Origin: Lytechinus pictus
Lineage: Eukaryota
NCBI RefSeq assembly: GCF_037042905.1
Contig: NC_087246.1
Coordinates: 31,248,001 to 31,312,000 of the forward strand
DNA: 64,000 nt
Direction of reading: 5' to 3'
Part shown: one piece after another, positions 1 to 64,000 of the stretch
How positions within the stretch are numbered: the first letter of the stretch is position 1
How the letters are laid out: every line of letters starts with the position of its first letter
Notes under the pieces: model-generated
The model's input: the letters and a program-made list of their open reading frames with translations, nothing else
What the model was told of the DNA's origin: nothing
Database searches by the model: none
Position numbers and translations under genes: made by a program

Positions 1-246
1 TCACTGAGCAATGTCTATTAGAATCATTTTGCACATAATCTATTATATATATGAAAATGAGAAACTGGTAATTTGTCAAATTCTGAAAGAACTTGATTTC
101 ACGTTTAACAAGGATTTTTGTTTTACTGACAAAATACAACCAAAGTCTCCAAAACTCATTATTTCTCAAAAAATTCTCAACCATACAAAGGAAAAAAATG
201 CTTACAAGAAGGGAGAAAAGAAGTGCTAAAATCCATTACTATTTAC

Positions 247-3200
247 CTTTGTTTTTGGATAATGAAAGAGCAATCTCGTCATTGTTGTTTAGAACTCTCT
301 TCTTCCCTTTACCTTGAAAAGTGTGGAATAGGAAAGGGTTGAATAAAGTTAATTGATTGTCTGCTTAATTTGTGCGTTTTTATAGTAGGCCTACATGTAC
401 AACAAACGACATCATGACGAGGCCTAATTTTCATTGCTGTCAACAACTTTTTCATCAATAACCCCTGCATTAACTGAGAAATAAAGTTTCTTGCCTGTAT
501 TCTGAAGTCATGGTTTACCTATGTGCTAAAATTATGGGGAGCCAGAAATTCAAAAATTCTGCTTATAATGTATATTTCTTATATTTACTATTTTGTTTCC
601 CTTAGCTTTCATAATGAAGAAAATATTTCAGTTATCATTCTGAGACAGTTATAAATGATTTTAATGTCATAATCTGAGTTAATAAATTAAACAGGTACTA
701 ACAGAGATTTGTGCCCAATTGGCTCTTCATTGTTAAACCACAACTTTGTACCAGGGTTTAATTTAAAGCCGAGTTCAGAATACGGGCCATTGTGTGTATG
801 ACTACATGTACATGTACCATCCGATTTAATAGTAGTTTTGAATGGAAAGAGGCATGAAAACAGCCCTCATCCAAAAAAAATATTATTTTTCCCCCGAAAT
901 GGTATTTCAAGTTATTCTCAAGGGCAGTAAGTGAAAAAAATTTGGCATATGTATTAATAGAGGAACAGACAAATACTCTCAGTAAGAACTAGAAAGCTTT
1001 TAAAGAGAAATCCCAGTAGTTGCAGTAAACACTGATTTCATGAGAAAGTCTGTAAAACAAGGCTTAATTGTCAGTATATCATCGAGGATCTAGATCTGGT
1101 ACAGTTACATAAACTGAACTTTGTGAAATCATGAAATCTACGCTGAAAAATGTTCAGGCTGAAGATCCCCAACACAGATAAGCACACGTGGGACAGTGTA
1201 TAATTATTGCTTCGAATGTCGGGCCCGACGCTCTACCCGAATCCTGTGCTTATTTGCTGATTTCTCAGCAATTACACAATTTCTTCCAGAATCCTTTGGC
1301 ACATATGTTTTATTTATACAAACAGACACTTTGGTGGTCATTTCATTGGATTCTGTACGAACCCATTTTGATATCGTTACCAAAACTAGCATTTACCTTT
1401 AAGTTCCCCTAAAAAGTATATTCATGGACAGTAAGTGGGAGTATTCTCAACAATGAAAGAGAACAGGAAAGTTTTGAAAACTGTAACCTCCAAACAGAAT
1501 TTTGAAGAAATCCCCCAAACAATTAATGAGGTATTTTAAGGGCAGTACATGGAGGTGATAGATTTATGTTGATATTACAGAACAGGAGAAAAACCTCTGT
1601 ACAGGTTTTTATACCTATGATAAATAGGGTAATATGTACATGTATTTCAGAGGATTGAACACAGACATTCAAGCTTCTTGTGAAATATCATGAGAAAAAA
1701 AATTGCACTGACTTGAAGATAAAGGGGGAAGGGAAATACAAGAGGGAAAAGAATACAAAATATACATGAGATTCTGATTTCACCATTGATCCCTAAACTT
1801 TGATAATAAGTCATTGTTTTTGTTATTTCAATGTTGTTATTTTCCCTATAAAGAGATCTACATCAAAGACCTTACTTTAGCTTCTTACCAATCTTTTCTC
1901 CATTCACAAAGGTGCCATTTGAGCTCCTATCTTCAATAAAGTAGAAACTGCAATTATCGTTTGATTCCTGGAAAACACAAGAAGAATTATTAATGCAACT
2001 TTTGATATCAGGACTGCCATAATGAAAATGTTTTGTTTTACAATTTTAAACTGAAACTTTTTTTTTTCAAATGAACTTTTAACATCCTGTGTGATGGTAT
2101 CTGAATGACTGAATCTATAATAACAATTGATAGTCAGTTTATTTCATGTTGAATGAAAATACCTTCTAAAAACATTGTGGACATTTAGCTGAGAAGAAAT
2201 ATTTTCATAAATTAATTATGTGTTACTTAGTCCATACTAAAATGGAAGAGCACCATGACATTGAGCATTTACAAGTTTAGTTGATAAATCCCATTCCCAT
2301 GACATTACCCAATCATAACAATGAAGAATGATTTTTTTTAGGTATAAGCCTACTGCCTACATCTTGTAACTCCAGTAGATGACAGGCATTGAGGGTGGTC
2401 ACCTACATTGTATTTCCTCACCTTAAATATCCTGAAATGTGTTTTGCTAAGTGTCTGGTAGCAGGGATTTCTGCTTATCTCGGGGCTGTTGTAACAGATG
2501 TCACAAGAAGGATCCCTTCCAAAGAGGTATTCTTCCTTTGGATCTAAGAAATCTACAATTTTCATTTAAAAAAGAGAGAATAAAATGAACAAAATGAAAT
2601 ATGGTTGCAGTCTTGCAGATTCAATTTATTGTCCTTTTACTGTACCATGGCCTGGATATTCAGTAAATATTATGTACAAAAGATGAAGGCGCGTTTGATG
2701 CTGATAGAAATGATAGCAACTCAACACCTATCACCAATAAATAATAATACACCTCCACCTACAACTCATAAAACTTTTCTTAATCACATCTGTTGTGGAT
2801 AGCTTAATTACCACTTGAGAGTCATACAGATCATACTATAAAATAGAACTTAAATATGGGGAAGTTCACCCTGGTGAGTTTTTTTTTCAATAAGCAGATA
2901 AATATTAGTAAACATGCGACTAAAATCCACAAAGAATAAGAGTTGTGACTTTTTTTTTTGGGGGGGGGGAGGCCATGATGTGGCCAATACAAATTCAATA
3001 AATTGCAATTTTCAAGGATTCATGCCTACTGAAAAAAAATATTGAAATTTGTCTAATATACTATAATACTGAATATTCAGTTATAACTATTCTGGTTTCT
3101 AATTATTCTATTTATTCTATGAAAGTCTAATCATATCAGAATCATTTGTTGATCATCAACAAAGCGTTTAAAAAGGATTGAAAACCTTGCTTCTTAAAAA

Positions 3201-4316
3201 AAGCTTCAACTGAAAATACTATTGAATTTCAAATGTTCATTAGCCATTACTTAGAATAAGTAAAAATTGATGTTTTCGATTTGTCCATCAGCACCTAGCA
3301 CAGTAGATGCATGTGTGAACAATTTGTTAGAGTTAAGCCAACTGTTTCAAATCGAGTTTGGATCAGATCATTCAGATGTGTACAACACAGCGAAAAGCTG
3401 AGCCTGAGGTGACTCGGCTCTGCCTATTTCATTCATTTTTCAACAAATATAAAAATCTTTAAAGTATTTAAACTACCACTTCAGGGTGCTACATAACTTT
3501 TTAGAAGCACTTTCCCAGTCGGGCAAGTAAATTTTTAAATAGTTGGAATATACTTGCCCAAAAATGTATTTCACTTGCCCCAAAAAATCCTTGAAAAAAA
3601 GTTTTACCTCTTCAAATGAAAGCATTGTGGATTTATAAACCATTGAACTTCTAACTGATGTAGACCTTTCCAAAGTGATTTTATCTTACCTGCTACATGT
3701 GACCAAAATTAGGGTCGATATCATATAAAAAATGTGGACCCTAATTTTCCACTGTGAGAAATTGGCTTTCCCAGTTTGGGCAAGTAGTTTTGGTCTTAAC
3801 TTCAAAACACTTGCCCGACTCTAACTTTTACTTGCCCCGGGCAATAGGGCAAGTACAGATTTTTGCTGACACTGTTTGTAAGTGTTTAGAACTTAGTTTA
3901 GTGACTGATCTCTTGATTTTATAGCCTAACTTACGATGAAAGTATGGTATTGTATTTGTAGGGGCTAGTGACAATGACCTGCACAACTAGTATTAAATTA
4001 TTACTAGTACTACATGTATATTGCCTTTATTCATTGGCAATACAAGTAAATTCTAATATTTAGGATTAGAGGGTTTATATTAGTATTAGAACTAGAAGTC
4101 AGACCTACCAACACTCTTAAAACATTTTCCAATAGGATACAGACGACCCCAAACAACCACCTTCTCCTCCACAAAATCAAAATCTCCTTCAGCAACCTCC
4201 TGCGTTGGAATAGTCTCCATACTCGACAAAGTTCCCCCGGATGACAGACTTGCACTCGCACTGCTCGATGTGGTGTTGGGCTCTACGGAACTCGAGCTCG
4301 AGCCGTTCAAGCTCAT
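247..4316 (-). CDS. CHEK2: Checkpoint kinase 2, 5' part (SQ/TQ region and FHA domain); gene continues beyond window start
   Basis: Exons 4316-4109, 2552-2422, 1967-1889 and 312-247 join in phase with GT-AG sites: MSLNG...SSGGTLSSMETIPTQEVAE...VWGRLYP...EYLFGRDPSCD...[59 protein letters not shown]. Matches the Chk2 T68 motif (human SSGTLSSLETVSTQEL) and FHA signature (GR..S.H..SxNGTFVN). Confidence 0.95.
1004..1398. mobile_element. TTAA-flanked non-autonomous DNA transposon (Kolobok-like), family A
   Basis: TTAA|AG...CCT|TTAA ends with imperfect TIRs; diverged second copy at 21314-21702. Confidence 0.65.
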
Positions 4317-4919
4317 GTCGCACACACATGCAGTAGTAAACACGGGAACGCCGGGCCGAGTGCGCTACGTAAGTGCTCAGCGGAAACTCGAGGCTAACCT
4401 CCGCCACTCTGACCCGGCAGATGTACCGTGACGTAGGTATCCAATCCGGCGGCACGAAATACTGCGGCGCGAGATTCAGGAACACTGCCACTGGACTATT
4501 TCCTTGTTGAGTCCATCTTTGAATTAGCTCATTGGGTAAGAAGATGACATCAACAATCCAATAGTTTCTGCAAATTCAATGAACTTCAAAACAACTTCTT
4601 TCGTTTGATTTTGAATTCTGCAAGCAAAATCCAAGTAATTGTCAGTTCTTTGGGGTAAAAATCCAAAACACACCGTATCGCAGGCCTAGTTCTAATCAGC
4701 TGACAAACCACGTGGCGATCGCGCGTTTGCGGTCAACGACCTTAGGGTATATGTATCCGGATGATATGCGGATCCAGGATTTCGATCAGCTAGGGGATTC
4801 CCAATTATTGATCATGATCATTGACCCCGGGGGCCTCATTGACAGGCGGTACGTCCAGAGAAAAGATAAAAGTCATGGCATTTCCCAGAATATCGATTCG
4901 ATTTTGTCATATCTCTGAG

Positions 4920-5187
4920 CAGACGCAGATCCAGGGGCACGTGCCCCCTATGCCCACCCCCCCCCCCTTTTTGAGAAGCAAAATTAGAATTTGTAATGTA
5001 AAAATGCCCCCTCTTTTGAAATAGAAGACCTTTTTTTTTTTTTTGCTTGTCAAAATTTTTCGGGTTCTAAACATCCTTAATTTGTGGTTGAAAACCTTTA
5101 TTTTTTTTTTGGGGGGGGGGGGCTTGTCAAAATTTTCCTTCGAAAAATTTGCCCCCCCCCCTTTGGAAAATCCTGGATCCGCCCCTG
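4920..5187. mobile_element. hAT-like MITE
   Basis: Termini CAGACGCAGATCCAGG / CCTGGATCCGCCCCTG; imperfect 8-bp TSD TCTCTGAG/TCTCTGGA. Confidence 0.6.
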
Positions 5188-7681
5188 TCTCTGGATGTTA
5201 GAAAAATAAAGGAGCTAAGACAGTGTTCAGAAATATACTGCTTCCCTAAGATTTCAGAAAGGTGGCCCAGGGGCAAGAGAGTTTACGAACTTCGGGGCGC
5301 GGCTGCGGGAGACGTTTCCACCCACATTTTTGGTCTGACAACTTTATTTCATTCTGATTGGCGGAGAAGCACATGCAGTTCCTTTCTGTAGGAAAGCATA
5401 GGCCTACTTTGTCGTATTCCGATGGTCATTTCATAAACGACAACCCCCCCCCCCCCCCCCCCTCTGCTGTAGCTTTCACCTACAACAAAGACATTGGGAA
5501 ACATTTTGTATATACAAAAATATATTTAACCTCTGCCTTTTCCTTTTTAATAATATTTTTGTACATTTTTTAACCTCTACGGCCCTGCAATTTTTATCTC
5601 TGCCCCAGTCCCCCCCCCCCGTGTTCCCTCTGCTGTACGGATCCACATGCATGCGTCATGAAACCTAACACTAAAACCATGAAGGATATGGAAAAACATG
5701 TATAATAAGGCCTTCATGGTAGCCTACACTTATATGCCTATATGTAAAGGTCTATGAGTGTAGGTTCTCAGGGACTTTTTTTTAGAAGGGGCGTTGGGGT
5801 GTTGGGGGTCAATGGCATATGAGCCAAACAAATTTGAGGGTCCATAAATGGCATGTGGAGCAAAATAAATTTCTAAAAAAGCAGCAAGTGAGCAAAATTT
5901 TAGAACTTTTTTACACAAATATCTAATTTTGTGATGGATTTCGACATAATGCTAAAAAATATTATTATATTCCACCCCCTTTCCTTTTTTTTTTCTTGGC
6001 TGTGAAACTTGTGGGGGAGGTTCCATGGTCCCTTAAGCCCCCCCTCCTTACATCAGTTGGGTAGGGTAGTCCTTGAGACTGAAGTCTTATAAGTACAAGC
6101 TATATCTTTATTTTCACAAGAAGAATAGGTAATTCATAAGAACTATTTAATCAGTAATACGAGCGTGAAGCACGAGATGAAATTTTTAATAATAATAATA
6201 TTAGGCATTTATATACGCCATCAATCTAGAAATAATCTATTCCGAGCCGCATTGTTTAATATTATTATTACCCCCACTTTATTTTAGCTCGAGCTGCCTT
6301 TCAGCGCTAATTGCATTCAAGAAATTAATCCTATATACCGGATACCCATTCACCTCACCTGGGTTGAGTGCAGCACAATGGGGAAAATTGTTTTGGAAAA
6401 ATAGAAAACTAAACAAATTTTGATGGAAAATAAGAAAGAAAAACTGATGGTTATCATGCATTTTCATATCACTACCATCATGGGCGGAAATCCCAGAGGA
6501 GACAGGGGAAGCCCCCACCCCCCCCCCCCACTTTATGATATGTTTTATGCCGGAAAAATACTTCATTCAAAAACGAAATAATACATGTATCCTTGAATCT
6601 TTAATATAATATCATTTTCTGAATATTATGTCAAAATCTATAACAAAATTAGATTTTTGTTATAAAACTATTGAAATTTTTGCTCGCTCGCCTAGCTCTC
6701 TTGCAACTTTTATAAATTTTACCCAATATGTGCCATATCTAGCCCCCAAAAAGCACTCCTCTTGAAAAAAAACATATTATGATCATCGATCATCTTCAAC
6801 TTCCTCCTTATCATCATAATCATACTTGCCATATAATCAGTATGATATTATTCTGTAAATTATCGCGGGATAATACAGACCACCCCTTTTATTATATACA
6901 TATTTTTATTTGATAGCATTTATTCCATTCATCATAAAAACCAGAACAAAACAAGGTACATGCAAAGTTAACATATATTACAATTTATGTCAATGAAATA
7001 ATTCAATGATACAAATCTGGAAAACATTTGAAAAAAAGAGTATATATAAATGAATGGGGAGGCAACTAGAAAGGCAAAGCCTTATTAGTGCTGCCACCTT
7101 TACAAAACTGGAAACTGAATATGTAATGTAATAAAAATGTTAATACTGAATACCAGATATAAACATTGAGCATAAAAAGGGGGAAATACAAATTTTGACA
7201 CAATGACAAAATATATAGACATAGATGTATATCAACAATAATTACTATAAAAACGAAAGAAGAAAAAACACCTGAATATACGTTATTAGAATATTTGCTT
7301 AGAAGTTGGGTTTTATATCTCCTTTTAAAAACATTAAATGATGGACTAGGTTTAACAGAAAATTGTAATTATTCCAGATAATTGGTTCTTTGCTAAAGAA
7401 GTGCTTTTTTTAGTTAGGTGGAAGTCTGAAGATCCTTGCGTATTATAATAATGAACATCTATGACCCAGTAGCCACTGATCTGTATCTAGTCTATATAGT
7501 GTAAAGATTAGTGGATCAAACTGGAATTCTATGTAAAACTGAGGCAAATTTTCATGTCGGTCATAACTGAAAGATACCATACCGAAAACTTGAATAACAA
7601 TGCACAAAAGAAAATGATTGGGACTACATAACAAGCTCGCTGTAGCCTTCCGAAGACGCGACCGAAAGACCGAAGAAGACA

Positions 7682-10600
7682 ATGGAAGTGTAAGTATTTG
7701 TTAGGGAATATGATAACAAACATCTCATTTTGTTATGCTGTATGCACGAAAGGTGATTTTTATTCTACTTATTTAGTCAAATTTATTTGGCGTGTTTGGA
7801 AAAGCAGAGTCGGACGTCGGTGACGTGCATGTGTGACTGTGGCCATGGTGCCGTGGTTGTGTCTGTGAGTGAGTGTGAGTGAGTGAGTCTCACTTGCACT
7901 TGTCTTACCCCTTTCATAAACCCAATCATGCGGCTAATAGCAGCATAATTTGGTTGTAAAATCGGAGGAGGACCAGAGTTATCCGCTTCATTTTGATGCT
8001 GCAATTATCCGCATAATAGCGGCATCGGGACCAGATTTTGACTTTATGAACGCATGTCCAAAGTACAATTACATGACATACCGTTGGCGTTATAGATTAT
8101 ACGGATAATTGCCATGCCCATGGCATGATGGTGCGGTCACAACTCACAAGGTCACCCTTTTCCAACACAACTGCATCGGAGGGGGTGTGTGCGGTTGCCA
8201 TGACGATTATCCCCCTTTTTCAGGACGGGCGCTCGTAAAAATAGTGCGGATTATTTTCGGAGTTTGTGAACGCAATTTTTATTGAATTATCCGCATTACT
8301 CTTAGCCTTAGGCTTAGGCGGCTAATTAGAGGATGGGTTTATGAATATGAAAGGGGTATCAGACTCAGATCAGTGAGTCTGACTGATGTGACGTTAACCC
8401 GGTCCCGGGGAGCTACGGCCCGCTTCACGGGCCGGAGCCCTGGGGGCCGTTTCATCAAGCTGTTCGGAAGTTAAGAGCGACTTTAAGAATGACTGGTGAA
8501 CCTTTCTTACGCGCTTAACCATCACCAATGAATATACCATTTTCCACAAGAAAGGATCACCAGTCGTTCTTTTAAAGTCGCTCTTATTGTCTTAACTTAA
8601 CTTATGAACAGCTTTATGGAACACAGTGACACACCCGGACTCGTCCATGTAATTAGCCAGGAGGCTCTAAGTCCTAGAGGAGTAGAGAGCTAAAATCATT
8701 TACTAACGTATGCTTACTCTCCAAGGAGCCAGGGATTCCATCCCATTCATCTGCGTGTACCGCCAAAAAACCTGAAACTTTCGCCCCCGAGATTTCTACT
8801 TTCCTTCCAAGCATGGGTACTCTCCAAAATAGGGTAGAATTAGCCTGGAGGCTTCTGGAGAGTAAAAGTCATCTACTATACGTAGGCTTACTCTCCATGA
8901 AGCCTTGGTCGGGATACCATTGCTCTACACATACCGTAGGTGTTCCCACGGTGAAATTAGACCTAAATCACACATTTTATTAGGGTTTTGAGCCCAAACT
9001 AACGTAAATGGGCCAAAACAATATTTACCCCTGAATATGATAACGTTGCGTCTATTTATTCAGTAAATAGTAGTAAATTAGAGAAATTATTAAGAGTACG
9101 AGCGTTTACTTACCCAGTCTGTTATTTTCGCCGTCTTTGTTATCGATACCTAGATACAAGACGCGTGTATAGAGGGCGACAATATCATGAGCAGTGCCAA
9201 TTTAGATTTTAAAAAAATACTTGCATCGGCCGATAAATATCATGAATCGTTAAATACTTGCATTGGCCGATAAATATCATAAATCTTTTATGATATTTAT
9301 CGGCCGATGCAAGTAAAAATAAAAATATATGTACATGTAGAATGAAGTTTTTGCTTCCTTGTATTTTAAAATGAAGGGTTCATTTTTCTTTTATTTACAG
9401 GATCAAAGAAAGTGCTGCTATGTTGAGCAACTTTGAGGTGAGTAATTTTAAGTTACCCTCAAGCTATGGTGTTGACTTTTGGTTTTGATAGCATAGTAAG
9501 AATGCTGTCACCAGTTGTGGTGGGGTGTAAAAATAAATCGGTCTGTATAAAGTAATATTTACACTGAAAATTGAGAAATACATGCTCAAACACACATTTT
9601 GAAAGAAGAATGATTATGTACTATGATTATTTTGATTAGAGTCACCAGAGAATTACATGGAAAAGGCACCTTTTTTATGCCAGAATATTTAGTCATGAAA
9701 GAGTGTATAAAATAAAGTGTCTGATGCTATATCAAATGCACAGATAAAATTGTTTTCAATTTTCTGACAAATTAGAATAATTTAGATTTTATTACTGTTG
9801 CTGGGGAGCTACTTGCATGTGATGTCACAAAATTAAACTTTAACCGATCTGTATTCTTATTCCTGAATGGATTTTTCCAAACCTTCATTAATACATTTCC
9901 CTAATTTTCTGCTTCTATCCAAATCAAATTGATATCAGGGTTAACTTTCCTTTAAATTTACCATTTCAAAGACAGAATACAGAATGTGATGCCCTTTGAC
10001 CCCTATGCCTTGAACCAGAGTTTCCAACTATTAAGAAAAGTCATATTTTTTATGATTTTCATGTCAAATTACGCCATTACACTTTTGGCCTTAATTATTA
10101 CGCTTCTGAGTTATAGTAGGTATGTACACATTTAATACACGCATAATAATACATCGTGCAGTGGTGATATTTACTTACCTGACTAGGCAAGCTAGTGCTT
10201 TACAAAAGTTATGTTGCACCCTAGATTAATATTCCTGACAACCGTCCTGTTGGGTTGGAAAAACATTGCATTTATGCACATTGTGCATCTGTTCTATATA
10301 CCTCTAAGAAATTTATCATACTGTGTGGCACATATGAAATTATGACTTATCTCACAGTTATGTCTTTTGAGCTGCTGGAGTACTACTTGCAGCTCTGTTG
10401 AACTTTCCATCTTTCTTTGATCTTTCAGGTCCATGCTCTGCTTAAAGAATTACAATCGGGAAGCTCTCAGAGAGGGAAGAAGAGCATCAGTAAAAAGCAG
10501 CAGAACCTTGCCACAATATCCTATGAGGTATGTTATGTAACTATTCTAAAATCAGCCTGTTTGAGACTTATCCCAAGTACATGTAATCTTGGGATGTAGT

Positions 10601-13492
10601 CTATTGAGAATTTTCATTGCAGCAAGTGCATCTCTGATTCTAAATAGAAGAAAATTGAAGACAGCATTGCAAATAAAATAAGTTCCTCTGTGTTCCCCAT
10701 TTTCATACCAAAAAAAAAAAATCCAAAGAATTTAATTAGTATAATTTGATCTTATTGAGCACATATTCGAGGCTGAATAAATTGATTGGATGTTGATTAC
10801 TTTCTTTATATATTATTCGCATATGAGCAAAGTGAATGATAAAAAAAGAGCAGTAAGATCCGTTGGAAGAAAAAGTTTACATTCCTTTATCTTGATTGAT
10901 AGAAAATTATAGCTCACCAGGAGATTCTATTCTCTTAATTACAAAAATTACTAATAATAAACAAATTAAATAATTTTTCATCCAATTGAATGTTGCATTT
11001 AGATGAATTGTTTAATGCATGATTGATTTTAAGCATATATCCATGGTAGTTAGCCCCCCCCCCCAAAAAGAGAGAAAAATGTTTATTCAAGTTTTTAATG
11101 ATTTTTTTTTAAATTATTTGTTTCCTCAATAGATGTGTTGGTGATTGTTTGCATGATGCACTTATTTGGCAATTAAGCTACTGGAATGTAGTCAGTGTAG
11201 CTCAGGCAGGGACAAGTGGGCACAGTGCCCCCCCCCCCCCCCACCTGACACTATTGACACTATATGAAACTGAAAAACCAATATTTTAAAATATATATAT
11301 ATATGACAAGTTTTTCAAGATATTCCAATGCCAGAATGTCATATTTCATATGTGTGATTGAGGAGAAATCCATGCCATGTTTCATGAGACCTATTGCCGT
11401 TACAAAAATTATAAATTTCCCTGAGGAAATTGACCGCAACCAATCATATTGCATAATATCAGTAGCTTATAACAATGCTATGTTCTTTTGTGCAGACAAT
11501 CAAGTACCTTGAGAAGACTCCCTGCGGGCTTCAAACTCCCGAGGTAGTGGAGAAATTCCTGCGAGCTCTCACTCCATTCAGCCTTACCAAGTAAGTAGAA
11601 GAATTGACTAATCAAGGGGCGGCTGAAAATATTTATATCTTAATAAATAGAGTAAAATTCACAGAGCAAAATGCTGAAAATTCCATCAAACTCGGATAAC
11701 AAATAAAGTTATTGAACTTTAAATTTTATCAATATTTTGTGAAAACAGTTATATGCACATCGTCATGAATATTCATTAGGTGGGCTGATGATGTCACATC
11801 CCGACTTTCCTTTTTCTTATGTTATTGCATGAAATCATAAATGTTTCATTTTTTCATACATGTGTAAATGATGTGTCTCTATTATGATGAAATAAGTTGC
11901 GGCAATAAATAACTACCGGTAATGCACTTAATTTAAATTTTTTATTTTTATTAAGTTGTCAATTTCAATTCTTGGTGGAAAAATTTAGAATAAACCTTAT
12001 TTCATATAATAAATTTAAAAAGAACAAGTGGGGATATGATATCATCAGCCCACCTAATGAATATTCATTAAAACATGTCTAGAACTGTTTCACCGTAATA
12101 ATGCAAATCTTTAAAATTAAATTACTTCGTTATTTGTTATCCGATTTTGATCAAAATTTTAAGCATTTTGCTTTGTGAATTTTACTCTATTTATTGAGAT
12201 ATAAATATCTCCAGCCTGCACCATCCCTTTAAGGGCGATTGTGATCTGACCATTTGGATAATGCATCATATACCACATGTAACAGATTTTAGGTGTTTTT
12301 TTTTTTCTGTCACTTATCTTTGTAAACACCGTCTTGGTCCCTTTGACATCATCACCTGCAATCGATTGCAAATAGAGGATTCTGATTGGTTGATAGTGGG
12401 TATGATGAAGGATCTATGCATGCAACAGTGGTTGTGATCAGTCAGCCTCTGTTTTATTGGGCACTGCTAAGAAGTAATCCATTTTTATTATTTACTTTTT
12501 ATGTGGATTTTTTTTAATTAGATATTTTGTGATTTGGCCTAACTGATTGTTCATTGATTGATTGTTGAAAAATTTGTATTGATTTCAGCCAGTTGCCTAC
12601 TTAGGCAAATTCCTTCAGGAATGATTGAGTTTGGTTGTGAGTTATGTAGTCAGCAGGCTTAAAGGACAAGTCAACCCCAACATAAAGTTGATTTCAATAA
12701 AAGGAGAAAAATCCAACAAGCATAACGCTGAAAATGTCTTCAAATTCGGATGTAAAATAAGAAAGCTATGACATTTTAAAGTTTCGCTTATTTTCACAAA
12801 ACAGTTATATACAGATCCTGGTCAGTATGCAAATGAGGAGACTGATGACGTCATCCACTCACTATTTCTTTTGTATTTTATAATATGAAATATTCTAATT
12901 TTCTCATTGTCAAGTGAAACAAAGATTAAATCCTCCCTGAATGTGTGGAGTTAGCATTGTTTTGATACTATATGGTTCAGTCAAGTTGGTCCTTAATGTC
13001 AAATCTGTAAAAAATGAAATATTGTATAATTCAAACAATAAAAAACAAAAGAAATAGTGAGTGAGGGACATCATCCACTATCTCATTTGCATATCACTGA
13101 GTTGTGCATATCACTGTTTTGTGAAAAATAAGTGAAACTTTAAAATGTCATAACTTTCTTATTTGACATCCGATTTCGATGAAATTTTCAGCGTTATGCT
13201 AGTTTGATTTTTCTCTATTTATTAAAATCAACATTTTTCTGGGGTGGACTTGACCTTTATGTAAAAACTGACAAGATGTGTGTATGTAATCATCCCAGAT
13301 TTCACACATCCCAATTATTTTATAGTGATTGCATCACAGAAAGGTACAAGCAAAGATTATATCCTGACATAACCTGTTCCATGCTTGAGAATTCATAAAC
13401 ATTTTGGTTGGTATCCTCCAGACCATTTATCATAAAAATGAATTTTTTTAAATGATTGCAAAATGAAGCCACCATAACATTTTTTTTACATC

Positions 13493-13530
<38 letters not shown>

Positions 13531-14581
13531 GTTGGATTTATAAAGCGCTTTTTGCCAGAGGATACAAAGCGCTGCTATTATTACCCCGGCTTTAGCTTGA
13601 GCTACCATCACCGGCGCTCAGTGCATGCAGGGAATTACTCCTGCTGGGTACCCATTCACCTCACCTGGGTCGAGTGCAGCACAGTGTGGATAAATTTCTT
13701 GCTGAAGGTTGATATATCAACTGAACCACATCAATTTTAGAATGTACAGGTACATATAATGTAGAATGAAATAAAACGACACATTTGGGAAATTTATGAA
13801 AACTTGATATTGATAGCAGAACACTGACTGCATTATCATTTTTCCTCTTGGAGTACCAGTACTTTGATAATTGCATGAATTTTAAATAGAGCTCTGAACA
13901 GATTTGTACATTTTCCCAGACTCGGAATTGCAATGCCCGTCACACTTCAAACTATGCATTTCTTCATAGGTCTGAGAAATTGCAACTTCTGAATCATAGG
14001 CCGAAAACAACAGTAGAAATAATGGCAGTAAGTAGTTCTTTCCATAATTAACTAGATTCATATTATTTTCTCTACAGAAGTACTAAAATTATATTGGTTC
14101 CAATGTGCAAAAAGTATATACTGTATTAATGGGGGTAATTAGCTTTAATTTGTATTTGTTAATGAAAATTAGAAATTGAATTTGGTATTTGAATATCATA
14201 ATGCTGTATTTAAGACATCCAGTTTCATGAATGGTGATAGCAGAAATTGAATCGAGTGTCAACTCCAATTCACTTTACTTTCATTTTTCTGTGTGAATAT
14301 AATGCAGTGGTAATATTAAGGGGTTGGGATGGGAGGGATTATATGTATTTCTCACTAACTTTCACTGTAGACTTTTGAAGAGACTTGAAAGAAATATAAA
14401 AAAAAAAAAGAAGTCAAAATCAGTTATTGCATTATTTCTCTAGATGATAGAGGAATGTGAGGAACGATTGACAGAAGAGCAGATGGAATCCCTCATTCAA
14501 GTCATCACCTCCATATTACCAGGAGAGCAAGGGGAAGAAGAGGAGGAAGGAGAAGAAGAAATGGAAGGAGAAGAAGGATAA
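7682..14581 (+). CDS. CRCP: RNA polymerase III subunit RPC9 / CGRP receptor component, 144 aa
   Basis: Exons 7682-7689, 9401-9437, 10429-10527, 11496-11590, 13970-14027 and 14444-14581 (435 nt): MEVIKESAAMLSNFEVHALLKEL...QQNLATISYETIKYLEKTPC...[39 protein letters not shown]..., colinear with human CRCP. Confidence 0.95.
7908..8356. mobile_element. MITE with terminal inverted repeats
   Basis: CCCCTTTCATAAACCCA at left; TGGGTTTATGAA(TATGAA)AGGGG at right; TA-flanked. Confidence 0.55.
8443..8624. mobile_element. Hairpin MITE (PIF/Harbinger-like ends)
   Basis: Near-palindromic ~180 bp (GGCCGTTTCAT..AAGCTGTTC / GAACAGCTTTATG); close copy at ~48816-48990. Confidence 0.65.
8653..8960 (+). repeat. 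Interspersed repeat X (two partial units) in CRCP intron 1
   Basis: TAGCCAGGAGGCT...AAAATCATTTACTAACGTATGCTTACTCTCC...CCGCCAAAAAACCTGAAACTTTCGCCCCC shared with 27677-33040 and 62593-62900. Confidence 0.7.
11615..12228. mobile_element. Kolobok-like MITE family C
   Basis: Ends CCCT|TTAA; internal inverted repeat ATGAATATTCATTAGGTGGGCTGATGAT; related copies at ~21792-22272 and ~50830-51426. Confidence 0.65.
12663..13256. mobile_element. Kolobok-like MITE family B
   Basis: TTAA|AGGACAAGTCAACCCCA ... TGGGGTGGACTTGACCT|TTAT; long imperfect internal inverted repeats. Confidence 0.7.
13495..13710 (-). mobile_element. SINE 3' fragment with (TAT)n tail
   Basis: (ATA)n then TTTATAAAGCGC; CCCATTCACCTCACCTGGGT.GAGTGCAGCAC shared with ~6345-6376; similar AGCGCTTTATAAA+(TAT)n tail at ~40840-41080. 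Confidence 0.55.
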
Positions 14582-14858
14582 ATCATTGCTTTCATCTATT
14601 GTGGAAAAGCTATCATTCAAGAGACAACAGAAAGATGATAAAAGGATGGAAGAACTTGAAAGAATTTGAAAATTCACCCAGCCAGCCATCTTTGATATCT
14701 TGAAGAACAAGTTAAATTGGGTAATTTTGAGTTGGTAAAGAAAGGAATGGAGAATGAATGAATAAAGAGGGTAGCTGTTGAGCCAGTGGGCTGCGTGCAC
14801 CAAGCAGCTGCTTTAGCTGCTTGTTATTGGGTAATCGCTGTACAAGGGTCCCTGTGAG

Positions 14859-15253
14859 GGTTTATTTCCAATTCGTCTAATGCCAATTCATCCAATTGCC
14901 AACTCGTCTACTATCATTTGGTCTACCATCAGTTCGTCTACTCACCACATGGTGTACTTTTATTTAGTCTAATTCCATTCTGTCTAATAACCAGTTTGTC
15001 CAATGGCCAATTAGTCCATATACCATTTGGTCTAATTGGACTAAGTGTTGCAAAATGAATGAAAATAAAATGGATATCAGACCAACTGGTTATGAGACGA
15101 AATGGTCATAGGCAAAATGGTGATTAGATGAAGTGATGATTGGACCAAATGGTTGTTAGACGAAATGTTGATGGATGGAATGGCATTAGACTAAATGAAA
15201 GTAGACCATGTGGTGAATGGACGAGTTGGCAGTAGACGAATTGGCAATTTACC
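14859..15253. mobile_element. GG-terminated MITE with 8(-9)-bp TSD (Merlin/Mutator-like), downstream of CRCP stop
   Basis: TIRs GGTTTATTTCCAATTCGTCTA / TAGACGAATTGGCAATTTACC; TSD CCTGTGAG on both sides; internal ~20-bp GTCTA/TAGAC repeats. Confidence 0.75.
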
Positions 15254-16439
15254 CCTGTGAGGGGTTATGCATTCTGTCACAGGGTTTGATAGAAAAAGTG
15301 AAAGAAAATCAGAACCTGAGGCAATGATAGATGGAATTGCATTATGTCACATGATGTAGATTTGACAAATCTGTGATTATGATCCTAGTATGGGGTATAT
15401 AAAATGTTTTATCTTTGGAAAGTTTAGGTTGTACTGTTACGCTTGACTTTTGGCATGCCAAATGGGCGTCTCAATCAATACGCATTAGTAAAAAAAAAGT
15501 GCTTAATGCATCAGAATGATGTCTCTAAGCACATTTACATCAGTTGAATAACCAGGTAGATATGTTTATTCAAGTTAATAAAATAAATAAAATTATTTGT
15601 ACATTATGAAAACATATTTTGCACTTCATATTCCAATCGCTGATAAAATGGCACATAACGTTTAGCATTATGAAATACCCCATGGTTTCATTAGAATGTA
15701 CACTGTATAATGCTTTTGTGGGAAATAAGGTAGATCTTGCAGATTGGATCCATTAATGTGATAAAATTTGCAACACATGGTCATAATAAGACGCCTATTA
15801 TCAAAACAAAATCACAAGTCAATTACCTGAAAGAGTAAGATCATTGTAGCCAGGGGCAGACCCAAGATTTTCCAAAGGGGGAGGATAGGCACATTTTCCC
15901 TAGGAAAATTTGACAGGCTTATAAAAAAGATCCTGATTTGTGTATGAACGACATATTCCCATTAAAAATATTTTCTGTGACTCTTGAAAAGGGGGAGGGG
16001 GGCACACTTGTTTATGAACGACATATCTACATTAAAAATATTGACTTTGACTCTCAAAGGGGGGGGGGGGGCACGGGCCGGATGTGCCCCCCTCCCCCCA
16101 TGGATCTACCACCAATTGTAGCTCAGTATTGGTGAATGTCAATTTCCTGGACCTGTAACACAAAGCTTAGTGATTGATCATGCCGTTGACACATAGTGAT
16201 GAATATGATCAATCATAAAACCAGCCCTATGATCACATTCTAAGCTTTGAGTTACGGAGCCCTGGGGAGTGTTTCATCAACATTTTTGTCCGACATGTTG
16301 TTGGATCTGACAACTTTCCTTGATTTTGATTGGTTGAGAAGCAGTGTTACTATGGTAACTATTGGATATTAAGGGACTTGTTGGATGAATGGTCAGACAA
16401 GTCCTTTCATGAAACGCTCCTCAGGTCGTTAAATACATA

Positions 16440-16975
16440 CCCGGGGGGGCCACTTACATTGACGAGTGGATACCATGCGCGACCAAAAAACACGTAAAAA
16501 GGATGTCTTTTTCACGATAAGGCACGTGTCAAAAACACAAAAATAATGAAAAAAGGGTATCTATTTCGCTAGGAAAGTTACGTGTTTAGGGTCAAATTTG
16601 CGGGGATGATAAAACAAAATTAAAATGTTTTGTAAAGGATGTCCTTTTTGCCCCAACACTACGTGTTTAGAGTCCGATTTGCGCGAGGTGTAGAAGGTGG
16701 GGTCGTACTAAACCAAATGATGTGTATAAAGGTAAAACTGACGATCGAAGGACCCGTGACATAACAATAGAATATACTTGTTTAGGGGTTCATTTCAGGG
16801 AATACTTGCCAAGAGTATCGTTTTGTTTCCAATACTTGTTAAGGGTAGGATTTCACACGCTAATACTTGTTAAGGGGTGCATTTTCAGAATATAGAAATT
16901 ACGTGTTTAGGGTGCTTTTCGAGACCCCATGGTCGCGCATGGTATCCACTCGTCAATGGAAGTGGCCCCCCCGGG
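16440..16975. mobile_element. CCC-terminated non-autonomous DNA transposon (EnSpm/CACTA-like)
   Basis: ~46-bp TIR CCCGGGGGG(G)CCACTT.CATTGACGAGTGGATACCATGCGCGACCA; flanked by ATACATA on both sides; repeated internal ACGTGTTTAG. Confidence 0.75.
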
Positions 16976-17677
16976 ATACATACATGTAGCGAGTTAGCGT
17001 GACCATTGAAAATTTCATGATGTGGGATCAGCAATATAATTAGAATAATGTCATTGATGAATTCCAAGTTAATCATTTTGGAAAATCATTTATAGTTTGG
17101 TCATGGTTGTCACGAGATTTTAGTACATATGAGTTACATTATTAAAGAGCAGAAGTGGAAACCACACAGGAGTCACAAACTAAAATGAGTACAAAACAAA
17201 TGAAGGAAATAATTACAAGACTGGCAGTGTAATGAAAATATGAATATCATGGCTACTAACAGAATATCCAGAGTCAACCCCGCCTTGGAATTGCCAAAAT
17301 AGTCTGAAATTGGACCAGATTTAGGGTTATGGCGTGGCAACATTACTGCTTTGGAACCTTGGTAAGATAATTTTCTGCTTATGCAAATTGTGCAGAACAT
17401 TGTTCAGCATTGTTATCCCCTTTAGACGAAGAATATTATCAGTACAAGCTTTATTACCAGTAAACATGATTTTTGTTTTAAATTGTTGAATTATGAATAT
17501 TTAAGCTCTGGAGGACTTGGAATAAATTCTATCATATATTTTTTTTTAGTATGGAAGCATGTTTGTTGGTTTCAGTTGTCTGGATTGTTTGACTGAGAAG
17601 GGTAATACAATGTTACACCCTAGATTTCCCCTAATCCTTGTTGAATCATACCATCACCGCCCCCTTATCCTTCCTTA

Positions 17678-17820
17678 TACCTCAGTCACATTTGCCCTAT
17701 GGCAGCCATACTGCTAGTCGAAAACGGCCGTTTTAACATATAGCTACATATAGGGGGTTTGAATAAAAATGAATAAAACGGCCGTTTTCGACTCGCCGTA
17801 GAGCAAATGTGACTGAGGTA
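17678..17820. mobile_element. Small hairpin MITE
   Basis: TACCTCAGTCACATTTGC / GCAAATGTGACTGAGGTA plus inner inverted repeat GTCGAAAACGGCCGTTTT. Confidence 0.6.
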
Positions 17821-19469
17821 TAAATCTCCCAAGCAAAGCTTCTTCACTCCTTCCCCCAACCTTTCTGTACCTATCTCTCCCTCATGTTTACTCCACCATC
17901 TTTCCTACCCTCCGATCCCCCACCCTTCATTTACTCTTTCCCCGAACCCTTCCATTCAAATCTATCTCTACTCCCATCATCAATAAGGCTAAGCTCTCCA
18001 ATTCCTCACACATCTTACACCCATCCTCCACTCCCTTCCCGGTAGGAAGAAATTTCTTGAATGCTCGAGCGCCCGATCAAGGTAGCCGTGCTAAAGCCGG
18101 GCTAATAATAACATCATGTTAAGCAGGGCCCGTTGTAGAGCAGTTTTAAGAACTGAAGTGCCATCCCTGGGTAAAATATGACATTATTTTTACTTCATTT
18201 CTATCTTCATTCACTATTTCCCCCAACCATCACCTAGGCTATCATCTATACAACCCCGCACCAACATGTTTTTCTAGATTTGAACTGTACATTGCCCATT
18301 AATTACTGAAAGTGGGGTGATGGGTTCACCATCGGAAAACTAGGAAAATATGTTGCTGAGGTTTGCCACATTTCTGAACAAGACTGAAATTTCGATCGAT
18401 CTCTTATAACTTTCCTTCAGGAAAGACGACTTAAAAACAACAAATACTCAAACATGTCAAATATATTTTACTTCCACATTTTCTTTTTCATCAATGTACA
18501 ATAATAAAATACTTTGATACATTTTCAGGTTTGAAATGTCACATACGCAGGATAAAAATCAAATTAACACACATAATATTGCTGCAACAATCCAATAACA
18601 AATCGTCATATTCAGCTCACAAAACTGCAACGGTACATGCAACTTCAGACCATTCCCATAGCACGTTATCAGTGCTGTTGCATATAAATATTATTCTATT
18701 ACACATAGAAGACGAGTGTTCTTTATAAATGATTGTTTATCACCATTTGAAAAGAATCAAGCTCATTAAATCATTTCATGTATATTTCTTAGGTAAAGAT
18801 ATATTGTATCATTGAGGAATACCTGCAGCAAGATAATACATTTACTCATAAATGATTCCCCTAAACCTAAAAACATGAAATAATGATAGTGTGAGATTTT
18901 AAATGGCAAGTTGCAACATCCCAATCGGGCAAACTTTGGATTCTACAGATTCAAATTTTCACATTTATGCATTATGTTCGACTCAAAAACGTGATTTGAA
19001 TAAAAAGCATACAAATCAAACCCAAAACAAGAAAGTTCATCGAAAATTGGACGTAAAAGAGGGAAATTATGAGAATAATGTTGGAGTTTTGCTTAATGTC
19101 ACACAACAGTTAAATGCAGACGGGGATGTCAAGGATGTCACACTTTCACTATTTCTTTTCGTTTTAATGTTTTGAAATACAAATTGTTTTCACCCTTTTG
19201 TAATAATGTAATGTAAACAAGTGGAACGCATCCGACAGTTTCGCCTGCATTACCTGACGCAATATAGCAGCAGCGCCGACTTTGAAAACAACTAAGATGA
19301 ATAATTTTTTTTACAAAAAACATAAATTTGATAATCACATACTAAGTTCATTGACCTCAAATGACCTTCACCTAGTGACCTGGAATTTCATTTACCAATT
19401 TGATATGTAAGTTTTATGCGATAAGGACTTTATACTTTCAATATCGTCTTGAAAATCCAAATTCATCAG

Positions 19470-20386
19470 GGGCCCGTTGCATAAAACCTTTTACCTGAGA
19501 AAACTCTGGTTGTTTTTACCCTGTGTTAACCCTAATTCTCCCGGGGGGGGGGGGGGCCATAATGGCCCCCCCCTTGACAATTTTCGCGATATATCTGCTG
19601 CGCAAATTTTGTTGACCTCGCCGCTCGCTGACTTTTTACTTTCAAGTCTCGCGCAAATTTCGAGACCAAATTTGTGACGCCCGGGTACACGGTTGCGACA
19701 TTACGCAACATTATGTAAGTGCATGTCAGACCCAAAATTGCTCATAAACGTGATTTCATGTACAAATCCAATGCAAATTGTGTATTTAGCCAAAATTCAT
19801 AAATGTATCATTATTTCTACTTTTACTGATTAAACTGAATTAATTTTGCCTTGTTTATGGTCAGAACTAAGTCTGGAATGATTTCCATTGAAAAAACAAT
19901 AAAAAACAAAAAGTAAAAAAACAAAGAAATACATAAGAAATTCGTAAAACAATAAAATACATAAGAAATTTATTTCCGAACCGAAGTTTTTTTAATTGCG
20001 ATTGTTAAGATTGCTACAAAGAATTTTTTTACCAAAAATTAGCATTCTAGGAGCTTTATTTAGTGAATTATAGCAAAAAGTATGATTTATGCATAAATTA
20101 GCATAATTAATTCATATAAAATAAAATATCATTATTTTGGAAAATTTTACCATACAGCCTTGTAGATTACATCGCACACTACCAGTGTGCAAATGTTTGC
20201 GTCGCTCGCGCAATCGGCGGCCGAGATCTTAAGGGGGGGCCATAATGGCCCCCCCCCCCCGGGATTGACAAGAATCAAAATACCCCGGGAGATTGAGGGT
20301 TAAAGTCAATGGCAAAAATCAGACTAACCTTAGTTTTCAGTGTTTACCAGAGATTTCTCAGGTAAAAAGTTTCATGCAACGGGCCC
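19470..20386. mobile_element. Harbinger-like MITE interrupted by a piggyBac-like MITE
   Basis: ~33-bp TIR GGGCCCGTTGCAT.AAAC.TTTTACCTGAGAAA at both ends. Confidence 0.7.
19530..20299. mobile_element. piggyBac-like MITE
   Basis: TTAA|CCCT..TCTCCCGGGG ... CCCCGGGAGA..AGGG|TTAA; subterminal palindromes GGGGGCCATAATGGCCCCC at both ends. Confidence 0.8.
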
Positions 20387-21251
20387 AAGGTTGGTTAAGA
20401 TTTTGATATTGATATCACAACATAGTCAAAGTTTTTTTTTTTGCATAAATTACATTTGACCTTTATCATGTGACATGATACTTTTCCAAGATAATCAGTG
20501 ATATTTGATTATTCATTAGTGTAAGTTTCATAAAATAGATCCGCATGCTTTCAAATACTTTCAGAGTTATGACACTTCAAAATGTCAACCTTGATTAAGA
20601 TTTTCACCATTGACTTTGCCACCGCTGCCTACGTCTTGCTCAACTTACGTTTCAATGAATTCTCAATTCACAATTTTTATTTTATTTTTTAGTTTCATTG
20701 AAGAAAACACAAATATAGAGAGTGTGCATCATCTTTGCTCCTATCAATAGTCACTAGTGCACTGCACATAACTATTGTGTGACATAAGATAAAACTTTAA
20801 CACGTTATTACTTCCCCATTTTCACTTGATTTTGATGGCATTTCAGTGTCATGCTGATTTCAATTTTCTCTGACTGCTTATTCAAAATGGCATGCTGTTG
20901 GGGTGGACGTAACTTTTATTTCTTAATTAGTGTGAATGCAAGCAGCTAGAGGTAGTAAAAGCAGAACACAGGATAACTGAATTCATGGTTACATTTTTAT
21001 GTTCATAATTCTAACAATATGAGCATCTAATAATTACTGATAACATTCCTTTGGTAAAACTTACAAACTTTACTTCCAATGGCTTGTCAGTTTTAAAACA
21101 AAGACAAATTTCAGAGTTCAATTGGTTCCACCATTAATAACTTATACAGTGAAAAGAATACGTCATATCATTTGATGTTGTGTGTAATAGCTGCAGTGGA
21201 CAGAGGCCGACATCTGAGAAAGTATAAGGCAAATCATGCTCAGAATCGCTG

Positions 21252-24200
21252 TTATGCCAAACCTACGGTGGGGAGAAAGGAAAGACATGATTAAAAAGTT
21301 TCAAGAGAGTTAAAGGTAAAAGACAATAGTTGCAGAAAACAATCATTTCATGAGAAAGTCTTTAAAATCAAGGTTAATTGTCACAATATTATATCTTGAT
21401 CTGGTACATTGAAATAAACTTTTCTTTGTGAAATCATGAAATTTTAGCTGAAAAACAATAATTCTGATGATCACTAACACAGGAAAGCATATGTCGGACA
21501 GTGTATTAATATTGCTCGGAAAAATACCCAAAATTTGATGGAATTCCGTCCTTATTTTGCTCATTTCTCTGCAATTATGCATTTTTCTTCCAGAGCCACT
21601 TGGCACATATTTTTTATTCATACATACAAACACTTGGGTGGTAATTTTATTGGATTCTTTTAAAACTCATTTTGAGATCGTTACCAAAACTGGTATTTAT
21701 CTTTAAGTCAAAATCTGATAAATCATCAGACCAGTTCCCAAACGATCTCTAATATTATATTCTTTATACTATACCAATACTAGCTATTTCAATGGATGGG
21801 CCAGGCTGGAGATATTTATGTCTAAATGAATAAAGTAAGATTCACAGAGCGAAATGCTGAAAATTTCATCAAAATTGGATAACAAAGTTATTGAATTTTA
21901 AAGTTTATCAATATTTTGTGAAAAACAGTTATATGCACATCGTTAGGAATATTCATTAGGTGGGCTGATGATGTTATATCCCCACTTTCCTTTTTCTTAG
22001 GTTACTAGTATAACATGAAATTATACATGTTTCATTTTTTCATACATGTGTAAATGATGTGTCTCCATTAAGATGAAATAAGTTGCGGTAATAAATAACT
22101 AATGCATTTGTTCACTCAATCCAATTGTTTTAGTTCTTGGTAGAAAAATTTTGAATAAACCTAATTTCATATAATAAAATACAAAAGAACAAGTGGGGAT
22201 ATGACATCATCAGCCCACCTAATGAATATTCATGAAGAAATGCCTAGAACTGCTTCACCGGAATAATGCAAAATAGCCCCACTTGTGTTGATGGGGACAT
22301 TGTTTCTTGAATCTTAAGATTGACCTTGAAGCAAAAACGGGCTAAAATCTTGAGGTTGAGCAAACCCAAGCTCATGGCGAACTGCCTTTAAGGGGGCCTA
22401 CCATTGACAAATCATTTAGAAATTGAATCAGTACGAAAAGGCCAATTGACTTGCATAATATAATCAGTCCGTTATGAGAGCCTGTCAGACTAATGCGATA
22501 AAAGTTCAGACAGCACAAATTTGACCAAACTCGTTATCATTATTTACTTCGGGTTGTCGCAGTTTTCAACAATTCCAATTCCTAGACTCTTGGTGAAAAC
22601 ATGCAGTTTACTACTGGTTGGTTAGTCTACTAGCTATCACTCTCCTATTAAGACCTCCCAGACATGCCGGCGTCCATTACATAACACCCCCAGGCAGTCT
22701 GGAAGCAGGCCTTGTAGTTACTCTTCCATATCATTAGCTATTTTCTCGTCGAGCAAAATTTGAAACAGGGCAATAAATCATGGCACTTGGAACAGACTCT
22801 CCTTATAGTGAAAGTAAGCCAAGTGGAAGACTTGAATCCCTTCTCTGTTCTGAGATAGGCCTTAATTTCTCCATGATTTGTCAATGGTAGGCCGCTTTAA
22901 TACATGATACCTATAGAAAGTAATTCCCCAACCAACAGATGCTAACCCTGTCGACGAGAAGAAACCTAGCTATGGTGTGACACATTTTTCTTGAGAAATA
23001 AAACCATGATCATTCTTACCGTTCGCTCTCTTGCAATCTTTGAGAACCATGTTGAAAGCATCGCACAAACTGAGGTCACTCTGGGTATCGGCACACTGCA
23101 TGAATCTCTGTAGCTCATACTGGCAAGGATTCTGTTGCTGTTGCTGTTGTGGCTGTTCTTGGTAGGTGACATCTGGTTGGCTACTTCCACCACCAGTCAT
23201 GGCATGTCCAACAGCATGCCCCTGCGATAGTGAAAAACCATTGAGAATGGATTAATTTATTGGATTGGATTCGGGGGGAGAAGGGTACTTAGATTTGGAC
23301 GGGGGTGTGTGGCTGAAGGTTCAAAACCCATACCCATATTTACGGGTCATTTTGGCTAGAAAGGTACCCATTATTATCGATCTATTAATATTTGACAAGC
23401 AAAAAAAAAAAAAAAAGGTTATCACCCAAAACTGGAGGATTTCTTCCAAAAAAGCGACCCATTCCACCAGCACATCCCTGTGTGCCCCCCCCCCCCCCGG
23501 ATTGGATCAAAGACTTGTCACTTGACTGGGTAGCACTTTATGAAACAAAGTCAGTGATTTACAGTAAAAGCTATTGAAATCCTTACATCTGATTGGCTTA
23601 GAACAAATTAGTAACTAAAATTCACAGGCTATTTTCTTCATGAAAACCACCCCATGACAGCTGGTAATTACATGACTGAGAAACATTCTTAAAGAGTTCC
23701 AAATTCTAATTATCTAAAACCTATTAAAAGCAGAGCTGCAGTGGTGTTAGTAATATAGAACTTGTTTATTAAAGTGCATAGGTGTGTGTGTAGAACTTTT
23801 GCATGGATATGAGGGCCTGTAAGCATCCACAAATAGTTTGTGTTTAGGAAAGGATATGCATGGCGCAGCCCTAGTTTGGAGAGTGCGAGCGTCGATCTAG
23901 TTGTTGCTTGGATTCATATTTTCACCTTTCACAAGAAATCACTTTTTTTTTTTAAATTCTAACAAAAATGCTACAAAGCCAATGGCTAGAATAAAATGGT
24001 CAATACATGTACATTATTCTATCATGAAAGTTAGTATGTGATGAAAAAAAAATATGGAGAAGATTACAACTTAAATTCAACTCAAATTTAATACATTCTT
24101 TTGGATCACTGATATTCTGAAGTTTTTCAAAAATGTGCAAAACATATTTTACTATATTCAACAACGAGCGATTGTTGCAGGGGTCATTGCCAGATGGTTC

Positions 24201-27200
24201 CATGACATTTTCTCCAGCGACAATTGCTCCGATGTAAAATCTGCACGTTAAGCCAAACACAAAATCCAACCTCCATAGCTAAATAAACCCTTATCATTAT
24301 CTTAACATGATTCTGAGCCAAAAACTCCTAACTCTAATCCTATGCCCTCAGAGATATCAAGACCGGAGCAAATGTCACGGAGCAATTGTCATGTCACCTG
24401 TCGGGTACGCAGTGTGCTCACTTACCACTGCGGATCCAATGGCTACACCACCAGCGGTCGCTGCCATCTGACCCAGGAGACCAGGCTGACGTGGTTGGCC
24501 CATGGCCGAGGCTGGCTGCTGGGATGGCATGGGTGCTCTCTGTGGAACAGGGGCAGGGGCCATCGTTCTGGGTGGTGAAGACCTGTATGAGTATGGACAT
24601 GAAGAATACAAATATTCGAGACTGCAGTTTTCATAGAGTGGCATAGTAGATGATAAAGATTAGAACACTAGAAATTGTGGCTGATTCAGTTTGTCCATGT
24701 GTGGCATATAAGATAAGGTGCCTCCAGTGCTTCTTGTCCTGCTGTGCTTACACGTATCTGTGTGATTTTAATCAGAGAAGACATGCAACGACCACAAACT
24801 TTACACCTGCAATAAACAGACATAAACTGACTCAAAAGTTTTTTTTTCCCAAGAAAATCATTTATTTCTGTCAAATTTTTATGAGATTTTTGGCACACTT
24901 ACTCATTACAATACATTATCAACTGAAAATTTTTAAATAATATAAAAAGAAAAATTTATGTTTGATCTTAGTTTAATTTTTAGGTGTGTAGACATGCCCC
25001 TTCCCCCTCCTTCATAGACTGGATCGTCTAGAGTAACTGGCTAATCCAAAGTACAACTGAATTTGCTGTGGGCCCCCTAACAGGCCATTAGGCCTATATT
25101 GTGATATCCAAAGGCAAAGACACATCTCAACAAAGTCCAACAAATTAACCATGGAAACATCTGGGATCAAATGTCAAATCAAATGTGTAAATCCTAAGAA
25201 AATAGATGGTTATTCCTGTCTAATTTACACCATTTGGTGATCTCTCCGTCTTTGGAAGGGCGCTTGTATTTAAGAGATTGAAAAAGCTGAATTTGCCAAC
25301 TGTTGTTTAATTGACAAGCTAGGGGTGACATAATGTATATACATATAGAGAGTCATAGAAATCTGAGCCTTGATTATAAATAATTATTATAATAATTACG
25401 TATCAAGTTTCAAATTTAATGAATTGTTGAATAATAACTTTTATCTATAAATTGTTCTTCAAAACGGCATTTTGTAACATCGCTTAATATCGAAGCTGCG
25501 TCATAACAAAGCGGTTCATGGGTCAAGCCTATTGTATTTGTGATCAAGGAATCTACACAAGATCGGTCTGGTAATAAATGAATCAGCCTACAGTCTTGGG
25601 TCCAATTTACGTCTCTGTAAACAACTCATTCATGAAGAATTCTTTGAGACAGACACGCATGTGGTGGCTTTTACTTATTAAAAAATTTCACCCATTGCCT
25701 ACACCATGCCCCGACCCCCACCTGTGGTACTGCCCACAATGTTAAAAATATTTTGCAAAAATATTTTTCATTTGAAGTACCTTTCAAAATTACAATTTTT
25801 TATCGTTTGAACCTATAACTGGGTCTATTCTAGGAGACTAGTCGACATCTGGTATTGGGTGATGGCGAGTGTTGGAATGTTATTTTGATTGTGTGAGTGG
25901 GGGAGGTGCAGGGGCTAAAAGAGATTGCATTGTTTTGCCACATGAAAGAATTCTGGCTCCCACCGCTATCTCTCTCTCTCTCTCACACACGCACACACAG
26001 ATGGGGAGGGGTCAATTTTTTTCTGGAGTCACGACCTTAATGGGAACGCAAGTGGCTTCTTCTTTGTCTCCCAAAAGTTTCATTGGCCATCGAATGTCCA
26101 ATCACATATCGACTCAAGTCAGCTCGTTGTGTGTGTACTTTCTGTTTTATGCACACAGACGTGCAACCATAGACTTATATACGCCTACATTTATGCATAC
26201 AACATACATTGTGTATCGAGGGCAGGCATGCTAGGCCGGGTGGGATTAAAATTTTCGGACCACTTTCAGGTTGGTGTTTAACTGTGAATGTGATACAAAC
26301 ATTGTTCATTTTTGACAAATTCTATCTGTAACATTTTCAAACCTGTATCAAGTATTTAAAAACAATTGTTATCTTGTCATTTTGTTACTATAACTTGAGT
26401 ACCGGTATTCGAGTTATCCCAAGTGTCTAATCGGGATCTGCCGAACATTCGATTAGTGTAAATTTTGCTAATCGATTAGCGATCGGCGGCAAGCCATTCG
26501 AACCATTCGATCAATCGATGTTTACTCCCAGGCCTACCCTCCACTAATTTTTTTAAATACTGTAAACGCTGTTATTTTCGCGGGATTAATTTTTCGCGCT
26601 TGGCGGCTTCAAAACATATTTACGGGTTCTTGAATTCGCACTGCACTCCATAATCACATAGTCACTTCCTTTTTGCCCATCTGTGAATGGTTTTAATTAA
26701 CATTTCATCAACGAAATTGTATTTCTGATCATAATTCTAGCTGTAAAGCGGCATAATTCAACATTGTTTTGATCCAATCATGAGCTTTTGTGACATTTAG
26801 CGCAACTTTTCTTTGCGGGGTGGACATCGGGGAAGGCAAAACGGAGGCGCTGCTAGCTGCTGGCCTGGTATGGACGGCTGAGCACCGGGTAAGGACCAGG
26901 GGGATTACGGCTATTCAAAGTGCATGGGATCAATCAACAAACATGGGCGATCGACCCAACATCTTCTTAAAAACTAAACAGATCTAAACACTCACCAATC
27001 AAACAGCATGTAAATAAGCAATTTATATTTCAACCAAAATCATAATTTAAATACCGATCTGCGACTGTTAAAAAATGATCGCATTGCTTTTGAACAAATT
27101 CTTGCGATGCATATGATTTTGGAGCTCAAGTTTGCTTGCTTAAATGCCGCCCTCTAGAGGTCAAATAATGCAATCTCTTTGCCAAAACGATACACGCAAT

Positions 27201-30200
27201 TGAACCGCGGTTCAAAACTTGCATTAAAATAGATGCTCATAAATTCGCTCTCGCCGATCTTGCCGCTAAATCCGCAAAAATTTCCACTTTTACAGTACTT
27301 CTCCAAAACCCCTTCTTTCGTGTTCTTTTTCTTCTTCCGGTTGGAACTTGGATTCGAACCTCTCGCTGCAGAACGAGGCATCTCCAGTCTGTTGTCTTAC
27401 TCACTGAGCTAGCAGGAATTGAAAGCTATGCCTATAGTATGGGTTTCATAACGATTATCAACCAATATTACGACTAGTCTACTCTCCAAGAGTATTGAGT
27501 ATTTATTTTTCTGATTAAATAAACCAATGCCATTGGGAATTACAAACACTCAAGATTTTGACGGAATAAAACCATATTTTGTTATGTATCCAACTTTTCC
27601 TTCCTAAATCTCTTGTTAAATAATTATTGATAAACCTTCTCCATATTTTTTTCAATTTTAGTGTAGGGGACATATGTAGCCAGGAGGCTCCTATACAGTG
27701 CGTATCAAAAACAAGTTTACACTTTGAAAAAGCCCTGGGAATTAAAAAATATACAACATGTGGGTATTTTTTTCACATATAATCTTAGGTTTGGGTCTCA
27801 TCTATCCAATGAAAGTAAAAGTTTTGACAGAATGTTACACTTGAGTGAGCATTGTCCATTTTTGTAAAGCTCGCAGAAATCTGTTTGCGCAGAAATGCTT
27901 GTTTTCACGCTGTGTCAAGGGGAAGGGCGAAATCAAATTTAACCTTCGAAACATTTCTCATACATTTCCCTTGCACTTTAAGTCAATTGAAATAAAACAG
28001 ATACATTCAAGCATTTTGTAACAATTTTGCCACCCAAATTGAAATTTCAACACATAGTAAGCACAACCTTTACCCTTCTTGTGACAGCTGGATCTGGGGA
28101 CATAACTAAATCTGAACAAAAGTTTATATCAGACATTTCCAGCATTTTTTCATTTTTTATCATTTAAAGTGGGTTTACATTTCATTTTTTATTTAATACT
28201 TGTTTCTCCACATCTTTTCCAAGCTTGACAATGATTAACAAAATGAAAATCAAGCCTAAGCCATTTCATGTAAATCACAGCTCAATGTAAAGCAAATATC
28301 GTCAAGATGGCCTCGGTGTGTGGGGGAGTGGGGTGGGGCGCAATGCACTCTTCGAAGTGTTTTGGGCAAGGAAACAAGTTAAAAAGGTAAAAGATATCTT
28401 CAAATCAATTTTACTAGCTAAATTCAACGTGTTCTTCATTATTAAGGTCTACTTTTAATCGCATAACTATTTCAAAGTTCTGCGCAAATCATTTTTCACT
28501 AACTTTACAAAAGTAAGTGGTGCTCACTCAAGCGGAAATATTTTTCGACAGTTATATCGTCATTTGCTTAAATGGATCTGTACCAATGTTAAAATGTGGA
28601 AAAATCTTCAGGATATTACAAATGTATAATTTTACAGGATTTTTTCTAAGTGTAAACTTTTTTTGATACGCACTGTAGAGTAAAAATCATTTTCTATAAA
28701 CGTATGCTTACTCTCATCAGAGCAAGGAATTGCTTCCCATTCATCTACACACACTGCCAAAAAACCTGAAACTTTCGCCCCCAAGATTTCTACTTTCCTT
28801 CTAATAGATCTAGCCCTAAATCATGTACATGGGTAGACAGGAATAACCATCGTTTCTGGGGATTTATTTAACAATTTCTGACATTTTACTATCATCCCCA
28901 TTCACCGATGGTAGTGTGTTAGTGCGAGCCTGCATGTGTAATCAGGACCACCAATTCGGGCGACCGGGTTTTGTCTTGATTTTTTTTAATTTTTTTATTC
29001 TAAATGACATATTATCTTGAACGAAGGCCAACTATTTTCGTTAGACTCTAATCTTTCTTTTGATACTATACAAATTGCAAGAAAATGTCGAAAATATACG
29101 TTACCAATGATTTATTCCTTAAATTCTTAATTTTTCTGCCGGAGAGGAAAAAATGGCAGCCGTGTGTTGCTGCCCTCTACGTTCAACGAGTTATGCTTTT
29201 ATCAAGGCTTTCCGATTAGAATTTTTGATATCCTGGCCAATCAATGCGAGCGACAAGTTCCAAACGCACGCACATCTACAAGCGCAAAGCAGCGGCACAA
29301 ATCGCGATATATAGCGACTGGTAAATATGTCTGTAAGGATGATGACGTCATCCAAGATGGCAACTTACGTTGACCAACGAAAGGATCAAAGATGACTGTT
29401 TTCATCATTTGAAAGGAATTAGCGGTAACTCCGATCTAAGGTACAATCTTTCTTAATTCTATATATTTTTCGTAAATTTTATGTAATTTCTTTTTTATAA
29501 TTTATAATTTTATAATTCTAATTTATAATGTGACATTTTATGTACTAAAAACGATCCGGGTATAAGCCGAATGTTAGATCTAAAGTTACTGCTAATACGT
29601 TGGCTGTACGTACGGGCCTCCAGCTCTTCAGTCTATGTATTGGTGAGTGGAGCCAACGCAGTTCAGCGTAACAACCAAAATACAGAGACAGAAGCTTTTG
29701 GTCTAGTACATGGGATACAACTTCATTTCCGACATTTCTACGACATTGATTTCATTTTTAAACAAGAATTCATTAAACAACAAGAAGAAAGTTGTGAAAA
29801 TGTTATGCAACATCACTCGATAATTTTAAATACAAGAAATTAATTCTAAAACACTGATGTGCAATTCATATGTACTACAGTACATAACCGGAGAGTTTTA
29901 ATTGTTAAAGAAATTGTATCCCAAACCCCGATATGCAGTCTCGTGTACATTTTACATACCATTTTGTTCAAATACACTTCGATCCAAACATTGTTTTTAT
30001 CAGGTTTATAGTACCTACATCTTTGTTGTAATTTGTTACAATTTATTATGTATCATTTTTTTATATTTATAATTCAGTTTGGTTTATAAATACATGACAC
30101 ACTATTTTTATGTACTCTCACACTTATGTAAATTATACCACTTTTTTATTTCTATCAAGTGTTCAACTTATAAACAGGGTGCGACACTAGCGCCGGTCTG

Positions 30201-33200
30201 ACGGTCCCGACCGGTAAAACTCGCTGTCGGGCCGGTAGATTTTTCAGAATAGCAAGATTTACTGGTCGGACATGACCAGTAAAAAATATCATTGTCTGAT
30301 TGTCAGGCCAGTAATTTTCCCCAAAATAGCAAGATTTATGGGTCAGACATGACCAGTAATAAAAACCATTGTTGGGCCAGTAACTTTTCCAGAAATGGTC
30401 AAATTCACTGGTCCAACATAAACATAAAAAATATTCCATGACTCAAATTGCAAACCATTTTTATCCCGCTAATTTCTGTCATTCACACACAGAATAAATC
30501 GATGTACTGTAATTTGTACTAGGGTAACATACAGTGTACATGTAGCCAGCCACACAGCCCACATGATAAATTTTCTACTGGCTGCACGAACGTAGCTTGG
30601 CTAACCTCTGGCAGAAATCTCTCACAGAACTGTCAAAATTCACAGTTCACACTCATGAAAAGCTCTTATAATGTCCATATTTCCTAAAAATTGGGGTAAC
30701 TCTGTCATTTGTAAGCAGTAAAAGGAGAAATTTTCACTTCTGTTTTAGTTCAAACAGATCAGGTTTCGAGTGATATCGGCTAAATACATGATAACCCCAC
30801 AAATGCATTTATATGTGTGTTGATACACTTGGCTTCTGACTTTCTTTCGTAGCTATATTTTAATTGAGCCAAAAAAAAACTGATAATTTATTTATGATGA
30901 AAGTTTTAGCTTTCTTCCTCTGTTTTCTGTCCTTCTTTCTTTTCAATATTTCTTTGTTTCTTCCCTCTCTTCTTTCATTTTTTTGTTACTGTCTTTCTTT
31001 TTTAATTTTCTTTATTTCATTCTTTCATTCTTTCTATCCTTTTAAAAAACATTTTTCTCTATTTCTCTTTCTTTCTTTTTTTTTGGATTTCTTTCTTTTT
31101 TAAATTCTTGAGTCCATCCATATTTATCTCTTCTTTCTTTCTTCCTTTTTTCTTTCCTTCCTTCTTTTTACCCTTACCTTCCTTCATTCTTTGTTACTTT
31201 CTTTGTTTCTTTCTTCCTTCCATCCATCCTTTCTTTACCCTTTCTTGTTTTTTATTTCTTCCTTCTTTCAGCCCTTTCTCTTTCTTTCATTCATTCCTTT
31301 CTTCTTTCTGTCTTTTGTTCTTTCTTTTTTCCCTTCGTTCAATCTATCCTTTTACATTTTCTTTCTTTTTTTTACTGTTTGCTTCCTTTCTTTTTTTCAT
31401 TCTTTCTTTCTTTCATTCCTTACTTTCTTTGTCTCTCAGTCTTTCTTTTTCTTCCTTTCATCTATTCTTTTACATTTTCTTTGTTTTTTATATTGCTTGC
31501 TTCCTTCCCTTCACTCTTTTTTCCTTCTATCATTTTACCTTTTCTTTCCTTTCTTCCTTCTTTCAATCCTTCCTCTCTTTCTTTCTTTTTCCTCCTTTCC
31601 ATCTCTCCTTTTACCCTTTCTTTTTTTTATTGCTTCTTCTTTCTTTCATTCACTACTTTGTCTTTTGGTCTTTCTTTCTTTATTGCTTGCTTCATTTCTT
31701 TCCTTCATTCCTTTATTTCTTTTGTTCTTTCTTTATTTTTGTTCTCCCTTCCTTCTTTCCTTTCCTTCTTTAGTTCTTTCTTTTTTCCCTTCCATCACAG
31801 CTATCCTTCCTTTACCTTTTCTTTTTTCTTCCTTCCTTTCTTTTATTCTTTCTTTCTGTCTTGCTTTCTTTTGTCTTTCATTCCTTCATTTTTTCTTGGG
31901 GGGGGGGGGTAACAAGAAAGGACAGCAAAATAAACTCGCGCCTTTTTAAAATGTTTTCTTTATTTTGGGGGACCAGTAGATCTTTGGTTTGGACCAGCAA
32001 AAAATTGAAAAAATCTACTGGTCCGACATGAATAGATTGGACCAGTAGAAAAAATGGTTAGTGTGGAGCCCTGTTATAAATATATTTTATTATCCTGATT
32101 TTTATCAATTTTTATTTAGTTCTGTAACCATTAATTCATACACTTCGTCTCCGAATTGTGTACTTTAATTCGTTGATAATTACTTCAATTTAATCACATT
32201 TACATATTGTTAATTTTCTTGTATGGCATTGTTTCACTTCATTTAAAGAAGAATGAAACTCTTGGAGCAAGTTAGCTTTTGTGAAAGCAGAAAAATCAAA
32301 GAATAAGATCAACAAAACTTTGAGTAAAATAGGACTAGCAATAAAAGAGTTATGAGCATTTGAATGTCGAGATCACTAATGCTATGGAGATCCTCCCATT
32401 GGCAATGCGACCAAGATCTGTGATGTCACACACGTACAACTCTCCCATTTGGACACTGAAAATATACCCCAAAACATCTCTTTTTGCTCATTCTAATCAT
32501 ATGACAAACGATTCATCAATGATATAATGTTGTGAAACCTCTGTACTTGTCATCTCATAAAGAGAACACCTCACCTTGTGATAGACTCTATAAAAGTGAG
32601 AATATAAGTGAAATAAGTACTAAAGTAATGAGGGAGTTGTACGTGTGTGATATCACAGATCTTGGTCGCATTGCCGTTGGGAGGATCTACATGGCACTAG
32701 TGATCTCAATATTCGAATGCTCATAACTTTCTTATTATTCATTCAATCTTCCTCAAACTTTCAACAATATGTTTCTTTGATTTTTCTCTTTGATATGGAT
32801 TCAGCTGGTTTCAAGGGTTTCATTCTCCTTTAAGCACAAATTTTCAGATATTACTTTGATTTTTATCTCATTTTAAATATATTATTGATTTACATGTATT
32901 AACGTTTTTAATGTCAGTACCATGATGTAAAACAGTTTTTTAACTGATCCTGTCATCCTGAATAAATATATTTGAATAAATAAATAAATAAAGACGGGAA
33001 AAACTTGCCGTGTTTACGTCCCCATCTTGATTTCATTGTCTTTCGCTTGGCGACAGCACGCAAACCGCGCGCTTTGAATGGGGATTATAGTGACATGTCA
33101 GAAATTGTTAAGGAAATCCCCAGAAACGACGGTTATTCCTGTCTAACGTTAGGCTAATCTGACTCTGTGCAGTGGCCAGTGTAGACCAAAAGCTTCGGTC

Positions 33201-33855
33201 TCTGTTATGTTGGTTGTTCAGCTGAACTCCGTTGGCTTCACTCACCAAATACAGAGACCGAAGTTCTAGCGCGATCTGTACAGGGGACTCAATGGCAATA
33301 TGTTTATGTACTTAAGATCGGATAAAACGGGGAAGTGAATTTGCGCGACAGCCGAGGTAAGTCACTGTTTTTGTTCCTTTTAACTTGATTTTTCACCGTT
33401 TTTTGGCAATTAATGCCAAGAGGGAATATTAATTTGCATTTTGGTCGCGTTAATTTTCAAAATTTTTATTCATTAAAGACAAAAATTGAAGAGCCCCGAC
33501 GGGGGGATTTTGCATTGCAAGTCCCCTAATGGTGGCTGCACGCTAGCGAGCCGTCTGTGTACGAGGAGAAAAAAAAAAAAAAAAAAAGTTAAAAAACTCC
33601 TCGAAACAGACGGCTGCCAGCTGTCTATGGCCAGTGCAGCAAGCGCGCGCTCCACACCACTAGCTACCAGCTGAGCTCGGACTCTGGGAGGACCAGCGGC
33701 CTGGGATTGTGCAATGAAAGGTCGAAAACGAGGGGGTCGGGACACGCGTACCGTACTTGAACGGTTTTTGTTCCACAAAGGATAAACAAAACAACCAAAA
33801 ATACTTACCGAACTGGTGAAACGGACCTTCCACGACTTCTTCCTCCTCGTGGCAT
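21252..33855 (-). CDS. CHCHD2: Mitochondrial twin-CX9C protein CHCHD2/CHCHD10 homolog, 138 aa
   Basis: Exons 33855-33809, 24582-24426, 23221-23020 and 21262-21252 (417 nt): [26 protein letters not shown]...[34 protein letters not shown]...[12 protein letters not shown]...[19 protein letters not shown]; the ANGLA C-terminus matches human CHCHD2. Confidence 0.95.
26560..27295. mobile_element. TA-flanked MITE (Tc1/mariner-pogo-like)
   Basis: TA|CTGTAAA....ATTTTCGCGG ... CCGCAAAAATTTCCACTTTTACAG|TA. Confidence 0.55.
27339..27417 (-). pseudogene. Degenerate tRNA-like sequence / SINE head
   Basis: A-box-like TAGCTCAGTGAGTAAGA and B box GGTTCGAATCC; acceptor and T stems pair poorly, so not a functional tRNA. 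Confidence 0.5.
27696..28675. mobile_element. Tc1/mariner-like non-autonomous element
   Basis: TA|CAGTGCGTATCAAAAA(C)AAGTTTACACTT TIR at both ends|TA; removing it restores repeat X. Confidence 0.85.
28834..29705. mobile_element. TAG...CTA element with 9-bp TSD (AcademH-like)
   Basis: GTACATGGG|TAGAC...GTCTA|GTACATGGG; the empty site (TCATGTACATGGGATAAAACTTC) is present in repeat X at ~62748-62770. Confidence 0.65.
30175..32073. mobile_element. hAT-like element containing a ~1-kb CT-rich low-complexity tract (30910-31897)
   Basis: CAGGGTGCGACACTA / TAGTGTGGAGCCCTG termini; TTATAAA flanks; internal ACTGGTC/GACCAGT repeats. Confidence 0.6.
32247..32829. mobile_element. Kolobok-like MITE family D
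   Basis: TTAA|AGAAGAATGAAACTCTTG ... CAAGGGTTTCATTCTCCT|TTAA; long internal inverted repeat. Confidence 0.8.
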
Positions 33856-33960
33856 CGTTGATTATGTGAACTGGTGACAAAAACCGTTAAATTTTGCGAG
33901 TTTTCCTCCCCAAGAGTTGGTGTCTCGTATCGTGAATTACATCAGCAGCCAAGTAACAAA

Positions 33961-33976
33961 CCAATGCGCATGCGCA
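33961..33976. promoter_or_regulatory. CCAAT overlapping a perfect NRF1-type palindrome upstream of CHCHD2
   Basis: CCAATGCGCATGCGCA ~110 bp upstream of the CHCHD2 ATG. Confidence 0.6.
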
Positions 33977-34544
33977 AATGTATCACGCTCTATTTTGATT
34001 ACGCAATATAAGCGGGACACTTGTTTTAAAATCGCAGTTGAGAGAAATGGAGAAATGTTGTTTGTTTAAAAGTGAATATACATGTATACGGCAATAGGCC
34101 TATAGTCGAAGAAATCAGTGAATGAAACCAAGGGGTACAGATTGCATGGGCTTTAATTGGGGCCATATGGACCCCGGCGGCGGAAGCATGATTTTTTTTT
34201 GGGGGGGGGGGAGGAGAGGAAGGCAAAATCCGGCAAAATATTTTCATCCACGTTTTCCCCAGTCGGCTGCAAAAAGCTTTTTTTTTTTTTAATTTAGGGG
34301 GTAGTCCCCGAACTAAAGTCTGAAGTAAGTATACACCTGAGTTTTTGTTTTGTTTTACAAACAAGGTTAGATATCTAGTAAGGCGGGCGTGTATCCAGGA
34401 TTTTTTTGTGTCCAGATTTTTTTTTTTTACAAAAAACCCTAATAAGGCAGGCGTGTATATATCTAGGATTTTGTAACTGGGGCCCCGACCTGATTTAGGT
34501 GCCCCTGTGTACTTTTCGAAAAATGGAGCCCCCATGAACGTGAA

Positions 34545-35480
34545 TCATGAACAGGATGGGATCTAAATAAACATTTTATGCTGAAAAGTTTTGATATTCC
34601 GACACAAAACTGGACATTCCAGGTACTTTTTTCTAAACCATGAACAGGATGTGTATCTATCTAAACAACCGATGTAGGGCGAAAATGTTTATATTCTGAT
34701 CGACCTAAAATTTTGGTATTAAATTTTGGTAATCATGAGCAGCTGAAAGTTTTTTTTATATCCCGACTCAAAAGTTATGATTCTAGTACTTTTATTTACC
34801 CTGAACAGGATGAGTATCTAAACAGTTGATGCGAGTGCGATGCGCGAGCTGAAAAATATTGATATTCAGACCTAAAATTTGTGATTCTAAGCACTTTGTG
34901 ACCCTAAACAGAATGGGTATCTATCTCAACAATTATTGATGCGAGCGCGAAGCGTGAGCTGAAAAATATTGACATTCAAATATTGACATTCAGACCTAAA
35001 ATTTGGATATTCTAAGCACTTTCAGTAATCATGAAAAGGATTTGCATCTATAAACAATTGATGCGAGCAGGAAGCGCGAAATTAATATTTTTTTTATATT
35101 CTGACCTAAAATTTTGACATTCTTAAGCAATTTTGATAATCATGATAAGGATGGGTATCTATCTAAGCATTATTGATGCGAAGCACGAGGAGAAAGATTT
35201 TTATATTCCTGACCTAAAATTTTGACTAAGCATCTTTCGTAATCATGAACAGGAAGGGTATCTCATAAAATATTTTATGCGAGCGTAAAGCTCGAGCTGA
35301 AAATTGTTGACCTTCTCAGCACTTTTACTAATTTAGTATTAGTAATCATCATGAACAGGATATGTATCTCACTAAACGTTTTATTCGAGTGCGAGGAGCG
35401 AGATAAATACAAGTGATATACTGACCTGAAAAGGGAATACTAAATCAATTACTGTTTGCTGTAAATCATGAAAAGAATGC
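34545..35480. repeat. Diverged ~120-bp tandem repeat array
   Basis: Recurrent ATCATGAACAGGATG..TATCT / GATGCGAGCGCGAAGCGCGAGCTGAAAA / GACCTAAAATTT units; the motif resumes at ~37460. Confidence 0.7.
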
Positions 35481-35494
35481 CTATTTTCTTGATA

Positions 35495-37317
35495 CCCAGG
35501 ACCAAAATCCAATTGAAACCAGTTGGATTTCCAACTGGTTTCAATTGGTTTCAATTGGTTTCAACTGGTTTCAATTGGTTTTAACTGGAATTTAACAATT
35601 TCCAGTTGAAACCAATTGAAACCAGTTGGGCAACTGGAAATCCTAACTGGAACCAGTTGGGTAACTGGAAATGACTTCCAATTGGGAATGATTTCTAACT
35701 GGAACCAGTTGAGTAACTGGAAATCCCAACTGGAACCAGTTGGGCAACTGGAAATCCTAACTGGAACCAGTTGGGTAACTGGAAATGACTTCCAATTGGA
35801 AATGATTTCTTACTGGAACCAGTTGAGTAACTGGAAATCCCAACTGGAACCAGTTGGGCAACTGGAAATCCTAACTGGAACCAGTTGGGTAACTGGAAAT
35901 GACTTCCAATTGGAAATGATTTCTAACTGGAACCAGTTGGGCAACTGGAAATCCTAACTGGAACCAGTTGGGTAACTGGAAATGACTTCCAACTGGAAAT
36001 GATTTCTAACTGGAACCAGTTGAGTAACTGGAAATCCCAACTGGAACCAGTTGGGCAACTGGAAATCCTAACTGGAACCAGTTGGGTAACTGGAAATGAC
36101 TTCCAATTGGAAATGATTTCTTACTGGAACCAGTTGAGTAACTGGAAATCCCAACTGGAACCAGTTGGGCAACTGGAAATCCTAACTGGAACCAGTTGGG
36201 TAACTGGAAATGACTTCCAATTGGAAATGATTTCTAACTGGAACCAGTTGGGCAACTGGAAATCCTAACTGGAACCAGTTGGGTAACTGGAAATGACTTC
36301 CAACTGGAAATGATTTCTAACTGGAACCAGTTGGGTAACTGGAAATCCTAACTTGAACCATTCAGTTGTGTAACTGGAAATCCTAACTGGTACCAATTGG
36401 GTAACTGAGATGACTTCTAACTGGAAAGATGGGTAACTGGAAATGAATTCTAATTGGAACCAGTTGGGTAACTGGAAATTATTTCCAATTGGTTTCCAAT
36501 TGGAAATTTTCCAGTTACCCAACTGGATCCAATTGAAACCAGTTAATTTGCATATTATTTGCCAGTGTGCACATATTAATGTTTTATGAGATTAATCATC
36601 ATTAACAATGTATCTATTTAATTCTTTACAATTTCAAGTACCACACTTTTTAAAGATTAGTATTTAGAATACTTAGCAGTGAAAACCATGTTCATAAATG
36701 TTATAGATTATAATTAAAACAGATTAAAGGATAATTAGTACACCACTAACTGTTACCAAATTACATCAAATAAAAGTACATATATTTGAAGATCTTCCAT
36801 ATAAATATATATACATGAAAGTCTGTATTTTATCAATGCCCTTTACATTGGTATTAATAGACATATAACACTGCTTCTGTGTTGGCATGAGAAATAGTTA
36901 CTGCAAATGCTAATTAATTTGTAACTAATTAAGTTCGTTCCAACTGGAAGGTCCAATTGGATCCAGTTGGAAACCAATTGGTTTCAACTGGTTCCAGTTG
37001 AAACCAGTTGCCTCCAATTGGTTTCAACTGGAACCAATTGAAACCAGTTGCCTCCAATTGGATTCAATTGGTTTTAATAGGGAAATTGGAACAACTGGAA
37101 CCAATTGACAACAATTGCCAACTGGTTCCAGTTGCCCAATTGGTTTTAACTGGAACCAATTGGCAACTGGTTTTCAATTGGTTTTTAACTGGAACCAATT
37201 GGCAACAACTGGTTTTCAATTGGAACCAGTTGTTCCAATTTCCCTATTGAAACCAGTTGGCCAACTGGTTTCAATTGGTTTTGCCCTAATTGGTTTTAAC
37301 TGGATTTTGGTCCTGGG
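35495..37317. mobile_element. CCC-terminated DNA element (EnSpm-like) carrying minisatellite arrays
   Basis: TA|CCCAGGACCAAAATCCA ... TGGATTTTGGTCCTGGG|TA; 114-bp higher-order repeat (31+52+31) at ~35616-36350. Confidence 0.8.
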
Positions 37318-37924
37318 TATTCAGTACTTTTTTGGTAAGAATGACCAAAATGCAATGAAAACTCGAATAACAAGCAAAATAATTTGTGAATACTGACTTT
37401 AAAATGGGATATTCAAAGCTCCTCGTGTTATCCTCGTGAATAGCTAGATTACCTCCCTTACAGGGAATGCAAGCGCGAAGCGCGAGCGAAATTTTCATTT
37501 TTATGTAATGACCAGATTTTTTCATTTTCCAATTATTTACCTCCCCTTATGTTATTCACATTTCTTTTTCTTATTATCTTGCACTACTTTTTTCTTCTCC
37601 TTCCTTTTTTCTTCTTCGCGTAGCGCGAAGCACGCGGCGGGTGGGGTTCCAGAGAGCAAAGCCATGGGCAGCTTTAGAATTCTGATATTTCCAGAGGGCA
37701 TTTTCAAAAAAAAAATATTTGAAATCAACATCCTAAAATGGTCAAGTTAATATCATAACATTTTTTGTTTAAAGAGGCATCAACCAATAACCGTTACCGT
37801 GTTTTTTTTTAATAAAATATATATATATATATATATACGAGGAAAAAAAATGAGCAAAAATGAGCAAAAATGTAGTATCCAAAGCGGAAAGTTGCTCATG
37901 TGTGATATCATCAAACAATAGGGG

Positions 37925-38257
37925 CACTAGCGTACCTACTGGGGGGGGGGGGGGCAGGGGGGCACTCTGCCCCCCCCTGACGAGCCACAACCCATACAAA
38001 AGACATATACCTGCCCCCCCTGACGAGCTTAAATACCTTTTTTGCCCCCCCCCCCTGACGAGCTTGAAGACCTTTATTGCCCCCCCCCCCCTGACGACCT
38101 TTTTTTTTTTTTTTTTTTGCTTGTCAATTTTTTTTCTGGTACGAAAACCTTTATTTTGTAATTGAAGACTTTTTTTTTTTTTTTTTTTTTTGCTTGTCAA
38201 ATTTTTTGGCGGCCGATTTAGCCCCCCCCCCTGTGGAAAATCCTAGGTACGTCACTG
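37925..38257. mobile_element. hAT-like MITE
   Basis: Perfect 8-bp TSD AATAGGGG; termini CACTAGCGTACCTA / TAGGTACGTCACTG. Confidence 0.75.
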
Positions 38258-41200
38258 AATAGGGGGCTATTTTTGTCCACTGGCGTAGCTACAGATGTAG
38301 GTTTGGGGACCAAGACCAAAAAAAGGAAATAATTAAGAAAAGGAAATTAAGGAAAAAAGTAAGAGAGGATAAATATTATCTGAATATAATGTCAAAATCT
38401 AAAATTGTTTCTTCCTATGGACTTTTAAAGAAATTTCGTCACACTCAATGTATACACGCAATGTGCCACTCATTTTTTTTTTTACTTATTGCGCCACTGA
38501 TTTGATGTTTCAAATATCATAATGATAGGATGAAGTATATACCCTCTGCACAAGGTTGTTATAAATCTAGGCCTATAGGTCCCTTTTTATTGATTCTGGC
38601 AATTTTTAAAACCTTTTCACTTTACGCCCAATCGAAAAACAAAAGCACTTCAGCGCACTTTGGTTTATGCTACTACAAGTCTAATGTCATCGTTTTTTCA
38701 GTCTTGGGTTTGTTCTTTAGATCAACCTTGCTAACAAATCGTCTTGTGTGAATGTATGTAAAGCTATTTCTCAAATATGAAAGCTAAAATGAATCAATCG
38801 GTTTCTTATGAATTGCATGAAGATCGAGAAAGCGCTTTGGCCTTAGTTTACTAGTGCTCAAAATGGAAGAGAAAAGATATTTTTGGAAAATAATTGGGTA
38901 GGCATATACATCTTTTTGCTAATAGGAAGGTATTGTGGGTCGAATCTGGAAGTAGGCCTCTTAAAACTATTTGAAAAAGAAAATTGGAAAATATGCTCAG
39001 AAGAAAATGGCAATTTTTTTTTTGTTCTTTCAATTTATCATCTCTGACAGCAGAAGACTGTGGGAACATAATGGATGGGGCTGACCCAAAGGGGATGATA
39101 GGTATTTATGTGGGAACTTAATAGGAGCATACCGATTTATTGTTATATATTCGCTGTTTCCTCCAGATAGGACCTATACCTTCTTCAAGTTCTTTCTCCT
39201 ACCGTCTTCCTCCTTTTCACTTGTCACTCACTTCCCGCTCTTCTCTCTCGTCCCCCAGTCTCCCCTCCTCTTTCTCTCTCTCTAATATTCTCTCAGGTTG
39301 TCTCCGCGTCTCCTTTTCTCTAGCATTAGGAACTGAATGGGAAGTTCACCATTACATCCAGTTGGAAGTTATAAAAGCAGTAAATTTAAATGATACTGAG
39401 AAACACATCAATAAAGATCCATCACGGGAAAGCAGAGAATGAGTTTTAAAATCTTTATTTTGTGACATCACATGAGAGCAGGTGAGCTCCCCTATTAAAT
39501 AAATTCCGTAACAGCTAATTTTCTCAGAAATCAAAAATAAAATTGCTTTACCATACATTGTATATTATTATTCCATACATGATTTTGTTTCATAAAAAAT
39601 ATTCCCACTGAAATAGGAAACTTATGGAATTTCATAGTACATTATAAAGACCTATGAATGATCTGCTCATATGTGACATCACAAAAAAAAATATATATAT
39701 ATATCTGTCAAACATTCATTGATGAGTTTATCTTTTTTCTGCTTTTATTAGAGTTATTTAATATCAATGTGGATTCCCACATTCAGTCTCCTATTCAATC
39801 CCAACACTTACAAATTATATCAAAATACCTACCAACTGAGAAAGCCAAGAAGGTGGAGTGAAAGTGAGGACATAGGCTGAATATAGGAACACAATATAGG
39901 GACACTAAAGACTTCCCTATCTGTTACAGGAAGGAGGAATGCAAAATAGGGAGACAGCAGTTGCAGTGGCTCTCTTTCACCGAAATTGGGACTGTCCCAA
40001 TCAAATGGGGACACTTGGCAAGTATGTTATCCCATTACTGCTACTGGGCAATTCCATAAAATAATCAACCTTTTTGTACATCCGACCCCCATTTTTCTCA
40101 ATTTTTACTTCACCTCATACACTGACCAAGTCATGATCATTTGAGAGCAGTACAGACTGTCTAAAGAACAAGAAATCAGAGACAGAACATTTCATAAAGG
40201 TCCCACATATAGGGGGTTGGACATACATATTTTATAGAATTGCCCTACTGTAAATGAATATAATATCATAACACAATATCATACTTCCTTTTCACTTTGT
40301 AATGGAATAGGATACATGAAAATAGGCAAGCTATACAAGTATAAAAGATTAAATTACATGAAAGAAAATTTAATATGGAATAAAATCAATCTATAATTCA
40401 AAATATATTTTGACATGGAATATTTTTACATCACTTATTACATTTTTGCATGAGAATATAATTTTGATGGTTCCGTTCGCATACATGACAACTGGTGAGG
40501 ATGACTCCTCCATAAGTCATATACTAAATTATCATAGATTTGTCACGAGCAAAAAAATATTTTTAAAAGACTGGCTTTATCTTACTATTGCACCTTTCTA
40601 TAGCTTAAACAGACATGAATTTGAAACCACTGTTATCAAGATTTTGAATGGAAGGAGAAATATGTGACTCATTCTCTACATTTTTGTAATATAATTATTC
40701 TATCCCAACTCAGCTACTTATTGCTTAACACATTAATAATTCAATATAAATGGGTTAAAAAAAACCTTTATAAAATACTCTGCTCAGAAGAAGGCAACAA
40801 AATATTGCATAGTTTTGTTCATTTCTCATAATTACTTTTGATAAGCAGATATTTAGCATCCAGTAGGATGCGAAAGATATTGTATGTTTGATTTTGCCAG
40901 CGCCGTAATGAGGCTGCGATGAATGCAAGGAATGCTCCCCAGGGAGTGGAAATTGTGAACTTTTTGTGCGGGATTGAAATGAATCCAATGACCGGGTTAA
41001 TAATATGCTGTAACGCGCTTTGAGCCATTCTGGGAAAAGCGCTTTATAAAAATTGGCTATTATTATTATTATTATTATTATTTCATGCCATAATACAATT
41101 CATATATCATCCTTTCTCAATAATCAAAGTTAGTACATTGCATAGTTGATTGTGATGGTTAATGAACAATGAATTGTTTTCAATAAAATACCCACTATCT

Positions 41201-41612
41201 TATGTGTGGACATATCATGATATACACTTGTACAAGACAAATTCTTTTCTCCCATACTTTAATGGTGAAGTAGGACCATATAATGCCTTTGGAATAACAA
41301 AGTAAGATAGGTACAGATAAATGATACACAATAAAATGGTGAACTAAACGCGATATCAGTACTTTAGAATATGAATAAGTCGGTGGCTCATGCGGATAAT
41401 GCCGATGGGGCTTGTATTGTATCTCAGTATACCACTCGTCTATCGTGATTCAAACAATTTTTTCAACAAGAGCATAACAATTAAAAACAATCAGAGAAGG
41501 ACTGCACAAATGGCTTGCGATCAAAATATGCAATTCAACAATTGAGGGTTATGCAGTCCTGAGTTGGCTCAAGTGTGTGTGAAGTTGATATGAGCTCCTT
41601 TCACATGCCATT

Positions 41613-44600
41613 TTAAAATGCTCGATAGACCCAATGATACCTAGACTCATCCACAGGGAAGATTCCTTCCGAACCTATTATACATGGGAGACGAGGAGAG
41701 AAAAGCAAAATAGAGGGGGGAGACAGAGGTGAAGGGGGGGGGGGGAGAGATGGGGAGGGAGGCAGAGAGTGGAATAGAAGACAGAAGGGGGAAGTGATGG
41801 AGAGAGATGTACACAATAGAGGGAAGTGAAAAATATAGAATGGAGGAAAGAAATGAAAGATGGCGGAAAAATGGGAAGAGAGAATAAAATAGAAAAAATA
41901 GACAGAGGGATGGAGAATACGGGAGAAAAAGAGAGGGGGACAAAGGAAAGGTAAGAAAGGAGAAACAAGTACAGGAGAAAAGGGGGAAGGAGAAAGGAGT
42001 ACAGGAGGGAAAGAAAAGGAAGAAGGGAAAAAGAATACAAATGGGTGAGACAAAAGGGATTAGGAAAGGGAAGAATGAAGAAAGACGGAGAAAGACACAC
42101 ACAAAAAGAAATTAAAAAGAAAATAGAGTGGAGAAACAAATGAGGGGTTGGAAAGAAAGCAGAGAGATGATAGAAAAAGGGGGAAAGAGAGACAGGAGAG
42201 GGGAGAACAGAGAGAAGTTAAGAAAAAAAAAGAATACATAGATAAAGAAAAAAGAATCAGGAAAGAAGGAAAGACAGAAAGGGAAGAAGAGTGAAAGAAG
42301 AAGATGAAAGAATAGAGAGGTGCCAGATAGAGAGGTGAGTGAAGAGGGAAGAAAGAGGAAAACGGATGAGAAAGAAGGAGCAGAGAGAAAACGAAATGAG
42401 AGGTAATGGGGGCAGACAAGCCAAAAAAAAGAAAGGTAAAATGGTAAGAAGAAAAAGGAGAGAGAAGGGGTGACAGATGATGAGAGATGAGTAAAAATGA
42501 AAGAGGAAAAGGGAAAGAGAAGAGTAGGAAAGGAGGATGCAGATATGGAGAACAACAGGAACCAGAAGAGTTAGTATATATCCATATATTTGCTTACAAA
42601 TTTGGGTAAATTTGACATAAATCATAACCAAGATCGATGCTAAAGAATTTCATGTTTCGATAAGTTGACACAAGGACACAGTATAGTGTAGTACACAATG
42701 TTCTACTTCTATTGAGTAGTACATCATTTACATCATAGGTATGAGATGAGCAGATTCCAGATAGTCTTGCCTTTAGAACTGTTATCCATACAAGCAAAAT
42801 TTAGAAATCAGGGGGGTTTTTCACAAAGAGGTGCATGTGACTTCAATAAAGTCACGCTTACTGCTGGCATGCATATGATGTGTTACATGCAATCTTATCG
42901 ATTAATGCGCAGTAAATGCGCTTCCTCTTACAATGATTTTCCTAATCAACTGGACATTTAAAGCAGATACGAACCAATAGCAACATCTCGAGTCCTCAAC
43001 TACTCATACCTGGCCAGTCTCCTGACCCATAATGCTAGTGTAGTCTCGTAATATAGACCCACTTGAATGATAACATGCTAATTAACTACTCAATACATTT
43101 ATACCGCAATAATTATGTTACCAAGTAGCAAAACAATTACTTTTCTGGCTCTCAAAACATTTTAGTTTCTCCATTCAAATACAATTATAGGTCAATTTAT
43201 TCTTTGTAGTATTAGTAGATATCTGAAATATAGTTTAAGACTATGTATTTATAACACACAGTCAATGGGAGACCACACACAGTTCATTTCCCTTTTAAGT
43301 GCGTCTCTAAGTATACTTAACCCTTTGTGAAACACCCCCCTCATCATTTCAATGACATGACAGACATTTAGACCTACATAATATCATAAATCCAATGGCC
43401 CGTATTCTGAAGTCAGGTTTAACTTAAACTCAGGTTTAAAATTGTGATTTAAGTATGGATAGCCAATTGTTACATAAATTACTAACAGTAGAGATATCAT
43501 ATATTTGGCTCTTAAATCATTCATAATTGTCTAGGAAGTATAAATAGATGATTGTCTTCACCATCAAGGAATCAGGAAAGAGCACAGTAAACATCAGAAA
43601 CATAGAACTTCATCAAATTTTTGACACTTTTGGCTTCCCATAATTTTAGCACAGGGTTAAACCATGGTCTAAGGCAAACCTGACTTAAGAATACGGGTCA
43701 ATGAATTCAAAGAGCATGAAATATTCTTTAAAAAGGGGACTGATAAACCTATTATTTACTTACCAGTAGTGGCTAAGGATTGGTGATCATTCTCATCCAC
43801 TGTATATATTGACCAATAGAGACTGTTGGCATTATCATTCATGATGTCATTGATTGAAGTAATATAGTTGCCAAACTGGGTTACTTTAGATTCAAAANNN
43901 NNNNNNNNNNNNNNNNNNNNNNNNNNNNNNNNNNNNNNNNNNNNNNNNNNNNNNNNNNNNNNNNNNNNNNNNNNNNNNNNNNNNNNNNNNNNNNNNNNNN
44001 NNNNNNNNNNNNNNNNNNNNNNNNNNNNNNNNNNNNNNNNNNNNNNNNNNNNNNNNNNNNNNNNNNNNNNACATTGCATCAATGTTGTCCGATATTCAAA
44101 TGTCATTGTCAATTCCATCCTAAAATAAAATAAAAATTTGCTTGAGGATTAAACTGGGGTAAATGGTTATTACTAAAAGCAGTACAGATTCATATACTAC
44201 ATTTAAAGAGATTCCAATAAAGTTGATTTTCTTTATCAACATATTACATATTGTAGCGCATAGGAACATGCAATCTGCTATGTATGATGCGCTATAAAAG
44301 AGCCTAGTATTATCAGCTAGTTGCTGGCTGTTGTGGATATAATCTTATGAATTTATAATGTGGACATTTAGCACTTACAGTTGAGGCCAAAAGTTTACAT
44401 ACACCCTATTCAGTGAAATTTGTTCACTTGCCAAACATCGTTAAATTCACTATCAGAAATATAAATACTACCATGACGAAGTTGGAATCAATGACAGAGT
44501 GTATTAAGCTCTTTCACATAATTGGGACACTGTTGGGATTCAAATATATTTCAGGTAGAATTTTCTTTCAAGAAAAAAAAATAATATTCATGCCAAATGT

Positions 44601-47600
44601 ATTATATTGTTTGTTATTATATTTTCAAACATCAATTCATAGAAATGTATAAATGTCAAATCTATGATTTGTATTACATTTTCTTTCATGATATGTCACC
44701 ACTGAACAAATATTTCTGAAATGTTTGTGTTGAGAAACAACTAGCACAAACATGAAATGTTTTTGTCCAGTTTTTATTTTTAATTTGTCTAAAATATGGA
44801 GATATATGGGGACAAAATGACACCTAAATATTTTCAGCTCCTAATGACAAAGCAATGTGATAAAGGGGCATGACATACTCATTTGTTCGATATCAAATTG
44901 GTCATGATAGCACAAATATTTTATAAGATACAGTAAATTTTATGTTTGGCAAGTGTCAACTTTCCTTTGAATTTCCTGGGTGTATGAAAACTATAAAAAA
45001 CCTGAGTTTGAGGTCATATGACCAAGGTCAAGGTCATTTAGGGTCAATGAACTTAGAACATGTTAGGGGAATCAAAATCTTTACCTCAGGTTAAGTTTTT
45101 GAAATGTCTTCATAACTTGGAAAGTATATGAAACTAGTTCATGAAACTTGGCCATAAGGGTAATCAAATATTACTGCACATCTTGTCTGAATTTCAAGTC
45201 ACATGAATAAGGTCAAAGGTCATTTTGGGGTCAATGAACTTTGGCCAAGTTGGGGGTATTTGTTGAATTACCATTATAACTTAAAAAGTTTATGGATCTG
45301 ATTCATAAAAACTTGGACATAAAAGTAATCAAGTATCACTGAACGTCCTGTGCGAGTTCCAGGTCACACGACGAAGGTCAAAGGTCATTTAAGGTCAGTG
45401 AACTTTGGCCAAGTTGGGGTATTTGTTAAATTACCATCATAACTTTGAAAGTTTATGGATCTAATTCATAAAACTTGGACATAAGAGTAATCAAGTATCA
45501 CTGAACATCCTTCGTGAGTTTCAGGTCACATGACCAAGGTCAAAGGTCAGTAAAATTTGGCCAAGTTGGGGTATTTGTTGAATAACCATCATTACTCTAA
45601 AAGTGTATGGATCTACTTCATAAAACTTGAACTTAAGAGTAATCAAGTATCACTGAAGATCTCATGCCAGTTTCAGGTCACAAAGTCAAAGGTCATTTAA
45701 GGTCAATGAACTTCTGCCATTTTGGAGGTAATTATTAAATTGCCGTCATAACTTTCAAAGTTTACGGATGTAGTTTATGAAATGTGGACATAATGTGAAT
45801 AATTTTTTAATGGTAGTTTTCAAAGCCAGCACTGCTGCTATATTAATTGTGTAATGCAGGTGAGACTGCAAGAGGCACTCCACTTGTTTTAATGGGGTTG
45901 CTGATGTAAATTTGAAGAAAAAAAAAGGTTTTCACTACAAAATGAAGGTCACTTCGGATACATTTTTCCATATTTACACATCTTCCAGAATACCTGGAGG
46001 TGCTGCCTATAATATAATAATACACTCCCCCCCAAAAAAAACGCTTCCCACCAACCTGAAGGAGCCGGCTTGACGAGCGCGTTCCATGGCCCTATAAAGG
46101 TTTTCTCCTGGTAGGATGTCAACAGAGAATGGAGTGAAAGTACTAATGACATTATTACCCTCGCTGTTAAGTAGTTTCTGACTGATGTCAAAGTTAACCC
46201 TGATGGTTTCATCACTCTGTCCAATCAGTGGTATGCTCTGCATTGCATCTGAGAAAATGAGAATGAAATTTTTTTTTTTACTTTAACGAGTCTCGCCTGA
46301 TAGCGATCAATAAAATATGCAATATGATCTTTTGACCCCTCGATGACCTTTGACCTTATCATCCTCATGAACACACACGTGGTATTAACCAACGGTTATT
46401 TGTACCAAGTGTAAGACATTTGATGCAGAAATAAAGAAATGAGAGCAATTTTAACAAAAAATTGACATTCTAACCCCTAGATGGCATTTGACCCCATCAT
46501 CTCCAACACATTTTTGGTACTACACAATGAACAATTGAGCCAAGTGTGATCAAAATTGATGCGGAAATAATGAAATGAGAGCAAGGTAAATTTTTTTTTA
46601 AAGGATGGACATGACCTCATATCATTTGCATTTGACCTTTTGATCCCTAGATGACCTTTGGCCCTATTATCCTCAACAACACACATGTGGTATTATCCAA
46701 GGGTCATTTGGACCAAGTGTGATAAAAATTTATACAAAAATAAGGAAATTAGAGCAAAGTGAACAAAAACCTAAAAAAAGGATGAACACGACCTCATATC
46801 ATTTGATCTTTTGACCCCTAGATAACCCGTGAACCTATTAATCTATTACGCTCACATGTTGTATTACCCAAGGATCATATGTACCAAGTATCAATGTAAT
46901 TGATGCTGAAATTAAGAAATGAGAGCAAGCTGAACAAAAACTTGAAAAGTGATAACTAGGTCTCTGCCGAAATTCGTTCAGGCAAGACAAAATGACTAAA
47001 AAGATTGAGCAAATAGTATTCAGGTCAGGCGCCTCATTAACAGTTCAAATAATACTTCTATTAAGTAACTTTATTCATCTGTATTCAATTGATTGATGCA
47101 TATTTGATCAACATCATCTGGTCTAATTTCCTGATGGGTCTTTTTCGTTCATTCTAAACTTTTTGTTTGAGTCAATGTTTCCTCTTCTCAAACTGGCATT
47201 TGGTCTAATCATCAGAAGGTCTGATGATTATTTGGTGAACCTTAGCCAAATTGATATATACTTACTGCTCACATGCCTACTTGAGTGGAATTTAGACAAA
47301 ATGGAAAGAAGACAAACTAGTTTTAGACAAAAGGAAAATGTAGACTTTGACTATCTGGCAACCCGTAGAGGTTTCCTTTAAGAAGGAATTTCCAAGTTTA
47401 TCTTGATCCTGAATGCTAGCAACTCACGGAATGTATATCAGGAGAGAAATATATTTAGAAAATTGATACCGTTTCCAATGCTGATCCTGAATAAAAGATT
47501 CTAACTGAAGCCTATTGTTACACCCTCTAAGTTGGTAATACAATATAAACAATGAAACCTAACTAACATCAAAATGCATACGGACAATTGTAAATGAAAC

Positions 47601-50600
47601 AATGCTATTTTCGTTCAATTTGAGTTATGTTATATCCACTTATCACTCCTTAGCTTGGCACCAAAAAATTGTTGTCAAGTTGAGGAGAGAAAAAAAGATA
47701 AAGTTAACCTAGGAGAATTTGGGTTCCTCTGCAGGTTAAATTAAACCAAGTGAGAGTGTACTATCTAAACTTTTTTGTTCATATTCCATATTTCATACTT
47801 CTCACAATTATAAGTCTCATACATTGTTCAGCATTCAAGGATGATTTATATCTTCTATGTTTTAAAACATTTTTTTAAAGGGGGTGAAATAACCTTGTAC
47901 TGGACAATCCAGCTGAATATCAGACAAGCTCCCATGGTGACGGTTGCTAAGCAATGGCATGACCTGGATAGTGCTTCCTTGGTTACCAAAGTGACCATCC
48001 TCCATCTGGGCATCAAGGACGTGAGTTAAGGCATCTTCACATCGCCATAGTGATGGTGATTTATGGGCAGCGATTAAAGCCTAGGAAAAGTATCAATTTG
48101 AAACCTATGAACTGAAAAGAATCGTAAGACAGACATCATCAACTCTCAAGGGCGGTCCCCAAAGGTAGGGGGACCAGGGGCTGGAAAATTTGACAAGCAA
48201 AAAAAAAAAGGTTATCACCCAAAATGTAAAGTCATTTAAAAAAAAAAAGGTTATCACCCAATAAGTAAGGTCATCTCGTCCAAAATACATGTTTTATTTC
48301 AATTTCTTTCCATCATAAAAGACCGAAAATAGCAGGGGGGACATTTGATATTGTGTTCCCCCTACTATTTTGGGTAGGGGGGACACGTCCCCCATGGGAT
48401 TTCCGCCCATGTCAACTCTAATATTTGAATATCACTGTATTATGTGCATATGAATGCTTTGTGAAAAATAAGCAAAATATTAAAATGTCATAACTTCCCT
48501 ATTCATTCAAATCAATTCTTTGTTGGGGTGGACTTGGAACTTTAAATACAATAGTTCATTATATGCTTTTAAAAAACGTCCAAGTGCATATTTTGGTGAT
48601 GTCATGCATAATTTGAAGTGTAGCTTTATGAAACAGCTCATAGGGATGACAAGGTTTTTGTGTTTCAACTGATATTGTACATTCTGAAATGGCAAGATCC
48701 CTCTTATCAATTTAATTCGTAAGCATAGGTTTCCAAGTAAGCAATAGTTTTATTGCTCTGGTGCAATGGAGAATCTACAGATCAACATATCTCCCATTTT
48801 ATGTCACATAGTTACAGGGGGCCGTTTCATAAAGCTGTTCGTAAGTTAAGAGCGACTTTAAGAACGACTGGTGAACCTTTCTTACGCGCTAAACCATCGC
48901 CAATGAACATACCGTTTACCACAAGAAAGGATCACCAGTCGTTCTTAAAGTCGCTCTTATCTTACGAACAGCTTTATGAAACACCCACCAGGTCTGCAAT
49001 TTAGGCTTGTTGGGACATGGTGCAACAAGTCAGAGCAACAAAACCCAGCAGCATTTCTATGTACTGCTATCAGGATATTAGAAATTAACAAAAATGTCGC
49101 AGGGGCATTGATTTTTTTGGGATGCAAGACACTAAAGATCAATCAAATTCTTTAAAAAAGTTAATGCAAATGGGCAAATCTGGTGCAAAATAATCTTTCT
49201 AGAGCTACGTAGACAACCCATGTGTCATGACCCCATCAAACATGACCTACGGCATTATTATAAAGTCACTGTATGAAATGAGTATTGATATTATAATTCC
49301 ATTCCTGAATGGAGAGTTTTGCGGCAACACCATGTAGGTTAGTCCTGAAAAGGGCTGTTTGTTTATCTTTCTGGTAATAGTTCTGAAAAAAAACTGTTCT
49401 GGTAATAGTTCTTTTCAGAACTATTACCAGAAAGATAAACCAACAGTCCTTTTCAGGACTAATTAACCTACATGGTGTTACGGCAAAACTCTCTATTCAG
49501 TCTTACCACCACGCAAACCTTCAAAGCTCGCAATTCCATTCCTAATGTCGGGAATCGCCTGAACAAATATGGGCCATTTCTGGTCCTGTAATGCATGTCT
49601 AATGTGTCTGACCATTTGAAAAAGTATGAAGAACGTTGGTAAAATTTGCTACATCATATCTGAACGAGTCTTTAAAAGTGCATACCTGAGCTGCCAATGC
49701 AGTGCTAATACTATTAGTATTATCAGAGTTACTGAACCCGCCATCGGATGTTTGATATCCCATGATGCAGCTGGCACCTTTCTGTAGCATGTTCCTCAGT
49801 GGGAGGAGTCTTTGAGGACGATTGAAGGAACCCTGCATGCAGGCCATAGCCATGACTGCCATAGACGTCACATCTTCATAGTGATATCAAATGTGAGATA
49901 GAAGACAGAAAGAGAGAGAGAGAGAGGGAGGGAGAGAAAGAAAGAGACAGACAGAGAGAGAGAGAAGTGAGAGAAGCATGAAAAAACAGTCATCAAAACG
50001 ATTCAAGATCGAGAGTTGTGACAATGGGCTTGGTGAACTTTGACTTTTACTGCATTATCCCCAAATTCTTATCTGGCCATAAGCCTCATTGGAAGTCAAT
50101 CCCTCAAACAGTGCTTCAAAAATAAAGAGAGATATTTTCTGATATTTCCACTTTTGTAAACAATTCACCAATGCATAGACTATACTTCAAACCCAAGAAC
50201 TCCTCTATTCGGATGCCTAGGCTATATGTATGACTTTGTACCATACCGTAGTGTCCCTTTAGATATCAACAACCAATATTTCATGCAACGAAAAGCTATA
50301 AAAATACCTTAAATAAAAATAAAGATAATTTAATTTTCCTTACCAACACCAAATGGAAAGCATCCATCCTCCTGCTGCATCCCCTCCAGAGTTTCTATGG
50401 CACTGTGTGGCACGTCACTTCCGGTGCTGCATAAGGCAAGCACCGCCAGGGAGTACGGGAAGTAATTTCTGGTTAGACTAGTGTTAAAGTTGTCCACCCG
50501 TTGATGCAGGTGTTTCATGATGTTGTGGCCGTAGAAGTTGGAGGCATTTTGGCAAGTAGCATGTAGTGCCATGGCATAGTAGCCTAGCTTTCCTAGAGAC

Positions 50601-53246
50601 ATTTCCTTGAAGCCATGTCTAAAAAAGAAGATAAATACGATGATATTGATTAGTTTGGGCATCTATGATCTAACAAGAAGAAAATCCCCAGACACCCCAC
50701 TTTACCATAGCCTAGTTCTTCTAATAACCATTTGGTCTAATGGCAATTTGGCCCATTTACCACTTTGTCTAATTTCCAGTTAGGCTATATATTTACTTCT
50801 TCTGATATCCATTGGGTGTAACACAATGAAGGGGTACTCTGGGCTGAAAAAAAATAATCTAAATAAACAGAGTAAAATTCACAGAGCAAAATGATGAAAA
50901 TTTCATCAAAATCCAATAAAAAATAACGAAGTTAATGAATTTCAAAGTTTAGCAATATTTTGTGAAAATAGCTATATGCAAGTCGTCATGAATATACATT
51001 GAGGTAGGCTGATGATGTCACATCCCCACTTTCCTTTTTCTTGTTATTATATGAAATCATAATTACTTAATTTTTTCATACATGTATGAATGATACATCT
51101 CCCTTACAATTAAGTAAGTTGCAGCAAATATGTAATGCATTAAATCAGCTTTCAAACCATTTTTTTTTGGTTCTTGGAGGATATAATTTGAATAAACATA
51201 ATTTCATGAAATGAACTACAAAAGAACAATTGAGGATATGACATCATCAGTATACTCATTGAATATTCATGAAGACATGCATACTGTTTCATCGAAATAA
51301 TGCAATGTTTAAAATGTCTTAACTTTGTTATCATTCCTTGTCCGATTTTGTTCAAATTTTCAGTTTTTGTTTGTCTGATTTTTCTTTATCTGTTCAAATC
51401 ATATCATGTTCAGCCTGAAATACCCTTTAAAGTTTACATGGTGATTAGATAAACTGCTTATAAGCTTACAAAATTTGACAATGTGTAAGCAGAAGGGAAG
51501 ACTTTAGACTAACTAGGTTATAGACTAAATGAGAATTATGCTATTTGACCAAGTGTAGTCTGTTGTGTACCGGTACATGTACATTGTAGACCAAATGGAT
51601 ATAAGATATTGACCCCTGATTAAAATATTAATTTTTTTTTTGCGTGTGCAATAATGGGCTACATGAGAAGTAGTCAGACAAAGTGAACATAAACCATGTT
51701 TGCCTACCTGTGTGATATATCAATCAACAGCTCAATATTTAGTTGTTTTATGGTCAGCTGTGTTTCCATTGATACAAGGTCATTCTTCCAGGTCTCGTTG
51801 GCTAGTTGAAGAGACAACATGGCCGACCCAGTACTTAGGAAAAACCACCCCCTGTCCTCTGTCTGCTGGTCCAGGAGCCATTCCGTAGCCTTCCACTGAG
51901 AGGTCTGGATTCTCTGAGCTAAAGTTGAGTTGGTCTCTGGACCTGGAGTGGGACGCAAACACGATAAAATCATCATCATCTGACATCATCATCCATTATC
52001 ACAATTATTAATCATTATTATTTCATATTATAAATAATCATCATTATTCAAAGAACACTTTCTCAAGTTAGGCCTACTTATAATAAAAGCTCACAAATTT
52101 AAACAATCTCTATTCATGGTATTCCAATACTTACTGAAACAGGTGACATTATAAAAAAAGGTTCAGTAGTTTCATCATGGGATGAACAGAGAGTACTTCT
52201 CCATTTAATTTGGCAAAAAATATGTGATTGTAGGAATAATGTGATTAATTAAGCAGAAATGGAACCACCTGATTGGGACGTCTCAAGTTTGAAAGGGTAT
52301 CTTACCTTCTCCTCCCATAGATCTTCCTTTCTTTGAACATTATTCACTACTGGTACTTTAATTCTTCATTATTGGAACATAAATATTTTACACACTTTAA
52401 TTTGCTTCATCACAATACTTCCAGTCCCTTCATGCACTTGCACGTTTTATGACAGTACTTTATAGATATATAATTATTTTGGCTATTTTCCAGGGCTGTC
52501 ACCTTTTCAAGGTTTGATTTTGTGACGACCCTTGCAACCATCCTATTTATTGTGTAACAGAAAATATAACTTTTGTTGTTTATTCATGTATGACATAACT
52601 GATGTACAAAACTATTGTTCATTATCTTGATGTCAAATTTCAGATATATGTATCTTCTTACAGTCCAGAATTTTGTTATGAAAAATGTTGCAAAAATTAA
52701 TAAATGAAAATGACAAAATGAAAATACTAATGGCATGTTGTCTCAGTGGGGTAGTTAACTATACAAAATCATCACAGAATTAAAAGGACTTTTCAAATTT
52801 TTTACTTATCTATTGTTCTATGGTAGAAAGGAATATGTTAGGTAGTCAATTGTAATATTTGTATATTTCAATAAATTTTGCCTACTTATCAGGATTAATG
52901 TTGTTGTTACTGTCATCATTATTCTATTATCATTATTACTATTACTATTATTATTATCATTATTATCATTATTATTATTTTCATCATTATCATTACCTTT
53001 ATTTTCATGATCATAATCACGATCCTTGTCATTTCTATGAATTTCCTTTTACATCTTTTCAGTCATTTGTTTCACGATTGACCTGCCATTTGATTACCAA
53101 TATTAAAGTCAAGCAGTGTCTTAGTAGTTCTCAAAAATTGTAATAAGCTTACCACAAATACTGGACACGTCAGGGTTTGGTAGAACCGATACAAAGCATG
53201 GTGTGAACAACCCCAAGAACTGCCACAGAAACTTTAACCTGAACAT
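41613..53246 (-). CDS. Transcobalamin / intrinsic factor / haptocorrin-family cobalamin-binding protein, ~455 aa, with signal peptide
   Basis: Exons 53246-53153, 51942-51708, 50618-50344, 49873-49686, 48080-47894, 46248-46056, 43897-43764 (acceptor in N gap) and 41674-41613 total 1368 nt in phase. Motifs SLGKLGYYAMALHATC, YSLAVLALC, VDVTSMAVMAMAC, STALAAQAL and GHFGNQGSTIQVMPLL (alpha domain); FGNYITSIN..LYWSIY..GSEGIFP (beta/DUF4430-like domain). Confidence 0.85.
41690..42570. repeat. GA-rich low-complexity tract
   Basis: ~880 bp strongly A/G-biased on the + strand. Confidence 0.9.
43397..43700. mobile_element. Harbinger-like MITE
   Basis: GGCCCGTATTCTGAAGTCAGGTTT / AAACCTGACTTAAGAATACGGGTC. 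Confidence 0.65.
43898..44070. other. Assembly gap (173 N)
   Basis: Run of N. Confidence 1.
45000..45890 (+). mobile_element. Element with internal ~150-165-bp tandem repeats (Helentron/HINE-like)
   Basis: Four to five AGGTCA-rich units ending TGCAGGTGAGACTGC...TCCACTTGTT; a related end occurs in opposite orientation at ~19216. Confidence 0.55.
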
Positions 53247-54658
53247 TTTCTGAAAAAAAAAAAATATTGAATTTCAAATTACTCTGATTCCATGAAGATA
53301 TAGATCCCAGTGATCATCATTATTTTATGATTTTTATCATGTATTCTACCCTTTTAAGCGCATTCTTCCTGGTCAAAGGTCAATATATATCAATCCTGTA
53401 GTTTATCCTAGTTTATAAAAGCCACAGGTATGATTCTCATCATAACAGTAATCAGTATTTAATTCTGATTTCCATGAGAAGATACAAATACAATTCATAT
53501 AAATAAAGAAACAGAAAAGGAAAGCAAAATTAAATATCAAGTTTACATTAAACAAACACAAAGAAAAGGCCAAAAGAAAACTTGTTGAATCAGACATGCC
53601 CAACTAATTGATGACATGTTAAATTATGGTTAATATGAAATGATAGGCTAGTTGTGGCAATTAAGAGAATCGGACAAATACATGCTAGTGGTAAATTAGA
53701 AGGAATACTATAAGAAAACTGAAAATAATCAATGAATGAAGTAGTCTAATTAAATACAAAAAATATATCACAACAAATTGACACACATTGGTACAGACAA
53801 TATATAACTTCTTCTTACTAAGTTCTACTAAATTAGAGGATTATGTATTATGCACACTGCATCATTGGTGTAAACGTTTGTTCTTTTATGTGCACAGGGA
53901 CCGTGTTCATTGTTAGCTGCCATAGCACCTGAAGCTTCATAGCCCAGAGCAACAAATAGACAAGGTTCTTATAATTAAGAATAGAAATGGTCAAACAAGT
54001 GAATTGCAACAATCAACTCCCTGGTAAAAAAAAAACAACAACAAAGAACAAGCAAAGTTTAAAAAAAAACATGAAAAAGGACACCTCTACTCAATGAAAA
54101 ATGCTATAATACTAATACAGGGCCAATGCCATACTTTTGTCTTGACATGGTCAGTGATAATAGGTAGTCACACTCACAGACACAAAAGTTAACTCTTTCT
54201 TTCATTGGCTTGCTTTCTACTAATACAATAGTTCTTTCTGCAATTCTGTTCAAAATCACATACCGAATTCCTTTCCTCAAAAGCTGCTGTGATGTGAGAG
54301 TCAAGTCCAAATAAGAGTCCAAGAAATTAGCCTCGTCCTCGACAATGTCAATGATGCAAAGCCAAATGTTGTCTTATTCATTCCTGCCTGGCAGCTCAGA
54401 TGTGTGCAAGGCAGCGACCCCACAACGACTCAGTCTCAGGCAGGCCAGTACCGCGACAGAATTGCAGAAGAATAAGCTGAACAGCTGATATTATCGTGAT
54501 CAGAGATCATTTGCATACAATACATGCTCCCTTATCCTTATCCTTATCCTGTAGTGGTATACTGATTAGTTCGGGCCACCTCGCCTCCGGCTACATCCAC
54601 CGCGCGCGGCGTCCGGAGTGTTTGGAAGATGGGGAATTCCCTCGTACTTTCTCTGAAG

Positions 54659-54670
54659 CGTGACGTCACG
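54659..54670. promoter_or_regulatory. Palindromic CRE (CGTGACGTCACG) upstream of the transcobalamin-like gene
   Basis: Perfect TGACGTCA in a CpG-rich patch upstream of a probable non-coding exon (donor near 54263). Confidence 0.4.
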
Positions 54671-57047
54671 GTCTGTCGGGAAAAGGGGGGGGGGGGTGCT
54701 CTTAGTTCGTACGTGTGTGGGATGTGCGGTGCGATTATTTTTTTCCTCTCCATTTTCTGTGTCATATTTCTTTACTTCTTTCAGTGAATTGGAAAAATGA
54801 ATTGATCAATAGAATCGATTTATAAATTTATGAAGTGCCTATAGTATAGGCCTATGTTTTATCGATTTGATTTTGTATTAGCCTTATGAAGTATGATGTA
54901 GGCCTATTACTTATGAAGTTATGAAATCTATGCAGTCAGTTTGTTTGTATTGACTTGAAAAAACAATAAAAAATACTTTAAAGAATAAGTGAAATACTGC
55001 CCCTGCATGAAATTTCAGTAAAGCTTCATCTTGTGCCCTCAGTGAACTCATCGATTGAAAAATCTTTGGTCTAATAATCTACTGTATGTGTGGTTTTTTT
55101 TTTACTATACATTTATGATAATATGCACAGGTTCGTTCAATGTTTAAAATGAAGACGTTTTACAGAAGATTATTGGCGATAGGCAGCCAATGTGATAACA
55201 ATGTTTAATGAAATAATATTATAAGGGACAGAACTTGGTTATTTCCCACCCATTTTCCGCATTGATGTATCAAACTAAACCGAACTTCTTTGAAATGTAC
55301 TTTTCTTTTTTAATCTTAAATACTATCCGTCAAGTGATTTTGGTATATTCATTTTTTACTCACCCAAGCATGAATTAGCTAGGTTATTGAACGAGGAGAC
55401 TTGAGCTTTGTCTCCTGCATTTTTCACTGAATTATCAATATATCTCGCTTACATACTTTTTTGCTGCTGTTTTTTGTGGGAAACTTTGTATGACTACACC
55501 TTCACTGGTAATGCTACATATCAACTAGTCCGAAATAGTGATAATTTCCTGTAATATATTCTAACGTCCATTTTGGTCTAATGTCCGAATTTTATCAAAC
55601 ATCAAATTACTCTGTCAATATTTATTTAGTGTCTTAAAATGTAAGTGGGTATCGGGCGTTTTTCAGCCACAATACATTCATGAGTTTGGCTAATGTACAT
55701 GCAATTTTCAGGTATAGGCCTATGCATGGCTCGTAATTATGATAGGCCTTATTTTCCTATATTATGCCAAAGTACAAATTGAATACTTATTTTCTCTGCT
55801 CAAAATTTGTTGCTTTCTTCCGAATTGCTCTAGACAACAGCACTTGTAATAATCATTCTTTCATTATATATCTACTCCAGCCCCACCCCGGGCAAAAATA
55901 AATAAATGAATAAATAAATAAATGAGGAAAAAATGAACCTAAAAACATGCAGAAAACAGACAAACTCGATAGAGCCAAATGTCATCTGTCATTTTTGGCA
56001 ATTTTTTAGTTTTTTTTACAAGTATATATTTCAATATTAAATAAAAACACAAATGTAGCTTGGCAATATCCCCAAAGTTAAAAACGTGACACTTTCTTAA
56101 TTGTGAAATGTGAATGATATCGTACGAAAAAGAGGAAGCTGTTGTTCTCACAAAAAAATCAAACTGGTTCACCATGCATGTAACGGGCAAGTAAGAAACC
56201 GAAATTTAACTTATCCAACGTGTGTAATGAAGCATTTTTTCTCTATTCCTTAAAAAGCTGTGTGCGCTATGAATGCCTAGCTTAGCCGGGTAATGAGCGC
56301 CTTCAGCACCTAACAAGGTGATGATGTGCGCAATATAAATACCATATATTATTATTATTATTCTTCACTTCTTCATGCATGCTTCTATTTATTTCTTTTT
56401 GTTTTCTTCATCTACTAATGTTGTTGTTATTGATATTTTTCCCTCTCTATAATGAACCGAACGATTTTATTGTTTTTACTTTTTTCCCTCCAATTATCTC
56501 TTCTTTTCTGTCTCCTCTTCTCCTTAACTGATTTCTCCATCTTTCTTTCCCTTTTCCCTCTTTTTTATTGCCGCCGCTAATGGGGGGGGGGGGGGGGGGG
56601 GGGGCTATTTTGCCCTTGGACCCGTCTATGATTCCTTTATATAGCTACTTCTTTTTCTTTTCATCGTGAAATTCTTATTCTGCAGTGTGCCCCCTTTCAT
56701 CAGTCCCGTGATCATGTGCCCAAGTGTCTTGTTTTAATTTTAATTTTTTAATTGTTAATTTTAATAATTAATTAATTTTTCAAATAAAAGTTTCTTTTTT
56801 CTAGTTTGTTCTAAGTTTTTTTCCTTTCTAGAGGGGCAGCGGACCGAGGGGAGGGGCAGGAGGAAACATAGGGGAAAATGAAACAAGGACAGGAATCGTT
56901 ATTTATTCACTCCTTCACTCGGATAAATAGCAATGACATTTTCTTTTGATTGTGGTTTTCTCTTTTTTTTTCTATATTTATTATATAGAGTAGACCGCCA
57001 TCTCGCAATGACATTTAGATAGTGGCTAGGCGCTCACGCTTTGCAAC

Positions 57048-58278
57048 ATGGCGTTAGTTTGTTCAAGTAAGCAAGTATTTCATTCAATTATTTCACCGTC
57101 ATCATGCCAATTCCGTAGATTTTTTCGAGGATTCTTTTGGATTGATTTATTAGATTTGTATGATAATAATGATGTTATACGGTTTGCTTTGAATGGGAAA
57201 TTGTAGGGAATGCGATGTTTCGGATTCTTGTGGCGTAGTTTTGATTTCGGTCCCATCAATGCTTTTCAGCGTATGGTCGTGTTGATGTTTAGGCGCCAAT
57301 GCAGTTTCGCACCGGCCGACTTCGTCTTCGAGATAATTTCCCCACCAGTAATTGTTCGAAAATATCATAGCAGCCAGGTCTCTCAATCACATTTCAACTT
57401 CAAGATCAATACATCCAGCGCTTTTCCGGTTGGGCGCTAGTGTAGTTTCGCACCTCCCCATTTAATGGTTTTCAAACATGTACAAAACTACAATCTCACC
57501 CTAAATTATAAATAATTCACAACCTAAAAATTTGCATCTGAGCCTCCAAAGTCCAGTAGAAGTTGAATATTTGCCGTTTTGACACTTTTTTACAAAGTTT
57601 TACACCTATTTCGGAATCACTCGGTCGCTTGATCAAGCTCAGCGCTGCACATAAGCAGTCGGTACGCGTACAGTACGTACCACCTAGTGAAGTGTGTGTG
57701 TGTATTTGAGTTTTGTCAGACGTGTATCAATCAGATATGATTATTTACGTCTGGGACCGACCTTTAACGTCACCATCCGAAAGACGTGACCAGGGCTCGA
57801 ACCTCTGCATCAAATTGTAACTTCCCCGCATAGCTTGGATTACAGGCGCACGCCACAACTTCTTCTTCTTCTTCTTATGTTTGTTTGAGTGGCGATTAGT
57901 CATATTTGACTATTGTCGCCATTGACATTATTAATAAAAAATCTCACTTCTCACATAATAATATTATTACCAATATGATGTATACATATATAAAATATTT
58001 TTTTTGTATCCTTCTGATATGAAAGAGGATAATTATGATATGTACAAAAGTTTGCAGTAACTCTTGTCAAAATGGCATATAAACAAAACTTCACCAAAAA
58101 CAAACCGCTATCTTCAGCTCAGTTCCAACTAGTTGCGCTTGCCCTGCCCTTTCAAAGATGCAATCATACCGGTCAGCACGGTACATTGTGCCGATTTTTC
58201 GGACATAAATGCCTAGGTCACCCATGCATAGACGAGGGGGCGCTAGTGTACCTGTGCTTACAGATGGGTTAAACATTA

Positions 58279-58310
<32 letters not shown>

Positions 58311-61300
58311 CAACACCAACAACAACAAGGCGAAAACACTTGTGGGCTTTGTTAGTTATATGTGCAGAACATATCATTTTGTATATATTATATCATACAT
58401 TATTATGTATATATATATATATATTCTTCTTTTCACATTAGACTTGTACAAGCATATCCATTCATATTTCTTATAGACAATACAATATTAAAATAGTACA
58501 TCACTCCTTACTAAAACGTTTCGTTCTTGAAACGAAACGTAAAAATGCTTTCTGTATCCCTGGGTCATCTTTTTTTAAATACTCCATTATTTGTCCTGGC
58601 TGTGATTCATTCAATTCTACAAGGAGCATTGATCTTTCAATTATATATTTTGGACAATGTAAAAGATAATGTCTGACAGTTTCTAGCTCAGGACATCTAT
58701 CACAAAACCCTGTTGGATGGATCCCTAATCTTAGTAGATCTTGGTTAAGACCAGCGACTCCAAAACGGAGACGATGGAGTACAGTTTCCTGTCTTCCTAG
58801 ATTACATTTATATGTGGATAGCACTGATGGTTGCAATTCTTTCAGTGCTGAGTTAGTTTTATTCCATCTTTCTTGCCAAATTATCTTACAACTTTTTGAA
58901 ATAAGTTGCATAATTTCTGATAATGTTATTTGATTATGAATTTCTATTTTGTTTGATAAAGCTTTTTTTGCGCAGGAGTCTGCTATTTCATTTCCTTTTA
59001 TTCCACAGTGACCAGGGATCCACTCCAGGTATACCTCTATACCTTTATATTTGAGTCTTGTACTAATAGTTAGAATTTCTGTAATGATAGGATCGTCTTT
59101 CCGATTCTGTAAAGATAAAAGTGCACTTAATGAATCACTGAAAATAACAACACCTGTATATATATCTAAATATTCTATCCATTCCAGTGCGAGAACAATC
59201 GCAATTAATTCAGCCCTATAGGAGGACGTGAAATTCGATAGTCTTTTGCCTTGGTAACAGGAAAAATAAGGTACATAAAAAGCAGCTGAGCAACGCCCAG
59301 TTGTGCAAGAAGAGCGAGTTTTTCTATGGTATCTTCAAAAAGATTTTTTCCCCTCTTTCAGCTTGCACCAAGTATTACGGTAGTGGTTGTGCAGAGTGGT
59401 TGATGTTTGTTGTGTGAAGGTATGTGTGTGGGGTGTGCGTGTGTGTGATTTTTTGAATGAAATGTGAAAAATGTGAATACACGTAGATTTAGCGATGAAA
59501 TAAGAAATAATAATGTAGAGCCTTGTTTTGAACTCTAGGTCAGCTCAGAGAACTTTCCTTCAGTTTACACTCTGCACAACCACTACCGTAATACTTGGTG
59601 CAAGCTGAAAGAGGGGGAAAAAATCTTTTTGAAGATACCATAGAAAAACTCGCTTTGGATTGATGGATTACTGTACAAACTCACTCAATGTGGTATAGGA
59701 GGAAATATGTTACATTTTTTAGAAAATTATCTAACAGAACGTACCTTTCAGGTAAGAGTTACAAATACTGAATCCAGAACATTCCAAGTCCATAGCGGAC
59801 TCCCCCAGGGGAGTGTTCTGAGTCCCCTTTTATATAATGTCATGATGAGAGATATTCCAATTGATCCTGAAGTGACAATATCCATATATGCTGATGATTG
59901 TGCAGTATGGTTTTCTGGAAAAAATGTAGAGAATATTAGATTAAGGATACAAACTTATCTAGATGTATTATGTACCTGGCTTAAAGACTAGGGCTTCAAT
60001 TTTTCTATTGAGAAGACTGTTCCGGTATTTTTCACTAAGCTCACAAACGTTACTCCTCCAACAGTCAAGTTTGAAGGGAGTATACTCACTTATAAAAATA
60101 ATCACCGTTTCCTAGGAATGATATTTGATAGTAAATTGTCTTGGCATCCCCATATAGAGAACGTAGTTTCAAGAAGTAAAAGGAAATTAAATATATTGCG
60201 AAGTTTAACAGGAACTAAATGGGGGAGTTCATCTAAGTCCTTACTTATGGTTTACAGGGCAATTATTAGATCAATTTTTGATTATGGTTGTCAAGCTTAT
60301 GATAGTGCTCCAGTATCTACAAAAAAATTGTTAGACTCGGTGCAATATCAAGCACTCAGAATATGTGCTGGTGGGCTGCCATTAACATCGCTAGTTTCAC
60401 TGCAGGTGGAAATGGGAGAACCCCCTTTAGATTTAAGAAGGCAAATGTTATCAAGCAAGTATAGACAAAATATAGAAAGACATAATAATCACCCATTAAT
60501 AACACGTATCAAACCATGCTGGCAGTTCGATTATCTTAAAGGTAAGAATGTTAGTAAACCGTTTGGTTATAGGCTCCAATCCAAGATAGGAAAAGAAATT
60601 AGTATCGAAAATATTATTTCTCCATCCTTTCCCCCTTGGTTATTTTGTCCACCAGTTGTATCTACTGAATTGAGTTCACAAATCAAGAAATCGGATCATC
60701 CAATACAATTACAACAATTGAGTTTGGAATTGATACATACAAAATGGTCACACCAACTCCATATATACACTGATGGATCCAAAGCCCCTGAAAAGGGGAT
60801 TAGCTCAGCTGCTTTTTATGTACCTTATTTTTCCTTCTACCAAGGCAAAAGACTATCGAATTTCACCTCCTCCTATAGGGCGGAATTAATTGCGATTGTT
60901 CTTGCACTGGAATGGATAGAAGATTTAGATATATATACAGGTGTTGTTATTTTCAGTGATTCATTAAGTGCACTTTTATCTTTACAGAATCGGAAAGACG
61001 ATCCTATTATCACAGAAATTCTAACTATTAGTACAAGACTCAAATATAAAGGTATAGAGATATACCTGGAGTGGATCCCTGGTCACTGTGGAATAAAAGG
61101 AAATGAAATAGCAGACTCCTGCGCAAAAAAAGCTTTATCAAATAAAATAGAAATTCATAATCAAATAACATTATCAGAAATTAAGCAACTTATTTCAAAA
61201 AGTTGTAAGATAATTTGGCAAGAAAGATGGAATAAAACTAACTCAGCACTGAAAGAACTGCAACCATCAGTGCTATCCACATATAAATGTAATCTAGGGA

Positions 61301-61782
61301 GACAGGAAACTGTACTCCATCGTCTCCGTTTTGGAGTCGCTGGTCTTAACCAAGATCTACTAATATTAGGGATCCATCCAACAGGGTTTTGTGATAGATG
61401 TCCTGAGGTAGAAACTGTCAGACATTATCTTTTACATTGTCCAAAATATATAATTGAAAGATCAATGCTCCTTGTAGAATTGAATGAATCACAGCCAGGA
61501 CAAATAATGGAGTATTTAAAAAAAGATGACCCAGGGATACAGAAAGCATTTTTACGTTTCGTTTCAAGAACGAAACGTTTTAGTAAGGAGTGATATGTGC
61601 TATTATTATATTGTATTGTTTATAAGAAATATGAAAGGATATGCTTGTACAAGTCTAATGTGAAAAGAATATATATATATATATACATAATAATGTATGA
61701 TATAATATATACAAAATGATATGTTCTGCACATATAACTAACAAAGCCCACAAGTGTTTTCGCCTTGTTGTTGTTGGTGTTG

Positions 61783-61814
<32 letters not shown>

Positions 61815-63963
61815 TAATGTTTAACCCATCTGTAAGCACAGGTACACTAGCGCCCCCTCGTCTATGCATGGGTGACCTAGGCATTTTTATGTCCGAAAAA
61901 TCGGCACAATGTACCGTGCTGACCGGTATGATTGCATCTTAGAAAGGGCAGGGCAAGCGCAACTAGTTGGAACTGGGCTGAAGATAGCGGTTTGTTTTTG
62001 GTGAAGATTTGTTTACATGCCATTTTGACAAGAGTTAAGACAAACTTTTGTAGACCGGTATACTATATTCATCGTTTTTATAATAGAAGGATGCACAAGA
62101 AAAATATTTCATATATGTATACATCATATTGGTAATAATATGAGAAGTGAGATTTTATAGATAAAGTCAATGGCGACAATAGTCAAATATGACTAATTGC
62201 CACTCAAACCAACATAAGAAGAAGAAGAAGCTCTTCTTGCACTTCACTAGGTGGTACGTACTGTACGCGTACCGACTGCTTATGTGCAGCGCTGAGCTTC
62301 AAGCGACCGAGTGATTCCGAAATAGGTGTAAAACTTTGTAAAAAAAAGTGTCAAAACGGCAAATATTCAACTTCTACTGGACTTTGGAGGCTCAGATGCA
62401 AGTATTTTAGGTTGTGAATTATTTAGGGTGAGATTGTACATGTTTGAAAACCATTAAACGGGGAGGTGCGAAACTACACTAGCGCCTCCGGTTGTACTGT
62501 AGAGTAAAGTGCCCAAATATATAAATTTTGATATCTAAGACTAAGACTAAGTAAAGACTAAATCTATAAATGTAATTATTTACTTACCAAACGTAGCCAG
62601 GCGGCTTCTTGAGAGTAAAAATCATTTACTAACGTAGGTTCTCTCAATGAAGCCAGGGAGTCCTTCCTATTCATCTGCGTGTACCGCAAAAAAACCTGAA
62701 AATGACCCCGAGATTTCTACTTTCCTTCTAAAACATCTAGCCATAAATCATGTACATGGGATAAAACTTCATTTCCGACATTTCTACGCTCTCGTTGTTA
62801 TTTTTAAACAAGAATTCATCAAAAAAATGAAAAATATTGTGAAAAGACGGAAGAGACTTGCCCGATGTTTACGCCGCCATCTTGTTTCTTATTGTACTTC
62901 CCCAACGTTACGGACGCGAGCGTCGCGTAACGTTGGGAAAGTATAAAGGATAAAAAAATTCTATGGATTCACATAGCCTTTGACATGACAGGACTGCTGA
63001 TATTTCACAACCACACACAGAAACTTCAACTATTCAAGTTTCAACAATAAAAAATCTGACATTTATCAAAAAGCAAACCCTGAAATGATCTGAGAATGTG
63101 GCCAAACATGGAAAGAGCTTTCAAAATTTTCAAATTATCAACAGATCTGAGCTCATTTTGAGCGGATTTTGTTGCATTTCGGAGATAAAGGTTGAAATTG
63201 AGTCGGATTTGAGCTAAGTTTACAATGTTGATTTTTCTGTACAAAACTAGTAACCTAAGTTATTGTATATTTTGACGATGCTACAATTCGTTAAGTGAAA
63301 GTAAGGCATTGCTTGGACTGATAAATCTGTTTCGGAGGAGGTTTTTCAACATTTTTTTTTTTTTTTTTGCCCTCGTACACGGAGGATGACGGCCATTGGG
63401 CTCGTAGGGGTGGAGCTCCACCGACGTCTTAACTACAGCGTCTATGGAGAAAAGGGTGCAATTTTGCACCCTCCTCGATTACTCCTAAATTTTGCTTTTT
63501 GACGGGGGAGGGGGAAGAAAGAAATGATGAAGATAAATTTATATTAAATAAAATCAGCTTACCAAGGTGGTAAGCAGAGCATATCCCTGACAGAAATAGA
63601 CTAGATTTATCGGTCTAGGCATTGCCTTGCAATTATATCCTACAGAAAGCCTTTCTGAAGTCTTCGCTTCACCTTCGTTCCAAGCAAACATCCTTCTACA
63701 TTTTAATAGAATTTTCTTTTTCTTTTTTAGAGTGTATCCTAATTTCCTAAAAATGCCCCATTAATTTCACACTGTATCCAAATTTCCTTCTTTTTTTGTT
63801 TGATCTCTTTAAGTCTCTAATGAGGTACCTGAGGTTCCTGTCGTATCACCAGCATCAGGTCGAGTCTTTGAGAAGAGACTAATTGAGAAGTTCATCTCTG
63901 AGAATGGCACTGATCCTGTCAATGGAGAACCTCTTTCTGAAGATCAGCTGATTGAGGTCAAAG
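57048..63963 (+). CDS. PRPF19: Pre-mRNA-processing factor 19, U-box exons; gene continues beyond window
   Basis: Exon 57048-57066 plus exon 63814-63963: [56 protein letters not shown], matching human MSLICSISNEVPEHPCVSP... Confidence 0.95.
57695..59302 (-). mobile_element. SINE with 7SL(Alu-domain)-like head, split into 59302-59291 and 57859-57695 by a LINE
   Basis: Rejoined across a CAAC duplication: AACTGGGCGTTGTGGCGTGCGCCTGTAATCCAAGCTATGCGGGGA...GGTTCGAGCCC...TCTTTCGGATGGTGACGTTAAA...ACTCAAATA(CA)n; GTG duplicated at its own insertion site. Confidence 0.8.
57860..59290 (-). mobile_element. 5'-truncated I-group (Nimb/Ingi-like) LINE copy: RNase H part, CCHC finger, 3' UTR, (AAG)n tail
   Basis: Reverse complement of 60804-62230 with scattered substitutions; ORF 58501-58911. 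Confidence 0.9.
59655..62230 (+). mobile_element. 5'-truncated I-group (Nimb/Ingi-like) LINE with RT, RNase H and CCHC zinc knuckle
   Basis: Frame 59656-61593 with one nonsense codon (TAG 59989-59991): [57 protein letters not shown]; 3' stem-loop and (AAG)5 tail. Confidence 0.92.
62593..62900 (+). repeat. Uninterrupted copy of repeat X in PRPF19 intron 1
   Basis: Colinear with the fragmented copy at 27677-33040; contains CGCCGCCATCTTG. Confidence 0.7.
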
Positions 63964-64000
63964 GTTAGTTAATCTTTGAGATTTCTCAAGAGGGTTCTTA

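What the first reader, a model, noticed from the sequence alone, without database searches (positions are those of the whole stretch)
57695..59302. Candidate 7SL-derived (Alu-like) SINE in an invertebrate deuterostome, hidden by a LINE insertion
Removing the LINE (CAAC duplicated) rejoins a ~173-nt element on the minus strand. Its head ACTGGGCGTTGTGGCGTGCGCCTGTAATCCAAGCTA matches the human 7SL 5' end, as I recall it (GCCGGGCGCGGTGGCGCGTGCCTGTAGTCCCAGCTA), at 28/36 by manual alignment. It keeps the GGGCG/CGCCT helix, the UGUNR SRP9/14-binding motif and the GGC/GCT loop complementarity. A tRNA-type B box (GGTTCGAGCCC) follows, then a TTTCGGATG.GACGTTAAA segment reminiscent of V-SINE-type central domains, a LINE-like 3' hairpin and a (CA)n tail. 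To my knowledge 7SL-derived SINEs are described from Euarchontoglires and hagfish, so this could be a further independent origin of the SRP-hijacking strategy.
Basis: partly seen in the sequence, partly recalled or inferred. Interest (0 to 1): 0.9.

Follow-up and report, generated by a model that had tools for sequence, protein, structure and literature searches.

The report
7SL-headed SINE in an echinoderm-like genome
This is a young short retroposon, present in more than 1,000 copies, whose first 47 bases were copied from the host's own signal-recognition-particle (7SL) RNA, the trick that made human Alu; it appears to be the first such case in an invertebrate and keeps only the minimal SRP9/14-binding piece.

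Summary
On the minus strand, a 167-nt SINE plus a (CA)n tail is split after nt 11 by a 1,431-bp, 5'-truncated LINE. That LINE has an RNase H domain and an (AAG)n tail, and GTTG is duplicated at the junctions.

- **Copy number:** intact copies elsewhere in the 812-Mb genome carry the uninterrupted sequence. The SINE-type head motif occurs 1,077 times and the tail motif 1,277 times (reversed-pattern controls 0). The best 40 copies are 99-100% identical.
- **Mobility:** some copies have 5-13-bp target-site duplications, and one paralogous empty site was found.
- **Head origin:** the genome has seven full-length 7SL genes. SINE nt 1-47 begin at 7SL position 1 and match it at 40-42 of 47 bases, including 29-30 of the first 30 and the lineage-specific bases. 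Rfam Metazoa_SRP aligns nt 1-47 to model positions 1-44 (E about 1e-6). No tRNA is detected.
- **Rest of the element:** nt 48-167 show no 7SL similarity beyond chance. They hold a perfect B box, a body of unknown origin and a hairpin tail.

Known 7SL SINEs keep both 7SL ends. This one keeps only the 5' Alu domain, which matches the 46-nt minimal domain defined experimentally in 2025.

Not established: the partner LINE, Pol III transcription and SRP9/14 binding. No published invertebrate case was found, and Repbase and Dfam could not be searched. At least eight first-reader notes elsewhere in this genome flag the same family; none was followed up.

The parts
59291..59301 (-). SINE nt 1-11 (ACTGGGCGTTG): the 5' end of the 7SL-derived head, cut off from the rest by the LINE insertion
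   Evidence: Intact copies read (A)CTGGGCGTTGTGGCG.... This equals host 7SL positions 1-11 except for C3 to T.
57860..59290 (-). 5'-truncated non-LTR retrotransposon (LINE) inserted into the SINE head: RNase H and C-terminal ORF remnant (59289-58501), 3' UTR with an internal A-run, and an (AAG)n tail
   Evidence: The 262-aa frame is open. Pfam RNase_H E 2.2e-10. The 3' 661 nt recur as one unit at 90-97% at 34 other places (full-length or nearly so), out of 242 candidates.
59291..59294 (-). GTTG, upstream copy of the 4-bp target-site duplication made by the LINE
   Evidence: Intact SINE copies have GTTG only once.
57856..57859 (-). GTTG, downstream copy of the LINE's target-site duplication (SINE nt 8-11)
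57820..57855 (-). SINE nt 12-47: the rest of the 7SL-derived 5' Alu domain (helix 3 with its UGGC loop, the UGUAAU U-turn, helix 4, and the closing strand of helix 2); also the putative A box
   Evidence: Exact 26-mer at 57831-57856. Rfam Metazoa_SRP model positions 1-44 align on intact copies at 29.6 and 32.5 bits.
57754..57819 (-). SINE nt 48-113: the non-7SL part, holding a perfect B box GGTTCGAGCCC (57803-57793), a GTCAC/GTGAC hairpin and the TTTCGGATGGTGACGTTAAAGG body segment of unknown origin
   Evidence: No similarity to 7SL beyond chance (p 0.57-0.94). No tRNA call.
57703..57753 (-). SINE nt 114-164: 3' tail with a 7-bp stem (CAGACGT 57753-57747 / ACGTCTG 57723-57717), then ACAAAACTCAAATA; the presumed recognition site for the partner LINE's reverse transcriptase
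   Evidence: the stem appears in both the minimum-energy and centroid folds. The 34-mer tail motif occurs 1,277 times.
57692..57702 (-). (CA)n microsatellite tail of the SINE
   Evidence: All copies end in (CA)n of variable length, 3-29 nt.

Best explanation
The element is a copy of a young, dispersed, chimeric SINE family. The window copy was later broken by a LINE insertion.

**Shown.**
- The first 47 nt are a copy of the 5' end of the host's own 7SL RNA, starting at its first transcribed base. This segment is helices 2, 3 and 4 plus the UGUAAU U-turn, that is, the 5' Alu domain.
- The remaining 120 nt are unrelated to 7SL. They contain a consensus B box, a body segment of unknown origin, a 7-bp stem-loop and a (CA)n tail.

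**Inferred: origin.** The family arose when a reverse transcriptase copying an older B-box-bearing SINE RNA switched template to a 7SL RNA and ran to its 5' end.

**Inferred: how it works.**
- RNA polymerase III transcribes the element from the 7SL-derived A box and the acquired B box.
- The folded 47-nt head binds SRP9/14 and takes the RNA to ribosomes, where it meets nascent reverse transcriptase of a partner LINE.
- That enzyme recognises the 3' stem-loop and (CA)n tail and inserts a copy by target-primed reverse transcription. This leaves variable 5-13-bp duplications, often starting with CA microhomology.
For: **Multi-copy and young.**
- 45 scored hits out of 1,379 candidates, 99-100% identical.
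- 1,077 head motifs and 1,277 tail motifs, against 0 controls.
- Median 1.9% divergence in a tail-selected sample.
- Only 12 genuine 7SL-type heads in the genome, so it is the chimera that expanded, not 7SL pseudogenes.

**Mobility.**
- Different flanks at each locus; clear duplications at L010, L011, L012, L030, L038 and L069.
- A filled arm and an empty arm of one foldback repeat.
- 5'-truncated copies exist.

**7SL origin of the head.**
- Seven full-length 7SL genes score 272-283 bits.
- The head starts at 7SL nt 1 and is 40-42/47 identical. Alignment score is 60-65 against null 14 +/- 2.5, maximum 27.
- Rfam SRP hits cover model positions 1-44, with helices 2-4 paired. A further 18 SINE loci score 32-35 bits.
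- The helix-2 pair is U3:A in the SINE and in the C12 7SL paralog, but C3:G in the other six paralogs. Pairing is therefore kept through a double change.

**Not tRNA.** No hit.

**Mechanistic precedent.** A 46-nt 5' Alu domain is necessary and sufficient for SRP9/14 association and supports about 86% of Alu retrotransposition (PMC12199147). The hagfish 7SL SINE is moved by a non-L1 LINE (PMC7245038).
Against: - Pol III transcription, SRP9/14 binding and the partner LINE are all unproven.
- No LINE sharing the tail was found among 30 tail loci or by negated-flank patterns.
- No tRNA-headed parent family was found, so the template-switch origin is inference only.
- The helix-4 loop is the most variable part among subfamilies. 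One of the two loop-loop tertiary pairs used in the mammalian SRP Alu domain may not be kept.
- Folding energies of the head and of the whole RNA are no better than shuffles.
- Many copies show no obvious target-site duplication.
- The 7SL part is shorter than the 60-nt overlap SINEBase asks for, although it formally passes at 47 identities over a 60-nt stretch.
Confidence: 0.85

Rival explanations
1. It is the same chimeric SINE, but the 7SL piece serves only as a pol III promoter donor (A box), a defined 5' end and a stabilising hairpin. SRP9/14 and ribosome targeting play no part; mobilisation depends entirely on the LINE-type 3' stem-loop and (CA)n tail.
For: The SINE has a stringent-type 3' tail (hairpin plus microsatellite), which by itself suffices for many tRNA-SINEs. 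The helix-4 loop varies between subfamilies. The head's folding energy is unremarkable.
Against: The retained segment ends exactly at the closing strand of helix 2, so it is the complete 5' Alu domain rather than just the A box. Helices 2 and 3 and the U-turn are invariant across every subfamily, including copies about 13% diverged. Helix 2 keeps pairing through a double change. That same 46-nt unit is the SRP9/14-binding, retrotransposition-promoting unit in Alu (PMC12199147).
Confidence: 0.3
2. It is a tRNA-derived SINE (SINE2) whose head only resembles 7SL by chance or by convergence.
For: A perfect tRNA-type B box lies at nt 64-74. All sea urchin SINEs described so far are tRNA-derived (PMC3747384, PMC4824008).
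Against: ARAGORN finds no tRNA. No Rfam tRNA hit even at E up to 10. 29-30 of the first 30 nt are identical to the host 7SL, with the same start position. No shuffle reaches half the observed score.
Confidence: 0.02
3. It is not a retroposon. The copies are 7SL pseudogene fragments, or a satellite or segmentally duplicated unit spread by DNA-level duplication.
For: Tandem head-to-tail arrays exist (six units in L013, dimers in L039 and L065). Several copies share flanks because they sit in a foldback repeat.
Against: Most of the 60-plus inspected copies have unrelated flanks, a precise common 5' end, variable-length (CA)n tails, target-site duplications, 5' truncations and an empty paralogous site. 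Copies lie on all large contigs.
Confidence: 0.03

Closest known systems
Alu, B1 and other SINE1 families of Euarchontoglires
   Same: The head is copied from the 7SL RNA 5' end, starting at position 1. Helices 2-4 and the UGUAAU U-turn of the Alu 5' domain are kept. The A box lies in the 7SL part, and there is a B box about 50 nt downstream.
   Different: Alu and B1 also keep the 7SL 3' end after a central deletion of about 183 nt. They have no foreign body, end in poly(A), and are moved by L1. Here only nt 1-47 are 7SL, the B box is not detectably 7SL-derived, and the tail is a stem-loop plus (CA)n. The origin is independent, because the head carries host-lineage 7SL bases.
SINE1-1_EBu of the hagfish (Kojima 2020, PMC7245038)
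   Same: An independent, young 7SL-headed chimeric SINE of similar copy number (2,363 there). It combines a 7SL head with a non-7SL body and a microsatellite tail, is moved by a non-L1 LINE, and was proposed to arise by chimera formation with an older SINE.
   Different: The hagfish element keeps 96 nt of the 7SL 5' end plus about 44 nt of the 3' end, that is, a full Alu domain. Its RTE partner is identified. Here only the 5' domain is kept and the partner is unknown.
Urop dimeric SINE of the shrew mole (PMC13023118) and the Tu types of tree shrews
   Same: Further lineages of 7SL-derived SINEs. The Tu types also combine 7SL and tRNA-related modules.
   Different: Those are mammalian, L1-mobilised, built from whole 7SL-deletion monomers, and either dimeric or composed of separate monomers. 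Here 7SL-derived and B-box-bearing parts are fused within one 167-nt monomer.
SA46/AY46 minimal 5' Alu domain constructs (Moldovan et al. 2025, PMC12199147)
   Same: The 7SL-derived part of this SINE covers the same structural unit (Rfam SRP model positions 1-44, 47 nt here). In the human work, that unit alone binds SRP9/14 and promotes retrotransposition.
   Different: Those are engineered human constructs driven by a pol II promoter and mobilised by L1 through poly(A). This is a natural element in a distant animal with a different tail.
Sea urchin tRNA-derived SINEs (SURF1/SINE2-4c_SP, SINE2-1/2/3/6/8_SP; PMC3747384, PMC4824008)
   Same: Likely the same host group. Same general layout of B box, body and CR1/L2-style stem-loop plus short-repeat tail.
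   Different: Those heads are tRNA-derived. Sequence comparison was not possible, because no reference sequences were available in these tools.

Membership tests
SINE (general, SINEBase definition, PMC3531059) | Short (<1 kb) interspersed repeat with at least 100 copies | tested here: met
   167 nt plus (CA)n. 1,077 head motifs and 1,277 tail motifs spread over all large contigs.
SINE (general, SINEBase definition, PMC3531059) | At least 60% identity to tRNA, 5S or 7SL RNA over an overlap of at least 60 nt | tested here: met
   47 identities over a 60-nt stretch (63-64 alignment columns) against host 7SL. The real homology stops at nt 47, so the criterion is met only formally.
SINE (general) | Retroposition hallmarks: target-site duplications, variable 3' repeat tail, 5' truncations, empty sites | tested here: met
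   Duplications of 5-13 bp at a subset of loci, (CA)n of 3-29 nt, truncated copies and one paralogous empty site. Many copies lack a clear duplication.
SINE (general) | Transcription by RNA polymerase III from internal A and B boxes | not testable with these tools
   The motifs are present (GGCGTTGTGG at nt 5-14; GGTTCGAGCCC at nt 64-74).
SINE (general) | 3' tail shared with a partner LINE | tested here: inconclusive
   No LINE with this tail was found in 30 tail loci or in negated-flank pattern searches.
SINE1 (7SL-derived SINEs) | Head derived from the 5' end of 7SL RNA | tested here: met
SINE1 (7SL-derived SINEs) | The 3'-terminal 7SL segment is retained after a central deletion of about 183 nt, giving a complete Alu domain; this holds for all described families (PMC13023118, PMC7245038) | tested here: not met
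   Nt 48-167 against 7SL nt 47 to the end score 13-15, against null 15 +/- 2 (p 0.57-0.94).
SINE1 (7SL-derived SINEs) | Alu 5' domain fold (helices 2, 3 and 4; U-turn) | tested here: met
   The Rfam covariance model aligns all three helices. The minimum-energy fold of the isolated head gives helices 3 and 4. Helix 2 is kept as U:A in place of C:G.
SINE1 (7SL-derived SINEs) | Binding of SRP9/14 | not testable with these tools
   This needs a binding assay.
SINE2 (tRNA-derived SINEs) | tRNA-related head (cloverleaf, or significant similarity to a tRNA) | tested here: not met
   ARAGORN finds none. No Rfam tRNA hit at E up to 10. Only the B box is tRNA-like.

The most novel reading that the evidence does not exclude
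This would be the first 7SL-derived SINE lineage in an invertebrate and the fourth independent origin overall. It would also be the first natural SINE to keep only the roughly 46-nt 5' Alu domain. That would mean SRP9/14-mediated ribosome targeting has been hijacked outside vertebrates, that it works with a stringent, non-L1 LINE partner, and that the minimal domain defined in HeLa cells in 2025 is enough in nature to drive a family of more than 1,000 copies.
Probability: 0.45. Interest if true: 0.85.

Novelty: new variant of a known kind. Interest (0 to 1): 0.75.

Why it matters
7SL-derived SINEs include the most successful mobile element in humans, yet independent origins are extremely rare. 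A February 2026 paper lists only supraprimates, hagfish and one shrew mole, and calls each new lineage very unexpected.

An echinoderm-type lineage would extend the phenomenon to invertebrates. It would also be a natural experiment on which part of 7SL matters. All known families keep both 7SL ends, whereas this one keeps exactly the 5' domain that deletion mapping in human cells found necessary and sufficient for SRP9/14 binding and efficient retrotransposition.

The family also shows how a 7SL head that lacks a usable B box can become an autonomous pol III unit by fusing with a foreign B box. Because the copies are 99-100% identical, the family may still be active. It could therefore be tested experimentally in a laboratory model animal.

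Tried and rejected
- **Rfam on the broken window copy:** no SRP hit. The hit appears only on intact copies.
- **Extending the 7SL homology:** I looked for similarity beyond nt 47, to the 7SL B-box region or its 3' end. By eye it looked suggestive, but it is not above shuffles, so I rejected it.
- **Folding energies:** z-scores for the head and for the whole RNA are not significant and were not used as evidence.
- **Partner LINE:** the 30 tail-motif loci were all SINE copies or 5'-truncated SINEs. A pattern with negated upstream bases returned mostly 1-nt-deletion SINE variants.
- **Parent family with a different head:** two negated-junction patterns returned 6 and 8 hits, all truncated or internally deleted copies. 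An nhmmer scan of 300 kb with the body found only this family.
- **Expression:** The RNA-labelled runs are contigs only, so they prove nothing.
- **Species identity:** it is coded in the tools. Only run labels ('sea urchin metagenome', 'echinoderm metagenome', small shares of words) hint at an echinoid.
- **Literature:** a search by sequence motif was useless. Nisson et al. 1988 (SURF1) is not held.
- **Body classification (V, Deu, Nin-DC or Meta domain):** not testable, because no reference sequences were available.
Full report
**What is in the window**

Read on the minus strand, the sequence runs as follows:
- ACTGGGCGTTG at 59301-59291;
- 1,431 bp of unrelated sequence at 59290-57860;
- GTTGTGGCGTGCGCCTGTAATCCAAGCTA... 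from 57859 down to a (CA)n run ending at 57692.

GTTG stands on both sides of the insert.

The insert has an open 262-codon frame with an RNase H domain (Pfam PF00075, E 2.2e-10). Next come a cysteine/histidine-rich C-terminus, a 3' UTR and an (AAG)n tail. Its last 661 nt, including an internal A-run, recur as one contiguous unit at 90-97% identity at 34 other places (full-length or nearly so), from 242 first-look candidates. It is therefore a single 5'-truncated non-LTR retrotransposon that made a 4-bp target duplication.

**The rejoined element is a real repeat family**

- A search of the whole 812-Mb assembly with the 3' part gave 45 scored hits out of 1,379 candidates, almost all 99-100% identical.
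- In 30 fetched loci the copies carry the uninterrupted junction CTGGGC|GTTGTGGCG. They start at (A)CTGGGCG, end in (CA)n of variable length, and mostly have unrelated flanks.
- Whole-genome pattern counts give 1,077 matches to a 26-nt SINE-specific head motif (up to 1 mismatch) and 1,277 to a 34-nt tail motif (up to 2 mismatches). The reversed controls give none.
- A tail-selected sample of 26 full-length copies is a median 1.9% from the family consensus. Older copies at 84-87% identity also exist.
- Subfamilies differ mainly in the helix-4 loop and in a 7-nt duplication next to the B box.

**Evidence of mobility**

- Clear target-site duplications of 7-13 bp occur at L010, L011, L012, L030, L038 and L069. 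Shorter ones often begin with CA, while many copies have none that I could see.
- 5'-truncated copies exist.
- The window copy and three others (L008, L009, L016) sit at the same point of a foldback repeat. The other arm of that repeat is empty, reading ...CTTCTTGCACTTCACTAGG... across the insertion point.

**Origin of the head**

The genome holds seven full-length 7SL genes, scoring 272-283 bits against Rfam Metazoa_SRP. They begin ACCGGGCGTTGTGGCGTGCGCCTGTAATCCAGCTAC....

- The SINE begins at the same first base. It is identical to the host 7SL at 29-30 of the first 30 positions and at 40-42 of 47 overall. This includes GTTGTGGCGTGCGCC, where the metazoan consensus reads differently (alignment).
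- Local alignment of nt 1-46 against the host 7SL scores 60-65. For 500 dinucleotide shuffles the score is 14 +/- 2.5, with a maximum of 27.
- On intact copies, Rfam Metazoa_SRP aligns nt 1-47 to model positions 1-44 with helices 2, 3 and 4 paired and the UGUAAU turn in place: 29.6 bits at E 3e-6, and 32.5 bits at E 4e-7.
- ARAGORN finds no tRNA, and no Rfam tRNA hit appears at E up to 10. The stated refutation test, that the head matches a tRNA better than the host 7SL, therefore fails to refute.
- Only 12 places in the genome carry the genuine 7SL-type head, so it is the chimera that multiplied, not 7SL pseudogenes.

One detail supports a structural constraint. Six 7SL paralogs close helix 2 with ACC...GGU, whereas the C12 paralog and every SINE subfamily have ACU...AGU. 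That is a C:G to U:A double change that keeps the pair. The helix-4 loop of the older B subfamily equals that of the C1 paralog. For that reason I cannot name a single donor gene.

**Where the 7SL part ends**

Nt 48-167 compared with 7SL nt 47 to the end score 13-15, against a null of 15 +/- 2 (p 0.57-0.94). A by-eye resemblance between the B-box region and the 7SL B-box region is therefore not supported.

The junction falls right after the closing strand of helix 2. What was captured is the complete 5' Alu domain and nothing more. Downstream come:
- a perfect B box (GGTTCGAGCCC, nt 64-74);
- a small GTCAC/GTGAC hairpin;
- the TTTCGGATGGTGACGTTAAAGG segment, whose relation to known SINE core domains I could not test;
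- a 7-bp stem (CAGACGT/ACGTCTG), which appears in both the minimum-energy and centroid folds;
- ACAAAACTCAAATA and then (CA)n.

**How it most likely works**

The composition above is shown. The following steps are inferred.
- **Origin.** A reverse transcriptase copying an older B-box SINE RNA switched template to a 7SL RNA and ran to its 5' end. This would explain why the SINE starts at 7SL position 1. The same mode was proposed for the hagfish SINE (PMC7245038). No parent family was found.
- **Transcription.** Pol III would use the 7SL-derived A box plus the acquired B box. The host 7SL has no B-box-like sequence at the matching place, which gives a reason for the fusion.
- **Mobilisation.** The stem-loop and (CA)n tail point to a stringent-type LINE partner, by analogy with CR1/L2-type SINE-LINE pairs. 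That partner was not identified.
- **Role of the head.** In Alu, a 46-nt 5' domain is necessary and sufficient for SRP9/14 association and gives about 86% of full retrotransposition (PMC12199147). The piece retained here is the same structural unit. It is invariant in helices 2 and 3 and in the U-turn across all subfamilies. I put the SRP9/14-ribosome model at roughly even odds. Against it stands a promoter-only role. Also against it: the helix-4 loop varies, and folding energies are unremarkable.

**Comparison with what is known**

The literature held here lists 7SL-derived SINEs only in supraprimates, hagfish and a shrew mole. It notes that all of them arose after a central deletion of about 183 nt that keeps both 7SL ends (PMC7245038; PMC13023118, February 2026). 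Searches combining 7SL and SINE with sea urchin, echinoderm or SINE1 found no invertebrate case. The sea urchin SINEs described so far are all filed as tRNA-derived (PMC3747384, PMC4824008).

This family meets the defining SINE1 feature of a 7SL-derived head. It does not meet the shared feature of a retained 3' 7SL segment. I therefore rate it a new variant of a known kind.

Two caveats apply:
- Repbase and Dfam could not be searched. A family this abundant may already have a consensus there under a SINE2 label. SINEBase's 60-nt overlap rule (PMC3531059) would make a 47-nt 7SL head easy to overlook.
- The species is coded in the tools. Run labels suggest an echinoid, and a second coded organism holds the same SINE.

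**Not done**

At least eight first-reader notes on other windows of this genome describe the same family, and none had been followed up.

Noticed in passing
L031:877-1043 and 1290-1456; L035:1294-1460; L036:1315-1460 (genome C10:7.911-7.921 Mb): Old (80-87% identical) full-length copies of the same SINE lie about 40 nt upstream of each of three tandem 7SL genes. Comparison with the C1 paralog's upstream sequence shows they are inserted into the conserved 7SL upstream region. The SINE-plus-7SL unit was then tandemly duplicated.
   Followed up: partly
L013:974-1984 (genome C18:3952132-3953140); also dimers in L039 and L065: Six head-to-tail SINE units are joined through very short CA runs: a SINE-derived tandem array or nascent satellite.
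   Followed up: no
window 57400-57691 and 59302-59600; L008, L009, L016: The window SINE sits in a foldback (inverted-repeat) element, with one arm filled and the other empty. At least four copies of this foldback carry a near-consensus SINE at the same site, while their flanks are only about 90% alike. This suggests an insertion hot spot or gene conversion.
   Followed up: partly
window 61574-62230 (+): A second copy (92% identical) of the 3' 661 nt of the RNase H-bearing, (AAG)n-tailed LINE lies about 2.3 kb from the first, in the opposite orientation.
   Followed up: no
L059, L060, L061, L066 (tail-motif loci on C1): Four of 30 tail-sampled copies are 5'-truncated at the same point (GTCTTTCGG, nt ~82) with unrelated upstream flanks. 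This could be a preferred reverse-transcription stop inside the GTCAC/GTGAC hairpin, or an alternative start.
   Followed up: no
L031:1801-1840, L035, L036, and the reverse strand of L032 and L034: Directly after the T-run terminator of the 7SL genes on C1 and C10 lies a conserved tRNA T-arm-like sequence (CCTGGTTCGAGTCCAGG). It is part of the 7SL duplication unit, and its nature is unknown.
   Followed up: no
L038:1501-1567 (-) (genome C8:21072019-21072085): A B-type SINE copy lacks the extra A in CCAAGCT, so its head reads CCAGCTAC exactly as in the 7SL genes. This is either an ancestral state or a secondary deletion.
   Followed up: no
runs X35-X38: A second coded organism ('organism B') holds 75-83% of the SINE's sampled 31-mers, so a near-identical family exists under another species label.
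   Followed up: no

Follow-up and report, generated by a model that had tools for sequence, protein, structure and literature searches.

Organization of the PRPF19 Locus

We analyzed a 64,000-nucleotide stretch of the Lytechinus pictus genome (RefSeq GCF_037042905.1, contig NC_087246.1, positions 31,248,001 to 31,312,000), hereafter called the window, in whose coordinates all features are given (Table 1). The first two exons of PRPF19 lie near its downstream end, and a Prp19 domain is encoded on the same strand 436 nt past it. Exon 1 ends at 57066 and exon 2 starts at 63814, and the first intron therefore spans 57067-63813. RNA reads with loose ends at 63814 continue there into exon 1 letters, and this exon 1-exon 2 join bears out the location in PRPF19 intron 1 given in the original prediction. 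A 5-kb element occupies 75% of that intron, and RNA reads indicate that the gene is expressed and spliced across it.

The element is a palindrome whose collinear inverted arms, defined by a repeat search and by MAFFT alignment of the left arm with the reverse complement of the right, cover 57433-59298 and 60796-62486. Of the 1881 columns in the arm alignment, 1622 match, 54 mismatch, and 205 contain gaps; a short interspersed element (SINE) present only on the left accounts for 165 of the gap columns. From outside to inside, the arms pair an outer terminal inverted repeat (TIR), a segment of a long interspersed element (LINE; 57860-59290 on the left, 60796-62230 on the right), and an inner TIR, and their longest perfect block is about 220 bp (222 bp at 58207-58428). 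The whole 5054 bp is bracketed by a matching 8-bp target duplication, and the inverted-arm structure is far beyond chance expectation. The 5-kb palindrome predicted earlier is thus real, by its collinear arms and flanking duplication, and the sub-coordinates proposed for its TIRs and LINE segments hold in both the repeat search and the alignment.

Table 1. Features of the PRPF19 intron 1 element and adjoining exons in the window.
Feature	Positions	Strand	Remarks
PRPF19 exon 1, coding part	57048-57066	+	MALVCS plus 1 nt; GTAAG donor at 57067
Left target-site duplication	57425-57432	.	TCCGGTTG, 8 bp; other family copies also have 8-bp duplications
Left outer TIR	57433-57694	.	At least 189 genomic candidates; 90-95% identity to other copies
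SINE, 3' part	57695-57859	-	7SL/tRNA-like, (AC)n tail; inherited with this MITE subfamily
Left LINE, L-type	57860-59291	-	5'-truncated; (AAG)6 tail at 57859-57876
Putative conversion tract in left LINE	58207-58428	.	Probable source, right arm 61665-61886
SINE, first 7 nt (59292-59298), and decayed inner SINE target duplication	59292-59305	-	Joined directly to the remaining SINE where copies lack the LINE
MITE inner part	59303-59654	.	Inner TIRs 59303-59398 and 59568-59654 around a centre of about 170 nt
Right LINE, R-type	59655-62230	+	5'-truncated inside RT; at J_R with a 2-nt duplication (CT); RVT_1 59707-59991; ORF 60118-61593 with RNase H; internal A23 at 61786-61808; (AAG)5 tail at 62216-62230
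Right outer TIR	62231-62486	.	Matches the TIR of unrelated copy L007 at 100% identity
Right target-site duplication	62487-62494	.	TCCGGTTG, 8 bp; matches left copy
PRPF19 exon 2, U-box region	63814-63965	+	Supported by sequence and spliced RNA reads

A Foldback MITE With a Resident SINE

The backbone of the palindrome is a foldback miniature inverted-repeat transposable element (MITE) of about 870 bp, with about 65 further copies elsewhere in the genome. Comparison with 11 of these shows that in the canonical element the outer TIR abuts the inner TIR directly. Canonical copies are many, short (770-1250 bp), and without coding capacity. The terminal 53 nt of the TIRs are 98% complementary, and one 22-nt terminus is present in every copy examined. 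The window element and most other complete copies examined have an 8-bp target duplication, the exceptions being two that fit 8 or 9 bp, one with a mismatch, and one that lacks a duplication. This length is compatible with hAT, P, or Merlin elements, and the nTnnnnAn pattern of hAT was absent from the duplications of the copies examined. Conserved termini, 8-bp duplications, and high copy number together substantiate the DNA-transposon backbone with long TIRs that had been proposed.

In at least eight other MITE copies the same SINE, with a duplication of about 10 bp, occupies this TIR position uninterrupted, so the SINE is older in the left arm than the LINE that now splits it. We considered whether 11 nt at the 5' junction of the left LINE might be insertion filler, and found them to be the first 7 nt of the SINE followed by the decayed SINE duplication. 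Another MITE copy (C7:45.3 Mb), with the SINE in both arms, was considered as a further instance of copying between arms; the SINEs there are different variants (95% identity), and the pair is therefore not a recent conversion.

Two LINE Insertions From Two Subfamilies

The 1.43-kb repeated segment was originally called a LINE, and domain searches confirm this. The window LINE contains a reverse transcriptase domain (RVT_1, E = 2.8e-11) and an RNase_H domain. A longer copy in a MITE at locus C15 combines RNase H with the same reverse transcriptase (E = 4.8e-38) and, upstream of it, an APE-like endonuclease (Exo_endo_phos_2, E = 1.8e-17), which both window copies lack owing to 5' truncation. 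Genome-wide, 156 intact 3' ends were found, belonging to copies of 317 nt to more than 4 kb whose shared 3' sequence runs into (AAG)4-6 and whose targets vary. The element is an APE-type non-LTR retrotransposon with RNase H, identified by its reverse transcriptase, its endonuclease, and its dispersed copies. One candidate annotation placed the LINE 3' end at the internal poly(A) run (61786-61808) and treated the next 420 bp as separate sequence; it was rejected, as most of the 40 copies scored continue to (AAG)n.

The two window copies belong to different subfamilies, here called L-type and R-type. The left LINE is 99.0-99.7% identical to copies at four other loci (L029, L031, L032, and L036), and the right LINE is 99.2-99.5% identical to copies at seven unrelated loci (L014-L017, L019, L020, and L033), whereas left and right are only 96.6% alike. 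In about 70 diagnostic alignment columns, made up of substitutions and several multi-column indels, the left copy has the L-type state and the right copy the R-type state. The copies also differ in tail length, in 5' truncation point, and in target position: the left LINE sits 7 nt from the SINE 5' end with a 2-4 nt duplication, about 24 bp off the mirror of the right-hand site, and each 5' junction is unique in the genome. Judged from these sequence differences, the two LINEs are independent insertions from two subfamilies of one family, as the original prediction had proposed from the copies' unlike junctions, truncations, and substitutions. Its further claim, that both LINEs had entered TIRs, stands for the right copy; the left copy entered the SINE already within the MITE arm and not the TIR itself.

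These data bear directly on two ways in which a single LINE integration might have given both arms. The first is one insertion into one TIR followed by inverted duplication, or by arm-to-arm conversion of the whole insert, and it draws on the collinearity of the arms, the 222-bp perfect block, and an identical A23 run. It is contradicted by about 62 of the about 70 diagnostic columns, which differ between arms, by the higher identity that each arm shows with unrelated loci (99-99.7%) than with its counterpart, and by the offset target positions, the location of the left copy within the SINE, and the unlike tails and 5' ends. We consider it refuted for the insert as a whole, where it is extremely improbable; copying between arms survives only as a short conversion tract. 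The second is twin priming, in which one LINE would have integrated with an inverted 5' segment. In L1 biology this is a recognised route to adjacent inverted LINE segments. It is already refuted here because there are two tails: the 3' region is common to both copies, and each ends in a separate (AAG)n. They are moreover of different subfamilies with 350 bp of MITE between them, leaving twin priming a next to negligible chance.

A Probable Short Gene-Conversion Tract

Within the otherwise L-type left LINE, all eight diagnostic columns between 58302 and 58423 are R-type. The perfect block around them is 100% identical between arms over 222 bp and includes the A23 run and one G that are common to both arms and occur in none of the 16 other copies compared. 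We suggest that this block is the product of a later right-to-left gene conversion between arms, with a minimum tract of 58302-58423 and a maximum of 58211-58459 (122-249 bp). The evidence for conversion comprises the eight diagnostic columns, one shared private substitution, and the length of the A-run. A recombinant L/R source copy formally stands as an alternative to local conversion. A palindrome born by duplication has arms derived from one another; here the arms carry different LINE subfamilies and share the 222-bp tract only.

The conversion tract also bears on whether the structure could be an assembly artefact, either a foldback chimera or a switch between haplotypes that each carry one LINE. 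No short-read contig from run X15 spans the element, and both LINEs are young and could be polymorphic. Foldback artefacts, however, give identical arms, and here the subfamily, the junction, and the SINE all differ; matching 8-bp duplications flank the element; and a tract with the private variants of the right copy implies that the two LINEs coexisted, most simply in cis. On balance an artefact seems quite unlikely. The placing of both LINEs in cis depends on the assembly together with the conversion tract.

A Probable Retrotransposition Hot Spot in the Right Arm

The right LINE lies at a site, J_R, with the sequence CTCGCT^CTCTTCTTGCAC. A LINE occupies the same nucleotide in four MITE copies (the window and the loci C5, C15, and C7), compared with roughly 2.5e-5 expected. 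The window, C5, and C15 copies share one 3' junction and the (AAG)5 tail, and the C7 junction is a diverged form of it; the first-strand nick falls at one position in all four, and the 5' flanks end 0-4 nt apart. The inserted LINEs are of different lineages: the C5 copy is L-type, the C15 copy is R-type with a 10-nt deletion common to unrelated loci, and the window copy is R-type without that deletion. J_R is thus a probable retrotransposition hot spot, used on this evidence by at least three LINE lineages. The independence of the C7 event is less secure, that copy being older and more diverged.

The LINE is nevertheless a dispersed element. Only 4-5 of its 156 3' ends lie within the MITE, four of them at J_R, and J_R is a secondary hot spot because of this small share. 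The remaining 3' flanks are diverse and dispersed, and in this set of 156 we did not find the concentration of nearly all copies at one target that marks a site-specific LINE of the Tx1L or R1 type.

Three of the four LINE-bearing MITEs also carry a SINE in the opposite arm (Fisher p = 0.007), an excess that could hint at shared ancestry instead of recurrence. Shared ancestry is opposed by the variation in LINE lineage, 5' flank, and SINE arm. One version of it would be a MITE-plus-SINE-plus-LINE composite mobilised as DNA, the LINE length differences among C5, C7, C15, and the window then being later internal deletions. Such a history would fit the SINE excess, the 3' junction and tail identical at three loci, and the separate 8-bp target duplication of every composite. 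It does not fit the differing LINE lineages, the SINE arms, which are different variants, or the unique 5' junctions of the window copies, and it would need each deletion to start within 4 nt of the LINE 5' junction. We regard composite mobilisation as quite unlikely. The original prediction had raised the possibility that the window composite could itself be moved as a unit; there is no sign that it has, because both of its LINE 5' junctions are unique in the genome. We also rejected the idea that a LINE source copy had carried the outer TIR along by 3' transduction, all four loci being complete MITEs with their own 8-bp duplications and with inner-TIR sequence at the LINE 5' junction.

Two candidate causes of the hot spot were evaluated at the sequence level. 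Annealing of the LINE tail to the target was dismissed: AAGAAGAG, the end of the priming strand at J_R, is of the same sense as the tail RNA and does not complement it. A search for extended homology between the LINE 3' UTR and the MITE returned a 12-nt match only. A third idea is that an arm interrupted by a SINE or some other insert yields an asymmetric hairpin or cruciform (or a nick near the junction) that directs target-primed reverse transcription to a fixed nucleotide of the opposite arm, and to the junction itself. We offer this as a tentative possibility, on the doubtful side. Were it correct, the mirror arrangement would not be luck, and foldback elements might grow into long LINE palindromes and anti-LINE hairpin-dsRNA loci, a consequence that we hold just as tentatively.

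A Predicted Pre-mRNA Hairpin

Both arms lie in one intron and are predicted to be able to pair as dsRNA. Folding of the sense RNA gives a minimum free energy of -3293 kcal/mol with 1629 inter-arm pairs, among them 20 perfect runs of at least 30 bp and a longest helix of 217-220 bp, in line with the earlier expectation of a pre-mRNA duplex exceeding 1.5 kb. In a sample of about 6% of three ribo-depleted libraries, with reads placed on 57860-63859 and those below 92% identity left out, the arms were covered at 0-3x and showed no A>G cluster at that depth, paralogous copies being a confounder of any A>G signal. Reads that join 59651 to 62230, as expected from an empty J_R, fit any of 117 empty arms elsewhere in the genome (about 131 MITE arms were counted) and cannot be assigned to this locus.

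The original prediction saw in the hairpin a potential substrate of ADAR or Dicer and a source of small RNAs against the LINE family. It might be a selected functional locus, giving rise to anti-LINE endo-siRNAs or, through ADAR or Dicer, regulating PRPF19 splicing. The predicted duplex itself speaks for such a role, as do proteins with an A_deamin domain, encoded at four genomic loci, and a host gene that is expressed and spliced across the element. Against it, the composite is found at this locus only and is young, its divergence from sister copies being below 1%; RNA reached 0-3x on the arms in the libraries sampled, with no A>G cluster at that depth; and insertion bias alone explains the structure. 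A selected function is therefore very unlikely, and the simplest view is of a recent cluster of intronic insertions that is neutral or slightly costly and perhaps polymorphic.

A Model for the Origin of the Palindrome

Taken together, the sequence evidence suggests, with a probability that we put at about 85%, that the palindrome is a nested transposon cluster and not the product of duplication. We propose the following series of events. A foldback MITE of about 870 bp, from a subfamily that already had the SINE in one arm, would have entered PRPF19 intron 1 with an 8-bp duplication. An R-type LINE encoding APE endonuclease, reverse transcriptase, and RNase H and ending in an (AAG)n tail would have entered the right arm at J_R by target-primed reverse transcription, and an L-type copy of the same family would have entered the left arm separately, 7 nt inside the SINE. 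As both LINE 3' ends point outward, the inverted copies would have lengthened the MITE TIRs into 1.87-kb arms. Finally, right-to-left gene conversion over 122-249 bp would have made the 222-bp perfect block. The sequence itself records the MITE insertion, both LINE insertions, and the conversion; the order given here for the two LINEs, and the placing of the right LINE's entry after the arrival of the MITE in the PRPF19 intron, are presumptive.

Relationship to Known Systems and Significance

Intronic inverted retroelement pairs, such as inverted Alu pairs, form dsRNA that is a substrate of ADAR and MDA5 (PMC11263572, PMC8313407). The PRPF19 element resembles these in having two retroelements of one family in opposite orientation within one intron and a predicted long pre-mRNA duplex. 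Unlike Alu pairs, which are about 0.3 kb, its arms measure 1.87 kb and were built on a pre-existing DNA-transposon hairpin; the host gene is that of an invertebrate deuterostome, and its duplex is a prediction from folding.

The closest parallel for J_R is the Xenopus non-LTR retrotransposon Tx1L, which targets the DNA transposon Tx1D (PMC6719617, PMC1635306). As far as these accounts describe Tx1L, both are APE-type LINEs with recurrent insertions at a fixed position within members of a DNA-transposon family. Tx1L is described there as essentially site-specific, whereas the window LINE is dispersed; and, unlike the Tx1L target as so described, the window LINE's target lies within a TIR, so that hits in two arms are mirror images.

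The MITE itself recalls foldback or long-TIR class II elements such as Drosophila FB and Galileo of the P superfamily (PMC3573991, PMC4168063). Nearly the whole element is TIR, copy length is variable, and the target duplication is of fixed length, at 8 bp compared with 7 bp in Galileo. Unlike FB and Galileo, the MITE TIRs showed no internal tandem repeats.

Large palindromes, including those of sex chromosomes and the inverted repeats of plastids, undergo arm-to-arm gene conversion. The PRPF19 element shares with them a non-reciprocal transfer between inverted arms that would have produced a perfectly identical block. It differs from them in that one short tract appears converted, the arms were probably not born by duplication, and homogenisation is minimal.

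The locus offers an example of how a kilobase-scale hairpin may arise without a duplication step: a LINE hot spot inside a TIR is present twice in mirror image, and repeated hits therefore make inverted LINE pairs. J_R is used by an otherwise dispersed LINE and is enriched where the opposite arm is already interrupted, making it a substrate for asking whether DNA structure or endonuclease preference sets LINE targets. The PRPF19 element, with its 1.6 kb of predicted duplex, is a candidate for presence/absence polymorphism with effects on splicing or dsRNA.

Architecture of the palindrome

The palindrome was recovered both as a series of collinear complementary blocks and as one continuous arm alignment. 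The blocks found by inverted-repeat search of the window range from 57433-57485 / 62434-62486 on the outside to 58485-59298 / 60796-61609 on the inside and are 93-100% identical. When the left arm is aligned by MAFFT with the reverse-complemented right arm, the main break is a 165-nt segment that the right arm lacks. Across 57433-59298 this comparison yields 1622 matching and 54 mismatched columns plus 205 gap columns, with 20 perfect runs of at least 30 bp (longest 217 bp). The composite is a genuine structure whose history is well resolved. Elsewhere in the window, 43898-44070 is a run of 173 N, either masked sequence or a gap.

The backbone is a MITE; at least 189 candidate matches to its outer 262 bp occur across the 811-Mb genome. 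A blastn comparison of the region with 11 of these loci revealed whole elements of ~770-1250 bp, in which the outer TIR (57433-57694 / 62231-62486) directly adjoins an inner part (59303-59654) that in turn forms a hairpin (59303-59398 against 59568-59654). Target duplications of the family are 8 bp long, represented here by TCCGGTTG at both ends, and sequence spanning the insertion point is found without interruption 117 times in the genome. This canonical anatomy, together with the duplications and the 117 empty arms, indicates that the window holds a single ~870-bp foldback MITE carrying inserts of 1.6 kb in the left arm and 2.6 kb in the right arm.

Features, insertion junctions and LINE copies at J_R, the LINE insertion site in the right MITE arm (junctions in LINE sense)
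Feature	Position	Strand	Description
PRPF19 exon 1 coding start	ATG 57048		MALVCS; GTAAG donor after 57066
PRPF19 exon 2	acceptor 63813		acceptor directly before exon 2 coding sequence
Right LINE insert	59655-62230	+	RVT_1 59707-59991; intact 491-aa ORF with RNase H
Empty site			CTCGCT CTTCTTG CACTTCACTA GG
Right-arm junction (J_R)			5' flank end CTCGCT, LINE + (AAG)5, 3' flank start CTCTTCTTGCAC; 2-nt duplication
Left-arm junction, first part			flank through CTTCTTGCAC, decayed SINE target duplication, SINE head (7 nt)
Left-arm junction, remainder			LINE + (AAG)6, rest of SINE ending (AC)n, TTCACTAGG
J_R LINE, window			R-type without 10-nt deletion; 2576 nt; 5' flank end CTCGCT; opposite arm: SINE with nested left LINE
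J_R LINE, C15	13088684		R-type with 10-nt deletion, common to unrelated L016/L017; reaches endonuclease region; 5' flank end AAAAACT; opposite arm: SINE
J_R LINE, C5	45594310		L-type; 317 nt; 5' flank end CTC or CTCGCT; opposite arm: SINE
J_R LINE, C7	20316045		older R-like copy; 1124 nt; 5' flank end AAAAACT; opposite arm: 5.7-kb insert ~35 bp further out

Two independent LINE insertions

The limits originally assigned to the LINE copies are correct, and an APE-type endonuclease is additionally present in a longer copy on contig 15. Genome-wide there are 156 intact LINE 3' ends; most of the 40 copies scored continue past an internal A-run to a shared 3' terminal sequence followed by (AAG)4-6, with diverse 3' flanks that often begin with TT and tiny target duplications of 0-4 nt. 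A 12-nt string, TACACTAGCGCC, that forms the MITE terminus (62475-62486) recurs unchanged in the LINE 3' UTR (61843-61854). Kept in all LINE copies aligned, it is the sole link between LINE 3' UTR and MITE terminus, and may be a coincidence or a transposon end captured long ago.

The original prediction placed a LINE in each TIR, which holds for the right copy at J_R; the left copy lies inside a pre-existing SINE. The same SINE is found uninterrupted, at the same TIR position and with a ~10-bp duplication, in at least eight other MITE copies (as well as outside the MITE); the left LINE is therefore nested in a SINE already carried by the MITE subfamily. It entered ~24 bp away from the position that mirrors J_R. 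The SINE (57695-57859 plus 59292-59298) has a 7SL/Alu-like head (GGCGTGCGCCTGTAATCC) followed by a tRNA-like B box (GGTTCGAGCCC), and a 7-nt GAACCTC duplication varies between SINE copies of different MITE lineages. One MITE copy, at 3032-4170 of locus L041 (G000:C7:45308800-45316300), carries a SINE in each arm, at matching positions; the two are different variants (95% identity), so the element may be a recombinant of two.

The shared 1.43 kb was aligned with 16 other genomic LINE copies. The right copy is 99.2-99.5% identical to unrelated loci of one subfamily, R-type (L014-L017, L019, L020, L033), and the left copy 99.0-99.7% identical to those of another, L-type (L029, L031, L032, L036), versus 96.6% between the two. 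About 70 alignment columns, comprising substitutions and several multi-column indels, split the subfamilies, and almost without exception they assign the left copy to L-type and the right copy to R-type. Together with the differing target positions, tail lengths and 5' ends, these columns bear out the proposed independence of the insertions and exclude duplication or whole-insert conversion as the source of the second LINE.

Probable arm-to-arm gene conversion

Within the left copy, 58302-58423 is R-type at 8/8 diagnostic columns, with L-type columns on either side. This tract coincides with a perfectly matching inter-arm block of 222 bp (58207-58428 / 61665-61886), which contains a pure A23 run of equal length in both arms, as well as a G common to both and absent from 16/16 other copies compared. 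The pattern is best read as right-to-left conversion of 122-249 bp that would postdate both insertions, and it also speaks for the presence of both LINEs in cis.

A recurrent LINE target within the TIR

The exact right-arm junction of LINE tail and TIR recurs on contigs C5 and C15, and a diverged form on C7. All four hits lie in complete MITEs, each with its own 8-bp duplication, and share a fixed 3' junction while their 5' flank ends differ by 0-4 nt. These flanks, the differing LINE lineages and the different SINE-arm variants in the window, C5 and C15 indicate that the hits are not copies of one event. Given 156 LINE 3' ends, ~131 arms and 8.1e8 positions, ~2.5e-5 hits are expected at the J_R nucleotide, against 4 seen. 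The opposite arm carries the SINE in 3/4 hit elements versus ~9/~65 elements overall (Fisher p = 0.007). Annealing of tail to target does not fit as the reason for the favoured sites.

The C15 composite (L037 5999 to L033 8962; G000:C15:13077998-13088961) spans 10,964 bp between copies of the 8-bp duplication GCCGATTG. One MITE arm holds the SINE; the other has, at J_R, a long LINE with endonuclease, RT and RNase H regions. Its LINE reading frame is broken near L033 5012-5082, and ~5.8 kb separates the inner TIR from the endonuclease region. The C7 opposite-arm insert (L035, G000:C7:20314000-20323999, 3630-9365) lacks long ORFs, has a ~8-bp flanking duplication (CGCGTACC) and is probably another DNA element.

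A possible second recurrent site lies outside any MITE, at C4:2169008, where the (AAG)n-tailed 3' end of a LINE-related element adjoins the SINE at the nucleotide that the left LINE uses in the window. Here (L044, G000:C4:2164000-2173999, ~4853-5100) the SINE head continues from TTGTGGCG onward with (AAG)5 directly before it, preceded by a LINE-like 3' stem related to but distinct from the window LINE. This junction reflects either repeated targeting or a template-switch chimera.

Genomic context, hairpin RNA and mobility

The predicted location in PRPF19 intron 1 was substantiated by the donor and acceptor, by RNA reads ending at 63814 that carry exon 1 letters, and by a Prp19 domain on the same strand 436 nt beyond the window end. 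The composite occupies 75% of this intron (57067-63813). In exon 2, position 63827 is G in 72/72 RNA reads of three runs and A in the assembly, a synonymous change (GTA to GTG, Val) for which a strain difference is the simplest explanation. Immediately to the right of the palindrome, and within intron 1, 62594-62943 is a different, expressed repeat family of high copy number, with RNA depth of 5-20x on both strands, contig depth >1000 and many reads continuing into unlike sequence.

In the fold predicted in silico for sense RNA of 57433-62486 (-3293 kcal/mol), the arms form 1629 pairs with each other, including a helix of 220 bp without interruption. Genes with an A_deamin domain are present in the genome. 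In three ribo-depleted runs (~6% sampled), arm depth was 0-3x, comparable with or below unique intron sequence; at this depth an A>G cluster was not seen, and read assignment is confounded by paralogous LINE and MITE copies. Each LINE 5' junction is found just once in the genome, so nothing indicates that the composite has moved as a unit, a possibility raised by its intact termini.

Relation to known systems

Intronic inverted retroelements that form dsRNA are well known (PMC11263572, PMC8313407), as are foldback elements with dynamic TIRs (PMC3573991). Reports on Tx1L/Tx1D describe a LINE that targets a DNA transposon (PMC6719617, PMC1635306), and endonuclease preference and DNA structure have been proposed to act jointly in creating hot spots (PMC1635306). 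The present case resembles Tx1L/Tx1D in that a LINE inserts into a DNA transposon, but differs from these reports in that the LINE is dispersed and has a sharp secondary hot spot inside the TIR. Such a hot spot leads to mirror-image LINE pairs and long palindromes, and what is new is this combination of a dispersed LINE with a TIR hot spot, mirror-image pairs, long palindromes and a documented conversion tract.

Follow-up and report, generated by a model that had tools for sequence, protein, structure and literature searches.

Do three retroelement insertions, two of a LINE and one of a SINE, that lie near the same position in the arms of a single DNA element reflect targeted integration or chance and, if they were targeted, what does the insertion machinery read? 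The question is raised by a locus in Lytechinus pictus (contig NC_087246.1), for which an earlier note had proposed a single LINE/SINE system directed to a position rather than to a sequence. All the features on which that proposal was built are present in the sequence: three insertions of the same orientation near one position of the terminal inverted repeat (TIR), with every retroelement tail at the locus facing outward. Positions below refer to the window, i.e., the whole 64,000-nucleotide stretch that was analyzed. Our analysis partly supports the three nested insertions as targeted integration and not chance, and we consider it probable that the LINE is targeted by a composite site in the arm, formed by a distal GAYACC word and a local nick context, with the SINE having an arm hot spot of its own.

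A foldback DNA transposon with three nested insertions

The host element occupies positions 57433-62486 and is bracketed by an 8-bp target-site duplication, TCCGGTTG, read directly at 57425-57432 and, as an identical 8-mer, at 62487-62494. Its left arm, a long terminal inverted repeat, is split into an outer part on the forward strand (57433-57694, with the end ...CCTAGTGAAGTG), identified by inverted-repeat pairs I6, I7, I9 and I10 and by more than 100 near-identical arms genome-wide, and an inner part on the same strand (59303-59398; pairs I8 and I12) that is contiguous with the outer part in empty copies. The central loop (59399-59567), delimited by inverted-repeat analysis and by comparison of the two LINE copies, is followed by the inner part of the right arm (59568-59654, forward strand, with the end ...GAAAAACTCGCT; pair I12) and by its outer part on the reverse strand (62231-62486), recognized from inverted-repeat pairs and genome-wide arm matches. 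Inverted arms of ~350 bp, an 8-bp duplication and a spread of more than 100 arms over many contigs identify the host as a non-autonomous foldback DNA transposon. The 31-mer that the earlier note had reconstructed for the empty TIR is absent from the window but is the actual sequence of ~38 other arms that we fetched, and genome-wide 102 empty arms match the reconstructed sequence with at most 2 mismatches over 50 nt. ARAGORN found no tRNA within the window, and an Rfam search of the element returned no family at gathering score; a sub-threshold match of an empty element to MIR2646 (82 bits, gathering score 245) reflects the hairpin alone.

The right LINE (59655-62230, forward strand) is 5′-truncated within the reverse transcriptase (RT) and carries a long 3′ UTR and a (GAA)n tail, as established from Pfam, open reading frames and a 29-copy comparison. 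RVT_1 (E 4e-13) is followed by RNase_H (E 5.8e-15) in a single frame, with one in-frame stop at 59989-59991, and RNase H downstream of RT is what defines the I group of LINEs (PMC4640811). Both copies in the window are truncated within or after RT; a relative, P0037, which is 56-62% identical, encodes Exo_endo_phos and RVT_1, and the sole credible PDB sequence match of its endonuclease is to the TRAS1 endonuclease, a weak one (E 0.008). The family is a young LINE family with RT and RNase H, whose relatives are predicted to carry an APE endonuclease. For comparison we read 29 other copies, none of them full-length, and 5′ junctions were resolved for ~18. The 3′ UTR layout with an internal A-run is common to the 29 copies. 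The A-run at 61780-61808 was ruled out as a poly(A) tail, since the LINE 3′ UTR of nearly every copy runs through it and the next 421 bp, and the true tail is (GAA)n; the presence of these 421 bp in nearly every copy also led us to reject them as a separate element or a 3′ transduction.

The right insertion shows a target duplication of CT or GCT, in agreement with the 2-3-bp overlap proposed earlier. The left LINE (57860-59290, reverse strand), also 5′-truncated, ~1.43 kb long and with its (GAA)n tail outward, is nested in the SINE, whose 5′ consensus its flanks match. The SINE is represented by a 165-nt 3′ part (57695-57859, reverse strand), which has 99-100% identity with the more than 40 copies scored and points its (CA)n tail toward the outer arm, and by the 12 nt of its 5′ end, AACTGGGCGTTG (59291-59302, reverse strand), which were cut off by the left LINE and agree with the 5′ end of 29 other SINE copies. 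Measured against the consensus of these copies, the LINE lies 10-12 nt inside the SINE 5′ end, where 8-12 nt had been claimed, and its flanks carry GTTG in duplicate (57856-57859 and 59291-59294). The left arm received the SINE first, and the LINE then inserted into the SINE 5′ end. A doubt raised in the earlier note, that the second LINE arose by gene conversion, can be set aside together with inverted duplication of one arm: the two LINEs are 95.4% identical over 1442 bp, have different truncation points and sites, and the left one has its own GTTG duplication in the SINE. Since one arm mirrors the other, insertions into both arms mirror each other as well, which yields a 5-kb palindrome; such paired hits can place large palindromes inside the intron of a gene.

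Independent LINE insertions reuse the same nucleotide

The LINE is represented by about 230 3′ ends. Genome-wide pattern counts placed 4-5 of 106 exact LINE 3′ ends in this arm, with 4 of the 106 abutting one shared nucleotide. The LINEs concerned measure 2576 bp in the window, 1117 bp in a copy with a slightly different junction (L040) and, judged from coordinates, at most a few hundred bp in a copy at C5:45594314, and these differing lengths imply at least three independent events. In a second long-TIR element family, T3, three LINE copies of different lengths have an identical junction, and an empty T3 sister arm shows the LINE insertion to be blunt at TCG^CATCG. The SINE-5′ junction of the left LINE was itself reused independently, in the copy L049. 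No SINE or LINE tails of the opposite orientation were found in the same 60-nt stretch of the arm. Insertion into this arm family is strongly non-random, orientation-exclusive and recurrent in genome-wide counts, as the proposal of targeted insertion predicted, and at both this arm and T3 the reuse of a multicopy target by independent LINE insertions is nucleotide-precise and in one orientation. Recurrent targets hold ~9-10 of the 29 sampled LINE copies, which is short of a majority. The LINE nick often falls at TCG^C, and the reuse of an identical nucleotide by independent LINEs in this arm and in T3 speaks against the claim that targeting is position- rather than sequence-specific. We rejected an explanation by microhomology of the LINE tail to the primer strand, which at this arm is same-sense, not complementary; such microhomology fits only the copy L046. 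Our literature search found no echinoderm LINE targeting transposon arms.

The same counts bear on a reading without any targeting, in which one ancestral insertion was copied by composite-element transposition, segmental duplication or arm-to-arm gene conversion. A single 3′ junction type accounts for 13 of 17 SINE-filled arms, and a single junction for 3 of 4 LINE-filled arms, so that some of these copies may be amplified composites, and the LINE copies L043 and L053, with flanks 98.8% identical on one contig, look like a local duplication. Against this, 5′ truncation differs among LINE copies at the shared site, the window LINEs are 95.4% identical and occupy different sites, SINE junctions are of at least 5 types (including a 5′-truncated SINE and two types within one element), and the sequences beyond the arms differ. 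Because the truncation points differ, copying is already refuted as a full explanation, and we regard this reading as highly improbable.

A distal word precedes many LINE insertions

A de novo k-mer scan returned GAYACC as the top word, present in 10 of 16 distinct (collapsed) LINE targets against a maximum of 6 over 300 shuffles. Where present, the word always precedes the 5′ junction by 11-37 nt, and it occurs in 0 of 16 downstream LINE flanks; in control flanks of non-arm SINE copies, it is upstream in 0 of 27. At this locus, GATACC is present in the left arm at 59328-59333 (reverse strand), at a distance of 25 nt from the 5′ junction of the SINE and 37 nt from that of the left LINE, and in the right arm at 59634-59639 (forward strand), where the 5′ junction of the right LINE follows 15 nt downstream. 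The exact motif is absent from 6 of the 16 targets, some of which have near-variants and some of which have junctions that are possibly rearranged. It also precedes LINE insertions in unrelated, non-foldback sequences, and we rejected the idea that all motif-bearing targets are long-TIR elements, some being without such structure. The motif-bearing targets this arm, T3, T5, L046 and L049 may be distantly related, in which case the word could be a conserved transposon feature and not a recognized element. A spacing as variable as 11-37 nt is out of the ordinary for an APE endonuclease; in the published cases, ~10 bp around the cut are read (PMC1919474). We infer that the motif is the feature that the LINE machinery reads, and likewise the protein that would read it. 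The earlier suggestion of an anchor on the inner TIR, such as a promoter, is borne out to the extent that GAYACC lies upstream in these 10 targets, but neither a promoter nor a Pol III gene turned up, with no tRNA detected and no Rfam family reaching gathering score.

The SINE has hot spots of its own

Genome-wide, the SINE has 902 exact 3′ ends. In one complete copy, the head is similar to the Alu domain of 7SL RNA (Rfam Metazoa_SRP, 31.7 bits, E 3.8e-5, below the gathering score of 70). At least 19 of ~126 arms are SINE-filled (17 exact arms, L017 and both L021 arms, as against the 102 empty ones), representing at least 5 independent events; the arm junctions are of at least 5 distinct types, one of them with a 5′-truncated SINE, and the two arms of one element carry different types. 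The share taken up by SINE hot spots is 15% in one arm family and 6% in another repeat family. A search for an extended SINE nick consensus found only a weak CA|C[GT].

The hot spots of both elements could also be thought to reflect DNA structure, with the inverted arms extruding hairpins or cruciforms, or stalling replication, and so offering a nick or single-stranded patch for retroelements to exploit. This arm and T3, and probably T5 and L056, are in inverted-repeat elements, and the SINE is without a strong local consensus. The arm hot spot, however, lies in the perfectly paired stem, ~90 bp from the loop, no inverted repeat is present within 3 kb of the second SINE hot spot, and the LINE targets L034, L050 and L052 show none at the site. 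Short regular duplications and a fixed orientation fit endonuclease-driven integration, and we judge a purely structural cause quite improbable.

Likeness between the LINE and SINE 3′ ends is limited to a two-tier stem-loop layout. The tails differ, being (GAA)n in the LINE and (CA)n in the SINE, and the 3′ 75 nt of the two align no better than shuffled sequences (score 25 versus 20.7 +/- 3.7). There is no SINE in T3, though T3 has the motif, no LINE in the second SINE hot spot, and no motif upstream of the 27 SINE copies elsewhere. On these grounds mobilization of the SINE by the LINE was rejected as tested; a mobilizing pair is not supported, and neither is the single LINE/SINE system of the earlier note. 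The preference of the SINE for the arm is explained neither by the motif, nor by the weak local consensus, nor by the LINE.

What sets the insertion site

Two such different elements at one place invite the reading that integration is tethered, retroelement particles being recruited by a transcription complex on the inner arm or by a protein bound there, of the host or of the transposon, so that position, and not DNA reading by the retroelement, sets integration, as in Dictyostelium TRE5-A, which integrates position-specifically upstream of tRNA genes. The elements have different tails, nick contexts and other targets and still converge on ~30 bp in one orientation, the spacing of the LINE from the motif is variable, and the left LINE went in 37 nt out with the canonical site still intact. 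Tethering is nonetheless unlikely, given that no tRNA, other Pol III gene or Rfam family was found in the element, that the same motif is upstream of LINE insertions in unrelated non-foldback sequences, that independent events reuse exactly the same nucleotide, and that the SINE ignores T3 despite its motif. Equally doubtful is the version in which two unrelated machineries, that of the (GAA)n LINE and the mobilizer of the 7SL-headed SINE, would be recruited to one 30-bp stretch and orientation by a factor at the inner-arm motif, e.g., the transposase or a host protein, as tethered integration at DNA-transposon ends.

We therefore return to a composite arm site as the preferred explanation for the LINE. 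Each arm would hold one outward-pointing site preferred by the LINE, consisting of (AA)GAYACC(AT) and then, about 10-35 nt on, a nick context, in many cases an A-rich stretch and then TCG^C. There the LINE would integrate by target-primed reverse transcription with a 0-4 bp duplication, its 5′ end toward the motif and its (GAA)n tail away from it. The SINE uses a separate hot spot in the arm, likewise in one orientation only, at ...AGTG^ sites that lie 22-29 nt from the motif and can pair with its (CA)n tail. A distal motif combined with a local nick context would make the LINE sequence-guided, with a promoter or tRNA gene unnecessary as an explanation.

Site-directed DNA integration has natural models in target-specific LINEs. 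If this reading is true, a LINE guided by a short distal word and a separate nick context would point to a second DNA-reading module, separable from the endonuclease, whereas known APE-type examples read ~10 bp at the cut. DNA-transposon arms may serve as safe harbors for retroelements, as with Tx1L, and the strong SINE hot spots pose a concrete, testable puzzle.

Comparison with known systems

In R2, which has a restriction-like endonuclease and N-terminal zinc-finger and Myb domains, the integration point is determined in part by protein contacts away from the site of cleavage. Distant contacts helping to place integration would be a feature in common with the LINE described here, whose relatives differ in starting with a predicted APE domain. 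TRE5-A resembles it in integrating at a distance and in a fixed orientation from an anchor without a strict cleavage sequence. Here ARAGORN and Rfam searches gave neither a promoter nor a Pol III gene, so that the analogy with TRE5-A drawn in the earlier note is one of resemblance only; the candidate anchor is instead a 6-8 nt DNA word in many unrelated targets, and within a given context insertions fall on the same nucleotide.

Closer in its choice of target is Tx1L of Xenopus laevis, an APE-type LINE found at one defined site inside the DNA transposon family Tx1D, a "safe" multicopy target (PMC1950540, PMC1919474). Both LINEs integrate at defined sites within a DNA transposon family. Tx1L, however, is described as nearly exclusive to its site and as reading ~10 bp at the cut, whereas here about one-third of the sampled copies occupy recurrent sites, the targets belong to several families, and their common feature is a word 11-37 nt away; the present LINE also has RNase H after RT, the I-group architecture (PMC4640811). 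The R1-clade LINEs (R1Bm, TRAS1 and SART1) belong to the group with APE, RT and RNase H, which has many target-specific members, and share with the present LINE, for which the APE domain is predicted from relatives, a fixed orientation and nucleotide-precise reuse of sites. Their targets are rDNA, telomeric repeats or microsatellites, recognized around the cut (PMC1919474), whereas the targets of the LINE described here are DNA-transposon arms with a distal motif.

Anatomy of the nested element

Reading of 56500-64000 and an inverted-repeat scan place a foldback DNA element, i.e., a non-autonomous transposon with long inverted arms, at 57433-62486 of this eukaryotic sequence (GC ~35%; source assembly 812 Mb). 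An 8-bp duplication, TCCGGTTG, is present on both sides of the element, and both of its arms (~350 bp each) are interrupted. The right arm contains a LINE on the plus strand (59655-62230), and the left arm contains a SINE on the minus strand (57695-57859, with its first 12 nt separated at 59291-59302), which is itself split by a second, left LINE of the same family, also on the minus strand (57860-59290). The SINE continues on either side of the left LINE, where GTTG is duplicated, and therefore the order of insertion in this arm was SINE, then LINE. An origin of the second LINE by gene conversion would refute targeting, as the earlier note recognized, and is not borne out, since the left and right LINEs show 95.4% identity across 1442 bp and have different truncation points; the three insertions in the window are independent. 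The “empty site” 31-mer reconstructed previously proved to be a real sequence, absent from the window itself and exact in ~38 other arms, and a 50-mer spanning this site is found with at most two mismatches in 102 arms genome-wide.

Outside the element, a G-run of ~24 nt lies upstream at 56585-56608, and 63820-63965 is a coding exon like the N-terminal U-box region of PRP19/PRPF19, which therefore places the palindrome inside or beside that gene. The 13-mer GGGCGCTAGTGTA in the LINE 3′ UTR (58238-58252 and 61842-61856) is identical to the foldback terminus; this match may be coincidental, or may reflect capture of a transposon end.

Identity of the LINE and SINE families

The right LINE encodes, in one frame with a single in-frame stop, RVT_1 (E 4e-13; the C-terminal part of the RT) and RNase H (E 5.8e-15). 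This order is that of the I group, where RNase H lies downstream of the RT (PMC4640811). Relatives of the LINE protein are found in the echinoids Strongylocentrotus (57%) and Lytechinus, and one relative, P0037 (56-62% identical), begins with an APE-type endonuclease, for which the TRAS1 endonuclease is the sole credible, and weak, PDB sequence match (E 0.008). The A-run at 61780-61808 and the next 421 bp fall within the 3′ UTR in nearly all of the 29 other LINE copies, with the genuine tail being about five GAA units. The family is small genome-wide (106 exact 3′ ends; 231 first-look candidates). On contig C17 (17.1-18.5 Mb), ~10 LINE 3′ ends are clustered on one strand, three pairs of them spaced by 1440 bp; the cluster probably arose by tandem or segmental duplication, and it inflates copy counts.

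The SINE family is both abundant (902 exact 3′ ends genome-wide) and young. It begins (AA)CTGGGCGTTGTGGCG and ends (CA)n, a complete copy being present at 1494-1700 of locus L062, and its head resembles the 7SL (SRP RNA) Alu domain at a below-threshold Rfam score (31.7 bits, E 3.8e-5). SINEs with 7SL heads are reported as restricted to euarchontoglires (PMC4494074).

Recurrent insertion of the LINE

Our junction census is partial, covering 90 loci that were read and, beyond them, counts of specified patterns; all LINE copies read are short of full length. Four LINE tails adjoin the same nucleotide of this arm family. The LINE in locus L040 is 1117 bp long, compared with 2576 bp in the window, and its junction shows a 1-nt loss; that at C5:45594314 must be a few hundred bp at most, because the SINE junction of the opposite arm is just 705 bp away. 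We therefore count at least three independent LINE events in this arm family, leaving outside the count the L038 copy (99% identical, with its 5′ end beyond the fetched locus) and a fifth tail at C13:8447309, located 16 nt rather than 22 nt from the arm anchor. Pattern counts genome-wide identified no LINE or SINE tails in the opposite orientation within 60 nt of the inner arm.

A second target is T3, a ~840-bp element that also has long TIRs; motif-bearing sites of T3 number 455 genome-wide and often form inverted pairs. Three LINEs of unequal length share an identical T3 junction, and when compared with the unoccupied sister arm in L036, the insertion proves blunt, at TCG^CATCG. T3 (L036:701-1980) carries GAAGACACC in each arm, pointing outward, and the word CGAGTGATT is common to T3 and the arm family of the window, a hint that the two transposon families are related. 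The SINE-5′ junction GTTG|TGGCG was reused independently in L049, by a 91% subfamily LINE copy with a different truncation. The LINE pairs L051/L060 and L043/L053 also have common targets, although the latter may reflect local duplication.

Among the 20 LINE copies whose 5′ junction falls inside the fetched locus, 13 have GAYACC (usually AAGAYACCAT) 11-37 nt upstream of this junction. After collapsing to 16 distinct targets, GAYACC ranked first among all 6-mers with one degenerate position (10 of 16, vs a maximum of 6 over 300 shuffles). It was found in none of the 16 downstream flanks, and upstream of none of the 27 SINE copies outside this arm that served as a genomic control, two arm-resident copies having it. 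Of the sites that lack the exact word, several have a near-variant (GCCACC, AAGTACC, TCCACC) or an uncertain junction. The cut often falls at TCG^C (ACTCG^CT in this arm, ATCG^CATCG in T3, ATCG^CTA in L056 and GTCG^ACG in L050), with target duplications of 0-4 bp. Some motif-bearing targets are not inverted-repeat elements. It is possible that this arm, T3, a further target (T5), L046 and L049 are distant relatives, and that GAYACC is a conserved transposon feature. From this limited sample, and subject to that possibility, we infer that the LINE has a bipartite, sequence-guided preference.

Hot spots of the SINE

The SINE is present with exact flanks in 17 arms, in addition to L017 and the two arms of L021, with 102 arms empty, i.e., an occupancy of ~15% in this arm family. 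At least five junction types occur: GCAC|AACTGGGC in the window; GCACTT|CTGGGC, with a CACTT duplication, in L021 and L068; CACTTCACTA|ACTGGGC in L002 and in the opposite arm of L021; a complex junction in L012 that has a hairpin extension; and a 5′-truncated SINE in L017. The L012/L074 junction (G000:C16:2119198) has CTTCTTGCAC in triplicate, along with a GCCACAA extension that folds into a hairpin with the 5′ end of the SINE and recurs in L062; the pattern resembles template switching at that end. Nicks in this arm follow ...AGTG, able to pair with the (CA)n tail, which might explain the preference; genome-wide, however, SINE 3′ flanks have CA|C[GT] alone as a consensus. A second hot spot, ...ACCATACCGGCC^TGCAAAAG, is located in an unrelated dispersed repeat (L066, L082 and L089, at ~position 1500), with 11 filled vs 178 empty sites, four junction types within ~5 nt, and no inverted repeats. 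The hot spot in this arm is real, and neither GAYACC, the weak flank consensus nor the LINE accounts for it.

The LINE and SINE 3′ ends have a two-tier stem-loop layout in common, with no significant sequence similarity. We considered the two as a mobilizing pair and rejected this, since genome pattern counts identified no SINE in T3 and no LINE at the second SINE hot spot, and the 3′ ends are not significantly similar in sequence. Of the targeted LINE/SINE system proposed earlier, the recurrent, orientation-fixed hits stand; partly different targets and different tails argue against a single shared system.

Comparison with known systems

The earlier note also drew an analogy with TRE5; the likeness is functional only, because no Pol III gene was found in the element. 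Our literature search found no report of an echinoderm LINE targeting transposon arms. Among known systems the nearest precedent is Tx1L, an APE-type LINE whose defined site lies within the DNA transposon Tx1D (PMC1950540, PMC1919474). Target-specific elements of the R1 clade are close precedents as well. Unlike these precedents, the sea-urchin LINE uses several target families, has only ~1/3 of its copies in recurrent sites, and has a common word that is distal to the cut.
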